DNA from: Candidatus Woesearchaeota archaeon
Lineage (GTDB): Archaea; Nanobdellota; Nanobdellia; Pacearchaeales; GW2011-AR1
Length of the DNA: 25,993 nt
Direction: 5' to 3'
NCBI GenBank assembly: GCA_964401065.1
Contig: CAYNWY010000002.1
Coordinates: forward strand, 1 to 25,993
Part shown: one piece after another, positions 1 to 25,993 of the stretch
Position numbering within the stretch: the stretch's first letter is position 1
Layout of the letters: the number at the start of each line of letters is the position of its first letter
Notes under the pieces: model-generated
What the model was told of the DNA's origin: nothing
Seen by the model: only the letters and a program-made list of their open reading frames with translations
The model's database searches: none
Translations under genes and position numbers: made by a program

Positions 1-117
1 TTGATATTTGTATTAAAAAGGGGCGTAATTAGTCCGGAACTTACCTAATCACCAATTTTAATACTAAAATTGACTAATCATAATAACCTAACTGTTACAG
101 ATAACGATCTTCTCTAA

Positions 118-132
118 GGGAGGGTGGGAGGG
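118..132 (+). other. Canonical G-quadruplex-forming motif GGGAGGGTGGGAGGG
   Basis: Four G3 tracts separated by single-nt loops in an otherwise AT-rich gap, 26 nt past the aspS stop. Confidence 0.6.
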
Positions 133-158
133 AATAAATAAGAATAATCAAAATTATC

Positions 159-1433
159 TTAAGGTGTTAGTCTAGTTCTATCTCTTGGAAACATTGTTGC
201 TTCCTTGACATTATCCAATCCGCAGATAATTTGAGTTATTCTCTCCAAACCAATTGACCATCCAGAATGAGGGGGTGCACCATATCTAAAACTATCTATG
301 TAAGAAGTAAAATTTTTTGGATTCAATCCCTTATTCTTTAGTCTTTCAATTAATAATTCTGGTATATGGATTCTCTGCCCACCAGAAGAAATTTCAAGTC
401 CTCCGTAAAGTGCATCAAACCCTTCACTTAATTTTGCGTCTTTCTTCTCATCTTTAGTCATAATATAAAAGGGTTTTATAGAAGAAGGCCATGAATAAGT
501 AAAGACTAAATCTCCAGGATAAAGGTTGCAAAGTTCTCTTTCTTGTTCTGGAGTAAAATCCTCTCCGAATTTTCCTTTTACTTTTTTAATTGCTTCTTCA
601 TAACTCAAATAAACTCCCTTAGGAATTTTCAAATTTTTTACTCCAAGACTTTCTAATTCAGTTTTGCATTTTTCTAAAACTTGTTTAATAATAAATTTCA
701 CAACTTCTTCAAGTTCTTTCATTATAGACATCTGATTTGTAAAAGCACATTCAATATCCATCTGCCTAATTTCATTAATATGACGAGTAGTATTGTGCTT
801 TTCAGCTCTCCAAACAGGAGTTATAGTAAAAGTCTTTTCAAGAGAACAAGCCAAAATTTGCTTGTATAGTTGAGGAGATTGTGCCAAATATGCTTTCTGC
901 TCAAAATATTTAACCTCAAATAATTCTGTTCCTCCTTCTGAAGCTGCACCAATTATGCATGGGGGCTGGATTTCAATATATCCTTTATTGTAAAAATATT
1001 CTCTAAAGGCATTTGCAATTACTGTCTGTATTTCAAAAATTGCTTGAATTTTTGGCTTTCTTATGTCCAAAAATCTGTTATCTAATCTTGTTGAAAATTC
1101 AGTTGTAGTTGTTTTTTCATTAACATGAATGGGTAATTTCTCTGCCTTACTTATTATCTCAAGCTTCTCAACATCTACTTCAAGTTCTTTTCTGGCAAAC
1201 TCTGCCTTGACATTAGCAGATTTTGATTTTCCATTTATCTCAACAGCACTCTCAAGAGTCAATTCAGAAAGTTTCTTCATCAATTTCTCACCCTGAACAA
1301 CACATTGAACTATTCCAGATTTATCCCTCAATAACATGAAACCCAATTTAGCAAGAGTTCTTATTTCATATACCCAACCCTTGAGCAAAACCTCTTTGCC
1401 CATTTTTATATCTTCAATCATAGCTCTTTCCAT
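159..1433 (-). CDS. aspS: Aspartyl-tRNA synthetase, archaeal type
   Basis: N-terminal OB fold (GWVYEIR...FMLLRDKSG), class II motifs (YLAQSPQLYKQ, WRAEKHNTTRHINE, GLEISSGGQRIH, APPHSGWSIGLERI) and C-terminal FPRDRTRLTP. Start moved from 1454 to the ATG at 1433 (MERAMI). Confidence 0.95.
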   Translation of the reverse strand: MERAMIEDIKMGKEVLLKGWVYEIRTLAKLGFMLLRDKSGIVQCVVQGEKLMKKLSELTLESAVEINGKSKSANVKAEFARKELEVDVEKLEIISKAEKLPIHVNEKTTTTEFSTRLDNRFLDIRKPKIQAIFEIQTVIANAFREYFYNKGYIEIQPPCIIGAASEGGTELFEVKYFEQKAYLAQSPQLYKQILACSLEKTFTITPVWRAEKHNTTRHINEIRQMDIECAFTNQMSIMKELEEVVKFIIKQVLEKCKTELESLGVKNLKIPKGVYLSYEEAIKKVKGKFGEDFTPEQERELCNLYPGDLVFTYSWPSSIKPFYIMTKDEKKDAKLSEGFDALYGGLEISSGGQRIHIPELLIERLKNKGLNPKNFTSYIDSFRYGAPPHSGWSIGLERITQIICGLDNVKEATMFPRDRTRLTP

Positions 1434-1467
1434 TAAAGTTAAAGAAAAATACAATTTATTAATATTG

Positions 1468-2913
1468 TTATTTCAGCAATTTATCAATTATTTCCATAGC
1501 TTCTTTTCCACTTATTTTGCCTTTCATCTCTGCCATTACCAATCCCATATAAGCATTTGCATTCAATCCAGGTTTGCTCTTTATTAGCTTCAAAATCTTC
1601 TCTTCAATCTCAGAATTATCTGCTTTTTCAACATTAAGTATCTCCTCAAAATTCTCTCCATTAACTAATTTTATCATTATCTCCTTAACTTCTCCCTCTG
1701 TTATCTTTTTCTTTTTAATTTTAATTAAGACATCATCATAATATTCCTGCAAAATATTCTCGACTTCTTCTAATTTTTTTCCTGTCTTAGACGCAATTTC
1801 TTTTGGAAATAAAAGAATCATCTTTGCAATAAAATTAAGATTATTATAAATTTCAGAAAGAATCTTAATTTCATCAACTCTATTTTCACTTAAAACCAAT
1901 TTTATCATTTCCTCAGATAATCCCTGAGATTTTAATTCTCCTGCAACTTCTGTTCTCAATTTAGGCAATTCTTTCTTTATTTCATTAACAAATTCTCTAG
2001 ATATTTTCAGTAAAGGTAAATCAGTTTCAGGGTACATTCTATCTGCTCCCGGCATTGGTCTTAAAAATTCAGAGGTGCCATCAGACAAAGAATTTCTAAC
2101 CTCGGCTTGTGTTGACATTTTCTTATCATATAATTCTTTCTGCCTTAATACTTCGTTTTCAATTGTCTTGACAAATGTTTTCATATCCTGAACTCCTTTC
2201 ATCTCAACTCTATTTCCATTCAAGATAGAGATATTAACATCCTGCCTTATTGTTCCAATTCCTCTCTTAACTTTGCAACTCCTTAAAACATCTCCAATAT
2301 ACAAAGCAACTTCTTTTGCTTGTTCTGCAGATTTTATATCGGGTGCGGTTGCAATTTCAACTAAGGGTATTCCTAATCTATCTAAATTCCAATAAACTTT
2401 ATTTCCCTCTTTTTTAACTTCTCTTGCAGCATCTTCTTCCAAGCAGATTGTATCTATTCCTACTCTTCCAAGAGCAGTTTCAATATATCCATCTCTCGCA
2501 ATTAATACTGTTCTTTGAAACCCAGAAGTATTGCTTCCATTAATAACTGTTTTTCTCATGATTTGGGTTGTTGAAATAATCTTACAATTCAAAAGCAGAG
2601 AGATTTGAAGGACTATTTTCAATGCCTCTTGATTTATCTCATGAGGAGGTTCTTCATCAAGTTCAACTAGACAAGTATTACTTTTATAACCTTGATAAAC
2701 AAATTCTTTTTTTAGATTTGCCTGATATTGTGCTGCTGTGTCCACTTCCCCTGATTCTCCTGCAACTGCATGGAGTTTTCTTTCAACCAAAAAGTCAGGC
2801 TCATCGTTTCTTAATATAGAAGGACAATTGCAAAATAGTTTATGACTATCTAACTGCTGATGAATTTCTAATCCTGATTTAAACTTTAATTCAGTATAAT
2901 TAACATTTAGCAT
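1468..2913 (-). CDS. gatE: Glu-tRNA(Gln) amidotransferase subunit E, short form lacking the insertion domain
   Basis: GLEIHQQL, KLFCNCPS, CLVELDEEPPH, GSNTSGFQRT, LDRLGIPLVEIAT, GIGTIRQDVNISI, RMYPETD. 481 aa versus about 620 aa for typical GatE. Confidence 0.95.
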   Translation of the reverse strand: MLNVNYTELKFKSGLEIHQQLDSHKLFCNCPSILRNDEPDFLVERKLHAVAGESGEVDTAAQYQANLKKEFVYQGYKSNTCLVELDEEPPHEINQEALKIVLQISLLLNCKIISTTQIMRKTVINGSNTSGFQRTVLIARDGYIETALGRVGIDTICLEEDAAREVKKEGNKVYWNLDRLGIPLVEIATAPDIKSAEQAKEVALYIGDVLRSCKVKRGIGTIRQDVNISILNGNRVEMKGVQDMKTFVKTIENEVLRQKELYDKKMSTQAEVRNSLSDGTSEFLRPMPGADRMYPETDLPLLKISREFVNEIKKELPKLRTEVAGELKSQGLSEEMIKLVLSENRVDEIKILSEIYNNLNFIAKMILLFPKEIASKTGKKLEEVENILQEYYDDVLIKIKKKKITEGEVKEIMIKLVNGENFEEILNVEKADNSEIEEKILKLIKSKPGLNANAYMGLVMAEMKGKISGKEAMEIIDKLLK

Positions 2914-2944
2914 AAAAACAACAAGAAAAAAGGATTATTAAATT

Positions 2945-3211
2945 TTAGCATAAACTTTCCAAGTCTTTTTTAAACTGTAAATTTACCCTTGTATTTTTAA
3001 AATTATTTAACAAAAGCTCTTTTATAGAATTATCAAGATCTCTCTCACTATAAATTGTAATCAGCCTGTGCATAGGCAAAATTTCTTTTAACTTCTTTAT
3101 CAGTCCTTCTGGATTTATTTTCCCCAGAAATTCTCTCTGAGAATCAAAGCAACCATAATCTAAATAGTAATCTTTTGTTAGTACATTATAAGATAAAAAA
3201 TATCTTTTCAT
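2945..3211 (-). CDS. Hypothetical protein (88 aa)
   Basis: ORF starts 1 nt after the stop of the upstream minus-strand ORF and has typical codon usage; no recognisable motif. Confidence 0.6.
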   Translation of the reverse strand: MKRYFLSYNVLTKDYYLDYGCFDSQREFLGKINPEGLIKKLKEILPMHRLITIYSERDLDNSIKELLLNNFKNTRVNLQFKKDLESLC

Positions 3212-3212
3212 T

Positions 3213-3611
3213 TTAAATTAAAAAACTCTCTAATTTACTTGGTATTTTATATATTGGACGAAGCTCAGTATGTTTAAACAAATAACTATTTAATTCATCT
3301 AATGAATCTTTAATCAAAAGGCCATTGTTTCCGCTTCTATGAACAACCATTAAAGGCAATTCATCAAGAATAACACCTATATGAAAAGGAACTCCATCCA
3401 ATCCCCAATAAACAATATATCCTTTTTCAGGAGAAAAATCTCGTTTAAGATTAGAGAGAATCTCTTTAGACTTGCTTTTATTTATAACTCCATCCTCTTC
3501 CAATTCTCCAACAATATAAAGAGCAGTCCCGGCACAATTAGAATTTCTTCTATTTGTTTTAGAAATTCTATCTTTAATAAATTCACAAAAATCTTTATTA
3601 GCTTTTTCCAT
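3213..3611 (-). CDS. Hypothetical protein with NlpC/P60-like (papain-fold) Cys-His-His pattern
   Basis: NCAGTALY ... GYIVYW ... FHIGVILD ... MVVHRS parallels the NlpC/P60 pattern DCSG / GDLVFF / HVGIY / IHA. The ORF is well supported; the fold call is an inference. Confidence 0.55.
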   Translation of the reverse strand: MEKANKDFCEFIKDRISKTNRRNSNCAGTALYIVGELEEDGVINKSKSKEILSNLKRDFSPEKGYIVYWGLDGVPFHIGVILDELPLMVVHRSGNNGLLIKDSLDELNSYLFKHTELRPIYKIPSKLESFLI

Positions 3612-3717
3612 GATTTCTTAAATCTTTCAATTTATTTAAACCCTTCTATTTGCTACCATTAATAAGTTACAACTAATAAATAATTAAACTTATAACTTAA
3701 TCCAGATTAAATAAACT

Positions 3718-4122
3718 ATGAAAAAGAAAGAGGATATTCAGGAAAAAATTCATGCAATTACTCATCCAAATATCTTTCCAACAACATTTGGGCAAAGAGC
3801 AGCAGATAAATTAACAAGATTAGCAGGTAGTTGGACATTTATAATTTTATTTTTAATAATATTAATTTTGTGGATATTAATAAACGTCTATGCTTGGATT
3901 AAAACTTGGGATCCCTATCCATTTATTTTATTAAACTTAATTTTATCATCTGTTGCAGCGATTCAAGCTCCAATAATACTTATGTCTCAAAACAGAGAAG
4001 CTCAGAAAGATAGGCAAAGGGCACAATATGATTATTCAGTAAATAGAAAAGCAGAGAAAGAAATTGAACAAATTCAGAGGCAACTTGAAAGAATTGAAAA
4101 AAAATTAACCAAAAGAAGATAA
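3718..4122 (+). CDS. DUF1003-family membrane protein
   Basis: GQRAADK..GSWTFI, WDPYPFILLNL.LS..AAIQAPIILMSQNR are DUF1003 signatures. Confidence 0.9.
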   Translation: MKKKEDIQEKIHAITHPNIFPTTFGQRAADKLTRLAGSWTFIILFLIILILWILINVYAWIKTWDPYPFILLNLILSSVAAIQAPIILMSQNREAQKDRQRAQYDYSVNRKAEKEIEQIQRQLERIEKKLTKRR

Positions 4123-4130
4123 CAACAAAA

Positions 4131-4619
4131 TTAAAATAATTTCCCCTGTTTCTCGAATTTTTTGAGACCCAATTTATCAGTCAATTTTTTAATAAATTCA
4201 AACTGGGCAGGATTTATTTTTTCTTCCGCTTTTTTAATATCAAAAAATTCCCCTTTATCAACCTCTGGAAACTCAATAATTTCCTCTCCAAAATTCATTT
4301 TAACAAAACTTTTGCAGTTAATTTTTCCCATAAAATCACCCTCAAATGCCCAACAATGAACAATTTTCCCGGATTTTTGTCTTACTTCTCCCAGATAAAT
4401 AGAACCTCCTTCTGAAATATCTGTTTTGATTCCTGTCTCCTCTATAAATTCTTTTTTTGCAACATCAAATAGATTCTTGTTATCCTCTATTTCCCCCTTT
4501 GGAATACTCCATGCCCCTTTGTCTTTACTTTTCCAAAAAGGTCCTCCTGGATGAACCAAAAAAACCAATATTTTCATCCCAAGAATTTTATACATTAAGA
4601 GCCCAGCACTTACTTTCAT
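4131..4619 (-). CDS. NUDIX hydrolase (predicted NTP pyrophosphohydrolase, HPGGP type)
   Basis: SAGLLMY, LVHPGGPFW, WSIPKGE...EFIEETG (slightly degenerate Nudix box), FPEVD. Confidence 0.9.
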   Translation of the reverse strand: MKVSAGLLMYKILGMKILVFLVHPGGPFWKSKDKGAWSIPKGEIEDNKNLFDVAKKEFIEETGIKTDISEGGSIYLGEVRQKSGKIVHCWAFEGDFMGKINCKSFVKMNFGEEIIEFPEVDKGEFFDIKKAEEKINPAQFEFIKKLTDKLGLKKFEKQGKLF

Positions 4620-4657
4620 AGAATAAATAATTCAAATGTTTTTAAAAAACCTGTCAT

Positions 4658-5047
4658 TTAAACAATTCTTACAATATTTCCATCTTTATCTAACTCAATA
4701 AAATGATTAACTATCCCATTAGAATAATCTTCACACTGATTTTCAGGTTTATTATCTTCAGATTCCCTTAGAACATGAACAATATCAACAGCATAATCAC
4801 CACAAACACCTAAACATTGTGAATTGATCTCTCCTGTAAAACTATTAAATTTACCAAGAGCACAACTAATTGCTTCTTGTTGCTCCAAAACTTGCTCTGG
4901 AGTATTGGAAGGATTCCCATGCTTAATCCAAACCCCCTGAGAATCTTTTATCCAATCATCTTCACTTCCACCAATAAAAAATCTGATAAAAATCCAGCCA
5001 AATATCAATAGAAAGATAATTCCAATAATCAAATAAATTTTTTTCAT
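4658..5047 (-). CDS. Membrane-anchored/secreted hypothetical protein
   Basis: N-terminal hydrophobic helix, then EDDWIKDSQGVWIKHGNPS and four Cys (CALG, CLGVC, QCEDY). Confidence 0.75.
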   Translation of the reverse strand: MKKIYLIIGIIFLLIFGWIFIRFFIGGSEDDWIKDSQGVWIKHGNPSNTPEQVLEQQEAISCALGKFNSFTGEINSQCLGVCGDYAVDIVHVLRESEDNKPENQCEDYSNGIVNHFIELDKDGNIVRIV

Positions 5048-5048
5048 T

Positions 5049-6323
5049 TTATTCTTCTAACCGTTTATTAAATTCACCTGCAATATTCTCAAGCATTTTC
5101 TCTTTAATCTTTTCCTTTGATTTTGCCCATTCACTATGTCCAAGAACCCAACCAAGCTTTACTAAAGCTGTTTCACTTAGCATATCTTCTAAATAAATAA
5201 CTCCTGCCTCAATTAATTTTCTTCCTGTAGAATAAACCAACCCATCAACCCTTCCATTAATGCATTGGGAAGTTCCGCAAAAAATCATTCCTTTTTCTGA
5301 AAGTTCTTTAATTTTTTTAATCCAGTTAGATGAAGTATGCCCCAAGCCACTTAATTCCAAAACAATTCCTTTGTATTTATTCTTGAAATAATAATCTAAA
5401 ATTTCAGGTGACTGCCCTGGATAAAATTTAATTAGAGCGACTTTTTCTTCAAATTTTGTATTAATTCTAATCTTTTTTCCATTGTTTCTTTTGTTAAAAA
5501 CATCAAGTATTTCTATGCCTTTTTCAGGAAAGACTTTTGCAATAGGCTTTCCATTAATAACCTTGAATGCATCTCTCCTGGAACTATGCATTTTTCTAAT
5601 CTTCACGCCCGGCATTGCATAACAAAAATTATCCTCGGAGTTTGCATGCCCAACTAATACAACTTCTGCAATATCGCTCAATCCAGCAACTTCAGCAGCA
5701 CACTGCAAATTTAAATTTGCATCTGAACTGGCCCTGTCAATGCTTCTCTGAGAATATGTAAGGACAACTGGCTTGTTCAATTTCCCAAGCATGAAACTCA
5801 AAGCACTAGAAGTATAATGTAAGAAATCAGTTCCATGAGTAATTACAACTCCCTGTATATTTGAATCATTCAACAATTTCTCACATGTTTTTGCAATCCT
5901 TTGCCAATCTTTAAAATTCATTTCTTCTGAAAATTTCATAAAAGGAGTTTCTATCTTTAAGATATTAACTTTTTCAAACAACTCAGGGTAAAATTTAAAC
6001 AGACTTTCTGGACTATCTAAGGGGTGAACTCCTCCTGTTTTGGGATTATATCGCGAGGCAATTGTCCCGCCAGTTATAATCATAGCTATGTTTGGTTTTA
6101 ATGAATCTTTCTTAATCTCAAATTTACTTTCCTTTTCACTGAATTTTTTCAATATCTCAACCTTCACAATTTCTTTCTTATTAAAACCAACATTATATCC
6201 GTTGCTTAATTTCAATAGAATAATCCCTTTTTCAGATTCAGGACTCTCAAGAAGAACTCCTTCATAGATTAATTTTCCAAAATGAACTTCAACAAAATCT
6301 CCGGGTTTAGCATGAATTTCCAT
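5049..6323 (-). CDS. gatD: Glu-tRNA(Gln) amidotransferase subunit D
   Basis: N-terminal SH3-like domain (LKLSNGYNVG) plus asparaginase domain: TGGTIASR, HGTD, SQRSIDR, KMHSSRRDAF, GLGH, ETALVKLGW. Confidence 0.95.
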   Translation of the reverse strand: MEIHAKPGDFVEVHFGKLIYEGVLLESPESEKGIILLKLSNGYNVGFNKKEIVKVEILKKFSEKESKFEIKKDSLKPNIAMIITGGTIASRYNPKTGGVHPLDSPESLFKFYPELFEKVNILKIETPFMKFSEEMNFKDWQRIAKTCEKLLNDSNIQGVVITHGTDFLHYTSSALSFMLGKLNKPVVLTYSQRSIDRASSDANLNLQCAAEVAGLSDIAEVVLVGHANSEDNFCYAMPGVKIRKMHSSRRDAFKVINGKPIAKVFPEKGIEILDVFNKRNNGKKIRINTKFEEKVALIKFYPGQSPEILDYYFKNKYKGIVLELSGLGHTSSNWIKKIKELSEKGMIFCGTSQCINGRVDGLVYSTGRKLIEAGVIYLEDMLSETALVKLGWVLGHSEWAKSKEKIKEKMLENIAGEFNKRLEE

Positions 6324-6375
6324 GTTAAGAACAAAAGAATCAACAATTAAAAACTTAATGATATTTAATAAATGA

Positions 6376-6447
6376 TGAGCCTGCCAGGAATCGAACCTAG
6401 ATAAAGCGGGCCGAAACCGCTTATGTTATCCTTTACATCACAGGCCC
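6376..6447 (-). tRNA. tRNA-Arg(TCG), intronless, CCA not encoded
   Basis: Folds by hand: acceptor GGGCCTG/CAGGCTC, D-stem ATGT/ACAT with loop AAAGGATA (A20 Arg identity element), anticodon stem AGCGG/CCGCT with loop TT-TCG-GC, variable TTAT, T-arm CTAGG-TTCGATT-CCTGG, discriminator A. Confidence 0.92.
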
Positions 6448-7188
6448 AATACTATAAGGGTCTAATTTATCATTTAAAATATCTTCTCTTTGACTTAAAC
6501 TAATCTTAGTTGGACAAAAACCAAATTTCCTCCAAACTAAATACCTTGTAAGTTTAACGGGATTTTTCATTCCAATAAGATTCATCCACTTATCAAAACC
6601 ATCAATTCCACTAATTGTTATAATATAATTTCTATTTTCATTAGATTTCTTAGAATCTCTAGAATGATAATTAAAAAGAATATCCAACTCATGAAGTATT
6701 TTAATAACTCCTTCAGCTAAATCTCTAGAAATCGTAACTATTTTTATAGTTGGATAATTATTATAATGCTTATTAAATTTATTAATCCCTTCATAAGACT
6801 TCCTAAATGACAAATTTCCATCTGTATCAAATAATCCTCTTAAAAAGGCTCCATAAATTTTGAAATCTCTGCTTTTTAATATAGATTCAGGAATTTTAAC
6901 AGATTTTGACTTTTTTCCAGTAGGAAAACTCAAACTAATCAGAGCATCCCTAATCTCTTGTTTATAGCTAACAAACCCATAAGACCCTCTAGAAAATAGT
7001 TTTCCCTTGATATCTAAATCAAATACTTGATTAAATAAAGGAATAACATGTGTATCATAATAACCTTTTTCTTCAACGTCTCCACTAATATCTACTTCTC
7101 CCTTATTTCTTTCTCTCAATCTCATGTAACCATCACCAGCATGAATTCCACAAATTTCAGCCAACTCAGGAGTTATCTCTATCATCAT
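6433..7188 (-). CDS. Free-standing double-motif LAGLIDADG (DOD-type) homing endonuclease-like protein
   Basis: Motif 1 AEICGIHAGDG and motif 2 FLRGLFDTDG, both with the acidic catalytic residue. No intein splicing motifs and no flanking intron. The last 15 nt overlap the tRNA. Confidence 0.88.
   Translation of the reverse strand: MMIEITPELAEICGIHAGDGYMRLRERNKGEVDISGDVEEKGYYDTHVIPLFNQVFDLDIKGKLFSRGSYGFVSYKQEIRDALISLSFPTGKKSKSVKIPESILKSRDFKIYGAFLRGLFDTDGNLSFRKSYEGINKFNKHYNNYPTIKIVTISRDLAEGVIKILHELDILFNYHSRDSKKSNENRNYIITISGIDGFDKWMNLIGMKNPVKLTRYLVWRKFGFCPTKISLSQREDILNDKLDPYSIGPVM
6472..6490 (-). promoter_or_regulatory. Putative BRE/TATA promoter for the tRNA, embedded in the LAGLIDADG coding sequence
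   Basis: Minus strand AAGAGAAGAT-A-TTTTAAAT, with the TATA-like octamer 25-32 nt upstream of the tRNA 5' end. Confidence 0.45.
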
Positions 7189-7189
7189 A

Positions 7190-7249
7190 TTTGTAATACA
7201 TATAAGTTTATAAACTTTATTATAAAATAGTATATATTTGTATTACAAA
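7190..7249. promoter_or_regulatory. Divergent promoter region with 11-bp perfect inverted repeat (operator candidate)
   Basis: TTTGTAATACA (7190-7200) and TGTATTACAAA (7239-7249) flank a 12-bp palindrome AGTTTATAAACT (7205-7216) that contains a TATA box. A second TTTATAAA at 7254-7261 precedes the small plus-strand ORF. Confidence 0.65.
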
Positions 7250-7282
7250 AATATTTATAAAGTTTGGAAGACTGAAAAAACT

Positions 7283-7408
7283 ATGACTGGAAAAAACAAG
7301 AAGAAAAATTATCCATATATTTATTTAATTAGAGTTGACAAAGAATTAAAAGAAAAGTTAAAGAAAGCAGGAAGTGGAAGAGTTAGAGAACATCTTAAAA
7401 GAATATAA
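7283..7408 (+). CDS. 41-aa basic protein, ribbon-helix-helix-like (not in the ORF track)
   Basis: Hand translation MTGKNKKKNYPYIYLIRVDKELKEKLKKAGSGRVREHLKRI*. Alternating beta strand followed by two short helices; TATA box 22-29 nt upstream of the ATG. Confidence 0.6.
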   Translation: MTGKNKKKNYPYIYLIRVDKELKEKLKKAGSGRVREHLKRI

Positions 7409-7459
7409 TTCCAACACTTAATTGAATAATTTTAAATACACTCTTTACTCTATTTAATA

Positions 7460-8917
7460 ATGGAAGAAAAAAGATCAGAAGAGGGTTTAACTGTAAAAAA
7501 ACAAGAGGATTTCTCAGAGTGGTTCACCCAAGTTTTGGAAAAAGCAGAATTAATTGATTTAAGATTAGATGTGAAGGGATTTACAGTTATCCGCCCATGG
7601 GCTGCTTTAACAATTGAGAACATGTTTGAATATTTAGAGAAAGAACTACAGAAAAAGGGGCATAAACCAACCTTCATGCCCTCAGTTATACCAAAAGAAA
7701 ATCTAATGAAAGAATCAGAGCATATAAAGGGGTTTACTCCTGAAGTTTTTTGGTTGAAAGATATTGGAGAAAACAAAGAACTTGCCTTGAGACCCACTTC
7801 TGAAACTCTTTACACACCAATGTTTAAATTATGGGTAAGAAGTTACAGGGATTTACCTTTAAAATTATACCAAAGAGGTTCTGTTTTCAGAATGGACACT
7901 AAAGCAACCCGTCCCCTAATCAGGGGGAGAGAATTTATCTGGATTGAGTGCCATGATGCATTTGAGACAAAAGAACAGGCAGAGGCTCAGGTTCAGGAAG
8001 ATATTGACACAACTGAAAAAGTTATGCATCAAATCTATGGAGTTCCATTTCTCCCAATGAAAAGACCAGAGTGGGATAAATTCGCAGGTGCAGAATACAC
8101 AGTTGGTTCAGATTGCTTTATGCCAGATGGAAAATTAATACAACAACCTTCAACTCACCTAATGGGGCAAAAATTCTCAAAAGCATTTGGTGCAACTTTC
8201 AAAAATAAAGAAGAAAAAGAAGAATATCTCTGGACAACAGCTTACGGCCCGGCAGTTTCAAGAATATTAGCTTCTGTAATTGCAACCCATGGAGATGATT
8301 CTGGACTAATCTTACCTTATTCAATCTCCCCCCTACAAGTGATAATCGTACCAATATTCAATGCAGAAAACAAAAATAAAATTCTGAAGAAATCCAAAGA
8401 AATTTTAGATAAATTAGAAAAAGAGAACATAAAAGCAGAAATAGATGAAAGAGAGTATAAACGCCCAGGAGAAAAATATAATATCTGGGAATTAAAAGGG
8501 GTTCCATTCAGGATTGAATTAGGTGAAAAAGAACTGAAGAAAGAAGAGGCAATACTCTTTACTAGAGATACAAAAAAGAGAGAAATTCTCAAACTAAGAG
8601 ATTTAAAGAAAATAAGCAAACTTGGAAAAGAATTTGATATTAGACTAAGGGAAAAAGCAGACAAATTCCTGCACAACAGAATAGTTTCCTGTTCAACCAA
8701 AAAAGAAATAAAAGAAGCCTTATCTGAAGGGAAATTAGCAAGAATAAACTTTTGTTCAACAGACAAACCAGGTATCCCCTGTGCAGAAACTGTTGAAAAA
8801 GAGTTATTAGGAGATGTAAGAGGAACTCTAGCAAACAAAAATGAAAAAGCAAATGGAAAGTGTTTATTTTGTGGAAAACCAGCAACAAAGGTTGTATATA
8901 TTGGTCGAAGCTACTAA
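7460..8917 (+). CDS. proS: Prolyl-tRNA synthetase, archaeal/eukaryotic type
   Basis: FSEWFTQVL, LALRPTSETL, PLIRGREFIWIE, KFAGA, YGPAVSRILA, WELKGVPFRIELG, C-terminal Zn-binding region CLFCG and terminal ..GRSY. Confidence 0.96.
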   Translation: MEEKRSEEGLTVKKQEDFSEWFTQVLEKAELIDLRLDVKGFTVIRPWAALTIENMFEYLEKELQKKGHKPTFMPSVIPKENLMKESEHIKGFTPEVFWLKDIGENKELALRPTSETLYTPMFKLWVRSYRDLPLKLYQRGSVFRMDTKATRPLIRGREFIWIECHDAFETKEQAEAQVQEDIDTTEKVMHQIYGVPFLPMKRPEWDKFAGAEYTVGSDCFMPDGKLIQQPSTHLMGQKFSKAFGATFKNKEEKEEYLWTTAYGPAVSRILASVIATHGDDSGLILPYSISPLQVIIVPIFNAENKNKILKKSKEILDKLEKENIKAEIDEREYKRPGEKYNIWELKGVPFRIELGEKELKKEEAILFTRDTKKREILKLRDLKKISKLGKEFDIRLREKADKFLHNRIVSCSTKKEIKEALSEGKLARINFCSTDKPGIPCAETVEKELLGDVRGTLANKNEKANGKCLFCGKPATKVVYIGRSY

Positions 8918-8934
8918 TTTTCAAGAAAAATGAT

Positions 8935-9009
8935 TTAGTTATCAACAATTTTAATATTCGGGTGTTAAACTAATTATAATTTAAATAAATATTGTTCACG
9001 ATAATTAAA
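8935..9009. repeat. Bipartite intergenic element, copy A
   Basis: TTAGTTATCAACAAT (from 8935) and ATTGTTCACGATAATTAAA (8991-9009); both blocks recur in the same order at 10534-10643. Confidence 0.5.
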
Positions 9010-9076
9010 CCTATTTATTTTTCAAAATAGATGAGATAAACTAGCAAGTAAGAAGAAATTTCTTTATGCATTTGGG

Positions 9077-9193
9077 CTATTCATATTTTACAACAGCATT
9101 GAGTTCATCTTCAAGCTCTAAAGTAAAAGCCATCAACTTGCTCAGCTCTTGCTCTACCATTTTTTGTTCCATTGTTTCTCTTTTCCGCTCCAT
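9077..9193 (-). CDS. 38-aa putative coiled-coil/helical small protein (not in the ORF track)
   Basis: Hand translation MERKRETMEQKMVEQELSKLMAFTLELEDELNAVVKYE*; amphipathic pattern; lies in a 518-bp gap with no long ORF. Confidence 0.45.
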   Translation of the reverse strand: MERKRETMEQKMVEQELSKLMAFTLELEDELNAVVKYE

Positions 9194-9251
9194 TTTTCAT
9201 GAAAACCAACATCCACTTAATCCAGCCTGCCAAATCTAGAAAGAATCATGC

Positions 9252-9358
9252 CTCAATTCAATCCAGATCTAAAGTCAGATTAAATTGAGTTTAGTTTAAT
9301 ATTGAAAGTATAGACTAAATCAAGTATACAATTTCTCCAGTGCATTCTATTCAGTCTA
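9252..9358 (-). ncRNA. Putative structured RNA or 5' leader (two hairpins)
   Basis: Minus-strand stem UAGACUGAAU/AUUUAGUCUA (10 bp, 9311-9358) and a 14-bp stem (9252-9289). All four non-Watson-Crick positions are G-U on the minus strand and would be A-C mismatches on the plus strand. A TATA-like ATTTATAA lies upstream (9389-9396). Confidence 0.45.
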
Positions 9359-9435
9359 ACTTCCATAATTTATACAAGAACAAACCCCTTATAAATATTT
9401 ATATTCACTAAAAGATATAGACAGACCCATACAAA

Positions 9436-10476
9436 TTATTTTACAAGCTCTCTCACGTTTTTTTCAAACTGTCCTATATCTTCTTTTCTAATCTGGGCTC
9501 CAACAGCATTTTCATGTCCTCCCCCTGTAGAATTTTCAAGCCCTTCAATAGATTTTAATATAATTTCCCTAACATTTTTCCCTCTTGCAGAGATATTTGC
9601 TTTAACTCCTTTTGTGTAAACAACTACTATAAACTTATCAGGAAAGAGATATTTCAAACCATTAGCAATATCTGAACTCATACTAGTATCTCCAGCATAT
9701 TTGAAAAAAATAATATTGCTTAAATTTCCACACTTTTTTGCTTTCAACAAAATTTTTTGATATTTCTTGTCTATTTCCTGAAATCTTTTGTGAATTGATT
9801 TATTTTTGTTGTTCTCCTCAAGAAAGTCGTGGGGACCTTCGGAAGAAATTAAAAATTTAATCATGGTTATTACATTGCTTATCCTGTCTTTTAATCCAAA
9901 TCCTAATATCCTGGCAATCCTTCCTATCTCAGAACCATAGAATATATCAAAGGCATTTTTGTAATCTTTACACAAATCAGGAAAATCTTTCATAAAATCT
10001 TTGTAAAAATCAGGTACTAAATTATCAGAGATGCACCCCACAACTGCCAGCCATAAGTCTTCTTTTCTGTTTGTTATTTTGTAACAGATATAGGTTATAG
10101 GTTCGTTGGTTTTCTCCTCTCCAAGTAAAGGATTGTAATAAATTATATATTTTGGTATTTTCTGTGAAGGAGTATCGTGATGATCAATCCAAACTATAGG
10201 AATATTTCTCTTTTCAACTTCCAGCACAAATTCTTCTGAAACCTCTGGCTTATCAAGTATAAAAATATAATCAGAATTAAATTCTTCAACTTTTCTGAAA
10301 TAATCTTTTGTCAGGGCAGGAGAGGTTTTTATTGGAAACCCCTTTCCTCTCCCAATATATTTTTGAAGAAGAAGAAAACTACAAAGTCCGTCTTGATCAT
10401 TATCAAAAAAGAAAACTGGATTCTGAGCAGCATTCAAATGGATTTTTATTTCTTCTATTTGTTTTGTACTTAACAT
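9436..10476 (-). CDS. DHH/DHHA1-family phosphoesterase (NrnA/RecJ-like)
   Basis: FFDNDQDG, ILDKP, WIDHHD, GCISD and the DHHA1 motif GGGHENAVG. Start moved to the ATG at 10476 (MLSTKQ). Confidence 0.9.
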   Translation of the reverse strand: MLSTKQIEEIKIHLNAAQNPVFFFDNDQDGLCSFLLLQKYIGRGKGFPIKTSPALTKDYFRKVEEFNSDYIFILDKPEVSEEFVLEVEKRNIPIVWIDHHDTPSQKIPKYIIYYNPLLGEEKTNEPITYICYKITNRKEDLWLAVVGCISDNLVPDFYKDFMKDFPDLCKDYKNAFDIFYGSEIGRIARILGFGLKDRISNVITMIKFLISSEGPHDFLEENNKNKSIHKRFQEIDKKYQKILLKAKKCGNLSNIIFFKYAGDTSMSSDIANGLKYLFPDKFIVVVYTKGVKANISARGKNVREIILKSIEGLENSTGGGHENAVGAQIRKEDIGQFEKNVRELVK

Positions 10477-10533
10477 GAAATAAACAAAAAAGTTTATTAT
10501 ATAAGGTTTTGGAAGGGGGAATATACAACTCAA

Positions 10534-10643
10534 TTAGTTATCAACTATCTTTAATATAATTCGTTATATTAATTAGTATTTTGGTATTAACAGATTGTAT
10601 AGATATTACTTAAAATAATTAGAGACTGTTTACGATAATTAAA
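10534..10643. repeat. Bipartite intergenic element, copy B
   Basis: TTAGTTATCAACTATCTTTAATAT (from 10534) and ACTGTTTACGATAATTAAA (10625-10643). Confidence 0.5.
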
Positions 10644-10652
10644 TATATTCAA

Positions 10653-11744
10653 TTATATTGACTTTCCAACACTAAGTTTTTCCCTAAGACTATATATTTC
10701 TTCCTTAAAAAAGGAGAGCATTCCTTCATTTTGGAATATTCTCAACAATTCTTCATCATTTGCAAGCAAAATTTTATCAAGAAACTGGAAATTTGAAATT
10801 AAAGAACTTATATACCTTTCAAGTATATTGGTCTTGCTTAAGATTCTCAAGCCTTTTGGAGAAATCTGCTTATCATGCAATTCTTCAAACAACATTCTTG
10901 ATATGCTAAAAGGTTCCAATAGAAAATCAAAATCCATTTTTTCAAGAACTTTTTCTGCATAAGAATAATTAGCACCAAAATAATCTTTAAGAAGAAGTTC
11001 TTCTTCCCTATCAAGTCCATTTGTTAAGTCCTTTAAGCTCATACTTACAATTGCTCCCTCTTTACCAAGTTCAATTAGATATCTCTTTACAATTTCTGAA
11101 ATTCTCTTTATAATCTCAAATCTTTGTATCACTCCACAAACATCTTTTACAGTAACAATTCTCTGCAATTCCATTAAATTAAGATTAGTTAATGCTTCGT
11201 TAAAACTCTCTCTTTGTTTTTCCAAAATTTGAAGGGTTTCTGCCGCTCTTCTCAAAATTTCAGAACTTTCTTTAAGTTCATGCCTCTTATCTCCTTGATA
11301 GATAGTAATCTTCTTCTTCCTCTCAGAAATTGCAATCACTATAGCTCCAGTTTGTTTTGCGGTTCTCTCTGCGGATTTGTGTCTGGTTCCTGTCTCTCTA
11401 GTAGTTATCTCTGGATTTGGAGAGAGAAAAGAATTTGCATATAATATCTTCTTTACATTTCCTGAAAGAATAATTGCTCCATCCATCTTTGCAAGCTCAA
11501 CGAGTTTCTGAGGGCTAAATTTTGAATGAATACTAAATCCCCTTTGGTACACAGAAGCTGTATTTCCATTATCTATAACTATCAGTGCACCCATCCCTGC
11601 ATTGACTAAATCATCCATTGCAATTCTTATTGAAGTCCCTGGAGCAACCATTTTAAGAACATCCATAAAATCTTTTTCAACAATTGTTTTCTCTTGCTCA
11701 CCTTGAGGAATAAATAATTCACCTATCTCTTCCTTTTCATCCAT
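10653..11744 (-). CDS. disA: DisA-like diadenylate cyclase
   Basis: VAPGT.IR, ELAKMDGAIILS (DGA motif), ETGTRHKSAERTAKQTG (RHR-like motif), AISER. Length and linker region resemble bacterial DisA; the HhH region is degenerate. Confidence 0.9.
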   Translation of the reverse strand: MDEKEEIGELFIPQGEQEKTIVEKDFMDVLKMVAPGTSIRIAMDDLVNAGMGALIVIDNGNTASVYQRGFSIHSKFSPQKLVELAKMDGAIILSGNVKKILYANSFLSPNPEITTRETGTRHKSAERTAKQTGAIVIAISERKKKITIYQGDKRHELKESSEILRRAAETLQILEKQRESFNEALTNLNLMELQRIVTVKDVCGVIQRFEIIKRISEIVKRYLIELGKEGAIVSMSLKDLTNGLDREEELLLKDYFGANYSYAEKVLEKMDFDFLLEPFSISRMLFEELHDKQISPKGLRILSKTNILERYISSLISNFQFLDKILLANDEELLRIFQNEGMLSFFKEEIYSLREKLSVGKSI

Positions 11745-11794
11745 AAAAAAAGTATAAATAAGATATATATAAACTTTTATGAGAAATTGAGCAA

Positions 11795-12700
11795 TTAAAG
11801 CAAAGAGGCATATATTAAGGGCAAGGCAATTGTAGCATCACAATTTACATCCACAAACCTTGCTTTTGAATTCATTTTCCCCCAAGAAATACCTTCTCTC
11901 AAAGGAGCGCCTGAACTCCCCCCAGATTCTGCTCTATCTGTTGTAATTTGAATTCCATAATCTGCCCCTTTCGAGAACTGTAAAGACTGTTGTATGAAAT
12001 TTTTTGGAAGTCCCCCGCCAATGTAAATAACTCCGTTTTTCTTTGAAGTCCAAGCTATGTCTATAATATCATTCACGTCACCAAATACTTCAACCTTTGT
12101 CTTTCCTTTTCCTCCTGCAATTCTCCCCCAAATCATCAATCCTATTCCAGAGTCTGCAATTCCTGGGCAAAAAATAGGAATCTTCTTCTCATAACACTTA
12201 ACTAAAATTCCTTTTCCTCCTTGTTTTGAGACAATCTCTCCAATTTTCCATAAAAACTCTTTAATATTTTCACAATCCTTCATTTCTTCAAAATGCTTTT
12301 CAAAAAAATCCTCAAGTTTCTCATAAACTTTATTAGACATTAAAACATTGTAAATTCTATCAAATCCCTTTTTATTAAGCTCCAAATCATCCATATTCTC
12401 ATCTCCTAAATAATGTTTCTCTCCTATGGCTTCAATTAAATCATGGGTTAGATTTGCCCCTGTAGTAACAAATACATCTACTTCATCAAGCATATCAATT
12501 ATAATCTCTTTCATCCCAGCCGGAACCATTGCTCCAGCAACCCCAAGGAAAACTTTGCATTCCTTATCTTGAAACATTAACTTCATAATTTCTGAAGCAA
12601 GTGCTACCTTTCCTGCTCCAAAACCTGCTCCGCTCATTTCCTGAACCAACTCTGAAACTTTCATACTTTTTTTAATATTTACTGGCTTTACTTCTCTCAT
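11795..12700 (-). CDS. dys: Deoxyhypusine synthase
   Basis: GFGAG, GAMVPAGM, TTGANLTHDLIE, IFCPGIADS, GGGLPKNF, GGSSGA..EGISWGK (catalytic Lys), DATIALP. Start could be 12700 or 12736. Confidence 0.92.
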   Translation of the reverse strand: MREVKPVNIKKSMKVSELVQEMSGAGFGAGKVALASEIMKLMFQDKECKVFLGVAGAMVPAGMKEIIIDMLDEVDVFVTTGANLTHDLIEAIGEKHYLGDENMDDLELNKKGFDRIYNVLMSNKVYEKLEDFFEKHFEEMKDCENIKEFLWKIGEIVSKQGGKGILVKCYEKKIPIFCPGIADSGIGLMIWGRIAGGKGKTKVEVFGDVNDIIDIAWTSKKNGVIYIGGGLPKNFIQQSLQFSKGADYGIQITTDRAESGGSSGAPLREGISWGKMNSKARFVDVNCDATIALPLIYASLL

Positions 12701-12819
12701 TTTATTTTCCTGAGAAAATGCATTTCTCTCATACAATTAACATAAAATATGATTTTAAAAAACTATTGATGATAAATTCAAACTATAAGTTAGACTATCA
12801 AAATCTTTTTAAATGAAAC

Positions 12820-13029
12820 ATGCTCTATAAGCCTACAATGAACAAGTGGCTTGAATTGATTCTAGGAGTTATTCTTCTTGTAGGAGTTATAGCTCTAGTT
12901 CTTCCAGGAATGCCTTTAGACTCTTGGGGAGTTGCAGCTTGGACAGTCTTTAAAGGGGCATTAACATGGATTGTTGCACTAATAGGATTAATTCTTATAA
13001 TTTTAGGAATAAGTGAGATAAAAGGATAA
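12820..13029 (+). CDS. Small two-helix membrane protein
   Basis: Two hydrophobic segments; alternative in-frame start at 12838. Confidence 0.7.
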   Translation: MLYKPTMNKWLELILGVILLVGVIALVLPGMPLDSWGVAAWTVFKGALTWIVALIGLILIILGISEIKG

Positions 13030-13040
13030 AATAAATATTT

Positions 13041-13646
13041 CTATTTAAGAAGAAAAATTAAACCTCCTTCAATAATTGCTGCTATAAACAAAAGAGGCAA
13101 TACTATAAAAACAAAGACTCTCAAAGAATTAATAAGGAACTTTTCAAAATGTTCCATTTTTTTCTTTTGAAATATAAAGGTACCAAACTTTATGCCCATT
13201 CCAAATGAAATGAAAATGGCGGGCAACTCAAATATTCCATGGGGAAAAAGATTTAGCAGTGAACTTACTCCAGAAGAGGAGATTGCAGAAGAAGAAACAT
13301 ACCCCACAACATAACCATTTGCAAAAGTTGCCAAGATTGGGAATATCCCAAGAAAAAACCCGTAAATAATACCCATAAATCCACTCTGAAGATTATTTAG
13401 GAATATAAATCCAATCATTCTAATTGAAGACATTCCTTTTGTCTTTGCTAATATATTCTTTATGTAATCCAAAATTGCATTAACAATCTCTGGAGGTTGG
13501 AAGAAAAATCCTATGATTGCTGAAACAACGAAAATAATAACTACTCCCCATATGAACTTTTTTGACTCTTTAATATATCCCCAGCTTTTAGAATAATTTT
13601 CTCTAAAAAAATTTCCAATCTTCTCTCTCTTTTTTCTTTTATTCAT
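13041..13646 (-). CDS. SpoIIM/DUF95-family membrane protein
   Basis: IFLNNL, NGY.VG, FPHGIFELPAIFIS, AAIIEG. Confidence 0.88.
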   Translation of the reverse strand: MNKRKKREKIGNFFRENYSKSWGYIKESKKFIWGVVIIFVVSAIIGFFFQPPEIVNAILDYIKNILAKTKGMSSIRMIGFIFLNNLQSGFMGIIYGFFLGIFPILATFANGYVVGYVSSSAISSSGVSSLLNLFPHGIFELPAIFISFGMGIKFGTFIFQKKKMEHFEKFLINSLRVFVFIVLPLLFIAAIIEGGLIFLLK

Positions 13647-13726
13647 TTTACTTGTTAAATGAATAAGTACAAATTTTATATTTGCTCTTATTCATAAACA
13701 AAAATATTCAAGAATTATATATAAAC

Positions 13727-14404
13727 CTAACTAAAATGCTTTCTTATATAAGAAGTTTTATTCTTGTACTTTGTTCTTAAAAATAAACCATAAATAAGAC
13801 CAACTATTAATCCTCCAAGATGGGCAGTATTACCTATTGAAATATTTCCAGCCACCGAAATAATCCATAACAAAATAAGCATACCGGGAGCAGCATACTT
13901 CATCTTTATTGGAATTGGTATAAACATAATATAAACAGGAAGATTTGGAGTAAGCAGCATAAGCAATCCAATTAAACCAAACAAGGCTCCAGAAGCACCA
14001 ACTGCATAAAGTCCAAAATCTCCAGTAAATATTAAACTCATCAAAACAAAAAACACTCCGGCAAAAATACCTGAAAGCATGTAAAACCAAAAGTATCTTC
14101 TTTTACCTATTATTTTCTCAACAAGAGAGCCTATGAACATTAAAGAAAGCATATTCACAAGCAAATGAAAAAATCCTGCATGCATAAACATGCTTGTCAG
14201 AAAAGTCCAAAGATATTTGCCGGCAAGTATATTTGATGGTTTTATTGCTATAACATCTATTGAAACAACTTTTAAAGAGATAAGTGCTGTAAAAAGAATA
14301 AATGCAAGAACATTAATTATTATAAAAATTGTGTTCAAACTAACAAGATTAGATAATATCTTTCTTGGTCTTGGATTTGAATTAACTGTATATACATAAG
14401 CCAT
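13727..14404 (-). CDS. Rhomboid-family intramembrane serine protease
   Basis: TSMFMHAGFFHLLVNM, GASGA (catalytic Ser), AHLGG (catalytic His). Confidence 0.93.
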   Translation of the reverse strand: MAYVYTVNSNPRPRKILSNLVSLNTIFIIINVLAFILFTALISLKVVSIDVIAIKPSNILAGKYLWTFLTSMFMHAGFFHLLVNMLSLMFIGSLVEKIIGKRRYFWFYMLSGIFAGVFFVLMSLIFTGDFGLYAVGASGALFGLIGLLMLLTPNLPVYIMFIPIPIKMKYAAPGMLILLWIISVAGNISIGNTAHLGGLIVGLIYGLFLRTKYKNKTSYIRKHFS

Positions 14405-14419
14405 ATTAAAATTAAAATT

Positions 14420-15178
14420 TTATTTATTTCTTTTTCTGGATTTTTTAATCTTCTTTTTTACAGATTTGCTCTTTATCTTTTTCTTTTTCTTTTTTGAGAT
14501 ACCTGTTTTTACTTTTTTGGGAGATTTCTTTTTTAAGTTCTCTTTTTTTTCTTTTTCTCTTATTTGCTTTTGCAATCTCCTAGACTCTTCTCTTTGTTTT
14601 GTCTTTTCTCCTTCAATCTTCTTAATTTCTTTCATTTTAATCTTCTCAAGCTTCGCTTTTTCAATGTTTATCTCATTCTTTATTATCTTTAGCTTATTTT
14701 CTAATTTTTCTTCGTTCCTCTTGAATTCTTTAAGAACTTTCTCATTATCCTTTGCAGAAAAGACTTCCCCACATTCATTACATATAAAATCATGAAGCAT
14801 TGCATTTTCCTCATTGTATTCTATATTGCATCTTTCACAAACATAAAATCTCTTAGTTTCTCTGCTTTTTATCTGATTCTTCAACTGGGTGAGATTTTTC
14901 AAAACAAGTTCTCTTAAAAATTCAAGAGACTTCAAAACTTCTATTTTCCAAAAATAGGTATACCACCCTTTCTTCTTATCCTTTTTTCTTATTGAAGAAA
15001 CAAGCCCATGATCTGAAATCTTATAAAGTATGTTCCTTGCTTGATTTATAGTCAAGTCCAATTTCTTTGCGATTATAAATTCATTAACATATTTATCTCC
15101 GTCGAGCAAATCTACAATCTCTTCTGCAGATTTTCCAACAACAATAGAAATAACCTCCTTCAGAAAATTTTTTAGCAT
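14420..15178 (-). CDS. tfe: Transcription factor E (TFE alpha) with Lys-rich C-terminal tail
   Basis: wHTH (EFIIAKKL...RNILYKI..GLV...GWYTYFW), Zn ribbon (CERC...FICNECG), then coiled coil and a basic tail. Confidence 0.9.
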   Translation of the reverse strand: MLKNFLKEVISIVVGKSAEEIVDLLDGDKYVNEFIIAKKLDLTINQARNILYKISDHGLVSSIRKKDKKKGWYTYFWKIEVLKSLEFLRELVLKNLTQLKNQIKSRETKRFYVCERCNIEYNEENAMLHDFICNECGEVFSAKDNEKVLKEFKRNEEKLENKLKIIKNEINIEKAKLEKIKMKEIKKIEGEKTKQREESRRLQKQIREKEKKENLKKKSPKKVKTGISKKKKKKIKSKSVKKKIKKSRKRNK

Positions 15179-15301
15179 CCAAGTACTAAAAATAATTCTA
15201 TTATATATTTTTCTATTCCAAAAAACATTAAAAATAAAAGTTTTTAAACCTGTATTATGTCTTATATATATTAAAAAGAGTATATCAAAGAAGACAAAAA
15301 A

Positions 15302-16003
15302 ATGGGTTTATTCGGAAAAAAAGGTAAAAAAGAGGAGATGAAGAGCTTAAAAATTCCTGAACTTCCTGAACTTCCAAAATTACCAGAACTACCTGCAATG
15401 CATGAATTCTCCTATGAAGAAGATGAGCGCTTGCCTCAACTACCAAGATTTCCAAACAATACTTTAGGCAATAAATTTTCTCAAAATACTATAAAAGAAG
15501 CAATATCTGGGAAAAAAGAGGAAGAAGAGGTTTTTGATGCAGAGGATTTCCACAAGGAAGAAAACAAAGGAATGATGCAGAAACCTCTACAAAAACCATC
15601 AGTTATGGAAGATTTTAGCGACTATCAACTATCTCAAGAAAGAACTCCATCAATGCAGAAACCTCTACAAAAACCATCAGTTAGAGAAGAGTTTAACGAT
15701 TATCAACCCTCTCAACAAAGTGTTTCATCAAAAGCAAAGGAGACTCCTCAAAATTATGCAATAAGAAGCTATATGACAAAAAAGGCTGAGCCTGTTTTCA
15801 TAAGAATAGACAAATTTGAAGAAAGCATGAAGATATTTCAAGAAATAAAGGGACAAATATCCGAAATAGAAGACCTTATTAAGAATACAAAGGAAATAAA
15901 ATCTAAAGAGGAAGAGGAACTTGCTTCTTGGGAAACAGAAATACAAGGGATAAAAAATCAGATAGAAAAAGTTAACCAGGATATTTTCTCAAGGATAGAA
16001 TGA
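15302..16003 (+). CDS. Hypothetical protein: Pro-rich N-terminus, internal repeat, C-terminal coiled coil
   Basis: LPELPKLPELP; duplicated MQKPLQKPSV unit; C-terminal PVFIRIDKF followed by a long heptad helix. Confidence 0.8.
   Translation: MGLFGKKGKKEEMKSLKIPELPELPKLPELPAMHEFSYEEDERLPQLPRFPNNTLGNKFSQNTIKEAISGKKEEEEVFDAEDFHKEENKGMMQKPLQKPSVMEDFSDYQLSQERTPSMQKPLQKPSVREEFNDYQPSQQSVSSKAKETPQNYAIRSYMTKKAEPVFIRIDKFEESMKIFQEIKGQISEIEDLIKNTKEIKSKEEEELASWETEIQGIKNQIEKVNQDIFSRIE
15575..15715 (+). repeat. In-frame tandem duplication, 78-bp period
   Basis: ATGCAGAAACCTCTACAAAAACCATCAGTTA (31 bp, identical) at 15575 and 15653, with diverged similarity continuing to about 63 bp per unit. Confidence 0.9.
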
Positions 16004-16356
16004 CAGGACAAAGTGTTGTTCACGTAAAACTGGATTACGAAGAATCCGTTCAAGCAAAAAAAGATTTACTCTCTTCAGAGAGAGATTTTATAAGAATTCT
16101 TAAAACAGTAAAAAAGTATGAATTATTAAGAAAAGGAGAATTAACAACTAAACTAAAAATTCAAAATAAAATAAAAAATCTTAAGATAAACTTAGGAAGA
16201 TTAAATACAATTTTTCCAAAGATAAAACTTCCAGATATACTAAGAAGAAATGAAATTATAGAAGAAAAACCATTAAAAATAAAAGAAGAAGGCAAAGATA
16301 AAGATTTAGAAAGTCAATTGGTAGAAATTCAAGAAAGGTTAAGAAGACTAGGATAA
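16000..16356 (+). CDS. Hypothetical coiled-coil protein, translationally coupled to the upstream gene
   Basis: ATGA start/stop overlap at 16000-16003; VHVKLDY followed by long helices. Confidence 0.8.
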   Translation: MTGQSVVHVKLDYEESVQAKKDLLSSERDFIRILKTVKKYELLRKGELTTKLKIQNKIKNLKINLGRLNTIFPKIKLPDILRRNEIIEEKPLKIKEEGKDKDLESQLVEIQERLRRLG

Positions 16357-16393
16357 ACAATATTTTTAAAAGTAAACTACTTCTTTGAATATA

Positions 16394-18142
16394 ATGATAA
16401 CTCGTAAAGAATTGATTAAAAAATATATTGAATTTTTCAAATCAAAGAATCATAAAGAAATACCAAATTCTTCCTTAATTCCTGAAAACGATCCTACTGT
16501 TCTATTTACAACAGCAGGTATGCACCCTCTGGTCCCTTTTCTTCTTGGACAAAAACACCCTTTAGGAAAAAGATTAGTGAATGTTCAAAAATGCATAAGA
16601 ACACAAGATATAGAAGAAGTCGGAGATATCAAACATCATACTTTTTTTGAACAATTAGGAAATTGGAGTTTAGGAGATTACTGGAAAGAAGAGGCAATAA
16701 AATATACTTTTGAATTTTTAACAAAAATATTAAATATTCCAATTGAAAAATTAGCAGGAAGTGCTTTTGAAGGAGATAAAAATTCTCCAAAAGATATAGA
16801 ATCTTTTAATGCATTAATTTCAACAGGAGTTCCAAAAGAAAGAATTGCCATTTTAAGTAAAGATGACAACTGGTGGGGGCCGGCAGGAAAAACAGGACCT
16901 TGTGGACCTTGCTCTGAGATATTTTATTGGGTAGGTAAAAAGAAAGCTCCAAAAAAATTTGACCCCCAAGATAAAAATTGGATAGAATTAGGAAATAATG
17001 TATTCATGCAATACAATAAAGATGAAAAAGAAAATTACAGCCTTCTAAAACAAAAAAATGTAGATTTTGGTGGAGGAGTTGAAAGAACTTTAGCATTATT
17101 TAATGGACTAGATGATAACTACCTCACAGAGTGCTTTAAACCTTTAATTGAAAAAATTGAGGAGATATTCAAAAAAAATTATGAAGATAATAAAAAATCA
17201 ATGAGAATAATTGCAGACCACATAAAAGCAGCTGCTTTTATAATTTCTGATGGAATAACACCAAGCAATACTGAACATGGATATATCTTAAGAAGATTAA
17301 TAAGAAGAGCAATAAGATATGGACAATTATTGGGTATAAAAGAGAATTTTACTTCTAAATTAGTTGATTCTGTAATTGAAATTTATCCAGATTATCCTGA
17401 GTTGAATAAAAACAGAAATAATATAATTACAGAATTGGAAAGAGAAGAAAATAAATTTAGACAAACTCTTGAAAGAGGTATAAACATATTCGAGAAGATA
17501 ACTCAAGGAAAAAAAGAGATTTCTTGTAAAGATTCTTTTTTATTATATCAATCCTATGGTTTCCCAATTGAAATGATTGAAGAAGAATGTAAAGCAAGAA
17601 AAATAAAGTTCTCAAGAAAAGATTTTGAAGGGGAATGTAAAATTCATCAGGAACTTTCGAGAACAACTGCAGAGGGGAGATTTAAATCTGGATTAGCAGA
17701 TAATTCTCAAGAAACAACAAAATTACACACAGCAACCCACTTGCTTCTAGCAGCAATAAGAAAAGTTCTCAAGGATAGCTCAATACACCAAAAAGGTTCA
17801 AATATAAATGCAGAAAGATTAAGATTTGATTTTAATTTTCCAAGAAAATTAACAGACGAGGAATTAAATGAAATAGAAAAGGAAGTCAATTCTAGTATTC
17901 AAAAGGGATGTAATGTAATACGTGAGGAAATGCCTCTAGAAGAAGCAAAGAAAAAGGGGATAAGTGGAATATTTGAGCACAAATATGGAGATATTGTTTC
18001 GGTTTATACTATAGAAAAATGCTCAAGGGAGATTTGCACGGGACCGCATGTAAAAAATACGTGTGAATTAGGAAAGTTCAAAATTATAAAAGAAGAATCA
18101 TCGTCAAGTGGAGTTAGAAGAATAAAAGCAGTGCTTGAATGA
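16394..18142 (+). CDS. alaS: Alanyl-tRNA synthetase, short form (aminoacylation plus editing domains, no C-Ala)
   Basis: DPTVLFTTAGM, QKCIRT, HHTFFEQLGNWS, GPCGPCSEI, DFGGGVER, editing motifs HTATH and CTGPH; ends at SSGVRRIKA. ATG at 16394 preferred over TTG at 16385. Confidence 0.95.
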   Translation: MITRKELIKKYIEFFKSKNHKEIPNSSLIPENDPTVLFTTAGMHPLVPFLLGQKHPLGKRLVNVQKCIRTQDIEEVGDIKHHTFFEQLGNWSLGDYWKEEAIKYTFEFLTKILNIPIEKLAGSAFEGDKNSPKDIESFNALISTGVPKERIAILSKDDNWWGPAGKTGPCGPCSEIFYWVGKKKAPKKFDPQDKNWIELGNNVFMQYNKDEKENYSLLKQKNVDFGGGVERTLALFNGLDDNYLTECFKPLIEKIEEIFKKNYEDNKKSMRIIADHIKAAAFIISDGITPSNTEHGYILRRLIRRAIRYGQLLGIKENFTSKLVDSVIEIYPDYPELNKNRNNIITELEREENKFRQTLERGINIFEKITQGKKEISCKDSFLLYQSYGFPIEMIEEECKARKIKFSRKDFEGECKIHQELSRTTAEGRFKSGLADNSQETTKLHTATHLLLAAIRKVLKDSSIHQKGSNINAERLRFDFNFPRKLTDEELNEIEKEVNSSIQKGCNVIREEMPLEEAKKKGISGIFEHKYGDIVSVYTIEKCSREICTGPHVKNTCELGKFKIIKEESSSSGVRRIKAVLE

Positions 18143-18146
18143 AATT

Positions 18147-19247
18147 TTACCCATAATATTTATCAGCAAGACCATATTTTGCCTCTATTTTTGCCATAAT
18201 TCTTCTATCAATTGGGCCCAACAATCCAGATTTTTCAACAGAAGTTCTTATTCTAATTAATCTAGCTGCATCTCTGTATTCCTCAAGATTTTCTCCTAAT
18301 GATTTTCCACTGCTTATCAAATACATCTCTGGTATGAAAGATAATTTACCTATTCCAACATAAGAAATTTTATTATCTGTTATTATAGAAGGACCAGTAG
18401 TTTCCACAAAACAATATCCGCTTTCTATCAAACTTTCTTTTACTGGACAGCTTATTCCTAATGCTTCATGATTCTCTTCAGGATAATAGAAAAATGAAAC
18501 TTCATATCCTAATTCTCTAAGTAAAAATGCCAGCAAATCTGTTTTCTCTCCACAAACCCCTTCCATATCATAAAGAACCTCATAAGGGTATCTAGAATAA
18601 CTAACTTTACTATTTCCAAAAGTAACTGTCTTATTTGAAGTCCCAAAAGGAATATTTTGAACAATACTTATTGCTATTCTAGCCTGGTCTTCCCCATTAT
18701 CAGTAATATTTTGTATTTTAATAACTAATGGAATTAGAAACTTTCTTTGCTCCTCTTCATTTATTGCTTTTAACTTAAAATCTACTCTTGAAGAATTATC
18801 CCCTGGAGAATAACGAATTGAGCGCGGGATTTTTGAAATATAATCAACAAACCCCCCATACACTATAAAATCAGTTGAATAGCTTTCTCCACCAAGCATG
18901 TATTTTAAATAAATTTTTTTAGGATCTGTCTGATAAGAAGAGAGACAGGTATTATTTTTCCCAGCAAATCCATCTGGACAACCACACAGAGAAGATAAAT
19001 CTATAAGTTTTCCATCCAAACAAAAATAAGGTTTTGTAAGAGAACAATTGTTGTAAAGAGTTCCATCTCCACAACTAACTTTTTGCGGAGGGGATATTTT
19101 CTCCTTTATAAAATCTACAAGTCCAAACCCCCCAGAAAACAAAATAAGTAAAACTAATACAAATAATGTTAAAATTAAGTATTTTTTCTGAATAGAAAAT
19201 GTAGAATAATCTTTTGAACCTCTTGAATCAGATTTGAAATCACCCAT
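18147..19247 (-). CDS. Membrane-anchored Cys-rich protein with transglutaminase-like/cysteine-protease domain
   Basis: N-terminal TM helix; Cys-rich segment (CGDGT..C..PYFC..CGCP..C); YPYEVLY..GVCGEKT.LLAFLL..LGY, NHEALGI, FVETT. Confidence 0.75.
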   Translation of the reverse strand: MGDFKSDSRGSKDYSTFSIQKKYLILTLFVLVLLILFSGGFGLVDFIKEKISPPQKVSCGDGTLYNNCSLTKPYFCLDGKLIDLSSLCGCPDGFAGKNNTCLSSYQTDPKKIYLKYMLGGESYSTDFIVYGGFVDYISKIPRSIRYSPGDNSSRVDFKLKAINEEEQRKFLIPLVIKIQNITDNGEDQARIAISIVQNIPFGTSNKTVTFGNSKVSYSRYPYEVLYDMEGVCGEKTDLLAFLLRELGYEVSFFYYPEENHEALGISCPVKESLIESGYCFVETTGPSIITDNKISYVGIGKLSFIPEMYLISSGKSLGENLEEYRDAARLIRIRTSVEKSGLLGPIDRRIMAKIEAKYGLADKYYG

Positions 19248-19281
19248 AAACTAGATAATAAAAGAGCATATAAAAATCTGA

Positions 19282-21756
19282 TTATTCCATATAAATTCCA
19301 GGTTTTCCTGGTTTAGATTTTTTTGAGATATTATGAGGGTCATATTTTTTTGAATCATTCACTACAAAAACAGTGACTTCTTTTCCTACTTTATTACTTA
19401 TCTCAGAAGAATTATAGTAATCTTTCTCATTAGGTAGAACATAAACATAAATTCTATTTTTCTTCTCCCCGCGAGCCTCGACTATTTTCTGTATATTTAA
19501 GATATCTGCAATAATTTTGCTCATTACTTCTTCCTCTTTCTCAAATTTTAAATCTATCTTCTTCTCATCAACCTCGGGCCATCTCTCTAAACTTATAAAA
19601 CCTTTATTCCCCGCTTTTTCCCAAAGTTCCTCTGTAATATGGGGGCAGAAAGGGTTCAAAAGTTTCAAACTTTTTTCAAGAACATCTTTTGAAACTTCTT
19701 CCGGTAAAGAATTAAACAACTCTCTTATTTTTATAATTGCAAGATTGTACTTGAAATTTTCAATATCGTTTGTTACCTCTTTAATTATTTTATTTAACTT
19801 ACTTTCTATTCTAGCATCTGTCTTTTTAGATACTTTAAGATTCTCAACCTTTTCATAAACCTTGTTCAAAAACCTATAACTTCCAATTAAAACCTTCTCA
19901 TCCCAATTTGTATCTGAATCAGGTGAAGCAAAACTCATCAAAGCTAATCTTAAAGAATCAGCAGAATATCCTTTAATAACATCAAGTGGATCCACAACAT
20001 TTCCAAGACTTTTGCTCATTTTATTTCCATCAGTTCCATGAAGCATTCCCTGGTGAAAAAGCTTTTTTGCTGGCTCATTAAAATCCAATAATCCTAAATC
20101 TCTCAAAAACTTTGTATAAAATCTACAATAAATTAGGTGCATACAGGCGTGTTCTGCTCCACCTATATACTGATCAACAGGCATCCAATACTTTACTTTT
20201 TTCTTATCAAAAATTTCTTTTGAATTATGAGAATCACAATATCTTAAAAAATACCAAGAAGAATTTACAAAAGTATCCATGGTGTCTGTTTCTCTTCTGG
20301 CAATTCCTTTGCATTTAGGACATTTCGTTTTAATCCATTTTTCATTTGTGGCCAAGGGGTTTCCTCCCCCAAATTTAACTTCTTTTGGAAGTTTAACAGG
20401 CAAATCCTTTTCTGAAATAGGAACAATTCCACATTTTTTGCAATAAACAACCGGTATTGGTGTCCCCCAATATCTCTGCCTAGAAATAAGCCAGTCTCTC
20501 AATTTAAAATTAACAACTTTTCTACCTAGATTCTTCTTTTCAAGATATTCTGTAATTTTTTTCTTTGCTTCTTCATTATTAATACCATTAAATTCTTTAG
20601 AATTTACTAAGTTTCCTTTTTCTGTATAAGCATGAGTCATCTTCTCTGATTTTTCAATTTCTTGTCCAATCGGGTCAATCACAACTTTTATTGGTATTTC
20701 ATATTTTTTTGCAAATTCAAAATCTCTCTGGTCGTGTGCAGGAACAGCCATAACCATTCCACTTCCATAATCTGCAATAACAAAATTACCTGCATAAATT
20801 GGAATTTTTTCTTTAGTGATTGGATTAACAGCATAACTTCCTGTGAAAACACCTTCTTTTTCCATATCCTCTAATTCTTTTTCACTTACGGATTTCAATT
20901 TTTTCAAAAAAATGTCAACTTCCTTCTTCTGTTTTTCTGTAACTAATTCCATTAATTTAGTGTGCTGGACAGAAACGACCATGAATGTAACTCCAAAAAT
21001 AGTATCTGGACGAGTTGTGAATATTGCCCAGTTTTTCCCATTTATCTCAAAATCAATTTCAGTTCCATAGGATTTTCCAATCCAATTTTTTTGCATAGCC
21101 TTTGTTTTTGCAGGCCAATCTAAATTATCAATTTCATCTAAAAGCTCATCTACGTAATTTGTTATTTTAAAAAACCATTGCTCTAGATGTTTAATCTCCA
21201 AAGAAGTTTTGCATCTCTCACAAATTCCTCCTTGCGCTTGCTCATTAGCTAAAACAGTTTTACATGAAGGACACCAATTCACAGGAGCTTTCTTCCTATA
21301 AGCAATTCCTTTTTCAAGCATTTTAAGAAAAATCCATTGATCCCATTTATAAAAATCAGAATGAGATGTATTAACCATTCTTGACCAATCATAACTAAAT
21401 CCAAGACTCTTCTGCTGCTTCATGAAGTTTGCAGTAGACTTATTTGTATATTCTTCTGGATGAGTCTTTTCTTTAATTGCTGCATTCTCAGCAGGCAAAC
21501 CAAGAGAATCATAGCCCATTGGATAAAGAACATTAAATCCATTCATTCTCTTGAATCTTGCATAAATATCTCCTATGGTAAAATTCAAAGCATGCCCAAC
21601 GTGCAATCCAGAAGCAGATGGATAAGGAAACATCTCAAGATTGTAAAACTTAGGTTTTTTTGAATATTCTTTAACTTCAAAAGCTTTCTTCTCTTCCCAT
21701 TTTTTCTGCCATTTCTTTTCAATCTTTTGAAAATTAATTTCTTTATTTTCTAGCAT
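19282..21756 (-). CDS. leuS: Leucyl-tRNA synthetase, bacterial-type core with archaeal-type C-terminal domain
   Basis: MFPYPSASGLHVGH, GLPAENAAI, FTTRPDT, AVPAHDQRD, DWLISRQRYWGTPIP, KMSKS; ends YDPHNISKKSKPGKPGIYME. Start moved to 21756 (MLENKEINF). Confidence 0.95.
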   Translation of the reverse strand: MLENKEINFQKIEKKWQKKWEEKKAFEVKEYSKKPKFYNLEMFPYPSASGLHVGHALNFTIGDIYARFKRMNGFNVLYPMGYDSLGLPAENAAIKEKTHPEEYTNKSTANFMKQQKSLGFSYDWSRMVNTSHSDFYKWDQWIFLKMLEKGIAYRKKAPVNWCPSCKTVLANEQAQGGICERCKTSLEIKHLEQWFFKITNYVDELLDEIDNLDWPAKTKAMQKNWIGKSYGTEIDFEINGKNWAIFTTRPDTIFGVTFMVVSVQHTKLMELVTEKQKKEVDIFLKKLKSVSEKELEDMEKEGVFTGSYAVNPITKEKIPIYAGNFVIADYGSGMVMAVPAHDQRDFEFAKKYEIPIKVVIDPIGQEIEKSEKMTHAYTEKGNLVNSKEFNGINNEEAKKKITEYLEKKNLGRKVVNFKLRDWLISRQRYWGTPIPVVYCKKCGIVPISEKDLPVKLPKEVKFGGGNPLATNEKWIKTKCPKCKGIARRETDTMDTFVNSSWYFLRYCDSHNSKEIFDKKKVKYWMPVDQYIGGAEHACMHLIYCRFYTKFLRDLGLLDFNEPAKKLFHQGMLHGTDGNKMSKSLGNVVDPLDVIKGYSADSLRLALMSFASPDSDTNWDEKVLIGSYRFLNKVYEKVENLKVSKKTDARIESKLNKIIKEVTNDIENFKYNLAIIKIRELFNSLPEEVSKDVLEKSLKLLNPFCPHITEELWEKAGNKGFISLERWPEVDEKKIDLKFEKEEEVMSKIIADILNIQKIVEARGEKKNRIYVYVLPNEKDYYNSSEISNKVGKEVTVFVVNDSKKYDPHNISKKSKPGKPGIYME

Positions 21757-21802
21757 AAAATAGTGAAAGAAAAGAGGTTTTAATAAATTATGGCTTAAAG
21801 TC

Positions 21803-21973
21803 TTATTCAGGAATCTGTGCATCAATTAAAACCTTTTGCTGAGAACTCCACTCTTTATCAGAATGTGTTCTTATGTATTCTGCCCAGTATTTAATAAAGT
21901 TCATCCTATCCTCTTTATTTGTCTTTCCTGGTTTCATAAAAACCTTCCTATTATCTTCTTTTTCTGATTCCAT
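21803..21973 (-). CDS. 56-aa helical protein overlapping the nucleotidyltransferase (not in the ORF track)
   Basis: Hand translation MESEKEDNRKVFMKPGKTNKEDRMNFIKYWAEYIRTHSDKEWSSQQKVLIDAQIPE*; its start lies 23 nt inside the 3' end of the upstream gene. Confidence 0.6.
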   Translation of the reverse strand: MESEKEDNRKVFMKPGKTNKEDRMNFIKYWAEYIRTHSDKEWSSQQKVLIDAQIPE

Positions 21974-22550
21974 CTTGCCTCAATTTAATAAGTCCCTTAA
22001 GTTTTTTAATTTTTCCATAATCTATATCTTCCTTAAATAATTCTTCTACATGTAAAGCATCTTCATTATCCTTATCATCCCCTAAGAAATATCTTTTGAA
22101 TGCAATATGTCTCTCTAAAGAGGAAATTTTCATTTCTCCAACAGGGAGCTTAACAGATATAAAATCATTAAAAACATCCTCATCTAACTCGTCTTTAGGA
22201 AATTTAACTTCAATATTTGGAAGAGAAATTCTTCCTTTAGCAAATCTAATAGCTACTCCTTCATCGAGATAATCAAAAAGGGTATCAGCATTATCTGAAT
22301 TTATACACCAAAAATCATTTTCAATTAAATCTTTATACATCTCAATAAATCTTATCTTGGAAATCTTTTTAATAAAAATATCCACGTCTTCAGTAGCTCT
22401 TGATCTTCCAAGCAGAATTGAAACATAACCTGAAATTATCACATAATCCACATATTTCTCAATAATGCTAATAAAATCAAAAGTAAACTTATCAATTTTA
22501 TTTAATTCCTTATCTAAGAGGATTTCTCTTTTTTCTTTATTATATTCCAT
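21951..22550 (-). CDS. Pol-beta-superfamily nucleotidyltransferase-like protein (AbiEii/DUF1814-like motif)
   Basis: YVIISGYVSILLGRSRATEDVDIF fits G-x6-G-x2-R-x-T-x-D-x-D; C-terminal KD.EDA. Start moved to the ATG at 22550. Confidence 0.75.
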   Translation of the reverse strand: MEYNKEKREILLDKELNKIDKFTFDFISIIEKYVDYVIISGYVSILLGRSRATEDVDIFIKKISKIRFIEMYKDLIENDFWCINSDNADTLFDYLDEGVAIRFAKGRISLPNIEVKFPKDELDEDVFNDFISVKLPVGEMKISSLERHIAFKRYFLGDDKDNEDALHVEELFKEDIDYGKIKKLKGLIKLRQDGIRKRR

Positions 22551-22602
22551 TCTAAAACAAGCCACTCACAACTTTTAAATATTCTCCTAATTTATCTTAA
22601 AC

Positions 22603-23121
22603 ATGAACAAAATAAAAGCCTATCTCCTGGGGGAAATTGTCTCAACAAATGAAGCAGAGGCATTTACACTCTACAAGAAATCTAACTTTGGACAACCAAT
22701 AGGACAGAAAATCCAATACTCTCTTTCAGAAGCACTTTACTTAGTTGAAAAAGAAAAAATAAGAGTAATGAAAAACAAAAAGATAATTGGATTTGAAGAA
22801 TTATTAAAAATATTCAAGAAAATTGATTCAAGAATTCAGCTCAAATATCCTGTCTTCAAAGATTTGCGTGATAAAGGATATGTTGTGAAAACCGCCTTAA
22901 AATTTGGGGCAGATTTCAGGGTCTATGAAAAAGGAAGAACCCCTGATGAAGAACATGCAAAATGGATTGTATTCTGCGAACACGAATCAAAAAAGTTCTC
23001 CTGGCAGGACTTTTCATCAAAGAACAGGGTTGCACACTCAACTAAAAAGAATCTTTTAATAGCAATTCTTGATGAAGAATCTGATGTTTCTTATTATGAA
23101 TGTTTATGGGTTAAAACCTAA
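22603..23121 (+). CDS. endA: tRNA-intron endonuclease, single-domain (alpha4-size)
   Basis: SLSEALYLVEK, DLRDKGYVVKTALKFGADFRVY (Tyr), EHAKW (His), RVAHSTKK (Lys); 172 aa. Confidence 0.93.
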   Translation: MNKIKAYLLGEIVSTNEAEAFTLYKKSNFGQPIGQKIQYSLSEALYLVEKEKIRVMKNKKIIGFEELLKIFKKIDSRIQLKYPVFKDLRDKGYVVKTALKFGADFRVYEKGRTPDEEHAKWIVFCEHESKKFSWQDFSSKNRVAHSTKKNLLIAILDEESDVSYYECLWVKT

Positions 23122-23168
23122 AATACACAAACATAAATCTTTATAATCCAAAAGACTTTTCTAGATTA

Positions 23169-24263
23169 ATGCCTACTCAAGATGCTTCCCATACAAGAGA
23201 GAAAATTTTTTCAATTCTAAGAATGAGAGGTCCAAATATACCTGTTCATATAGCAAAAGAAACAGGATTGAGTATGCTCTTTGCATCTGCTTTCCTCTCT
23301 GAACTTCTTTCTGACAAACTAATAAAGATGAGCCATATGAGGGTGGGAAATTCTCCAGTATATTATATTCAAGGACAAGAATCACAATTGGAGAAATTCT
23401 CAAGTTATCTTAAAAGCAAAGAAAAAGAAGCCTTTCTTCTTCTCCAAGAAAGAAAGTTCCTTAAGGATTCTGAGCAAAGTCCTGCAATAAGAGTTGCACT
23501 TAGAGGGATAAAAGATTTTGCATTTCCTTTTAAAAGAAATAATGAAATCTTCTGGAGATATCTAACCTCAAAGGAATCTGAATTTAAACAAGAGATAAAA
23601 TCAATAGAAGAACACAAATATGTTGAACCAAAACAAAAGATTTTTGATAAAAAGGAAAGAGAAATAGGTGAAAAAATCATTAAGGATATAAAAATAGAAG
23701 ATATAGAAGAAATAAGAAATGAAAACGAGAAACTTGAAAAGAGAGAAAAAATTGAAGAAAAAGAAGAAGAAAAAGAGATTGAAGAGGAGATGGGAGAAAG
23801 AGAGGAATATATCGCCTTGCCTATTCCTGAAAAGACTAAAGAAGATAAAAAAGTTGAAGAGAAGGAAGAACCAGCACAAGAAAAAAAGAAAGAGAAAATT
23901 GTAAAAGAAAAAATAAAATCCAAAGAAAAAACTATAAAGAAAAAGGGAACACAAAAACAGGACAATAAATTCTTTGATAAAATAAAAGAATTCCTTTCTA
24001 AGGAAACCATTGAAATAATAAATATAGAAAGCTTCAACAAAAATGAGATATTACTTAGAATAAAATATGAAGGCACTGAAAAATTACTTGTTGCATACAA
24101 TAAAAAGAAGATATCTGATATAGATATAATTAATGCTAATAAAAAAGCTTCACAGTTAAATTTGAAATATTTAATCCTAAGTATGGGAGAACCCTCAAAA
24201 AAACTCTCCAGTTTAATTGAATCAATACAAAGTCTGGAAAAGATAGAAAAAATAGAGAAATAA
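23169..24263 (+). CDS. Hypothetical protein: N-terminal winged HTH, charged low-complexity linker, C-terminal globular domain
   Basis: KIFSILRMRGP.IPVHIAKETG.SMLFASAFLSEL...VGNSPVYY resembles a wHTH; long E/K-rich middle region. Confidence 0.75.
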   Translation: MPTQDASHTREKIFSILRMRGPNIPVHIAKETGLSMLFASAFLSELLSDKLIKMSHMRVGNSPVYYIQGQESQLEKFSSYLKSKEKEAFLLLQERKFLKDSEQSPAIRVALRGIKDFAFPFKRNNEIFWRYLTSKESEFKQEIKSIEEHKYVEPKQKIFDKKEREIGEKIIKDIKIEDIEEIRNENEKLEKREKIEEKEEEKEIEEEMGEREEYIALPIPEKTKEDKKVEEKEEPAQEKKKEKIVKEKIKSKEKTIKKKGTQKQDNKFFDKIKEFLSKETIEIINIESFNKNEILLRIKYEGTEKLLVAYNKKKISDIDIINANKKASQLNLKYLILSMGEPSKKLSSLIESIQSLEKIEKIEK

Positions 24264-24406
24264 ACTAATTTACACCATTTTCTATTTTTTCTCCTAGACT
24301 TCGAACATGAATCGGCAGTATATTAAAATTAAAGCGAGTTAAACCCCGTAAAATTGGGTAGTTAAGTGCTCCCATTAAACTCTTTCTAAATCAAATAAAA
24401 GAAAGA

Positions 24407-24436
24407 TTTATAAATACTTGTTATAATATTATAACA
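24407..24436 (+). promoter_or_regulatory. TATA box plus perfect 18-bp palindrome (operator candidate)
   Basis: TTTATAAA (24407-24414) then TGTTATAATATTATAACA (24419-24436), ending 1 nt before the ATG. Confidence 0.7.
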
Positions 24437-24437
24437 T

Positions 24438-24962
24438 ATGTTAGATAAATATAACAGATATAAATTATTGAAATTGTTTTTAGATTCGCCTACTGATAGT
24501 TTTAGGTTAAGAGAAATTGCAAGATTAACAAAAATATCCCCCCCGTCTGTAATGAATTATCTTAAAGAATTTGAAAATGATGGATTAATCAAAAAGCAAA
24601 TCAAGAGAGATATACCCTTCTATACTGCGATAAGGGACATCTCAAAGTTTGTACTCTATAAAAAAATAAGTATTCTTTTTGAGTTAAATAATAATGGTTT
24701 AATAGATTATTTGTGGGATAAACTATCTCCTGAAGTAATTGTTCTTTATGGAAGCTTTGCAAAAGGAGAATCAATAGAAAACTCAGATATTGATATATTT
24801 ATCTTAGGAAAAGAGAAAAAAGTAGAAATTATTGAATTTGAGAAAAAGTTGAATAAAAAAATTCACATTTTGTTTAAAGAATCTATAAAAGAAATTCCTA
24901 ATGAGCTGAAGAATAATATTTTAAACGGGATAATCTTAAGAGGATATCTCAAGATGTTTTAA
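24438..24962 (+). CDS. wHTH-fused minimal nucleotidyltransferase (MNT antitoxin-like)
   Basis: N-terminal HTH (FRLREIARLTKISPPSV..YLKEF) and LYGSFAKGESIENSDID, which fits GS-x10-DxD. Confidence 0.88.
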   Translation: MLDKYNRYKLLKLFLDSPTDSFRLREIARLTKISPPSVMNYLKEFENDGLIKKQIKRDIPFYTAIRDISKFVLYKKISILFELNNNGLIDYLWDKLSPEVIVLYGSFAKGESIENSDIDIFILGKEKKVEIIEFEKKLNKKIHILFKESIKEIPNELKNNILNGIILRGYLKMF

Positions 24963-24963
24963 A

Positions 24964-25362
24964 ATGATAATTAAAGTAACCTCTGACAAAGAAAAAGTGA
25001 AATCAATTTTGCAACTAATTAAAGAAAGAGAAGAATTTATCTCTTCAATTGATCACGAGAAATTCTCAACAAATGCTTCTGAGAATTATTATGAAATAAT
25101 TAAAGAATTGGCTAATGCTCTATTACTTTTAGATGGATTAAAAACAACTGGTGAATACGCCCATAAAGATTTAATTGACTATCTCATAAATTATAAAGAA
25201 TTTACAGATTCAGATATTTTATTTATGAATGATTTAAGAATAAAAAGAAACAATAGTGCGTATGATGGCAAAAAGATTGATCCTGTTTATTTAATAAATA
25301 ATAAAGACAAAATTTTAGATATTATTAAAAGACTAAAGGGAGCGATTAGAAAAAGAATTTGA
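24964..25362 (+). CDS. HEPN-domain protein (R-x4-Y variant)
   Basis: All-helical 132 aa, starts 1 nt after the MNT stop; YYEII, HKDLIDY, LRIKRNNSAYDG. Confidence 0.75.
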   Translation: MIIKVTSDKEKVKSILQLIKEREEFISSIDHEKFSTNASENYYEIIKELANALLLLDGLKTTGEYAHKDLIDYLINYKEFTDSDILFMNDLRIKRNNSAYDGKKIDPVYLINNKDKILDIIKRLKGAIRKRI

Positions 25363-25382
25363 AAATTAATTCCAAGGATAAA

Positions 25383-25401
25383 GTCCCCCAGCAGGAATCG
25401 A
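25383..25401 (-). other. Orphan tRNA 3'-end-like fragment (possible att site)
   Basis: Minus strand TCGATTCCTGCTGGGGGAC looks like T-loop, T-stem 3' strand and acceptor 3' strand; the upstream sequence cannot form the rest of a tRNA. Confidence 0.45.
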
Positions 25402-25462
25402 TTATGAGAAAGTTTATAGGTTAAGATTTTATTGAGAATTTCGGGGATTTAATTTATGACTC

Positions 25463-25993
25463 TTATCCAGAATTTTTAGCTACATAATCATAAACTATTT
25501 TTGAAAGTGTACTTATCATTTCATTTGCTTTTTCTTCTGTGGTATTCTCTCCCATAACACAGATTAGATAAGGTTTGTTTGGTACATAAACAATACCACA
25601 ATCGTGGTAGACTCCTTTTGTTATACTCACTCCTATTTTATGAGATATTTTAACATCCTCTGGAAGACCTGCCGGCAATTGAGAATTAAACTTCGTATCT
25701 GAAAGTATTGTAAGTGCCAGTTGGGAAAAAGGTCTTCTTAAGTAAGTTGAATAGTACAATGATCTAAATAGGTTAATATACTCTTTTGGAGATATGCTTA
25801 CTTCTTCGTCAGACTCTGGGAATCCTATCAAACCTATTAGTTCTATATAATCCTCATCTGTCATAAATCTTGTAATCAGAATCTCCGCCGCAGTGTTATC
25901 AGATTCCTGAATCATTTTTGTAATGAGTTCTTTTACTGTCATTTCATAACCTGCTCCTTCTGACGCAAGACTTCCTGACCTACCATCCAAATC
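25463..25993 (-). CDS. Class A beta-lactamase-like serine hydrolase, 5'-truncated by the window edge
   Basis: QESDNTA (SDN motif), SHKIG (KTG-like motif), YHDCGIVYVPNKPYLICVM; the SxxK motif would lie outside the window. Confidence 0.85.
   Translation of the reverse strand, partial: DLDGRSGSLASEGAGYEMTVKELITKMIQESDNTAAEILITRFMTDEDYIELIGLIGFPESDEEVSISPKEYINLFRSLYYSTYLRRPFSQLALTILSDTKFNSQLPAGLPEDVKISHKIGVSITKGVYHDCGIVYVPNKPYLICVMGENTTEEKANEMISTLSKIVYDYVAKNSG

Follow-up and report, generated by a model that had tools for sequence, protein, structure and literature searches.

An ortholog of GatE without its AspRS-like insertion domain in an archaeal genome, a common variant in the phylum Nanoarchaeota

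GatE, subunit E of the archaeal Glu-tRNA(Gln) amidotransferase, is distinguished from GatB in textbooks by an AspRS-like (GAD) insertion domain. Can a protein without this domain still be GatE, and what would its absence mean for the synthesis of Gln-tRNA(Gln)? The question is raised by a gene in the window analyzed here, i.e., the whole stretch of 25,993 nucleotides from contig CAYNWY010000002.1 of a Candidatus Woesearchaeota archaeon (assembly GCA_964401065.1). The product of this gene, 481 aa in length, scored 500 bits with the NCBIfam model NF003107 (cut-off 456) and 444 bits with TIGR00134, the second GatE equivalog (cut-off 320). The best GatB model, NF004012, gave 157 bits, far from its cut-off of 338. 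The NF003107 match consisted of two stretches, with the middle of the 630-position model skipped, and Pfam detected only GatB_N, a domain common to GatB and GatE. The hallmark insertion in the cradle domain was not found in the query. Judged from its sequence, the protein is GatE by descent, but not by insertion-domain architecture.

The size of the missing part was obtained by alignment to the GatE of Methanothermobacter thermautotrophicus (2D6F_C, 619 aa), in which residues 7-269 of the query correspond to 4-267, and residues 251-480 to 380-611. Because Q258 of the query aligns with Q256 of 2D6F_C and E271 with E398, the interval between these anchors can be counted as 12 residues in the query vs 141 in 2D6F_C, a difference of 129. 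The original prediction of a domain-sized gap at this junction was correct, and its linker of about 11 residues is to be corrected to the 12 read directly from the sequence (KELYDKKMSTQA). The part before the linker ends in the helix ...TIENEVLRQ; after the linker, the cradle end runs EVRNSLSDG...RPMPGADRMYPETD. In the AF2 model of the query (pLDDT 85.4), the junction is composed of a helix (residues 247-263), a loop (264-270) and a strand (271-275). The gap is confidently closed in this model, with a pLDDT of about 90-95 over residues 241-280 (10-residue block means). Chance is of no concern here, because the absence is discrete, domain-sized, in frame, and lies within a strongly conserved gene. 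The stop codon TAA of gatE (1468-1470) and the first ATG of aspS (1433) confirm that the two genes run in the same direction, 34 nt apart, as first noted. The features are listed in Table 1.

Table 1. Coordinates of gatE, its parts and the associated genes in the window
Feature	Coordinates	Strand	Basis
gatD, glutaminase partner of GatE, 424 aa	5049..6323	-	Pfam and NF003217
gatE without AspRS-like (GAD) insertion, predicted Glu-tRNA(Gln) amidotransferase subunit E	1468..2913	-	NF003107, 2D6F_C, AF2, dN/dS
GatE residues 1-258, N-terminal part of cradle (catalytic) domain	2140..2913	-	aligns with 2D6F_C 4-256
12-residue linker replacing about 141 residues	2104..2139	-	sequence, interval lengths, AF2
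GatE residues 271-481: cradle end, helical domain, YqeY-like tail	1471..2103	-	aligns with 2D6F_C 398-611
gatE-aspS intergenic spacer, 34 nt	1434..1467	-	read directly
aspS, archaeal-type AspRS, 424 aa from first ATG, predicted discriminating	159..1433	-	NF003483, 481 bits

The remainder of the protein is well preserved. The motifs GLEIHQQL, LEEDAAR, DRLGIPLVEI, GTIRQD and KGVQD are kept in the query when compared with 2D6F_C, and residues H18, E159, E160, E186, R223, Q224 and D225 are invariant among 53 close homologs. Three of these, H18, E159 and E186, correspond to H15, E157 and E184 of 2D6F, reportedly assigned in the 2006 structure study as the metal-binding/catalytic His/Glu/Glu of the kinase/transamidase site. 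The helical and YqeY-like tail domains, which measure the D-loop of tRNA-Gln, are also present (residues 271-480 align with 2D6F_C 398-611), and helices extend across residues 306-480 in the AF2 model. The tail motif NANAYMGLVMAEMKGK is conserved among close homologs, several of which have a precomputed match to PF02637. The best fold matches of the AF2 model were the GatE chains 2D6F and 1ZQ1, with GatB chains as a second tier; the best PDB sequence matches were likewise 2D6F_C and 1ZQ1_C. The dN/dS of gatE against three relatives was 0.08-0.13. This gatE is under purifying selection.

The distribution of the short form was then considered. When 143 relatives were aligned, the anchor interval proved bimodal: 8-14 residues in 32 sequences and 122-176 in 109, with two intermediates of 90 and 97 residues. 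About 183 of 396 sampled Nanoarchaeota species (~45%) were short, with 61 short-only families, as counted by a proxy (E-value/match count of the GatE HMM) that was checked on 30 genomes and partly validated. Three outliers deliberately chosen for this check were not genuine short forms: in G367, a long GatE is split between contigs, G107 is in fragments, and G373 is atypical, so that f11 and f17 do not count as truly mixed families. Some genera hold both short and long orthologs. The notion that short GatE is a peculiarity of this genome is refuted by how common it is in the phylum. A description of GatE without the insertion domain was not found in the literature searched; short GatE is a common lineage variant that is apparently undescribed.

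Pfam GAD was rejected as a proxy for long GatE because many Nanoarchaeota have GAD in a second ORF apart from GatE; the only informative outcome of this search is a complete lack of GAD. The second ORF is about 590-605 aa in length, which makes it look like a bacterial-type AspRS. A wider spread of the short form among DPANN is hinted at by the labels of some MAGs (Aenigmatarchaeota, Iainarchaeum, 'Methanosarcinales'), but such labels are unreliable.

The short form arose several times. In three trees the query was nested among GatE sequences of 580-650 aa, and the closest of its long relatives, P0121, shares 58% identity with it. Supported branches of the site-heterogeneous gene tree force at least eight architecture changes. 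A single origin of the short form was recovered in none of the 200 bootstrap trees. The AU test rejected one short clade (delta lnL 634, p = 5e-12), and it also rejected one clade within the query's family (p = 1.6e-4). The linkers of the short forms vary from 7 to 14 aa and differ in sequence.

In the query's family, these changes could also have run in the opposite direction, i.e., the short form may be ancestral, and the long members G319/P0121, G401 and G415 may have regained the domain via recombination. In the tree, the two long sequences G319/P0121 lie within a group of short ones (P0127 and P0142, G324, G085 and the seven-member query clade), a topology that requires one regain vs three or four losses. 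The linkers of two short subclades have some residues in common, although their lengths are unequal (12 vs 11 residues). However, a search for a foreign donor of the insertion in the long forms of this family gave no signal, and no close one was seen for G319/P0121. These two sequences are 50% identical in the insertion and 67% in the core, which is the expectation for vertical descent, and other parts of the tree clearly show frequent parallel loss. Regain is thus unlikely, but it deserves to be kept in mind. Repeated loss is the preferred reading. Direct repeats that could have driven the deletion were also sought in the DNA of the long ortholog G319, and only a 72%-identical pair of 32 nt, located 360 nt apart, was found. 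This pair was rejected as the cause, since it would leave a 24-residue linker and not the observed one; it is probably due to chance in AT-rich DNA.

The putative partner of the short GatE is encoded in the same window by an intact gatD. The gatD product contains the Pfam domains GatD_N, Asparaginase and Asparaginase_C, and scored 469 bits with NF003217 (cut-off 310). In the genome, TIGR00132 gave no match to GatA (12 of 14 controls were positive), and no second GatB-like gene was found. The genome has only one GlxRS, which scored 345 bits on the archaeal GluRS model; this is under the cut-off of 402 because a contig end cuts the gene. No GlnRS was found in the assembly, which is 82% complete, and near-complete and single-contig relatives argue against a GlnRS, or an insertion domain in trans, on a missing contig. 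GatDE has been described as reading A1-U72. The tRNA-Gln(CUG) has A1-U72 and A73, and the intron-bearing tRNA-Gln(UUG) likewise has A1-U72; tRNA-Asn has G1-C72 instead. No route to Gln-tRNA(Gln) other than GatDE is apparent from the genes of this genome.

A comparison with known systems places the query between two architectures. Canonical GatE (M. thermautotrophicus 2D6F and P. abyssi 1ZQ1) is its ortholog and has the cradle motifs, the helical and tail domains, the GatD partner and the A1-U72 feature of tRNA-Gln in common with it. Canonical GatE is 619-633 aa long, whereas the query has 481 aa because the AspRS-like insertion is absent. GatB of GatCAB (3H0L, 3AL0, 2DF4) has the same three-domain build without the insertion and a similar length. 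However, the GatB fold matches are just 18-25% identical to the query, whose partner is GatD in a genome that encodes no GatA. The description of a minimal GatB-like GatE, given in the original prediction, is apt: the protein is GatE by descent, with a GatB-like architecture and a GatD partner, and is kept by purifying selection.

Very probably, the query is a functional GatE ortholog that forms a Glu-tRNA(Gln) amidotransferase with GatD and has shed its insertion. The insertion would have been excised in frame, leaving a short helix-loop-strand connection, while the cradle (kinase/transamidase), helical and D-loop-measuring tail domains would stay intact; the insertion domain would be dispensable for catalysis. 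Its loss has occurred many times independently in the DPANN phylum Nanoarchaeota (Pace-/Woesearchaeota-type), so this genome represents a common lineage variant.

It has been proposed that the insertion builds the pocket for ND-GluRS and keeps ND-AspRS out; on this proposal, it accounts both for the tRNA-independent binding of archaeal GatDE to ND-GluRS and for its indifference to ND-AspRS (PMC2943598). This docking role is a structural model and not a demonstrated contact, and therefore what is said here of the transamidosome rests on a hypothesis. In Methanothermobacter, the GluRS:GatDE complex forms without tRNA, with a KD of 40-100 nM. Because the lost domain is the proposed ND-GluRS pocket, a tRNA-independent GluRS:GatDE complex of this kind is probably not formed in the present organism. 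Short GatDE may work free or in a tRNA-bridged complex, like bacterial GatCAB. The T. maritima GluRS:tRNA-Gln:GatCAB complex (3AL0) is a likely functional analogue, since its B/E subunit has no insertion (inference from PMC2943598). In that transamidosome, the tRNA bridges the amidotransferase to GluRS, and the glutaminase is GatA; that of short GatDE is GatD.

Altered transamidosome partners, as originally suggested, are plausible in view of the proposed role of the missing domain. The insertion may be a GluRS-docking module that was repeatedly shed, with Gln-tRNA being made without a stable transamidosome. We give this reading an even chance and regard it as much likelier than a rewiring of short GatDE to dock on class II AspRS or another new partner. 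Rewiring is suggested because a domain predicted to block AspRS has been lost and the gatE-aspS pair is found family-wide; it is weakened because the same neighbourhood is seen in GatCAB-retaining genomes and, in G415, with a long GatE. We consider it very unlikely. Short GatE is a natural deletion mutant made many times. Closely matched short and long pairs could be used to test the role of the domain in transamidosome formation, and to ask whether symbionts with small genomes can do without channelling of Glu-tRNA(Gln).

The proximity of aspS raises a related possibility, advanced as speculation in the original prediction, that short GatDE without the insertion acts on Asp-tRNA(Asn) as well, yielding Asn-tRNA(Asn) where GatCAB is lacking. 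The absence of GatA and GatB, the position of gatE 34 nt upstream of aspS, and the prediction that the insertion precludes binding of ND-AspRS (PMC2943598) are consistent with this idea. However, the inventory of AsnRS and GatCAB, in which GatA and GatB were absent, revealed a native AsnRS (431-490 bits, over cut-offs). Its gene, asnS, adjoins tgt, in exact agreement with the aspS-tgt-asnS order of relatives. Among 41 genera of the query's family, AsnRS is found in 10 and true GatB in 28. The two never occur together, and the three family genomes with neither are just 61-71% complete; therefore, a dedicated Asn route exists wherever the assembly allows it to be seen.

The AspRS itself points in the same direction. 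Its closest solved structure is that of T. kodakarensis (3NEL), relative to which the residues corresponding to W26 and K85 are Y and R, and its L1 loop is of the long, Pro-free type with Tyr. The long Pro-free loop is present in 7 of 7 AsnRS-bearing and 0 of 18 GatB-bearing family members; all 18 of the latter have a short 'QAPGG' loop. Asp-tRNA(Asn) is not expected in this genome, because the loop is of the type seen only in AsnRS-bearing relatives. Within the query's family, the L1 loop type of AspRS predicts the use of AsnRS vs GatCAB. The tRNA-Asn also lacks the A1-U72 pair that GatDE is described as reading, and many genomes with short GatE keep GatB alongside it. The adjacency of gatE and aspS is a family-wide synteny found in GatCAB-using genomes as well; in G415, the long GatE lies about 1.1 kb from aspS, as estimated from match coordinates. 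A dual Glu/Asp amidotransferase therefore fails on the native syntenic AsnRS, the loop type of AspRS and the G1-C72 of tRNA-Asn, and must be regarded as extremely unlikely.

An artefact, i.e., an error of assembly or gene calling, or a domain encoded by a separate gene, might be suspected in a fragmented MAG of 138 contigs that is 82% complete. However, the same in-frame short architecture is present in more than 100 independent assemblies and in the closed genome CP061211.1. The best 120 database matches, from many independent assemblies, are 438-531 aa long, and nearly all have 473-489 aa. A search of the genome with Pfam GAD was negative. An insertion HMM specific to the lineage, applied unfiltered to all six-frame ORFs of the genome, gave nothing better than E = 0.45, with a positive control of 159.7 bits. 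In the phylum sample, GAD was absent entirely from 27 of the 28 genomes of the query's own family, and four single-contig relatives (G112, G184, G316 and G370), scored as short by proxy, likewise gave no GAD match. An 88-aa ORF just upstream of gatE was considered as a stand-alone remnant of the domain and rejected, having no similarity to the insertion profile; it is conserved only in the closest relative. The predicted absence of the domain therefore stands, given the HMM negatives and the number of assemblies, and an artefact or split gene is almost certainly not the explanation.

Equally improbable is a GatE in decay or without function, or a GatB wrongly labelled as GatE. The 481 aa of the query do equal the length of GatB, and Pfam gives only the shared GatB_N. 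However, dN/dS lies at about 0.1, and the catalytic motifs do not vary; the GatE HMMs score over and the GatB HMMs far under their cut-offs; GatD is present and GatA absent; and in relatives, true GatB is encoded by a separate ORF, with only 26-32% identity to the query. For annotation, such 480-aa proteins are to be treated as true GatE, neither GatB nor fragments.

The gene directly upstream of aspS in the window encodes a GatE by descent. The protein scored 500 bits against the GatE equivalog NF003107 (cut-off 456) and 444 bits against TIGR00134 (cut-off 320), and each match was split into two stretches that skipped the centre of the model. The top GatB model gave 157 bits (cut-off 338), and Pfam reported GatB_N, a domain common to GatB and GatE. 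In an alignment to the GatE of M. thermautotrophicus (2D6F_C, 619 aa), query residues 7-269 correspond to 4-267 and residues 251-480 to 380-611. The conserved anchors Q258 and E271 match Q256 and E398 of 2D6F_C; thus, the query has 12 residues where the crystal-structure protein has 141. In architecture, the protein lacks the single hallmark by which GatE and GatB are told apart. The HMMs and this alignment bear out in every particular the original prediction of a gatE without its insertion domain upstream of aspS; the linker, put at about 11 residues, is indeed short but one residue longer. With the gatE stop codon at 1468-1470 and the first aspS ATG at 1433, the spacer is 34 nt, as predicted. 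A GatE form without the insertion domain was not found described in the literature searched. The form is of interest mainly because nature has supplied a series of deletion mutants with which the role of this domain could be tested.

Coordinates of gatE and of the linker that replaces its insertion domain
Feature	Position	Strand	Description
gatE ORF	1468-2913	-	encodes 481 aa
gatE linker KELYDKKMSTQA	2104-2139	-	12 residues

Neither an assembly error nor an insertion encoded elsewhere accounts for the short gene, since many independent assemblies carry the short form and searches of the window's own genome for the domain were empty. In a homolog search of a 5.8-billion-protein collection, the best 120 matches considered were 438-531 aa long (nearly all 473-489) and were drawn from numerous independent assemblies (JGI, ENA, NCBI and Logan); those with names were annotated as GatE from MAGs of Pacearchaeota, Nanoarchaeota or 'Diapherotrites'. 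The closed genome CP061211.1 (Pacearchaeota Pace33H) also encodes a short GatE. Among 143 aligned relatives, the interval between the anchors was bimodal (8-14 residues, n=32; 122-176, n=109), with intermediates of 90 and 97. A Pfam GAD search of the own genome (869 kb, 82% complete) gave no match, while 14 of 14 control genomes were positive. An HMM built from 118 nanoarchaeal GatE insertion domains, run unfiltered against the six-frame ORFs of at least 40 aa of the same genome, reached only noise (best E = 0.45, 8.8 bits); the long GatE of the relative G319, as positive control, scored 159.7 bits. No GAD match of any kind was found in 27 of the 28 genomes of the window's family within the phylum sample. 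An 88-aa ORF at 2945-3211 (minus strand) ends 32 nt upstream of gatE and shares 70% identity with the ORF that occupies this place in the closest relative (locus L056); at locus L058, an unrelated 198-aa ORF takes its place. The 88-aa ORF matched no family and showed no likeness to the GatE insertion domain. Many Nanoarchaeota of the phylum sample carry a second GAD-domain ORF of ~590-605 aa, separate from GatE (e.g. G117:C22:11187-11468 and G001:C5:31882-32154), which looks like a bacterial-type AspRS from its length and GAD score; in genome G001 it lies ~2.5 kb from a GatB-like gene.

The GatE model was run against 401 genomes, each representing one species and all from one class of the window's phylum; 396 contained GatE. 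By an HMM proxy (short, two separate matches, the better at E = 1e-85 to 1e-140; long, one match at ≤1e-160), 183 were short, 205 long and 8 unclear; 61 families were short-only, 45 long-only and 8 mixed. The proxy was checked by using the window protein to search 30 genomes. This confirmed 17 short forms (frames of 466-517 aa that matched residues 4-480 without a break), and 10 of 11 sampled proxy-long genomes gave clearly split matches with a gap of ~127-134 codons. Three genomes deliberately picked as atypical were rejected as true short forms: G367 has a long gene split between contigs, G107 is fragmented and G373 odd. Given these atypical cases, ~45% of species is a fair estimate for the short GatE, and the truly mixed families number 6.

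In gene trees built with the insertion columns taken out, the short and long forms were scattered. Quick trees of 143 and 158 rows required 20 and 22 changes, of which at least 13 and at least 12, respectively, were forced by supported branches; a careful tree of 42 sequences (LG+C20 PMSF) required 10, at least 8 of them forced by branches with strong bootstrap and SH-aLRT values. A single origin of the short form appeared in 0 of 200 bootstrap trees (LG+C20 PMSF), and the AU test rejected the monophyly of all short forms (delta lnL 634, p = 5e-12). Monophyly of the short forms inside the window's family, a group defined only once the tree had been seen, was likewise rejected (p = 1.6e-4). Short and long sequences form well-supported sister pairs (e.g. 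P0172/P0178 and P0174/P0263, 100/100), and in the window's own family the short sequences G085 and G324 group with a long pair from their genus, G319/P0121. The linkers of the short forms are 7-14 residues long and differ in sequence, and many share the 12-mer pattern L-x-L-I-x-x-G-K-K-V-x-x. The short products are probably alike because only deletions that rejoin the pre-insertion helix to the post-insertion strand are viable. The few long GatE inside the family (G319, G401 and G415) may be either retentions or regains; no signal of a foreign donor for their insertion was found. A search for flanking direct repeats that could explain the deletion found nothing convincing. The long gatE of G319 contains a 32-nt imperfect direct repeat (L036:4081-4112 and 4441-4472; 72% identity, 360 nt apart), spanning the beginning of the region that codes for the insertion domain and the domain's last helix, which is probably due to chance in AT-rich DNA and would not yield the observed linker. 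Separately, the short GatE of G261 (family f14) and of G135 and G148 (family f21) form a tight clade (100/100; L053, L041 and L042) with near-identical linkers of 7-9 residues, and the other sampled f14 members are long, suggesting that a short allele was transferred laterally or that a genome is misplaced.

Judged by its sequence, gatE was shown to be a working gene: it is orthologous, under selection, retains all catalytic and tRNA-measuring parts, and is paired with GatD. Its dN/dS was 0.08-0.13 against three relatives of 78-86% identity (dS ~1). The catalytic-motif residues H18, E159, E160, E186, R223, Q224 and D225 and the RMYPETD block were invariant in 53 close homologs; three of them, H18, E159 and E186, correspond to H15, E157 and E184 of 2D6F, positions reported as catalytic in the 2006 structure study. 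At the junction, an AlphaFold2 model on the 53-homolog alignment (mean pLDDT 85.4, pTM 0.75) placed a helix at 247-263, a loop at 264-270 and a strand at 271-275, with 10-residue block means of pLDDT of ~90-95 over 241-280. Foldseek ranked the GatE chains 1ZQ1_C and 2D6F_C/D at the top (E ~1e-32 to 1e-34), followed by GatB chains. The gatD gene is complete (GatD_N, Asparaginase and Asparaginase_C; NF003217, 469 bits). In the own genome (82% complete), neither GatA nor a GatB-like gene besides gatE was found, and a single GlxRS gene, truncated by a contig end, is present. Both tRNA-Gln(CUG), with A73, and an intron-bearing tRNA-Gln(UUG) have A1-U72, a tRNA-Gln feature described as read by GatDE. 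As assembled, this genome needs the indirect route to Gln-tRNA. The intron-bearing tRNA looks to be the 93-nt tRNA that ARAGORN called tRNA-?(Lys|Gln)(tttg) at c[2157,2249] of a contig of the own genome; only 25 tRNAs were detected in this 82%-complete assembly.

The insertion and catalytic domains have been proposed to form a concave pocket that takes ND-GluRS and excludes ND-AspRS, which accounts for the tRNA-independent GluRS:GatDE complex of Methanothermobacter (KD 40-100 nM); GatB, without the insertion domain, is predicted to need tRNA for GluRS association (PMC2943598). The domain missing from short GatE would be this module. Since the GatB of GatCAB also lacks it, short GatDE by analogy probably works free or in a tRNA-bridged complex. 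The repeated loss of the domain suggests that a stable transamidosome is under weak selection in small-genome DPANN lineages.

The further idea, that short GatDE also amidates Asp-tRNA(Asn) in a genome without GatCAB, is disfavoured by a native AsnRS, an AspRS predicted to be discriminating, a tRNA-Asn with G1-C72, and the occurrence of short GatE alongside GatB. The proposed inventory found neither GatA nor GatB in the assembly but did find AsnRS. AsnRS is encoded on another contig of the own genome, C36 (TIGR00457, 431 bits; NF003037, 490 bits; both above cut-offs). This contig starts with tgt(-) and asnS(+), matching the order in close relatives (proS, gatD, DUF1003, small ORF, gatE, (metallophosphoesterase), aspS, tgt, asnS); thus, it very probably adjoins the left end of the window, and the AsnRS is native. 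Of 41 genera in the family, 10 have AsnRS and 28 a true GatB, and none has both; the three genomes with neither were only 61-71% complete. Short GatE and GatB coexist in many genomes, indicating that short GatE has not replaced GatB. The AsnRS itself has a mosaic look: compared with the ortholog in the closest relative (L001:1247-2590 versus L056:10932-12245), the first ~130 residues (anticodon-binding domain) are near-identical, the catalytic domain is ~47% identical and the whole 63%, suggesting a recombination or domain-swap event.

The split between GatB and AsnRS is matched without exception by the loop type of the archaeal-type AspRS encoded downstream of gatE (loci L140-L163); this is a clear natural case, within one family, of AspRS discrimination type varying with the Asn-tRNA pathway. 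In all 18 GatB-bearing genomes, the L1 loop is short and contains proline ('QAPGG'), and the T. kodakarensis W26 position holds His (12), Tyr (4) or Ser (2), whereas in all 7 AsnRS-bearing genomes, including the window's, the loop is four residues longer and Pro-free ('ANVKAEFARKE'), with Tyr or Phe at that position. By the rule for archaeal AspRS reportedly given by Feng et al. in 2003 (H26/P85 versus W26/K85), the residues of the window's AspRS mark it as the discriminating kind, so Asp-tRNA(Asn) should not be made. The adjacency of gatE and aspS is kept across the family, in AsnRS and GatCAB genera alike, and in G415 aspS lies ~1.1 kb downstream of a long GatE (estimated from match coordinates); the pair therefore reflects synteny and is not a result of the deletion. 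A metallophosphoesterase gene lies between the two in the nearest relatives. Among family relatives (e.g. G348:C1:75972-86331, G424:C12:7380-15653 and G433:C3:31891-42504), the gatE-aspS pair has gatB 3-6 kb away in genera that use GatCAB and asnS 2-3 kb away in those that use AsnRS; the neighbourhood seems the same whichever Asn-tRNA route the genome uses.

What the first reader, a model, noticed from the sequence alone, without database searches (positions are those of the whole stretch)
6376..7188. Free-standing LAGLIDADG gene that ends inside a tRNA and carries the tRNA promoter
Seen: the ORF ends ...DPYSIGPVM*, where GGG CCT GTG ATG TAA are tRNA-Arg nucleotides 1-15, so the stop codon is in the D-arm. 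A BRE/TATA-like box for the tRNA lies within the last codons. Both LAGLIDADG motifs retain their acidic residues, and there is no intein or intron context. A C-terminal extension (YLVWRKFGFCPTKISLSQRE.IL) follows the nuclease core. Established: LAGLIDADG genes normally live in introns or inteins, or are domesticated (e.g. WhiA, maturases). Inference: either an intron-less homing element that uses tRNA 5' flanks as a safe harbour, or a domesticated tRNA-linked factor. In both cases tRNA 5' processing would cut off the mRNA's stop codon, coupling tRNA maturation to nuclease expression. This is the best candidate for an undescribed system in this window.
Basis: partly seen in the sequence, partly recalled or inferred. 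Interest (0 to 1): 0.82.

Follow-up and report, generated by a model that had tools for sequence, protein, structure and literature searches.

The report
Homing-nuclease cassette docked on tRNA-Arg
A roughly 950-bp selfish DNA cassette, made of a LAGLIDADG nuclease gene and a tiny partner gene, sits directly in front of a tRNA-Arg gene in DPANN archaea; it apparently supplies that tRNA with a replacement promoter and borrows its stop codon, an ordinary kind of mobile element in a niche not described before.

Summary
A 251-aa two-motif LAGLIDADG ORF (6433-7188, minus strand) ends 15 nt inside tRNA-Arg(UCG) (6376-7447 is wrong; correct span 6376-6447). A box like the tRNA promoters of related genomes lies in its last codons.

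It is not a one-off. In 77 informative homologous loci across DPANN, 76 have a tRNA directly after the ORF on the same strand: 75 Arg(UCG), one Leu(CAA).

It is not a fixed host factor. Of 45 proS-anchored loci from close relatives, 40 have the tRNA without the nuclease. Seven EF-1beta-anchored loci of a second lineage also lack it.

Filled alleles differ from empty ones by about 950-980 bp: the nuclease gene plus a divergent 41-aa gene. The two share a conserved region with two promoters and two palindromes. Some filled alleles keep the displaced native promoter, or a dead 5' tRNA fragment, beyond the cassette. The neighbouring intact tRNA is a different allele.

Both catalytic aspartates are invariant (74/74) and dN/dS is about 0.07-0.2.

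Best reading: a free-standing homing-endonuclease cassette that targets tRNA 5' ends. The proposed coupling of stop codon to tRNA processing is not conserved. This is a new variant of a known kind. Cleavage is untested.

The parts
6376..6447 (-). tRNA-Arg(UCG), no intron, complete cloverleaf
   Evidence: Rfam RF00005, 54.1 bits, model positions 1-71; ARAGORN anticodon tcg
6433..7188 (-). Free-standing single-chain LAGLIDADG endonuclease gene, 251 aa; the TAA stop at 6433-6435 is tRNA nt 13-15
   Evidence: ORF list; Pfam LAGLIDADG_3 and Hom_end; model pLDDT 91; Foldseek matches to TliVMA intein endonuclease, I-Tsp061I, PI-SceI, I-DmoI; dN/dS 0.07-0.2
6433..6447 (-). 15-nt overlap of the ORF end (G-P-V-M-stop) with tRNA nt 1-15
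   Evidence: Sequence, tRNA ends. In homologues the stop is often tRNA U8-A9-G10 read as TAG
7129..7161 (-). LAGLIDADG motif 1 (AEICGIHAGDG, residues 10-20); catalytic D19 is at 7132-7134
   Evidence: Alignment A1; D19 invariant in 74/74
6817..6846 (-). LAGLIDADG motif 2 (FLRGLFDTDG, residues 115-124); catalytic D123 is at 6820-6822
   Evidence: Alignment A1; D121 and D123 invariant in 74/74
6436..6597 (-). Conserved C-terminal extension (about residues 198-251; W201, N209, W219 and P226 nearly invariant). Its last part also encodes the tRNA promoter-like box
6472..6489 (-). BRE/TATA-like box for the tRNA inside codons R-E-D-I-L-N: AGAGAAGAT at -42..-34 and ATTTTAAAT at -33..-25 from tRNA G1
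   Evidence: The position is conserved in filled alleles. Boxes of the same sequence type and distance stand in front of other tRNA genes of related genomes. The Leu238 codon is TTA in 72% of sequences against 42% gene-wide. Function is inferred
7187..7218 (-). Promoter/operator module 2: TTTATAAA box plus the palindrome TTTGTA-N-TACAAA, ending at the nuclease ATG (likely a leaderless start)
   Evidence: 32-nt direct repeat; conserved in all 19 cassettes examined
7234..7265 (-). Promoter/operator module 1: second copy of TATA box plus palindrome, about 20 nt from the start of the small ORF on the other strand
7283..7408 (+). Small basic 41-aa gene (MTGKNKKKNYPYIYLIRVDKELKEKLKKAGSGRVREHLKRI), divergent partner of the nuclease gene. 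A ribbon-helix-helix-like repressor is a guess, not a result
   Evidence: An HMM finds it next to the nuclease gene in the window, in 15 of loci L001-L080 and in all 5 nuclease-bearing proS loci, and in none of the 40 nuclease-free loci. No Pfam or PDB match; single-sequence model weak
6448..7418 (.). The inserted cassette as a whole (about 950-970 bp), defined by where homology to empty alleles stops
   Evidence: The left homology arm (gatD plus tRNA) ends at window 6448-6451. The right arm resumes at about 7397-7419, just past the small-ORF stop. L119 against L118: a 978-bp cassette in place of 350 bp of native spacer

Best explanation
The ORF is the nuclease gene of a small selfish cassette of about 950 bp. 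The cassette holds a divergent 41-aa gene, a shared control region with two promoters and two palindromes, and the LAGLIDADG endonuclease gene. It is a free-standing homing-endonuclease element whose fixed docking site is the 5' end of a tRNA gene: tRNA-Arg(UCG) here, tRNA-Leu(CAA) in a sister subfamily.

Proposed mechanism:
1. The nuclease cuts cassette-free tRNA-Arg loci in or near the 5' half of the tRNA gene. (Inferred.)
2. Repair from a cassette-bearing allele copies the cassette together with its linked tRNA allele. The tRNA serves as one homology arm. The upstream flank is the other arm in close relatives; in distant recipients the ends are joined instead, which leaves the old promoter or a dead 5' tRNA fragment beyond the cassette. 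(Inferred from the junction anatomy, which is shown.)
3. The insertion separates the tRNA from its native promoter, so the last codons of the nuclease gene carry a substitute BRE/TATA at the usual distance and keep the tRNA expressed. (Inferred from sequence and position.)
4. The ORF has no stop codon of its own in this lineage and runs into the tRNA until conserved tRNA nucleotides supply one: T13-A14-A15 here, U8-A9-G10 in many relatives. This is a by-product of tight packing, not a conserved regulatory device. (Shown: the overlap varies.)
5. The small protein probably binds the two palindromes that sit on the cassette's promoters and keeps nuclease expression low. (Inferred.)
For: (a) The tRNA link is conserved. 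361 relatives were found in species-representative genomes. Of 77 informative loci among the best 80, 76 have a same-strand tRNA directly after the ORF: 75 Arg(UCG), many with one or more introns, and one Leu(CAA).

(b) Presence and absence both occur among close relatives. Of 45 informative proS-anchored loci, 40 have tRNA-Arg(UCG) but no nuclease gene. At ProRS identity of 81% or more the count is 23 without and 1 with. In a second lineage, all 7 sampled EF-1beta-anchored loci have the tRNA without the gene, while at least 11 loci with the same synteny carry it.

(c) The indel is exact. Homology to empty alleles stops at tRNA +1 and resumes just past the small ORF. The small ORF occurs only together with the nuclease gene.

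(d) There were several independent insertions. Beyond the cassette, L086 keeps the native promoter, the same box and flanking bases as in nuclease-free L088, with the junction at about -14. L003, L015 and L017 keep a TATA-like box of the same type. L001, L005, L016, L033 and L056 keep 20-29 nt of a dead tRNA-Arg 5' end. L009 and L033 keep a whole second tRNA. In each case checked, the intact tRNA next to the nuclease gene is a different allele.

(e) L119 against L118: the right flank is 100% identical over 3072 bp, while the cassette side is only 75-80% identical.

(f) The enzyme looks active. The fold is that of two-domain LAGLIDADG nucleases, D19 and D123 are invariant in 74/74, and dN/dS is 0.07-0.2.

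(g) Degenerate copies exist: L015, L076, L078 and L080.

(h) A sister subfamily shows the same architecture on tRNA-Leu(CAA) in 4 of 4 loci, which points to target switching.

(i) Cassette G+C is 25-29%, against 30-40% in the flanks.
Against: No cleavage activity or target site has been shown.

The window's tRNA is almost identical to the tRNAs of two nuclease-free alleles (L083, L114). No immunity polymorphism is visible, so how the filled allele escapes self-cutting is unexplained.

Pseudogenes are few (4 of 80), purifying selection is strong, and synteny is stable within sublineages. All this also fits long vertical persistence.

The L118/L119 discontinuity could be a chimeric metagenome contig.

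The EF-1beta sample deliberately avoided contigs already known to carry the gene. The fairer tally there is roughly 3 with to 5 without.

No copy was found on viral contigs, and no vehicle for transfer between cells is known.
Confidence: 0.75

Rival explanations
1. A domesticated LAGLIDADG protein that serves its neighbouring tRNA, for example as a gene-specific transcription factor like WhiA or as a processing or maturation helper, and is kept next to the tRNA because they work together.
For: The adjacency to one specific tRNA holds across several DPANN phyla. Purifying selection is strong and the length is uniform. The C-terminal helical extension is conserved. WhiA is among the structural matches (rank 11). 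The gene may be fixed in some sublineages with stable synteny.
Against: The gene is absent from 40 of 45 syntenic loci of close relatives, and from 7 of 7 sampled loci of a second lineage, all of which keep the tRNA. Both catalytic aspartates are invariant, unlike WhiA. Pfam WhiA_N scores below its cut-off (E 0.061). Independent insertion junctions with displaced promoters and dead tRNA fragments exist. A sister subfamily sits on a different tRNA.
Confidence: 0.1
2. An ancient, vertically inherited but dispensable gene that is simply being lost again and again, with no present-day mobility. The patchy distribution would reflect loss, not gain.
For: Local synteny is stable within sublineages. 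In several pairs nuclease identity roughly tracks ProRS identity, for example window-L001 69% against 63% and L013-L014 77% against 80%. No viral or plasmid carrier was found.
Against: Loss does not explain displaced native promoters, dead 5' tRNA fragments, or second tRNA copies of a different allele beyond the cassette. It does not explain nuclease identities of 47-75% at the same ProRS identity of about 64-70%. It does not explain the switch to tRNA-Leu. A dispensable gene with no function of its own should not show dN/dS near 0.1 with an intact active site.
Confidence: 0.1
3. A two-gene addiction or defence module (small DNA-binding antitoxin-like protein plus nuclease toxin) that happens to lodge at tRNA genes and persists by post-segregational killing rather than by homing.
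For: The small basic gene and the nuclease gene always occur together in the window's subclade and share palindromic operators. This layout recalls toxin-antitoxin regulation.
Against: The small gene was not detected next to the nuclease in most of the more distant lineages (16 of 81 loci, counting the window), while the tRNA link persists there. The two genes are divergent, not co-transcribed. The small protein has no family match. LAGLIDADG nucleases are not known as toxins of such modules (my own knowledge). The precise docking at tRNA +1 would be left unexplained.
Confidence: 0.05

Closest known systems
Phage T4 SegB and other free-standing Seg/Mob homing endonucleases ('intronless homing')
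   Same: A free-standing nuclease gene with its own promoter, lodged among or next to tRNA genes. SegB recognises a site that includes a conserved tRNA motif and drives inheritance of its own gene together with the neighbouring tRNA genes (PMC2330249). Here too the cassette seems to travel with its linked tRNA allele.
   Different: SegB is a GIY-YIG enzyme of a phage; this is a LAGLIDADG enzyme in cellular DPANN chromosomes. This cassette docks exactly at tRNA +1, reads into the tRNA for its stop codon, carries a replacement tRNA promoter in its coding tail, and has a small partner gene. Cleavage is proven for SegB and not here.
Archaeal intron- and intein-encoded LAGLIDADG endonucleases (I-DmoI, I-Tsp061I, PI-PfuI, TliVMA intein endonuclease)
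   Same: The same two-motif single-chain fold, and these are the closest sequence and structure matches. Both catalytic acids are retained.
   Different: There is no intron and no intein. The element cannot splice itself out, so harm to the host is avoided differently: it sits just outside the mature tRNA and supplies a promoter. It also has an extra conserved C-terminal extension of about 50 aa.
WhiA and LAGLIDADG maturases (domesticated LAGLIDADG proteins)
   Same: The LAGLIDADG scaffold with an added C-terminal helical region. WhiA and the bI3 maturase appear among the structural matches.
   Different: Those proteins have lost catalytic residues or gained an RNA or transcription role, and they are fixed in their lineages. 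This one keeps both aspartates in 74/74 sequences and is patchily distributed.
Integrase-borne genomic islands that target tRNA genes
   Same: They use a conserved tRNA gene as a landing site, leave the tRNA functional, and leave a partial tRNA duplicate at the far end of the insert. Dead 5' fragments are seen here in L001, L005, L016, L033 and L056.
   Different: Those elements use a tyrosine integrase and usually the 3' half of the tRNA (my own knowledge). This cassette has no recombinase, is under 1 kb, and sits at the 5' end.

Membership tests
LAGLIDADG homing endonucleases (single-chain, two-motif) | Two LAGLIDADG motifs, each ending in a catalytic acidic residue | tested here: met
   GIHAGDGY (D19) and FLRGLFDTDG (D123); both invariant in 74/74 homologues
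LAGLIDADG homing endonucleases (single-chain, two-motif) | Sequence-family membership above the curated threshold | tested here: met
   Pfam LAGLIDADG_3, 36.5 bits against a cut-off of 22.5; Hom_end, 24.9 against 21.1
LAGLIDADG homing endonucleases (single-chain, two-motif) | Pseudo-dimeric alpha-beta-beta-alpha-beta-beta-alpha fold | tested here: met
   Model pLDDT 91, pTM 0.90; Foldseek probability 1.0 to TliVMA intein endonuclease, I-Tsp061I, PI-SceI, I-DmoI
LAGLIDADG homing endonucleases (single-chain, two-motif) | Site-specific double-strand cleavage of a long (about 20 bp) DNA target | not testable with these tools
   Needs purified protein and empty-site DNA
LAGLIDADG homing endonucleases (single-chain, two-motif) | Patchy presence at one fixed genomic site, with empty alleles in relatives | tested here: met
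   40 of 45 proS-anchored loci and 7 of 7 sampled EF-1beta-anchored loci are empty. The site is always a tRNA 5' end
Intein- or intron-encoded homing endonucleases | The gene is embedded in a self-splicing intein (Hint domains) or in a group I or archaeal bulge-helix-bulge intron | tested here: not met
   No Hint domain. The gene has its own ATG and a conserved TATA box upstream. No intron RNA family was found and the tRNA downstream is complete
Free-standing homing endonucleases of the T4 Seg/Mob type | GIY-YIG or HNH catalytic domain | tested here: not met
   The domain is LAGLIDADG. This is an analogue in behaviour, not a member
Free-standing homing endonucleases of the T4 Seg/Mob type | Spread by cutting the cognate locus that lacks the gene, with co-conversion of flanking markers | tested here: inconclusive
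   Consistent observations: a different tRNA allele next to the cassette, displaced old promoters and fragments, and an identity break at the cassette edge. No direct test
WhiA-like domesticated LAGLIDADG factors | Catalytic residues lost, a C-terminal helix-turn-helix, and fixation in the lineage | tested here: not met
   The aspartates are retained. WhiA_N scores E 0.061, below its cut-off. The gene is absent from most close relatives
tRNA-targeting integrative elements | Encodes a site-specific recombinase and integrates into the tRNA 3' half | tested here: not met
   The cassette holds only two ORFs, neither a recombinase. The junction is at tRNA +1
Ribbon-helix-helix regulators (for the 41-aa partner gene) | Recognisable RHH family match or a beta-alpha-alpha fold | tested here: inconclusive
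   No Pfam hit. No meaningful PDB profile hit. The single-sequence model has pLDDT 68 and shows two helices only. A strand-like stretch YLIRV followed by helix, a G-S turn and a second helix fits RHH, but that rests on my own knowledge only

The most novel reading that the evidence does not exclude
The cassette may be more than a passive hitch-hiker. It removes the native promoter and drives the tRNA from a promoter written into its own coding tail, and it brings its own tRNA allele. That could make the cell's only tRNA-Arg(UCG) (or tRNA-Leu(CAA)) depend on keeping the cassette, a 'promoter capture' form of addiction. The unusually frequent single and multiple introns in these tRNA-Arg genes could then be the host's counter-move, breaking up the nuclease's target. 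In alleles where the ORF ends inside the tRNA, 5' processing of read-through transcripts could also limit nuclease synthesis.
Probability: 0.15. Interest if true: 0.85.

Novelty: new variant of a known kind. Interest (0 to 1): 0.66.

Why it matters
Homing endonucleases are thought to survive by hiding in self-splicing introns or inteins. Free-standing ones are known mainly from phages and organelles.

This is a large family in cellular chromosomes: at least 361 species-level genomes across several DPANN phyla. It avoids harming its host differently, by parking exactly at the 5' edge of a tRNA gene and apparently carrying a replacement promoter for that tRNA inside its own reading frame.

It has at least two tRNA specificities, Arg-UCG and Leu-CAA. 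That makes it a natural system for studying how LAGLIDADG specificity shifts, and a possible source of new long-target nucleases.

It also bears on annotation. These genes, the reading frames that overlap the tRNA, and the dead tRNA fragments left behind will confuse gene callers and tRNA counts in DPANN genomes.

It offers a testable link between mobile nucleases and the many tRNA introns of these archaea.

Tried and rejected
1. One-off stop-codon loss or chimeric assembly. Rejected: the junction recurs in 76 of 77 informative loci.

2. An intron or intein context. Rejected: no Hint domain, and no intron RNA family or split tRNA in the window.

3. ProRS as a vertical marker for a congruence test. 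The correlation was uninformative (Spearman about 0), because ProRS comes in two forms only about 35% identical and most pairs are saturated. Only pairs with ProRS at or above about 60% identity were used, and only qualitatively.

4. A search for an immunity polymorphism in the tRNA, comparing D-arm, T-loop and intron presence between filled and empty alleles. None was found. The window's tRNA nearly equals those of empty L083 and L114, and introns are about equally frequent in both classes.

5. A viral carrier. No relative was found on 2.9 million viral contigs.

6. Family assignment of the 41-aa protein. No Pfam hit, no PDB profile hit, and a weak single-sequence fold. 'RHH' stays a guess.

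7. NCBIfam and direct PDB sequence search for the nuclease. No hits.

8. Literature. Six searches found no description of a LAGLIDADG gene linked to tRNA 5' flanks in archaea. DPANN LAGLIDADG genes are reported only in rRNA group I introns (PMC6125680).

9. Not every distant relative is tRNA-linked. L165 has no tRNA, and in L164 the gene is convergent with tRNA-Leu.
Full report
**1. What is in the window**

The minus strand carries a 251-aa ORF at 6433-7188. Rfam places tRNA-Arg(UCG) at 6376-6447 (54.1 bits); ARAGORN gives 6374-6448. The last five codons, GGG CCT GTG ATG TAA, are tRNA nucleotides 1-15. The overlap is therefore 15 nt, and the stop codon is tRNA T13-A14-A15.

The protein matches Pfam LAGLIDADG_3 and Hom_end above their thresholds and has no intein domain. 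An alignment-based model is confident (pLDDT 91). It superposes on the TliVMA intein endonuclease domain, I-Tsp061I, PI-SceI and I-DmoI. A sequence profile also finds the TliVMA and PI-PfuI endonuclease domains.

Downstream lies gatD (5049-6323, minus strand) and upstream proS (7460-8917, plus strand).

**2. The tRNA link is a family trait**

The protein has 269 database relatives of uniform length, about 250 aa, all from DPANN archaea. Many of their C-termini end in G-P, G-L, G-S or G-P-V-M, which means they read into a tRNA 5' end.

A scan of species-representative genomes found 361 relatives. The 80 best loci were examined with ARAGORN (with and without introns), BLAST for tRNA pieces, Rfam and inspection by eye.
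- 77 loci have enough downstream sequence to judge.
- 76 of these have a tRNA directly after the ORF on the same strand.
- 75 are tRNA-Arg(UCG), many with one intron and two (L046, L077) with several. One (L079) is tRNA-Leu(CAA).
- The exception, L076, has a broken ORF and an inverted tRNA.

The ORF end lies anywhere from 142 nt before the tRNA to 50 nt inside it. The common cases are a stop at tRNA U8-A9-G10 (read as TAG) and a stop inside the promoter box about 26 nt upstream.

**3. The gene is absent from most close relatives**

I anchored on the neighbouring proS gene and fetched 80 metagenome loci. Forty-five are informative.
- 40 have tRNA-Arg(UCG) upstream of proS but no nuclease gene.
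- 5 carry it: L119, L121 and L131, plus fragments at the contig edges of L086 and L123.
- Among relatives with ProRS at least 81% identical to the window's, the count is 23 without and 1 with.

Some empty alleles have the tRNA 116-159 nt from proS (L081, L082, L092, L094, L105, L116, L124). Others have an HtrA-like protease gene in between.

In a second, distant lineage (Iainarchaeota-like), the gene lies beside the EF-1beta gene in at least 11 loci. Seven loci representing five other EF-1beta variants all have the tRNA but no nuclease gene. I chose those five to avoid contigs already known to carry the gene. The fair tally there is about 3 with to 5 without.

**4. What exactly is inserted**

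Homology between the window and empty alleles runs through gatD and the tRNA and stops at window 6448-6451, which is tRNA +1. It resumes at about 7397-7419. The insert is therefore about 950-970 bp.

It contains three things:
- The nuclease gene.
- A 94-nt control region.
- A divergent 41-aa gene at 7283-7408.

That small gene accompanies the nuclease gene in the window, in 15 of loci L001-L080, and in all 5 filled proS loci. It is in none of the 40 empty ones. It has no family or structure match.

The control region is conserved in all 19 cassettes examined. It holds two copies of a TTTATAAA box followed by the palindrome TTTGTA-N-TACAAA. One copy ends at the nuclease ATG; the other lies about 20 nt from the small gene's ATG. 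I read these as two promoters with operator sites. That is inference.

**5. Traces of separate insertion events**

Beyond the small gene's stop codon, filled alleles differ.
- L086 keeps the native tRNA promoter, the same box and flanking bases as in empty L088, with the cassette joined about 14 nt before the position of the tRNA.
- L003, L015 and L017 keep a TATA-like box of the same type.
- L001, L005, L016, L033 and L056 keep 20, 22, 23, 28 and 29 nt of a dead tRNA-Arg 5' end.
- L033 and L009 keep a whole second tRNA copy.
- In each case checked, the intact tRNA next to the nuclease gene differs in sequence from the displaced piece. The cassette arrived with its own tRNA allele.

L119 and L118 are 100% identical for 3072 bp on the proS side, up to the cassette edge. 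They are only 75-80% identical on the tRNA side. This is either a natural recombination joint or a chimeric contig.

A few copies are degenerate: L015, L076, L078 and L080. The cassette is poorer in G+C than its flanks.

**6. The enzyme is kept intact**

D19 and D123, the acidic ends of the two motifs, are invariant in 74 of 74 full-length homologues. E11, G14, G18, G20, E40, D121, G124, N209 and W219 are also invariant. Pairwise dN/dS is 0.07-0.2.

At equal ProRS identity (about 64-70%), nuclease identity ranges from 47% to 75%. That hints at some horizontal movement, but the overall correlation test was uninformative.

**7. The promoter claim**

Empty alleles have a clear box (AAAGTATAAAAAG) about 31-38 nt before the tRNA. 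Filled alleles have lost that position to the cassette. They carry AGAT-ATTTTAAAT at -37..-25, inside codons D-I-L-N/K of the conserved tail QREDILNGKLD.

Other tRNA genes in related genomes have the same kind of box (AAGATTTTAAAT and similar) at about -36..-24. The Leu codon in that box is TTA in 72% of sequences, against 42% gene-wide.

In the Iainarchaeota-like group the ORF is longer and stops inside the box...CCT AAA GAT TAA AAA. The Leu-type subfamily has the same arrangement.

It has not been tested functionally.

**8. A sister subfamily on tRNA-Leu**

The protein of L079 is 38% identical to the window's. Its relatives (P0121-P0171) form a second subfamily. All four loci examined (L079, L161, L162, L163) end 10 nt inside tRNA-Leu(CAA), using U8-A9-G10 as the stop.

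More distant relatives vary. L166 is again followed by tRNA-Arg(UCG), L164 is convergent with tRNA-Leu, and L165 has no tRNA.

**9. Interpretation**

The pattern is that of a homing endonuclease gene:
- One fixed docking site.
- Patchy presence among close relatives.
- A precise indel.
- Independent junctions that carry displaced host sequence.
- An intact active site under selection.
- Occasional decay.
- A switch of target in a sister clade.

It is free-standing, so it cannot splice itself out. It appears to avoid harm by sitting just outside the mature tRNA and supplying a promoter.

The end-points of the dead fragments (nt 20-29) suggest that the break falls in the 5' half of the tRNA gene or at the start of the anticodon stem. 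This is only a lead.

The overlap of stop codon and tRNA follows from the tight junction and varies between lineages. I do not regard processing-coupled expression as a feature of the system.

The domesticated-factor reading is disfavoured for the lineages tested. It cannot be excluded where the gene might be fixed.

**10. Comparison and novelty**

The closest behaviour is that of phage T4 SegB. SegB is a free-standing GIY-YIG endonuclease in a tRNA gene cluster that recognises a tRNA motif and drags neighbouring tRNA genes along (PMC2330249). The closest relatives by sequence and fold are archaeal intein- and intron-encoded LAGLIDADG enzymes.

Literature searches found LAGLIDADG genes of DPANN only in rRNA group I introns (PMC6125680). 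Nothing was found on tRNA 5' flanks.

I rate it a new variant of a known kind: a known mechanism, in a new niche, with a new way of staying harmless.

**11. Open problems**
- No cleavage data exist.
- There is no visible immunity difference between the window's tRNA and those of empty L083 and L114.
- The role of the 41-aa protein is unknown.
- The route of transfer between cells is unknown; no viral copies were found.

Noticed in passing
L004 vs L007, L003 vs window, and others (ProRS genes within 4 kb of the nuclease gene): ProRS next to this locus comes in two forms only about 35% identical to each other. One lies upstream and divergent; the other lies downstream on the same strand. Genomes whose nuclease genes are 80% identical can carry different forms.
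   Followed up: partly
L046 about 4724-4960; L077 about 910-1190; L099-L101 3760-3943: tRNA-Arg(UCG) genes with two or three introns (D-arm, anticodon loop, T-loop) or with a single 112-nt intron. ARAGORN and Rfam miss or mislabel them. Introns occur in both filled and empty alleles.
   Followed up: partly
L079 3168-3282; L162 1661-1774; L161 1-80: A 5S rRNA gene lies just upstream of the tRNA-Leu(CAA)-type nuclease gene in three of four loci.
   Followed up: no
L009 8026-8198; L163 4025-4232: Rfam RT-16 RNA matches above the gathering score (65.5 and 61.3 bits) a few kb from the nuclease genes.
   Followed up: no
L119 3800-6871 vs L118 882-3953, and L119 357-2821 vs L137/L118: 3 kb of 100% identity ends abruptly at the cassette edge, and the other side is only 75-80% identical. 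This is either a natural recombination joint or a chimeric metagenome contig.
   Followed up: partly
L164 1379-2841; L166 1863-2880; L165 2001-3457: More distant relatives sit differently. One is convergent with tRNA-Leu(CAA), with a tRNA-Arg(UCG) 550 nt upstream. One lies between tRNA-Arg(CCU) and tRNA-Arg(UCG). One has no tRNA and is followed by an AlaX-like gene.
   Followed up: no
L085 3691-3885; L167-L173 about 2300-2480: Small zinc-ribbon genes lie next to the empty tRNA-Arg locus. In L167 and L170 the gene is called ribosomal protein aS21 by Pfam; in L085 it is an unnamed cysteine-rich 64-aa ORF. Such short genes are easily missed by ORF-length filters.
   Followed up: no
L001 3751-3912: The small partner gene's reading frame runs antisense through the dead tRNA 5' fragment, which adds about 10 residues to its C-terminus.
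   Followed up: no

What the first reader, a model, noticed from the sequence alone, without database searches (positions are those of the whole stretch)
7190..7408. Unannotated RHH-like microprotein and paired operator boxes divergent from the LAGLIDADG gene
Seen: a 41-aa ORF below the ORF-track cutoff, with a beta-strand/helix/helix pattern and its own TATA box. The 94-bp gap holds two inverted TGTATTACAAA boxes: one between the nuclease TATA and its ATG, the other at the BRE position of the small gene. Established: RHH dimers bind short inverted or direct repeats and often autoregulate. Inference: a repressor controlling both itself and the potentially toxic nuclease, making a three-part cassette with the tRNA.
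Basis: partly seen in the sequence, partly recalled or inferred. Interest (0 to 1): 0.65.

Follow-up and report, generated by a model that had tools for sequence, protein, structure and literature searches.

The report
Tiny repressor-like gene guarding homing nuclease
A real, conserved 41-codon gene sits head-to-head with a selfish DNA-cutting (LAGLIDADG) gene in tiny DPANN archaea and most likely encodes a mini DNA-binding repressor that shuts the nuclease promoter through two conserved palindromic boxes; binding itself was not tested.

Summary
The 41-aa ORF (7283-7408) is a real gene under strong purifying selection (pN 0.15 against pS 0.68). I found it in about 27 loci of Pacearchaeota, Woesearchaeota and Nanoarchaeota.

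- **Partner gene:** in 24 loci it lies divergent from an orthologue of the tRNA-Arg-docked LAGLIDADG gene. In 2 it faces a different 427-aa protein. In 1 short contig it has no partner.
- **The gap:** it holds two direct copies of a module, a palindromic box (ATATT-W-GTA-W-TAC-A) followed by a TATA box. One box is centred 11 nt before the nuclease start. The other is centred at -40 from the small gene's start.
- **Promoter geometry:** both promoters have the same TATA + 21 nt + ATG layout, which suggests leaderless transcripts.
- **Box goes with peptide, not nuclease:** 8 orthologous nuclease genes without the peptide also lack the box. This pairing changed at least 2-3 times on the nuclease tree.
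- **Mobility:** empty sites in same-genus genomes show that nuclease plus peptide form one roughly 970-bp insertion. The tRNA is the docking site, not cargo.
- **Fold:** a ribbon-helix-helix (RHH) fold is plausible but unproven. AlphaFold with a diverse alignment gives strand, helix, Gly, helix, and the strand shows an alternating residue pattern. No significant profile or fold match was found.

The closest known system is the Arc repressors of IS605 transposons. I rate this a new archaeal variant of a known kind.

The parts
7283..7408 (+). 41-aa basic protein gene (net charge about +10), the candidate mini-RHH regulator; probably a leaderless mRNA
   Evidence: - ORF read.
- Homologues at 63-73% identity in 17 further loci, and 39-54% in distant ones.
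- Mean pS 0.68 against pN 0.148. Arg17 uses AGA/CGT/CGC/AGG and Ser31 uses AGT/TCT.
- Conservation starts exactly at this ATG, after a 21-nt spacer of fixed length but free sequence.
- AF2 with 18 sequences: residues 1-19 non-helical, helix 20-29, Gly30, helix 31-40, pLDDT 82.8.
7187..7205 (.). Box 1: palindromic operator-like site ATATTTGTA-A-TACATATAA (13-mer 7190-7202, core GTAATAC 7193-7199). It is centred 11 nt upstream of the conserved LAGLIDADG start, between TATA1 and that start.
   Evidence: Present in 20 of 20 peptide-bearing loci examined, at the same distance from the nuclease start. Absent from 8 peptide-less orthologous loci.
7207..7214 (-). TATA1 (TTTATAAA), the inferred promoter of the LAGLIDADG gene; 21 nt from the second ATG (7185)
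   Evidence: Sequence. Conserved position and spacing. In locus L081 a single TATA serves both genes, with 21 nt on each side.
7234..7252 (.). Box 2: a second copy of the palindrome, ATATTTGTA-T-TACAAAAAT (13-mer 7237-7249, core GTATTAC 7240-7246). It is centred at -40 from the peptide ATG and overlaps the BRE side of TATA2.
   Evidence: Centred at -40 in 18 of 20 loci; missing in L072 and L078.
7254..7261 (+). TATA2 (TTTATAAA), the inferred promoter of the 41-aa gene; 21 nt from ATG 7283
6433..7188 (-). Free-standing double-motif LAGLIDADG endonuclease gene (251 aa), the regulated partner. Its last 16 nt overlap the tRNA.
   Evidence: - Pfam LAGLIDADG_3 at 5.8e-9 and Hom_end at 2.3e-5.
- Motifs CGIHAGDGY and FLRGLFDTDG are conserved in 14 orthologues.
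- The gene is absent from empty sites.
6374..6448 (-). tRNA-Arg(TCG): the host docking site of the cassette, not cargo
   Evidence: ARAGORN and Rfam at 54 bits. The tRNA sits at the same place next to GatD in same-genus genomes that lack the cassette.
7409..7419 (.). Right edge of the roughly 970-bp insertion. From 7420 on (TAATTGAATAATTTTAAATACAC, the ProRS promoter) the sequence matches the empty sites.
   Evidence: Comparison of the window with empty-site loci L048, L050 and L052-L055

Best explanation
The 41-aa gene and the LAGLIDADG gene together form one mobile homing-endonuclease cassette of about 970 bp, docked directly 5' of tRNA-Arg(TCG) in DPANN archaea.

The small, very basic protein is the cassette's own transcription regulator. 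Most likely it is a minimal ribbon-helix-helix-type dimer: an N-terminal basic arm, a strand x-Y-x-I-R-V, a 10-residue helix, Gly30, and a second 10-residue helix.

It binds the palindromic boxes (ATATT-W-GTA-W-TAC-A...). Box 1 lies between TATA1 and the leaderless start of the nuclease gene, centred at -11. Occupancy there should block RNA polymerase recruitment or promoter opening, and so keep the nuclease off. Box 2 lies at -40, against the BRE and TATA of the regulator's own promoter, which would give feedback on itself. The sign of that feedback is unknown; repression is the more likely.

**Expected consequence (inferred):** in a resident genome the nuclease is silenced. In a newly entered genome without regulator the nuclease promoter fires first, much as with controller proteins of restriction-modification systems and Arc in IS605 transposons.

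**Shown:** the gene is real; linkage; operator-like conservation and geometry; box-peptide co-occurrence; the insertion is a unit.

**Inferred:** the fold, binding, repression and timing.
For: 1. **Coding.** Mean pS is 0.68 against pN 0.148. There are AGR/CGN and AGT/TCT codon-family switches at invariant Arg17 and Ser31. All other frames are full of stops.
2. **Linkage.** The peptide lies divergent from the LAGLIDADG orthologue in the window, G027 and G018, and in L031-L039, L071-L076, L080 and L081, and L085 and L090.
3. **One insertion unit.** Same-genus genomes have GatD, tRNA-Arg, (protease), ProRS with neither gene. The insertion ends 1-11 nt after the peptide's stop codon.
4. **Operator footprint.** Two conserved blocks sit in an otherwise variable gap. 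The core is invariant in 37 of 37 boxes. Positions are fixed at -11 and -40, and both promoters show TATA + 21 nt + ATG.
5. **The box follows the peptide, not the nuclease.**
   - 8 orthologous tRNA-Arg-docked LAGLIDADG genes without the peptide have no box.
   - L084 has box 1 plus a decayed peptide remnant.
   - At least 2-3 state changes are needed on the nuclease tree.
   - The box persists where the partner is a non-orthologous 427-aa protein (L078, L079).
6. **The extended box is unique in the 869-kb genome.** That argues against a host regulon.
7. **Fold.** AF2 with 18 diverse sequences gives an extended N-terminus, helix 20-29, Gly30 and helix 31-40 at pLDDT 83. Distant members show alternating conserved hydrophobic residues (14, 16, 18) and variable polar residues (13, 15, with invariant R17), as in RHH strands. 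hhalign puts the peptide on an RHH alignment in the expected register, at P 0.023. P0013 gives a weak RHH_3 hit in the same register, at E 0.069.
8. **Precedent.** Arc (an RHH protein) binds divergent promoters and represses tnpB and tnpA in IS605 elements. Arc genes also neighbour homing endonuclease genes (bioRxiv 10.64898/2026.09.24.754181).
Against: - No significant sequence, profile or structural match to any RHH family. Pfam gave none at gathering score; hhalign probability was 2%; Foldseek returned 0 hits.
- The first AF2 run, with 12 close sequences, gave a single long helix, so the fold depends on the alignment.
- Both helices would be about one turn shorter than in any RHH I know. 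The usual G-x-S/T loop is G-S/T here.
- In the main clade the presumed DNA-facing strand residues are hydrophobic (I13, L15).
- No binding, expression or TSS data exist.
- Box-peptide co-occurrence rests on only 2-3 independent events.
- The nuclease exists without the regulator in sister lineages, so regulation is not obligatory.
Confidence: 0.6

Rival explanations
1. The boxes are bound by something else: the LAGLIDADG protein itself (autoregulation, as I-TevI does) or a host transcription factor. The 41-aa protein would then have another role in the cassette, for example a DNA-bending or target-site accessory factor for homing, or an RNA-binding protein.
For: - No significant RHH match.
- The very basic composition would also suit RNA or unspecific DNA binding.
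- LAGLIDADG relatives such as WhiA act as DNA-binding regulators (weak WhiA_N hit).
- The 19-bp palindrome is close in length to a LAGLIDADG site.
Against: - Orthologous LAGLIDADG genes without the peptide lack the box.
- The box persists with a non-orthologous 427-aa partner.
- The box is unique in the genome, and the cassette moves between host families. A host factor with one target inside a mobile element is unlikely.
- A single-chain two-domain LAGLIDADG enzyme is expected to read an asymmetric site, not a perfect short palindrome (general knowledge).
Confidence: 0.2
2. The peptide binds the boxes but acts mainly as an activator or direction switch. From the -40 box it would recruit TBP/TFB to its own promoter (Ptr2 or TFB-RF1 style). 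Control of the nuclease would be secondary.
For: - The -40 position just upstream of BRE/TATA is typical of archaeal activators (general knowledge).
- In L081 one box and one TATA serve both genes, so binding could bias the direction of a shared promoter.
Against: - Box 1, at -11 of the nuclease promoter, is the universal site (20 of 20). The -40 box is lost in 2 loci while the peptide stays intact.
- A site between TATA and the start is a classic repressor position.
Confidence: 0.12
3. The small ORF is an antitoxin-like protein partner that neutralises the nuclease by direct contact, in the manner of type II toxin-antitoxin systems with an RHH antitoxin. Operator binding would be a side function.
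For: - A paralogous LAGLIDADG gene (L018) has an AbrB/MazE-type 43-aa ORF overlapping its start by ATGA, a toxin-antitoxin-like layout.
- The window's own genome has an RHH/RelE-like pair.
Against: - Here the genes are divergent, not an operon.
- The 41 aa leave no C-terminal toxin-binding tail beyond the predicted fold.
- L035 keeps an intact peptide next to a frameshifted nuclease gene.
Confidence: 0.05

Closest known systems
Arc (RHH) repressors of IS605-family transposons (Moon, Zedaveinyte, Wiegand, Sternberg, bioRxiv 10.64898/2026.09.24.754181)
   Same: - A tiny element-encoded DNA-binding protein beside a selfish nuclease gene.
- Binding sites inside a divergent promoter region.
- Proposed repression of the nuclease and of itself.
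- That paper notes arc genes next to homing endonuclease genes.
   Different: - Archaeal TATA/BRE, probably leaderless, promoters instead of -35/-10.
- The partner is a free-standing LAGLIDADG enzyme, not TnpB or TnpA.
- The protein has 41 aa with helices about one turn shorter, and is not recognisable as Arc or RHH by Pfam or hhalign.
- Nothing has been tested experimentally.
Controller (C) proteins of restriction-modification systems (e.g. C.PvuII, C.AhdI)
   Same: Works alike in concept: a small dimeric DNA-binding protein with palindromic boxes at its own and the nuclease's promoter, timing nuclease expression after entry into a new cell (my own knowledge).
   Different: - C proteins are helix-turn-helix proteins, co-transcribed with the nuclease.
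- They act first as activators.
- They are bacterial sigma-70 systems.
- No homology.
Free-standing homing endonucleases of phage T4 (SegB in the tRNA cluster; Seg and Mob genes) and I-TevI autorepression
   Same: - A free-standing nuclease gene inserted between host genes next to tRNA genes, spreading by cutting the empty allele.
- I-TevI limits its own expression by binding an operator in its promoter (PMC2988022; my own knowledge).
   Different: - GIY-YIG and HNH enzymes of phages.
- Regulation is by the nuclease itself or by RNA structure, not by a separate repressor gene.
- Here the element is chromosomal, in DPANN archaea.
CopG of plasmid pMV158 (45 aa) and Arc/Mnt of phage P22: the smallest characterised RHH repressors
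   Same: - The same order of elements: basic N-terminus, strand with alternating residues, helix, Gly turn, helix.
- Short palindromic operators overlapping promoters.
   Different: - The peptide's folded part would be only about 30 residues.
- No significant similarity: hhalign probability 2%, P 0.023.
- The loop is G-S/T rather than G-x-S/T/N.

Membership tests
Ribbon-helix-helix superfamily (MetJ/Arc, Pfam clan CL0057) | Significant sequence or profile similarity to an RHH family | tested here: not met
   - Pfam: no hit for the window peptide. The best among 20 members is RHH_3 at E 0.069, 13.6 bits against a cut-off of 21.6.
- hhalign against a 7-member RHH alignment: probability 2%, P 0.023.
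- PDB profile search: only designed helical hairpins.
Ribbon-helix-helix superfamily (MetJ/Arc, Pfam clan CL0057) | Topology: N-terminal strand, helix A, Gly-containing turn, helix B | tested here: inconclusive
   - AF2 with 18 sequences: residues 1-19 non-helical (pLDDT 88 for residues 11-20), helix 20-29, Gly30, helix 31-40.
- AF2 with 12 close sequences gave one long helix.
- Foldseek found no match in the PDB or BFVD.
Ribbon-helix-helix superfamily (MetJ/Arc, Pfam clan CL0057) | Strand with alternating core-facing hydrophobic and DNA-facing polar residues | tested here: met
   Alignment A6: Y/F14, I/L16 and V/I18 are conserved hydrophobic. Position 13 varies (I/T/V/Q/R/F), position 15 varies (L/M/I/V/H/Q), and R17 is invariant.
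Ribbon-helix-helix superfamily (MetJ/Arc, Pfam clan CL0057) | Obligate dimer forming a two-stranded antiparallel sheet that enters the major groove | not testable with these tools
   Only monomer prediction was allowed. This needs AF-multimer or AF3 with DNA, SEC-MALS, or NMR.
Repressor-gated selfish-nuclease cassette (Arc-IS605 type) | Small regulator gene and nuclease gene inherited as one mobile unit | tested here: met
   Empty sites lack both genes, and the insertion ends 1-11 nt after the peptide's stop. 24 loci carry both genes. The nuclease tree is not congruent with host families.
Repressor-gated selfish-nuclease cassette (Arc-IS605 type) | Conserved regulator-binding sites overlapping the nuclease promoter | tested here: met
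   As a sequence feature only. Box 1 is centred at -11 in 20 of 20 loci, with an invariant core. The box is absent where the peptide is absent. Binding was not tested.
Repressor-gated selfish-nuclease cassette (Arc-IS605 type) | Regulator represses transcription of the nuclease gene | not testable with these tools
Free-standing LAGLIDADG homing endonuclease | Two LAGLIDADG motifs with catalytic acidic residues; intact ORF | tested here: met
   Pfam LAGLIDADG_3 and Hom_end above their cut-offs. GDG and DTDG are conserved in 14 orthologues.
Free-standing LAGLIDADG homing endonuclease | Presence/absence polymorphism at one genomic site (filled against empty alleles) | tested here: met
   12 same-genus genomes have the tRNA-Arg to ProRS interval without the cassette.
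Free-standing LAGLIDADG homing endonuclease | Cleavage of the empty allele | not testable with these tools
   Needs an in-vitro cleavage assay on the empty-site sequence.
Type II toxin-antitoxin RHH antitoxin | Antitoxin upstream of and co-transcribed with the toxin; C-terminal toxin-binding extension | tested here: not met
   The genes are divergent with separate TATA boxes. The peptide ends with helix B, with no tail.

The most novel reading that the evidence does not exclude
The 41-aa protein is the smallest natural ribbon-helix-helix repressor yet seen, with a folded core of about 30 residues. It would work as a direction switch on an archaeal bidirectional, leaderless promoter.

In the minimal form (L081) there is one palindrome beside one shared TATA. 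Binding there would block leftward nuclease transcription while sitting at the BRE of the regulator's own rightward promoter.

This would give the homing cassette a 'fire once on arrival, then go silent' timer. That could explain how intact homing nucleases persist in 0.6-1 Mb DPANN genomes.
Probability: 0.22. Interest if true: 0.7.

Novelty: new variant of a known kind. Interest (0 to 1): 0.55.

Why it matters
- It adds an archaeal, LAGLIDADG-based case to the emerging rule that selfish nucleases carry their own miniature repressor. That rule has so far been shown only for Arc in bacterial IS605 elements.
- It defines an unnamed protein family: 12 clusters among 1.8 billion representatives.
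- It offers a very small, chemically synthesisable repressor plus a 13-19-bp operator and a 94-bp bidirectional leaderless promoter. That makes a compact test bed for archaeal transcription control.
- It helps explain how intact homing endonuclease genes are tolerated in extremely reduced DPANN genomes.

Tried and rejected
- **56-aa TTG-start form used by public gene calls.** Rejected. Sequence upstream of ATG 7283 is not conserved, while the spacer length is.
- **RNA hairpin formed by the two 'inverted' boxes.** Rejected. Each box is its own palindrome, direct and inverted identities are equal, the left flank ATATT is conserved in direct orientation, and Rfam finds nothing.
- **Second genomic copy of the box at C1:5576.** It lies inside a coding region, so it is chance.
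- **Fold and family searches.**
  - AF2 with close sequences only gave a single helix and was uninformative.
  - Foldseek against the PDB and viral libraries returned 0 hits; the query is too short.
  - Pfam, PDB and hhalign gave no significant RHH match.
- **Loci and run searches.**
  - A tRNA DNA search in relatives was too insensitive. It was replaced by a GatD-anchored search.
- **427-aa partner in L078/L079.** It looks like a LAGLIDADG protein only by motif spacing. BLASTP, Pfam and PDB searches did not confirm it.
- **Peptide residues against box variants.** Histidine-15 peptides go with GTAGGAC, GTAATGC and GTATCAC cores. There are too few cases to use.

Full report
**Context.** The window is a 26-kb contig (about 30% G+C) of an 869-kb, 138-contig DPANN-type archaeal genome. 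Around the finding the layout is:
- GatD(-) at 5049-6323
- tRNA-Arg(TCG)(-) at 6374-6448
- a 251-aa LAGLIDADG gene(-) at 6433-7188, whose 3' end overlaps the tRNA
- a 94-bp gap
- the 41-aa ORF(+) at 7283-7408
- ProRS(+) at 7460-8917

**Observation.**
- The exact 11-mers TGTATTACAAA lie at 7190-7200(-) and 7239-7249(+).
- In the gap alone, an inverted repeat of that length arises in 2.3% of dinucleotide shuffles. It is therefore only mildly significant in isolation.
- The repeat finder shows a more informative structure. A 32-nt direct repeat (7187-7218 and 7234-7265, 81% identity) consists of a palindromic box followed after 6-7 nt by TTTATAAA.
- Each box is its own palindrome (TTTGT-N3-ACAAA). 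That is why the two copies also read as an inverted pair.

**The ORF is a real gene.**
- Whole-genome searches of relatives found the peptide in two other genomes (71-73% identity), each divergent from the orthologous LAGLIDADG gene.
- Scans of GTDB genomes gave 9 loci in Pacearchaeota, Woesearchaeota and Nanoarchaeota MAGs, and metagenomes gave 6 more.
- A profile search of 1.84 billion representatives found only 12 clusters. All are stand-alone proteins of 41-48 aa once miscalled starts are discounted.
- Nei-Gojobori estimates over 45 pairs give pS 0.68 and pN 0.148.
- Invariant Arg17 is encoded by AGA, CGT, CGC and AGG. Ser31 is encoded by AGT and TCT. All other frames are closed.
- Conservation begins exactly at ATG 7283, after a 21-nt spacer that is constant in length but free in sequence.
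- This rules out the 56-aa TTG-start form found in public gene calls. Together with a TATA box at -29 to -22, it points to a leaderless mRNA. That last step is an inference.

**The control region.**
- An alignment of ten gaps shows two footprints separated and flanked by variable sequence. One is CAT-ATATTWGTAATACA-ATA-GTTTATA (nuclease start, box 1, TATA1). The other is ATATTDGTAWTACWRAAATRTTTATAA (box 2, TATA2).
- Over 37 boxes from 20 loci, the bases G, T, A ... C of the core are invariant, and ATATT on the left is nearly so.
- Box 1 is centred 11 nt from the conserved nuclease start in 20 of 20 loci.
- A box is centred at -40 from the peptide start in 18 of 20 loci. L072 and L078 lack it.
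- Both promoters have the same TATA + 21 nt + ATG geometry.
- In L081 the region is reduced to a single box and a single TATA, with 21 nt to each start codon. The basic unit is therefore box + TATA, and the window carries a tandem duplicate of it.
- The extended box occurs nowhere else in the genome, apart from one chance copy inside a coding region.
- No Rfam family matches the region.

**What the boxes go with.**
- A class-wide search found 11 further tRNA-Arg-docked orthologues of the nuclease (44-53% identity).
- Two of them (L085, L090) have the peptide and both boxes.
- Eight have neither peptide nor box.
- One (L084) has box 1 and a 15-codon remnant beginning MTKKEK.
- On a maximum-likelihood tree of the nucleases, the peptide state needs three changes, of which at least two are forced by well-supported branches. 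The box changes with it every time.
- In L078 and L079 the peptide and variant boxes (TTTGTAGGACAAA; TTTGTAATGCAAA and TCTGTATCACAAA) face a 427-aa protein with no detectable similarity to the 251-aa nuclease and a weak C-terminal winged-helix signal.
- So the box tracks the peptide gene, not the nuclease gene and not the host. This is the main argument that the peptide is what binds it.

**The cassette.**
- Anchoring on GatD, 12 same-genus genomes show GatD(-), tRNA-Arg(TCG)(-), about 100 bp, then an HtrA-like protease and/or ProRS. None has a nuclease or a peptide there.
- Similarity to these empty sites resumes at window position 7420, 11 nt after the peptide's stop codon, in the ProRS promoter.
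- On the other side, similarity ends at the 5' end of the tRNA.
- The nuclease and the peptide are therefore one insertion of about 970 bp. It also replaced the native tRNA promoter.
- The tRNA is the docking site, not cargo.
- Flanks differ between loci: GatD or an MFS gene on the left; protease, ProRS or others on the right.
- Genomes of one host family carry three different nuclease lineages, which indicates horizontal movement.
- Both catalytic motifs of the nuclease are conserved. In L035 the nuclease is frameshifted while the peptide is intact.

**Fold of the peptide.**
- Sequence methods give no significant family match. This holds for Pfam, PDB profile searches and hhalign against an RHH alignment that I assembled (probability 2%, P 0.023, although in the expected register).
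- AlphaFold with 12 close sequences predicted one long helix.
- With 18 sequences that include the distant members, it predicted a non-helical N-terminal 19 residues, helix 20-29, a break at invariant Gly30 and helix 31-40 (pLDDT 82.8). That is the topology of an RHH monomer.
- Foldseek returned nothing for so short a model.
- The distant members reveal the alternating strand pattern x-[YF]-x-[IL]-R-[VI], with variable and often polar residues at positions 13 and 15, as in Arc or CopG.
- Both helices would be about one turn shorter than in known RHH proteins.
- I therefore treat 'works like an RHH repressor' as likely, and 'is an RHH' as about even odds.

**Mechanism proposed.**
- A dimer, or a dimer of dimers, of the peptide binds the palindromes.
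- At box 1 (-11) it occupies the region between TATA and the start site of the nuclease promoter. That is the classic position from which archaeal repressors exclude RNA polymerase.
- At box 2 (-40) it touches the BRE/TATA of its own promoter. This gives feedback whose sign cannot be decided from sequence.
- Box 1 is universal and box 2 is dispensable, so control of the nuclease appears to be the core function.
- By analogy with restriction-modification controller proteins and with Arc in IS605 elements, the circuit would allow nuclease expression on arrival in a naive genome and silence afterwards.
- All of this is inference from position and conservation.

**Novelty.**
- Full-text searches found nothing on LAGLIDADG genes at tRNA genes in DPANN archaea, or on a small partner gene.
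- The general idea of a tiny RHH repressor guarding a selfish nuclease from a divergent promoter was shown experimentally for Arc in IS605 transposons in a 2026 preprint. That preprint also notes arc genes beside homing endonuclease genes.
- Earlier notes of this scan describe phage HNH cassettes of the same logic.
- This case is therefore a new variant: archaeal promoters, a LAGLIDADG partner, and a 41-aa protein family that current models do not recognise.

**Limits.**
- No expression or binding data are available.
- Only monomer structure prediction was possible.
- The co-occurrence argument rests on a small number of independent events.

Noticed in passing
L018-L030 (relatives); own genome C28:6579-7638 and C82:1133-1873: Nearly all LAGLIDADG paralogues in this group sit directly 5' of a same-strand tRNA gene (Arg, Leu, Ile, His, Thr), often ending inside it. 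In the window's own genome, a 333-aa paralogue ends in tRNA-Thr(GGT) and a 230-aa one ends in tRNA-Leu(TAG). tRNA docking is therefore a family habit, not a one-off.
   Followed up: partly
L018 (G052:C45), locus coordinates 1373-1504 and 1501-2241: Another LAGLIDADG paralogue has a 43-aa AbrB/MazE-type ORF (Pfam MazE_antitoxin, 25.4 bits against a cut-off of 24.7). The ORF lies directly upstream on the same strand and overlaps the nuclease start by ATGA, a toxin-antitoxin-like layout. It is a different small DNA-binding partner for a related nuclease.
   Followed up: partly
L078 148-1431 and L079 115-1398: Two distant peptide homologues face a 427-aa protein (split in L078) instead of the 251-aa nuclease. 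It has two hDGG/ADDG motifs about 95 residues apart and a weak C-terminal winged-helix signal. Its LAGLIDADG nature was not confirmed by Pfam, BLASTP or PDB searches.
   Followed up: partly
L077 (500-bp contig), 1-282: The most distant peptide homologue (P0016) has no nuclease gene within 138 nt upstream and is flanked by tRNA-like sequence. Upstream of its TATA lies a different palindrome of the same geometry, TTGAT-TTT-ATCAA. It may be a remnant, or a relative with changed specificity.
   Followed up: no
L084 (G413:C13), right of the LAGLIDADG start: Box 1 is kept, but the peptide gene is reduced to MTKKEKIWGIHSSIH*. It is followed by a fragment that looks like the 5' end of a tRNA-Arg gene. 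This may be a decayed cassette with a partial duplication of the target.
   Followed up: no
L082, L083, L086-L089, L092 (peptide-less orthologues), 30-90 nt upstream of the nuclease start: Where the peptide and box are missing, the region beyond the TATA box carries G+C-rich motifs of the type TGTCCA(G/C)TG or GTGTG(C/A), sometimes repeated. These stand out in such A+T-rich genomes and might be a different control or boundary element.
   Followed up: no
window 7409-7459 compared with L036, L037, L046, L047, L049: Most relatives have an HtrA-like trypsin protease gene (about 285 aa, with an N-terminal membrane helix) between the cassette or tRNA and ProRS. The window and several same-genus genomes lack it. 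In G020 (L046) it is truncated to 115 aa.
   Followed up: partly
L023, L024, L026, L029 (tRNA-Ile-docked paralogues), 20 nt before the start codon: These four loci share the motif AGAGCATTATTTTGATATG immediately upstream of and including the start codon. This is another conserved upstream element, specific to one nuclease lineage.
   Followed up: no
own genome C1:7114-7501: A canonical-looking small RHH-type ORF (75 aa) is followed 1 nt later by a RelE-like ORF (52 aa or more). This is an ordinary toxin-antitoxin pair in the same genome, and I used the RHH ORF as one row of the RHH comparison alignment.
   Followed up: no

Follow-up and report, generated by a model that had tools for sequence, protein, structure and literature searches.

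Does a gene for a diadenylate cyclase that lies beside a gene for a DHH/DHHA1 phosphoesterase in a DPANN archaeon form a module that makes and breaks c-di-AMP, as a preliminary description of this DNA proposed? The two genes occupy positions 9436 to 11744 of the window, the whole stretch of 25,993 nucleotides that was analysed. Archaeal c-di-AMP has been treated as essentially euryarchaeal, and dacZ is stated to be absent from DPANN (PMC12699388). The proposed 'DPANN-like' host fits the names that the homologues carry, Candidatus Pacearchaeota or Nanoarchaeota.

Layout of the locus

Both genes exist as described, on the minus strand and co-directional. The features of the locus, in window coordinates, are the following:

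11795..12736 (-): dhs, deoxyhypusine synthase (Pfam DS, 319 bits), co-directional neighbour upstream of disA
11766..11773 (-): TATA-like box of disA, 28-29 nt 5' of the disA ATG, with a T7 run after it
10653..11744 (-): disA, predicted DisA-family diadenylate cyclase, 363 aa (NCBIfam NF010009, PDB 3C1Y, AF2/Foldseek)
11286..11624 (-): DAC catalytic domain of disA, aa 41-153 (Pfam PF02457, 89 bits)
10932..11276 (-): DisA linker helical domain, aa 157-271 (Pfam PF10635, 108 bits)
10656..10877 (-): DisA C-terminal helical domain, HhH equivalent without GhG hairpins, aa ~290-363
10477..10652 (-): AT-rich spacer of 176 bp separating disA from dhh, inserted in comparison with the closest relative
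10498..10504 (-): TATA-like box of dhh, TTATATA, 28 nt 5' of the dhh ATG, with CCAAAACC before it and a T6 run after it
9436..10476 (-): dhh, predicted CID-less RecJ-clade DHH/DHHA1 phosphoesterase, 346 aa
7460..8917 (+): proS, prolyl-tRNA synthetase (Pfam tRNA-synt_2b, HGTP_anticodon, ProRS-C_1), convergent to dhh

The dhh open reading frame runs from a TTG over positions 9436-10533, and its homologues place the start at the ATG at 10476, giving a product of 346 aa that is identical to the gene call P0001. This start fits the promoter geometry of the genome, where the TATA-like heptamers in front of about 300 of the 688 ATG starts have their peak at -30 to -27; the box of disA, at -29/-28, also falls within this peak. 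The preliminary description had placed disA 'immediately upstream' of dhh. The order and the shared strand stand, but the pair is not immediately adjacent here, since 176 bp separate the disA stop from the dhh ATG.

The cyclase and its origin

The disA product scored 324 bits against the NCBIfam DisA equivalog NF010009 (cut-off 201), while Pfam gave 89 bits for the DAC domain (cut-off 27) and 108 bits for the DisA-linker. It matched the DisA of Thermotoga maritima (3C1Y) over residues 12-353 with E=7e-60, and its AF2 model (pLDDT 83) matched DisA structures over the full length in Foldseek (E=1.7e-25), where it aligned with 3C1Y at 36% identity. The DGA motif corresponds to D88-G89-A90 and the RHR motif to R121-H122-K123, so that the earlier reading of a bacterial-style, DisA-like cyclase with DGA and RHK motifs is borne out. 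The DAC motif columns are conserved in the alignment of 29 relatives, and 39 columns, including DGA, ETGxRH and Ser140, are invariant among DisA sequences down to 32% identity. Regarding the third residue of the RHR motif, it is K in 36 of the 45 archaeal DisA sequences (Q in six, R in two and I in one), and RHR is found in 62 of 63 bacterial ones. Judged from these alignments, RHK is the norm of the lineage and probably no lesion.

The protein has the same order of DAC, linker and C-terminal helical domains as the DisA of T. maritima, Bacillus subtilis and Mycobacterium (3C1Y, 9Y4S and 7Y0D), and shares with bacterial DisA the DGA and GTRH motifs and a conserved Ser. It differs from them in having RHK instead of RHR, in lacking the HhH glycine hairpins, in its archaeal host and in the neighbour of its gene, a RecJ-like DHH gene rather than radA, the usual neighbour of bacterial disA. 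In the AF2 model, the linker forms long helices at 162-269, and helices at 299-359 make up the C-terminal domain with a pLDDT of 92-96. Neither the 3C1Y alignment nor that of the relatives revealed GhG hairpin signatures in this domain: 'FQNEGMLSF' of our DisA aligns with 'VEGIGEKRA' of T. maritima, and only the distant DisA copies of family f69 still have a GIG-like hairpin. Because the C-terminal domain has lost its glycine hairpins, control of this DisA by DNA is uncertain. On its profile matches, motifs and predicted fold, we conclude that the protein is a genuine DisA-family diadenylate cyclase, and it is probably active as such. Two ATP molecules would be condensed into c-di-AMP between facing DAC domains, and Asp88 of the DGA motif and Arg121-His122-Lys123 would hold the metal and the ATP, going by known DisA structures.

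DisA is present in 29 of the 401 genomes of the phylum, namely in 24 of the 27 genomes of the own family, in two sister families and in one other genus, and any DAC domain at all in 85 of the 401. Genomes of the own family measure 0.5-0.9 Mb. In an unrooted tree, the sampled bacterial DisA sequences fall on one side of a branch with 99% support, apart from the archaeal ones, and they match the query with 36-45% identity, no less than the distant archaeal clade does. The signalling had been described as 'retained' in a minimal symbiont, which is unlikely given that DisA was found in only one order and one other genus (29 of 401 genomes) and that the sampled bacterial sequences form a single group apart from the archaeal ones in the unrooted tree. 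DisA looks acquired rather than retained, most likely by a Pacearchaeota order, and it shares its ancestry with bacterial DisA, the direction of the transfer being read from the tree and the distribution.

The DHH protein and its family

Pfam recognised the DHH (28.5 bits) and DHHA1 (31.9 bits) domains in the dhh product, both barely above their cut-offs. The DHH domain starts near residue 20 of the 346, and the full motif set is present (DNDxDG, LD, DHH, SD, SxRG and GGGH), with D25, D27, D29, D75, D98-H99-H100, D151, R298 and G319-G320-H321 as invariant catalytic residues. No TrkA_N, CID, OB, PAS or GGDEF domain was found by Pfam. Hence, the description of a stand-alone DHH/DHHA1 enzyme beside the cyclase holds, with all catalytic motifs intact and no extra domain. 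A placement with the DhhP/Pde2/NrnA type is not supported by three kinds of comparison. The AF2 model (pLDDT 93) has as its best Foldseek matches MjaRecJ2 (7YKV, 1.3e-16) and the RecJ-Cdc45 of Methanothermobacter thermautotrophicus (7BHI); the top 16 are all archaeal RecJ2, RecJ-Cdc45 or GAN (1e-16 to 1e-14), and NrnA/Pde2 structures trail below all RecJ types, at 5e-10 to 1e-7. When the profile of the dhh family was compared with the PDB, archaeal RecJs were the only significant matches and no NrnA-type or GdpP chain appeared at E<=10. NCBIfam gave RecJ models only, all sub-threshold, RecJ_archaeal with 42 bits against a cut-off of 360. By sequence and fold, the dhh product sits with the archaeal RecJ/Cdc45 clade and not with the NrnA/Pde2 or TrkA_N-DHH types.

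With its best matches, the archaeal RecJ2 and RecJ-Cdc45/GAN proteins (M. jannaschii 7YKV/6TVV, M. thermautotrophicus 7BHI, P. furiosus 5X4H and T. kodakarensis 5GHT), the dhh product shares the DHH core, the long linking helix, DHHA1 and the catalytic motifs, but it is about 100 residues shorter, has no CID insert and scores far under the family cut-offs. In size, two-domain build and motif set it equals S. aureus Pde2/NrnA (8IU7), B. subtilis NrnA (5IPP) and V. cholerae PggH (7D62), and it is stand-alone like DhhP and CnpB/Rv2837c, with which it was compared by name; in contrast to the Pde2/NrnA type, its distribution does not depend on DAC. The substrates of two-domain DHH/DHHA1 enzymes of such a size are usually very short, and the characterised DHH-type c-di-AMP phosphodiesterases belong to the NrnA clade. 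The characterised archaeal c-di-AMP phosphodiesterase, PyaPDE of Pyrococcus yayanosii, has a DHH-DHHA1 catalytic part as the dhh product does, but the domain layout described for it, TrkA_N-DHH-DHHA1, sets it apart by an N-terminal TrkA_N that we did not detect in the dhh product (Jin 2023, as cited in PMC12699388).

A full-length match to dhh was obtained in 382 of the 401 genomes of the phylum. With E<=1e-30 as the threshold for an orthologue, about 360 genomes are positive, comprising 81 of the 85 with a DAC domain and 279 of the 316 without. Among the DAC-positive genomes, a strong orthologue is missing from G015, G361 and G377. Catalytic motifs are identical between DisA-linked and DAC-free orthologues; we looked for neo-functionalised copies among the DisA-linked ones, and the idea was discarded as no motif differences were seen. 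The claim that ties the DHH protein to c-di-AMP is at odds with this distribution (about 360 of 401 genomes, against 85 with any DAC domain). As a phylum-wide family (about 90%), found with a cyclase or without one, it is probably not a dedicated 'breaker', and its near universality suggests that its core job is independent of c-di-AMP.

The genome has only one other DHH protein, a GAN-like RecJ of DHH-CID-DHHA1 architecture on contig C5, which shares 28% identity with the dhh product over the DHH core only. A search for phosphodiesterases of the TrkA_N-DHH, DHH and HD kinds found no TrkA_N-DHH protein in the genome and only two HD proteins, both generic and of about 200 aa. By elimination among these kinds, dhh is the best in-genome candidate for the clearance of pApA or c-di-AMP. 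Concerning receptors, neither this genome nor four relatives of 91-98% completeness yielded an RCK_C, and DarA/PstA and the c-di-AMP (ydaO) riboswitch RF00379 were likewise not found in this genome. A single generic CBS-pair protein is encoded, and we rejected it as a c-di-AMP receptor (43 bits against CbpB, cut-off 125). RCK_C and CBS proteins had been named as the receptors to look for, and the genome yielded nothing of the kind beyond that one protein. As to the suggested roles in osmotic control or host manipulation, the analysis produced evidence neither for nor against them.

The pairing of disA and dhh and its readings

Conservation of the gene neighbourhood had been put forward as a check on the proposed module, and here the pairing came out well: disA precedes dhh on the same strand in 15 of 28 relatives of the order that carry DisA, across three families, and the gap is operon-like, from -1 to +3 bp, in nine of 24 pairs. 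This is the most conserved neighbour relation of disA. In the relative L069, whose DisA is 91% identical, the junction is TAAgATG with a gap of 1 bp; in the same-genus genome G363 the gap is 110 bp. An entire DisA clade, with 11 members, has lost the adjacency, and so has f69. Overlapping adjacency on the same strand usually means co-expression and often shared function, and disA and dhh are probably co-transcribed in many relatives, to judge from the spacing of the genes. At 64 bacterial disA loci, no DHH gene lies within 4 kb, which argues that the pairing is an invention of the lineage and not baggage from a donor. Two other candidates for a linkage were set aside. A 630-aa ORF in the relative L075 joins DisA residues 1-316 to DHH, but it lacks the C-terminus of DisA along with ~50 residues from the start of DHH, among them metal-binding motif I, and we took it for a deletion or a fault of the assembly rather than a functional fusion. 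A DAC protein of ~400 aa lies ~5-7 kb from dhh in five genomes of family f11, and was not counted as an independent DAC-DHH linkage, as it involves one family with several genes in between.

We used proS as a synteny control for the dhh neighbourhood. Among 30 dhh loci of the order, proS is a neighbour in 13 and disA in 16; in other families, proS adjoins dhh in three of 20 loci. In G349, G327 and G031, dhs lies directly 5' of dhh with no disA between them, and dhs-dhh-proS looks like the older block because dhs precedes dhh where disA is elsewhere or was not found. A further recurrent neighbour is Nre, encoded at most 5 kb from dhh in 22 of 66 genomes (14 families), where about 1% would be expected by chance.

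Having established the identities, motifs, folds, phyletic patterns and gene orders of both genes, we consider it reasonably likely that the locus holds two separate things, a probably active DisA and a housekeeping exonuclease of the RecJ clade, their activities being predicted from homology. The dhh product would be a DHH/DHHA1 phosphoesterase with two domains and two metals that belongs to the archaeal RecJ clade but has no CID insert; most likely it acts as an exonuclease, with ssDNA, ssRNA or short oligonucleotides as its substrates, and with a role in DNA repair alongside Nre or in the clearance of nanoRNA. The gene order suggests that disA came to sit directly upstream of dhh within an older-looking neighbourhood, made up of dhs-dhh-proS and, in other genomes, of nre next to dhh, and that the 176-bp insertion then uncoupled the two genes here, each with its own putative leaderless-type promoter.

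One could argue instead that DisA makes c-di-AMP and that the co-expressed DHH protein degrades c-di-AMP or pApA to AMP and sets its level, a phylum-wide general dinucleotidase or nanoRNase having been recruited by this order as the turnover arm. The adjacency in 15 of 28 relatives and the overlapping or nearly overlapping pairs would be explained by it, as would the intact metal- and substrate-binding motifs, the minimal two-domain architecture (as in NrnA, Pde2 and PggH) and the lack of a rival phosphodiesterase among the TrkA_N-DHH, DHH and HD kinds that we searched for, the only other DHH protein being a GAN-like RecJ with a CID. Besides, DHH/DHHA1 proteins are the candidates named in reviews for archaeal c-di-AMP degradation (PMC10249747). 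We nevertheless regard this reading as doubtful, given the 279 DAC-free genomes that have an orthologue with the same motifs, the three DAC-positive genomes without a strong one, the placement in the RecJ clade and not in the NrnA clade, and the different layout described for the characterised PyaPDE. Moreover, the adjacency is gone in the clade of 11 and in f69, an insertion with its own promoter splits the pair in this genome, and the unrelated, convergent proS is about as conserved a neighbour as disA. The wider form of the idea, that Nanoarchaeota have in the dhh product their missing dinucleotidase or nanoRNase, wired in Pacearchaeales to a horizontally acquired DisA and often as an operon, we would hold only tentatively, as a rather unlikely one.

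The closeness of the dhh product to archaeal RecJ nucleases, in sequence and fold, can also be read as a sign that DisA is wired to DNA repair, with c-di-AMP reporting on or regulating resection and repair. The arrangement recalls the bacterial radA-disA operon, in which DisA likewise sits beside a DNA-repair-type gene and is often co-transcribed with it, although there RadA/Sms is upstream of disA and here a RecJ-like DHH nuclease is downstream. The recurrence near dhh of Nre, a repair factor that binds PCNA, points the same way, as do the loci of G218, G348 and G342, where the gene for Nre and the disA-dhh pair diverge. NreA acts in the repair of mitomycin-C damage, and no enzymatic activity is known for it (PMC4929162). 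Against it, the HhH hairpins of DisA are degenerate in the lineage, the nre gene of this genome is on another contig (C18), and the neighbourhood alone is weak evidence because the synteny with proS is retained too, so that we find such a DNA-integrity role quite improbable. Finally, the variable third RHR position (K, Q, I or R), the lost HhH motifs and the L075 deletion, in which shortened parts of DisA and DHH are joined, would suit a DisA that is inactive or decaying, with its adjacency to dhh a pure accident of history. But DisA is still full-length in 24 of the 27 members of a family whose genomes measure 0.5-0.9 Mb, and 39 of its columns do not vary even where identity falls to 32%. That reduced genomes conserve it so well speaks for a function and makes decay a very remote prospect.

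If the dhh product did turn over c-di-AMP, it would be the first c-di-AMP/pApA phosphodiesterase of the RecJ clade, and a second-messenger circuit would be complete in DPANN, with receptors of none of the known kinds. For the DPANN c-di-AMP makers as they stand, none of the searched known receptor types was found. The locus is also a caution on gene adjacency, as an operon-like neighbour from the 'right' superfamily is here a phylum-wide housekeeping gene. The recurrent pairing of Nre with a mini-RecJ offers a testable lead on the biochemistry of the NreA pathway. With a DAC domain in 85 of 401 Nanoarchaeota genomes, and full DisA concentrated in one order, some of the smallest genomes among archaea probably encode c-di-AMP synthesis.

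The disA locus and its diadenylate cyclase

The source genome is an 869-kb assembly in 138 contigs (82% complete, about 30% G+C), of which the window is contig C2. Homologues in public records are named Candidatus Pacearchaeota or Nanoarchaeota archaeon, so the preliminary description of this DNA was right to call the host 'DPANN-like'. It had also reported a DisA-like cyclase gene and a co-directional DHH/DHHA1 gene, and we found both on the minus strand, where three genes run in the same direction above a convergent proS:

11795-12736, minus strand: dhs, deoxyhypusine synthase (Pfam DS, 319 bits)
10653-11744, minus strand: disA, 363 aa, DAC domain plus DisA linker
10533 (TTG) to 9436, minus strand: mechanical ORF of the DHH/DHHA1 gene dhh; start ATG at 10476, 346 aa
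7460-8917, convergent to dhh: proS, prolyl-tRNA synthetase
-29 from the disA ATG, minus strand: TATA-like box AAAAGTTTATATA, then a T7 run just before the ATG
-28 from the dhh ATG, minus strand, in the spacer 10477-10652: TATA-like box CCAAAACCTTATATAA, then a T6 run just before the ATG

For dhh we follow the start shared by its homologues and by P0001, the public gene call.

In Pfam, the cyclase gave 89 bits for the DAC domain and 108 bits for the DisA-specific linker. It passes the NCBI DisA equivalog with 324 bits (cut-off 201), and the DacZ, CdaA, CdaS and CdaM models scored far under their cut-offs on the same protein. Thermotoga maritima DisA aligned to residues 12-353 (E=7e-60), and the AlphaFold model (pLDDT 83) aligned with crystal and cryo-EM structures of DisA across some 348 columns (E=1.7e-25). 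The domains, the equivalog score and the structural match thus bear out a bacterial-style cyclase, and both motifs ascribed to it are present, as D88-G89-A90 and, at the RHR position, R121-H122-K123. The third residue of the latter is K in 36 of 45 archaeal DisA proteins (Q in 6, R in 2, I in 1), compared with R in 62 of 63 bacterial ones, so RHK is characteristic of the lineage, not a defect peculiar to this protein. The protein shares the DAC-linker order of T. maritima DisA but is missing its HhH hairpins: the C-terminal helical bundle, confidently modelled (helices 299-359, pLDDT 92-96), has no GhG hairpins and reads 'FQNEGMLSF' in place of 'VEGIGEKRA', a GIG-like hairpin being kept only in distant DisA copies of family f69. 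The genome also carries a second DAC protein (197 aa, DGA and GTRHS, C-terminal membrane helix; contig C88, L002:1291-1884, minus strand), and about half of the family's genomes have similar DAC genes of around 200 aa.

Regarding distribution, DisA was detected in 28 of 400 sampled genomes of the phylum (29/401 with our own): 24 of 27 in the same family, the single sampled genome from each of two sister families, and two from one further genus. The best non-archaeal matches came from Bacillota at 36-45% identity, level with the likeness of the distant archaeal clade to the query. In an unrooted maximum-likelihood tree of 109 sequences, a branch with SH-aLRT 99 separated the 64 bacterial rows from the 45 archaeal ones. 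Given the narrow archaeal distribution, one order and one other genus within the phylum, and the wide bacterial one, acquisition of disA by the archaeal lineage would be the simpler reading, and the idea that signalling had been 'retained' in a minimal symbiont loses its support. NCBI already labels these proteins DisA in Pacearchaeota MAGs, and we found no discussion of DisA in DPANN in the literature searched; a 2025 paper gives dacZ as absent from DPANN (PMC12699388). At the f69 loci (L032:780-2505 and L033), a small membrane protein that, from sequence reading only, resembles an ion-channel fragment lies directly upstream of disA in the same direction, with a LAGLIDADG-like ORF on the other side.

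A DHH protein of RecJ type, with and without cyclases

In the AlphaFold model of the DHH protein (pLDDT 93), a linking helix of 25 residues joins the DHH domain to the DHHA1 domain. The protein lacks the CID insert of archaeal RecJ/GAN, and we refer to it as mini-RecJ. Its catalytic motifs (D25, D27, D29-G30, D75, D98-H99-H100, D151, S296, R298 and G319-G320-H321) are invariant in a 43-sequence alignment. NCBIfam returned RecJ models only, all sub-threshold (42 bits against cut-offs of 360-397), and the PDB chains that the family profile matched were all archaeal and RecJ-type (2e-8 to 3e-7), with no NrnA, Pde2, GdpP or CnpB chain even at E<=10. Foldseek ranked Methanocaldococcus jannaschii RecJ2, Methanothermobacter thermautotrophicus RecJ-Cdc45 and P. 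furiosus/T. kodakarensis GAN at the top (1e-16 to 3e-14), followed by a methanogen PAP phosphatase (6e-14) and bacterial RecJ, and then by Staphylococcus aureus Pde2/NrnA (5e-10), PggH and Bacillus subtilis NrnA. Archaeal RecJ2, RecJ-Cdc45 and GAN are therefore its best match in both sequence and fold, CID apart; these comparisons point to the RecJ clade, and the suggested DhhP/Pde2 type was not borne out. Makarova 2012 describes the RecJ clade as distinct from the one containing the characterised nanoRNase NrnB (COG2404), predicting nanoRNase activity for archaeal members of the latter (PMC3307487). PyaPDE, cited in PMC12699388 as the sole archaeal c-di-AMP phosphodiesterase characterised so far, is a TrkA_N-DHH-DHHA1 protein, and its TrkA_N domain is not present in mini-RecJ. 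The only other DHH protein of the genome (contig C5, 445 aa, DHH-CID-DHHA1, 320 bits with RecJ_archaeal) is 28% identical to mini-RecJ, over the DHH core only.

Of 401 genomes, 382 had a full-length dhh orthologue (35-87% identity), some 360 of these reaching E<=1e-30, and 85 had a DAC domain of any kind. The orthologue occurs in 81 of the 85 DAC-positive genomes (G015, G361 and G377 lack a strong match) and in 279 of the 316 DAC-negative ones. No difference in catalytic motifs separates copies linked to DisA from unlinked ones of the same family or from those of DAC-free families. According to these results, the core function of the DHH protein is independent of c-di-AMP, against the tie that had been proposed.

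Gene order and transcription signals

Among 28 DisA-bearing relatives, dhh lies directly downstream of disA on the same strand in 12 and with one gene interposed in 3, so adjacency is kept in 15; in 12 it lies elsewhere, and 1 locus is cut off by a contig edge. Among the named genomes of GTDB, dhh adjoins disA within 4 kb in 10 of 16 archaeal loci and 0 of 64 bacterial ones. Of 24 same-strand pairs, 9 have the dhh ATG at -1 to +3 bp from the disA stop; 8 have a gap of 15-63 bp, 4 one of 110-176 bp and 3 one of more than 500 bp. Adjacency is kept on the basal f2, f3 and L128 branches of the DisA tree. Copies without it comprise a single clade of 11, f69 and three isolated tips, so the pairing is old in the order, with a few losses since. 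We take it as real evidence for co-expression.

Three controls weaken adjacency as evidence of shared function. dhs directly precedes dhh in G349 (overlapping, DisA not found) and in G327 and G031 (DisA elsewhere), so the dhs-dhh pair exists without disA, which is interposed only in some genomes. Besides, proS, convergent and of unrelated function, adjoins dhh in 13 of 30 loci of the order and still in 3 of 20 from other families; the in-order figure for disA is 16 of 30. Finally, the cyclase gene had been described as 'immediately' upstream, but 176 bp separate the pair here; the closest relative (L069, DisA 91% identical) reads TAAgATG at the junction, and a same-genus genome has 110 bp. The spacer 10477-10652 is thus an insertion relative to L069.

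Genome-wide, TATA-like heptamers peak 30-27 nt before the ATG, where about 300 of the 688 genes bear one, versus some 10-15 per 2-nt bin elsewhere. This sharp peak indicates mostly leaderless mRNAs, and its position can help in assigning start codons in this lineage. Since each gene is preceded by a TATA box at the canonical distance, that of dhh within the insertion, disA and dhh look like separate transcription units in this genome.

Two other arrangements were observed. In five f11 genomes (G200:C4, G120:C2, G273:C6, G070:C3 and G304:C22), a DAC protein of about 400 aa and other architecture lies 5-7 kb from dhh on the same strand. In a Pacearchaeota MAG (L075:4001-5893, LacPavin_0920_SED2_MAG_35_12), a single 630-aa ORF joins DisA 1-316 to a DHH protein without its first ~50 residues, motif I included; we rejected it as a clean fusion and read it as a junction-spanning deletion or a fault of assembly.

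Receptors, Nre and the readings of the locus

The preliminary description proposed a c-di-AMP make/break module for osmotic control or host manipulation, to be checked by searching for RCK_C/CBS receptors. No RCK_C (TrkA_C) was found in the genome, and none of five relatives of 91-98% completeness had one above threshold; the f3 relative gave no more than two matches, both sub-threshold. The CBS search returned one CBS-pair protein (contig C38, L065:1285-1845; 186 aa, C-terminal CxxC...CxxC zinc ribbon), below threshold for CbpB (43 bits, cut-off 125). With no DarA/PstA or ydaO riboswitch found in the genome either, osmotic, K+-gating control is left without support. A type II topoisomerase B-subunit-like ORF on contig C53 (L067:1-1374) apparently has a mini-intein (CFSGDTKV ... 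VHNS), judging from its translation.

In DAC-free families, the most recurrent neighbour of dhh is archaeal Nre (Pfam Nre_N 252 bits, Nre_C 92 bits), often divergent and 116-292 bp away (L152:1710-4053, L155:1707-4032, L016:1-3582, L018:424-4014). When the listed positions from the phylum-wide searches for the two genes are compared, 22 of 66 genomes, belonging to 14 families, have Nre within 5 kb of dhh (chance expectation about 1%), and individual loci add three more families. As described in PMC4929162, NreA binds PCNA and Haloferax needs it to repair mitomycin-C damage; no enzymatic activity is known for it. This proximity and the RecJ-type fold favour a predicted role for mini-RecJ as a DNA-repair exonuclease; as the proS control indicates that synteny decays slowly in the phylum, the Nre-dhh link is a lead, not proof.

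We lean, with moderate confidence, towards a real, probably active DisA (by prediction), horizontally derived, beside a housekeeping CID-less exonuclease of the RecJ clade, in an adjacency that is order-specific, often operonic and broken here by an insertion. That DisA makes c-di-AMP and the DHH protein degrades it or pApA is partly supported, by the conserved order, the genuine DisA and the intact DHH motifs, but the RecJ clade and the DAC-independent occurrence speak against it. No GdpP-type or TrkA_N-DHH protein was found in the genome, which has two generic HD proteins of 200 aa; by elimination, mini-RecJ is the only obvious candidate for clearing pApA or c-di-AMP, and for this reason we keep the make/break reading as a doubtful but serious possibility. 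A DNA-integrity module with Nre seems to us unlikely, a rank below that: in its favour, Nre is divergent from the disA-dhh pair in G218, G348 and G342; against it, nre in our genome lies on contig C18, apart from dhh. An accidental neighbourhood with a decaying DisA is very improbable.

The side observation of Nre with mini-RecJ may be a more useful lead than the DisA finding. This pairing could be a clue to the enzyme that is missing as a partner of NreA.
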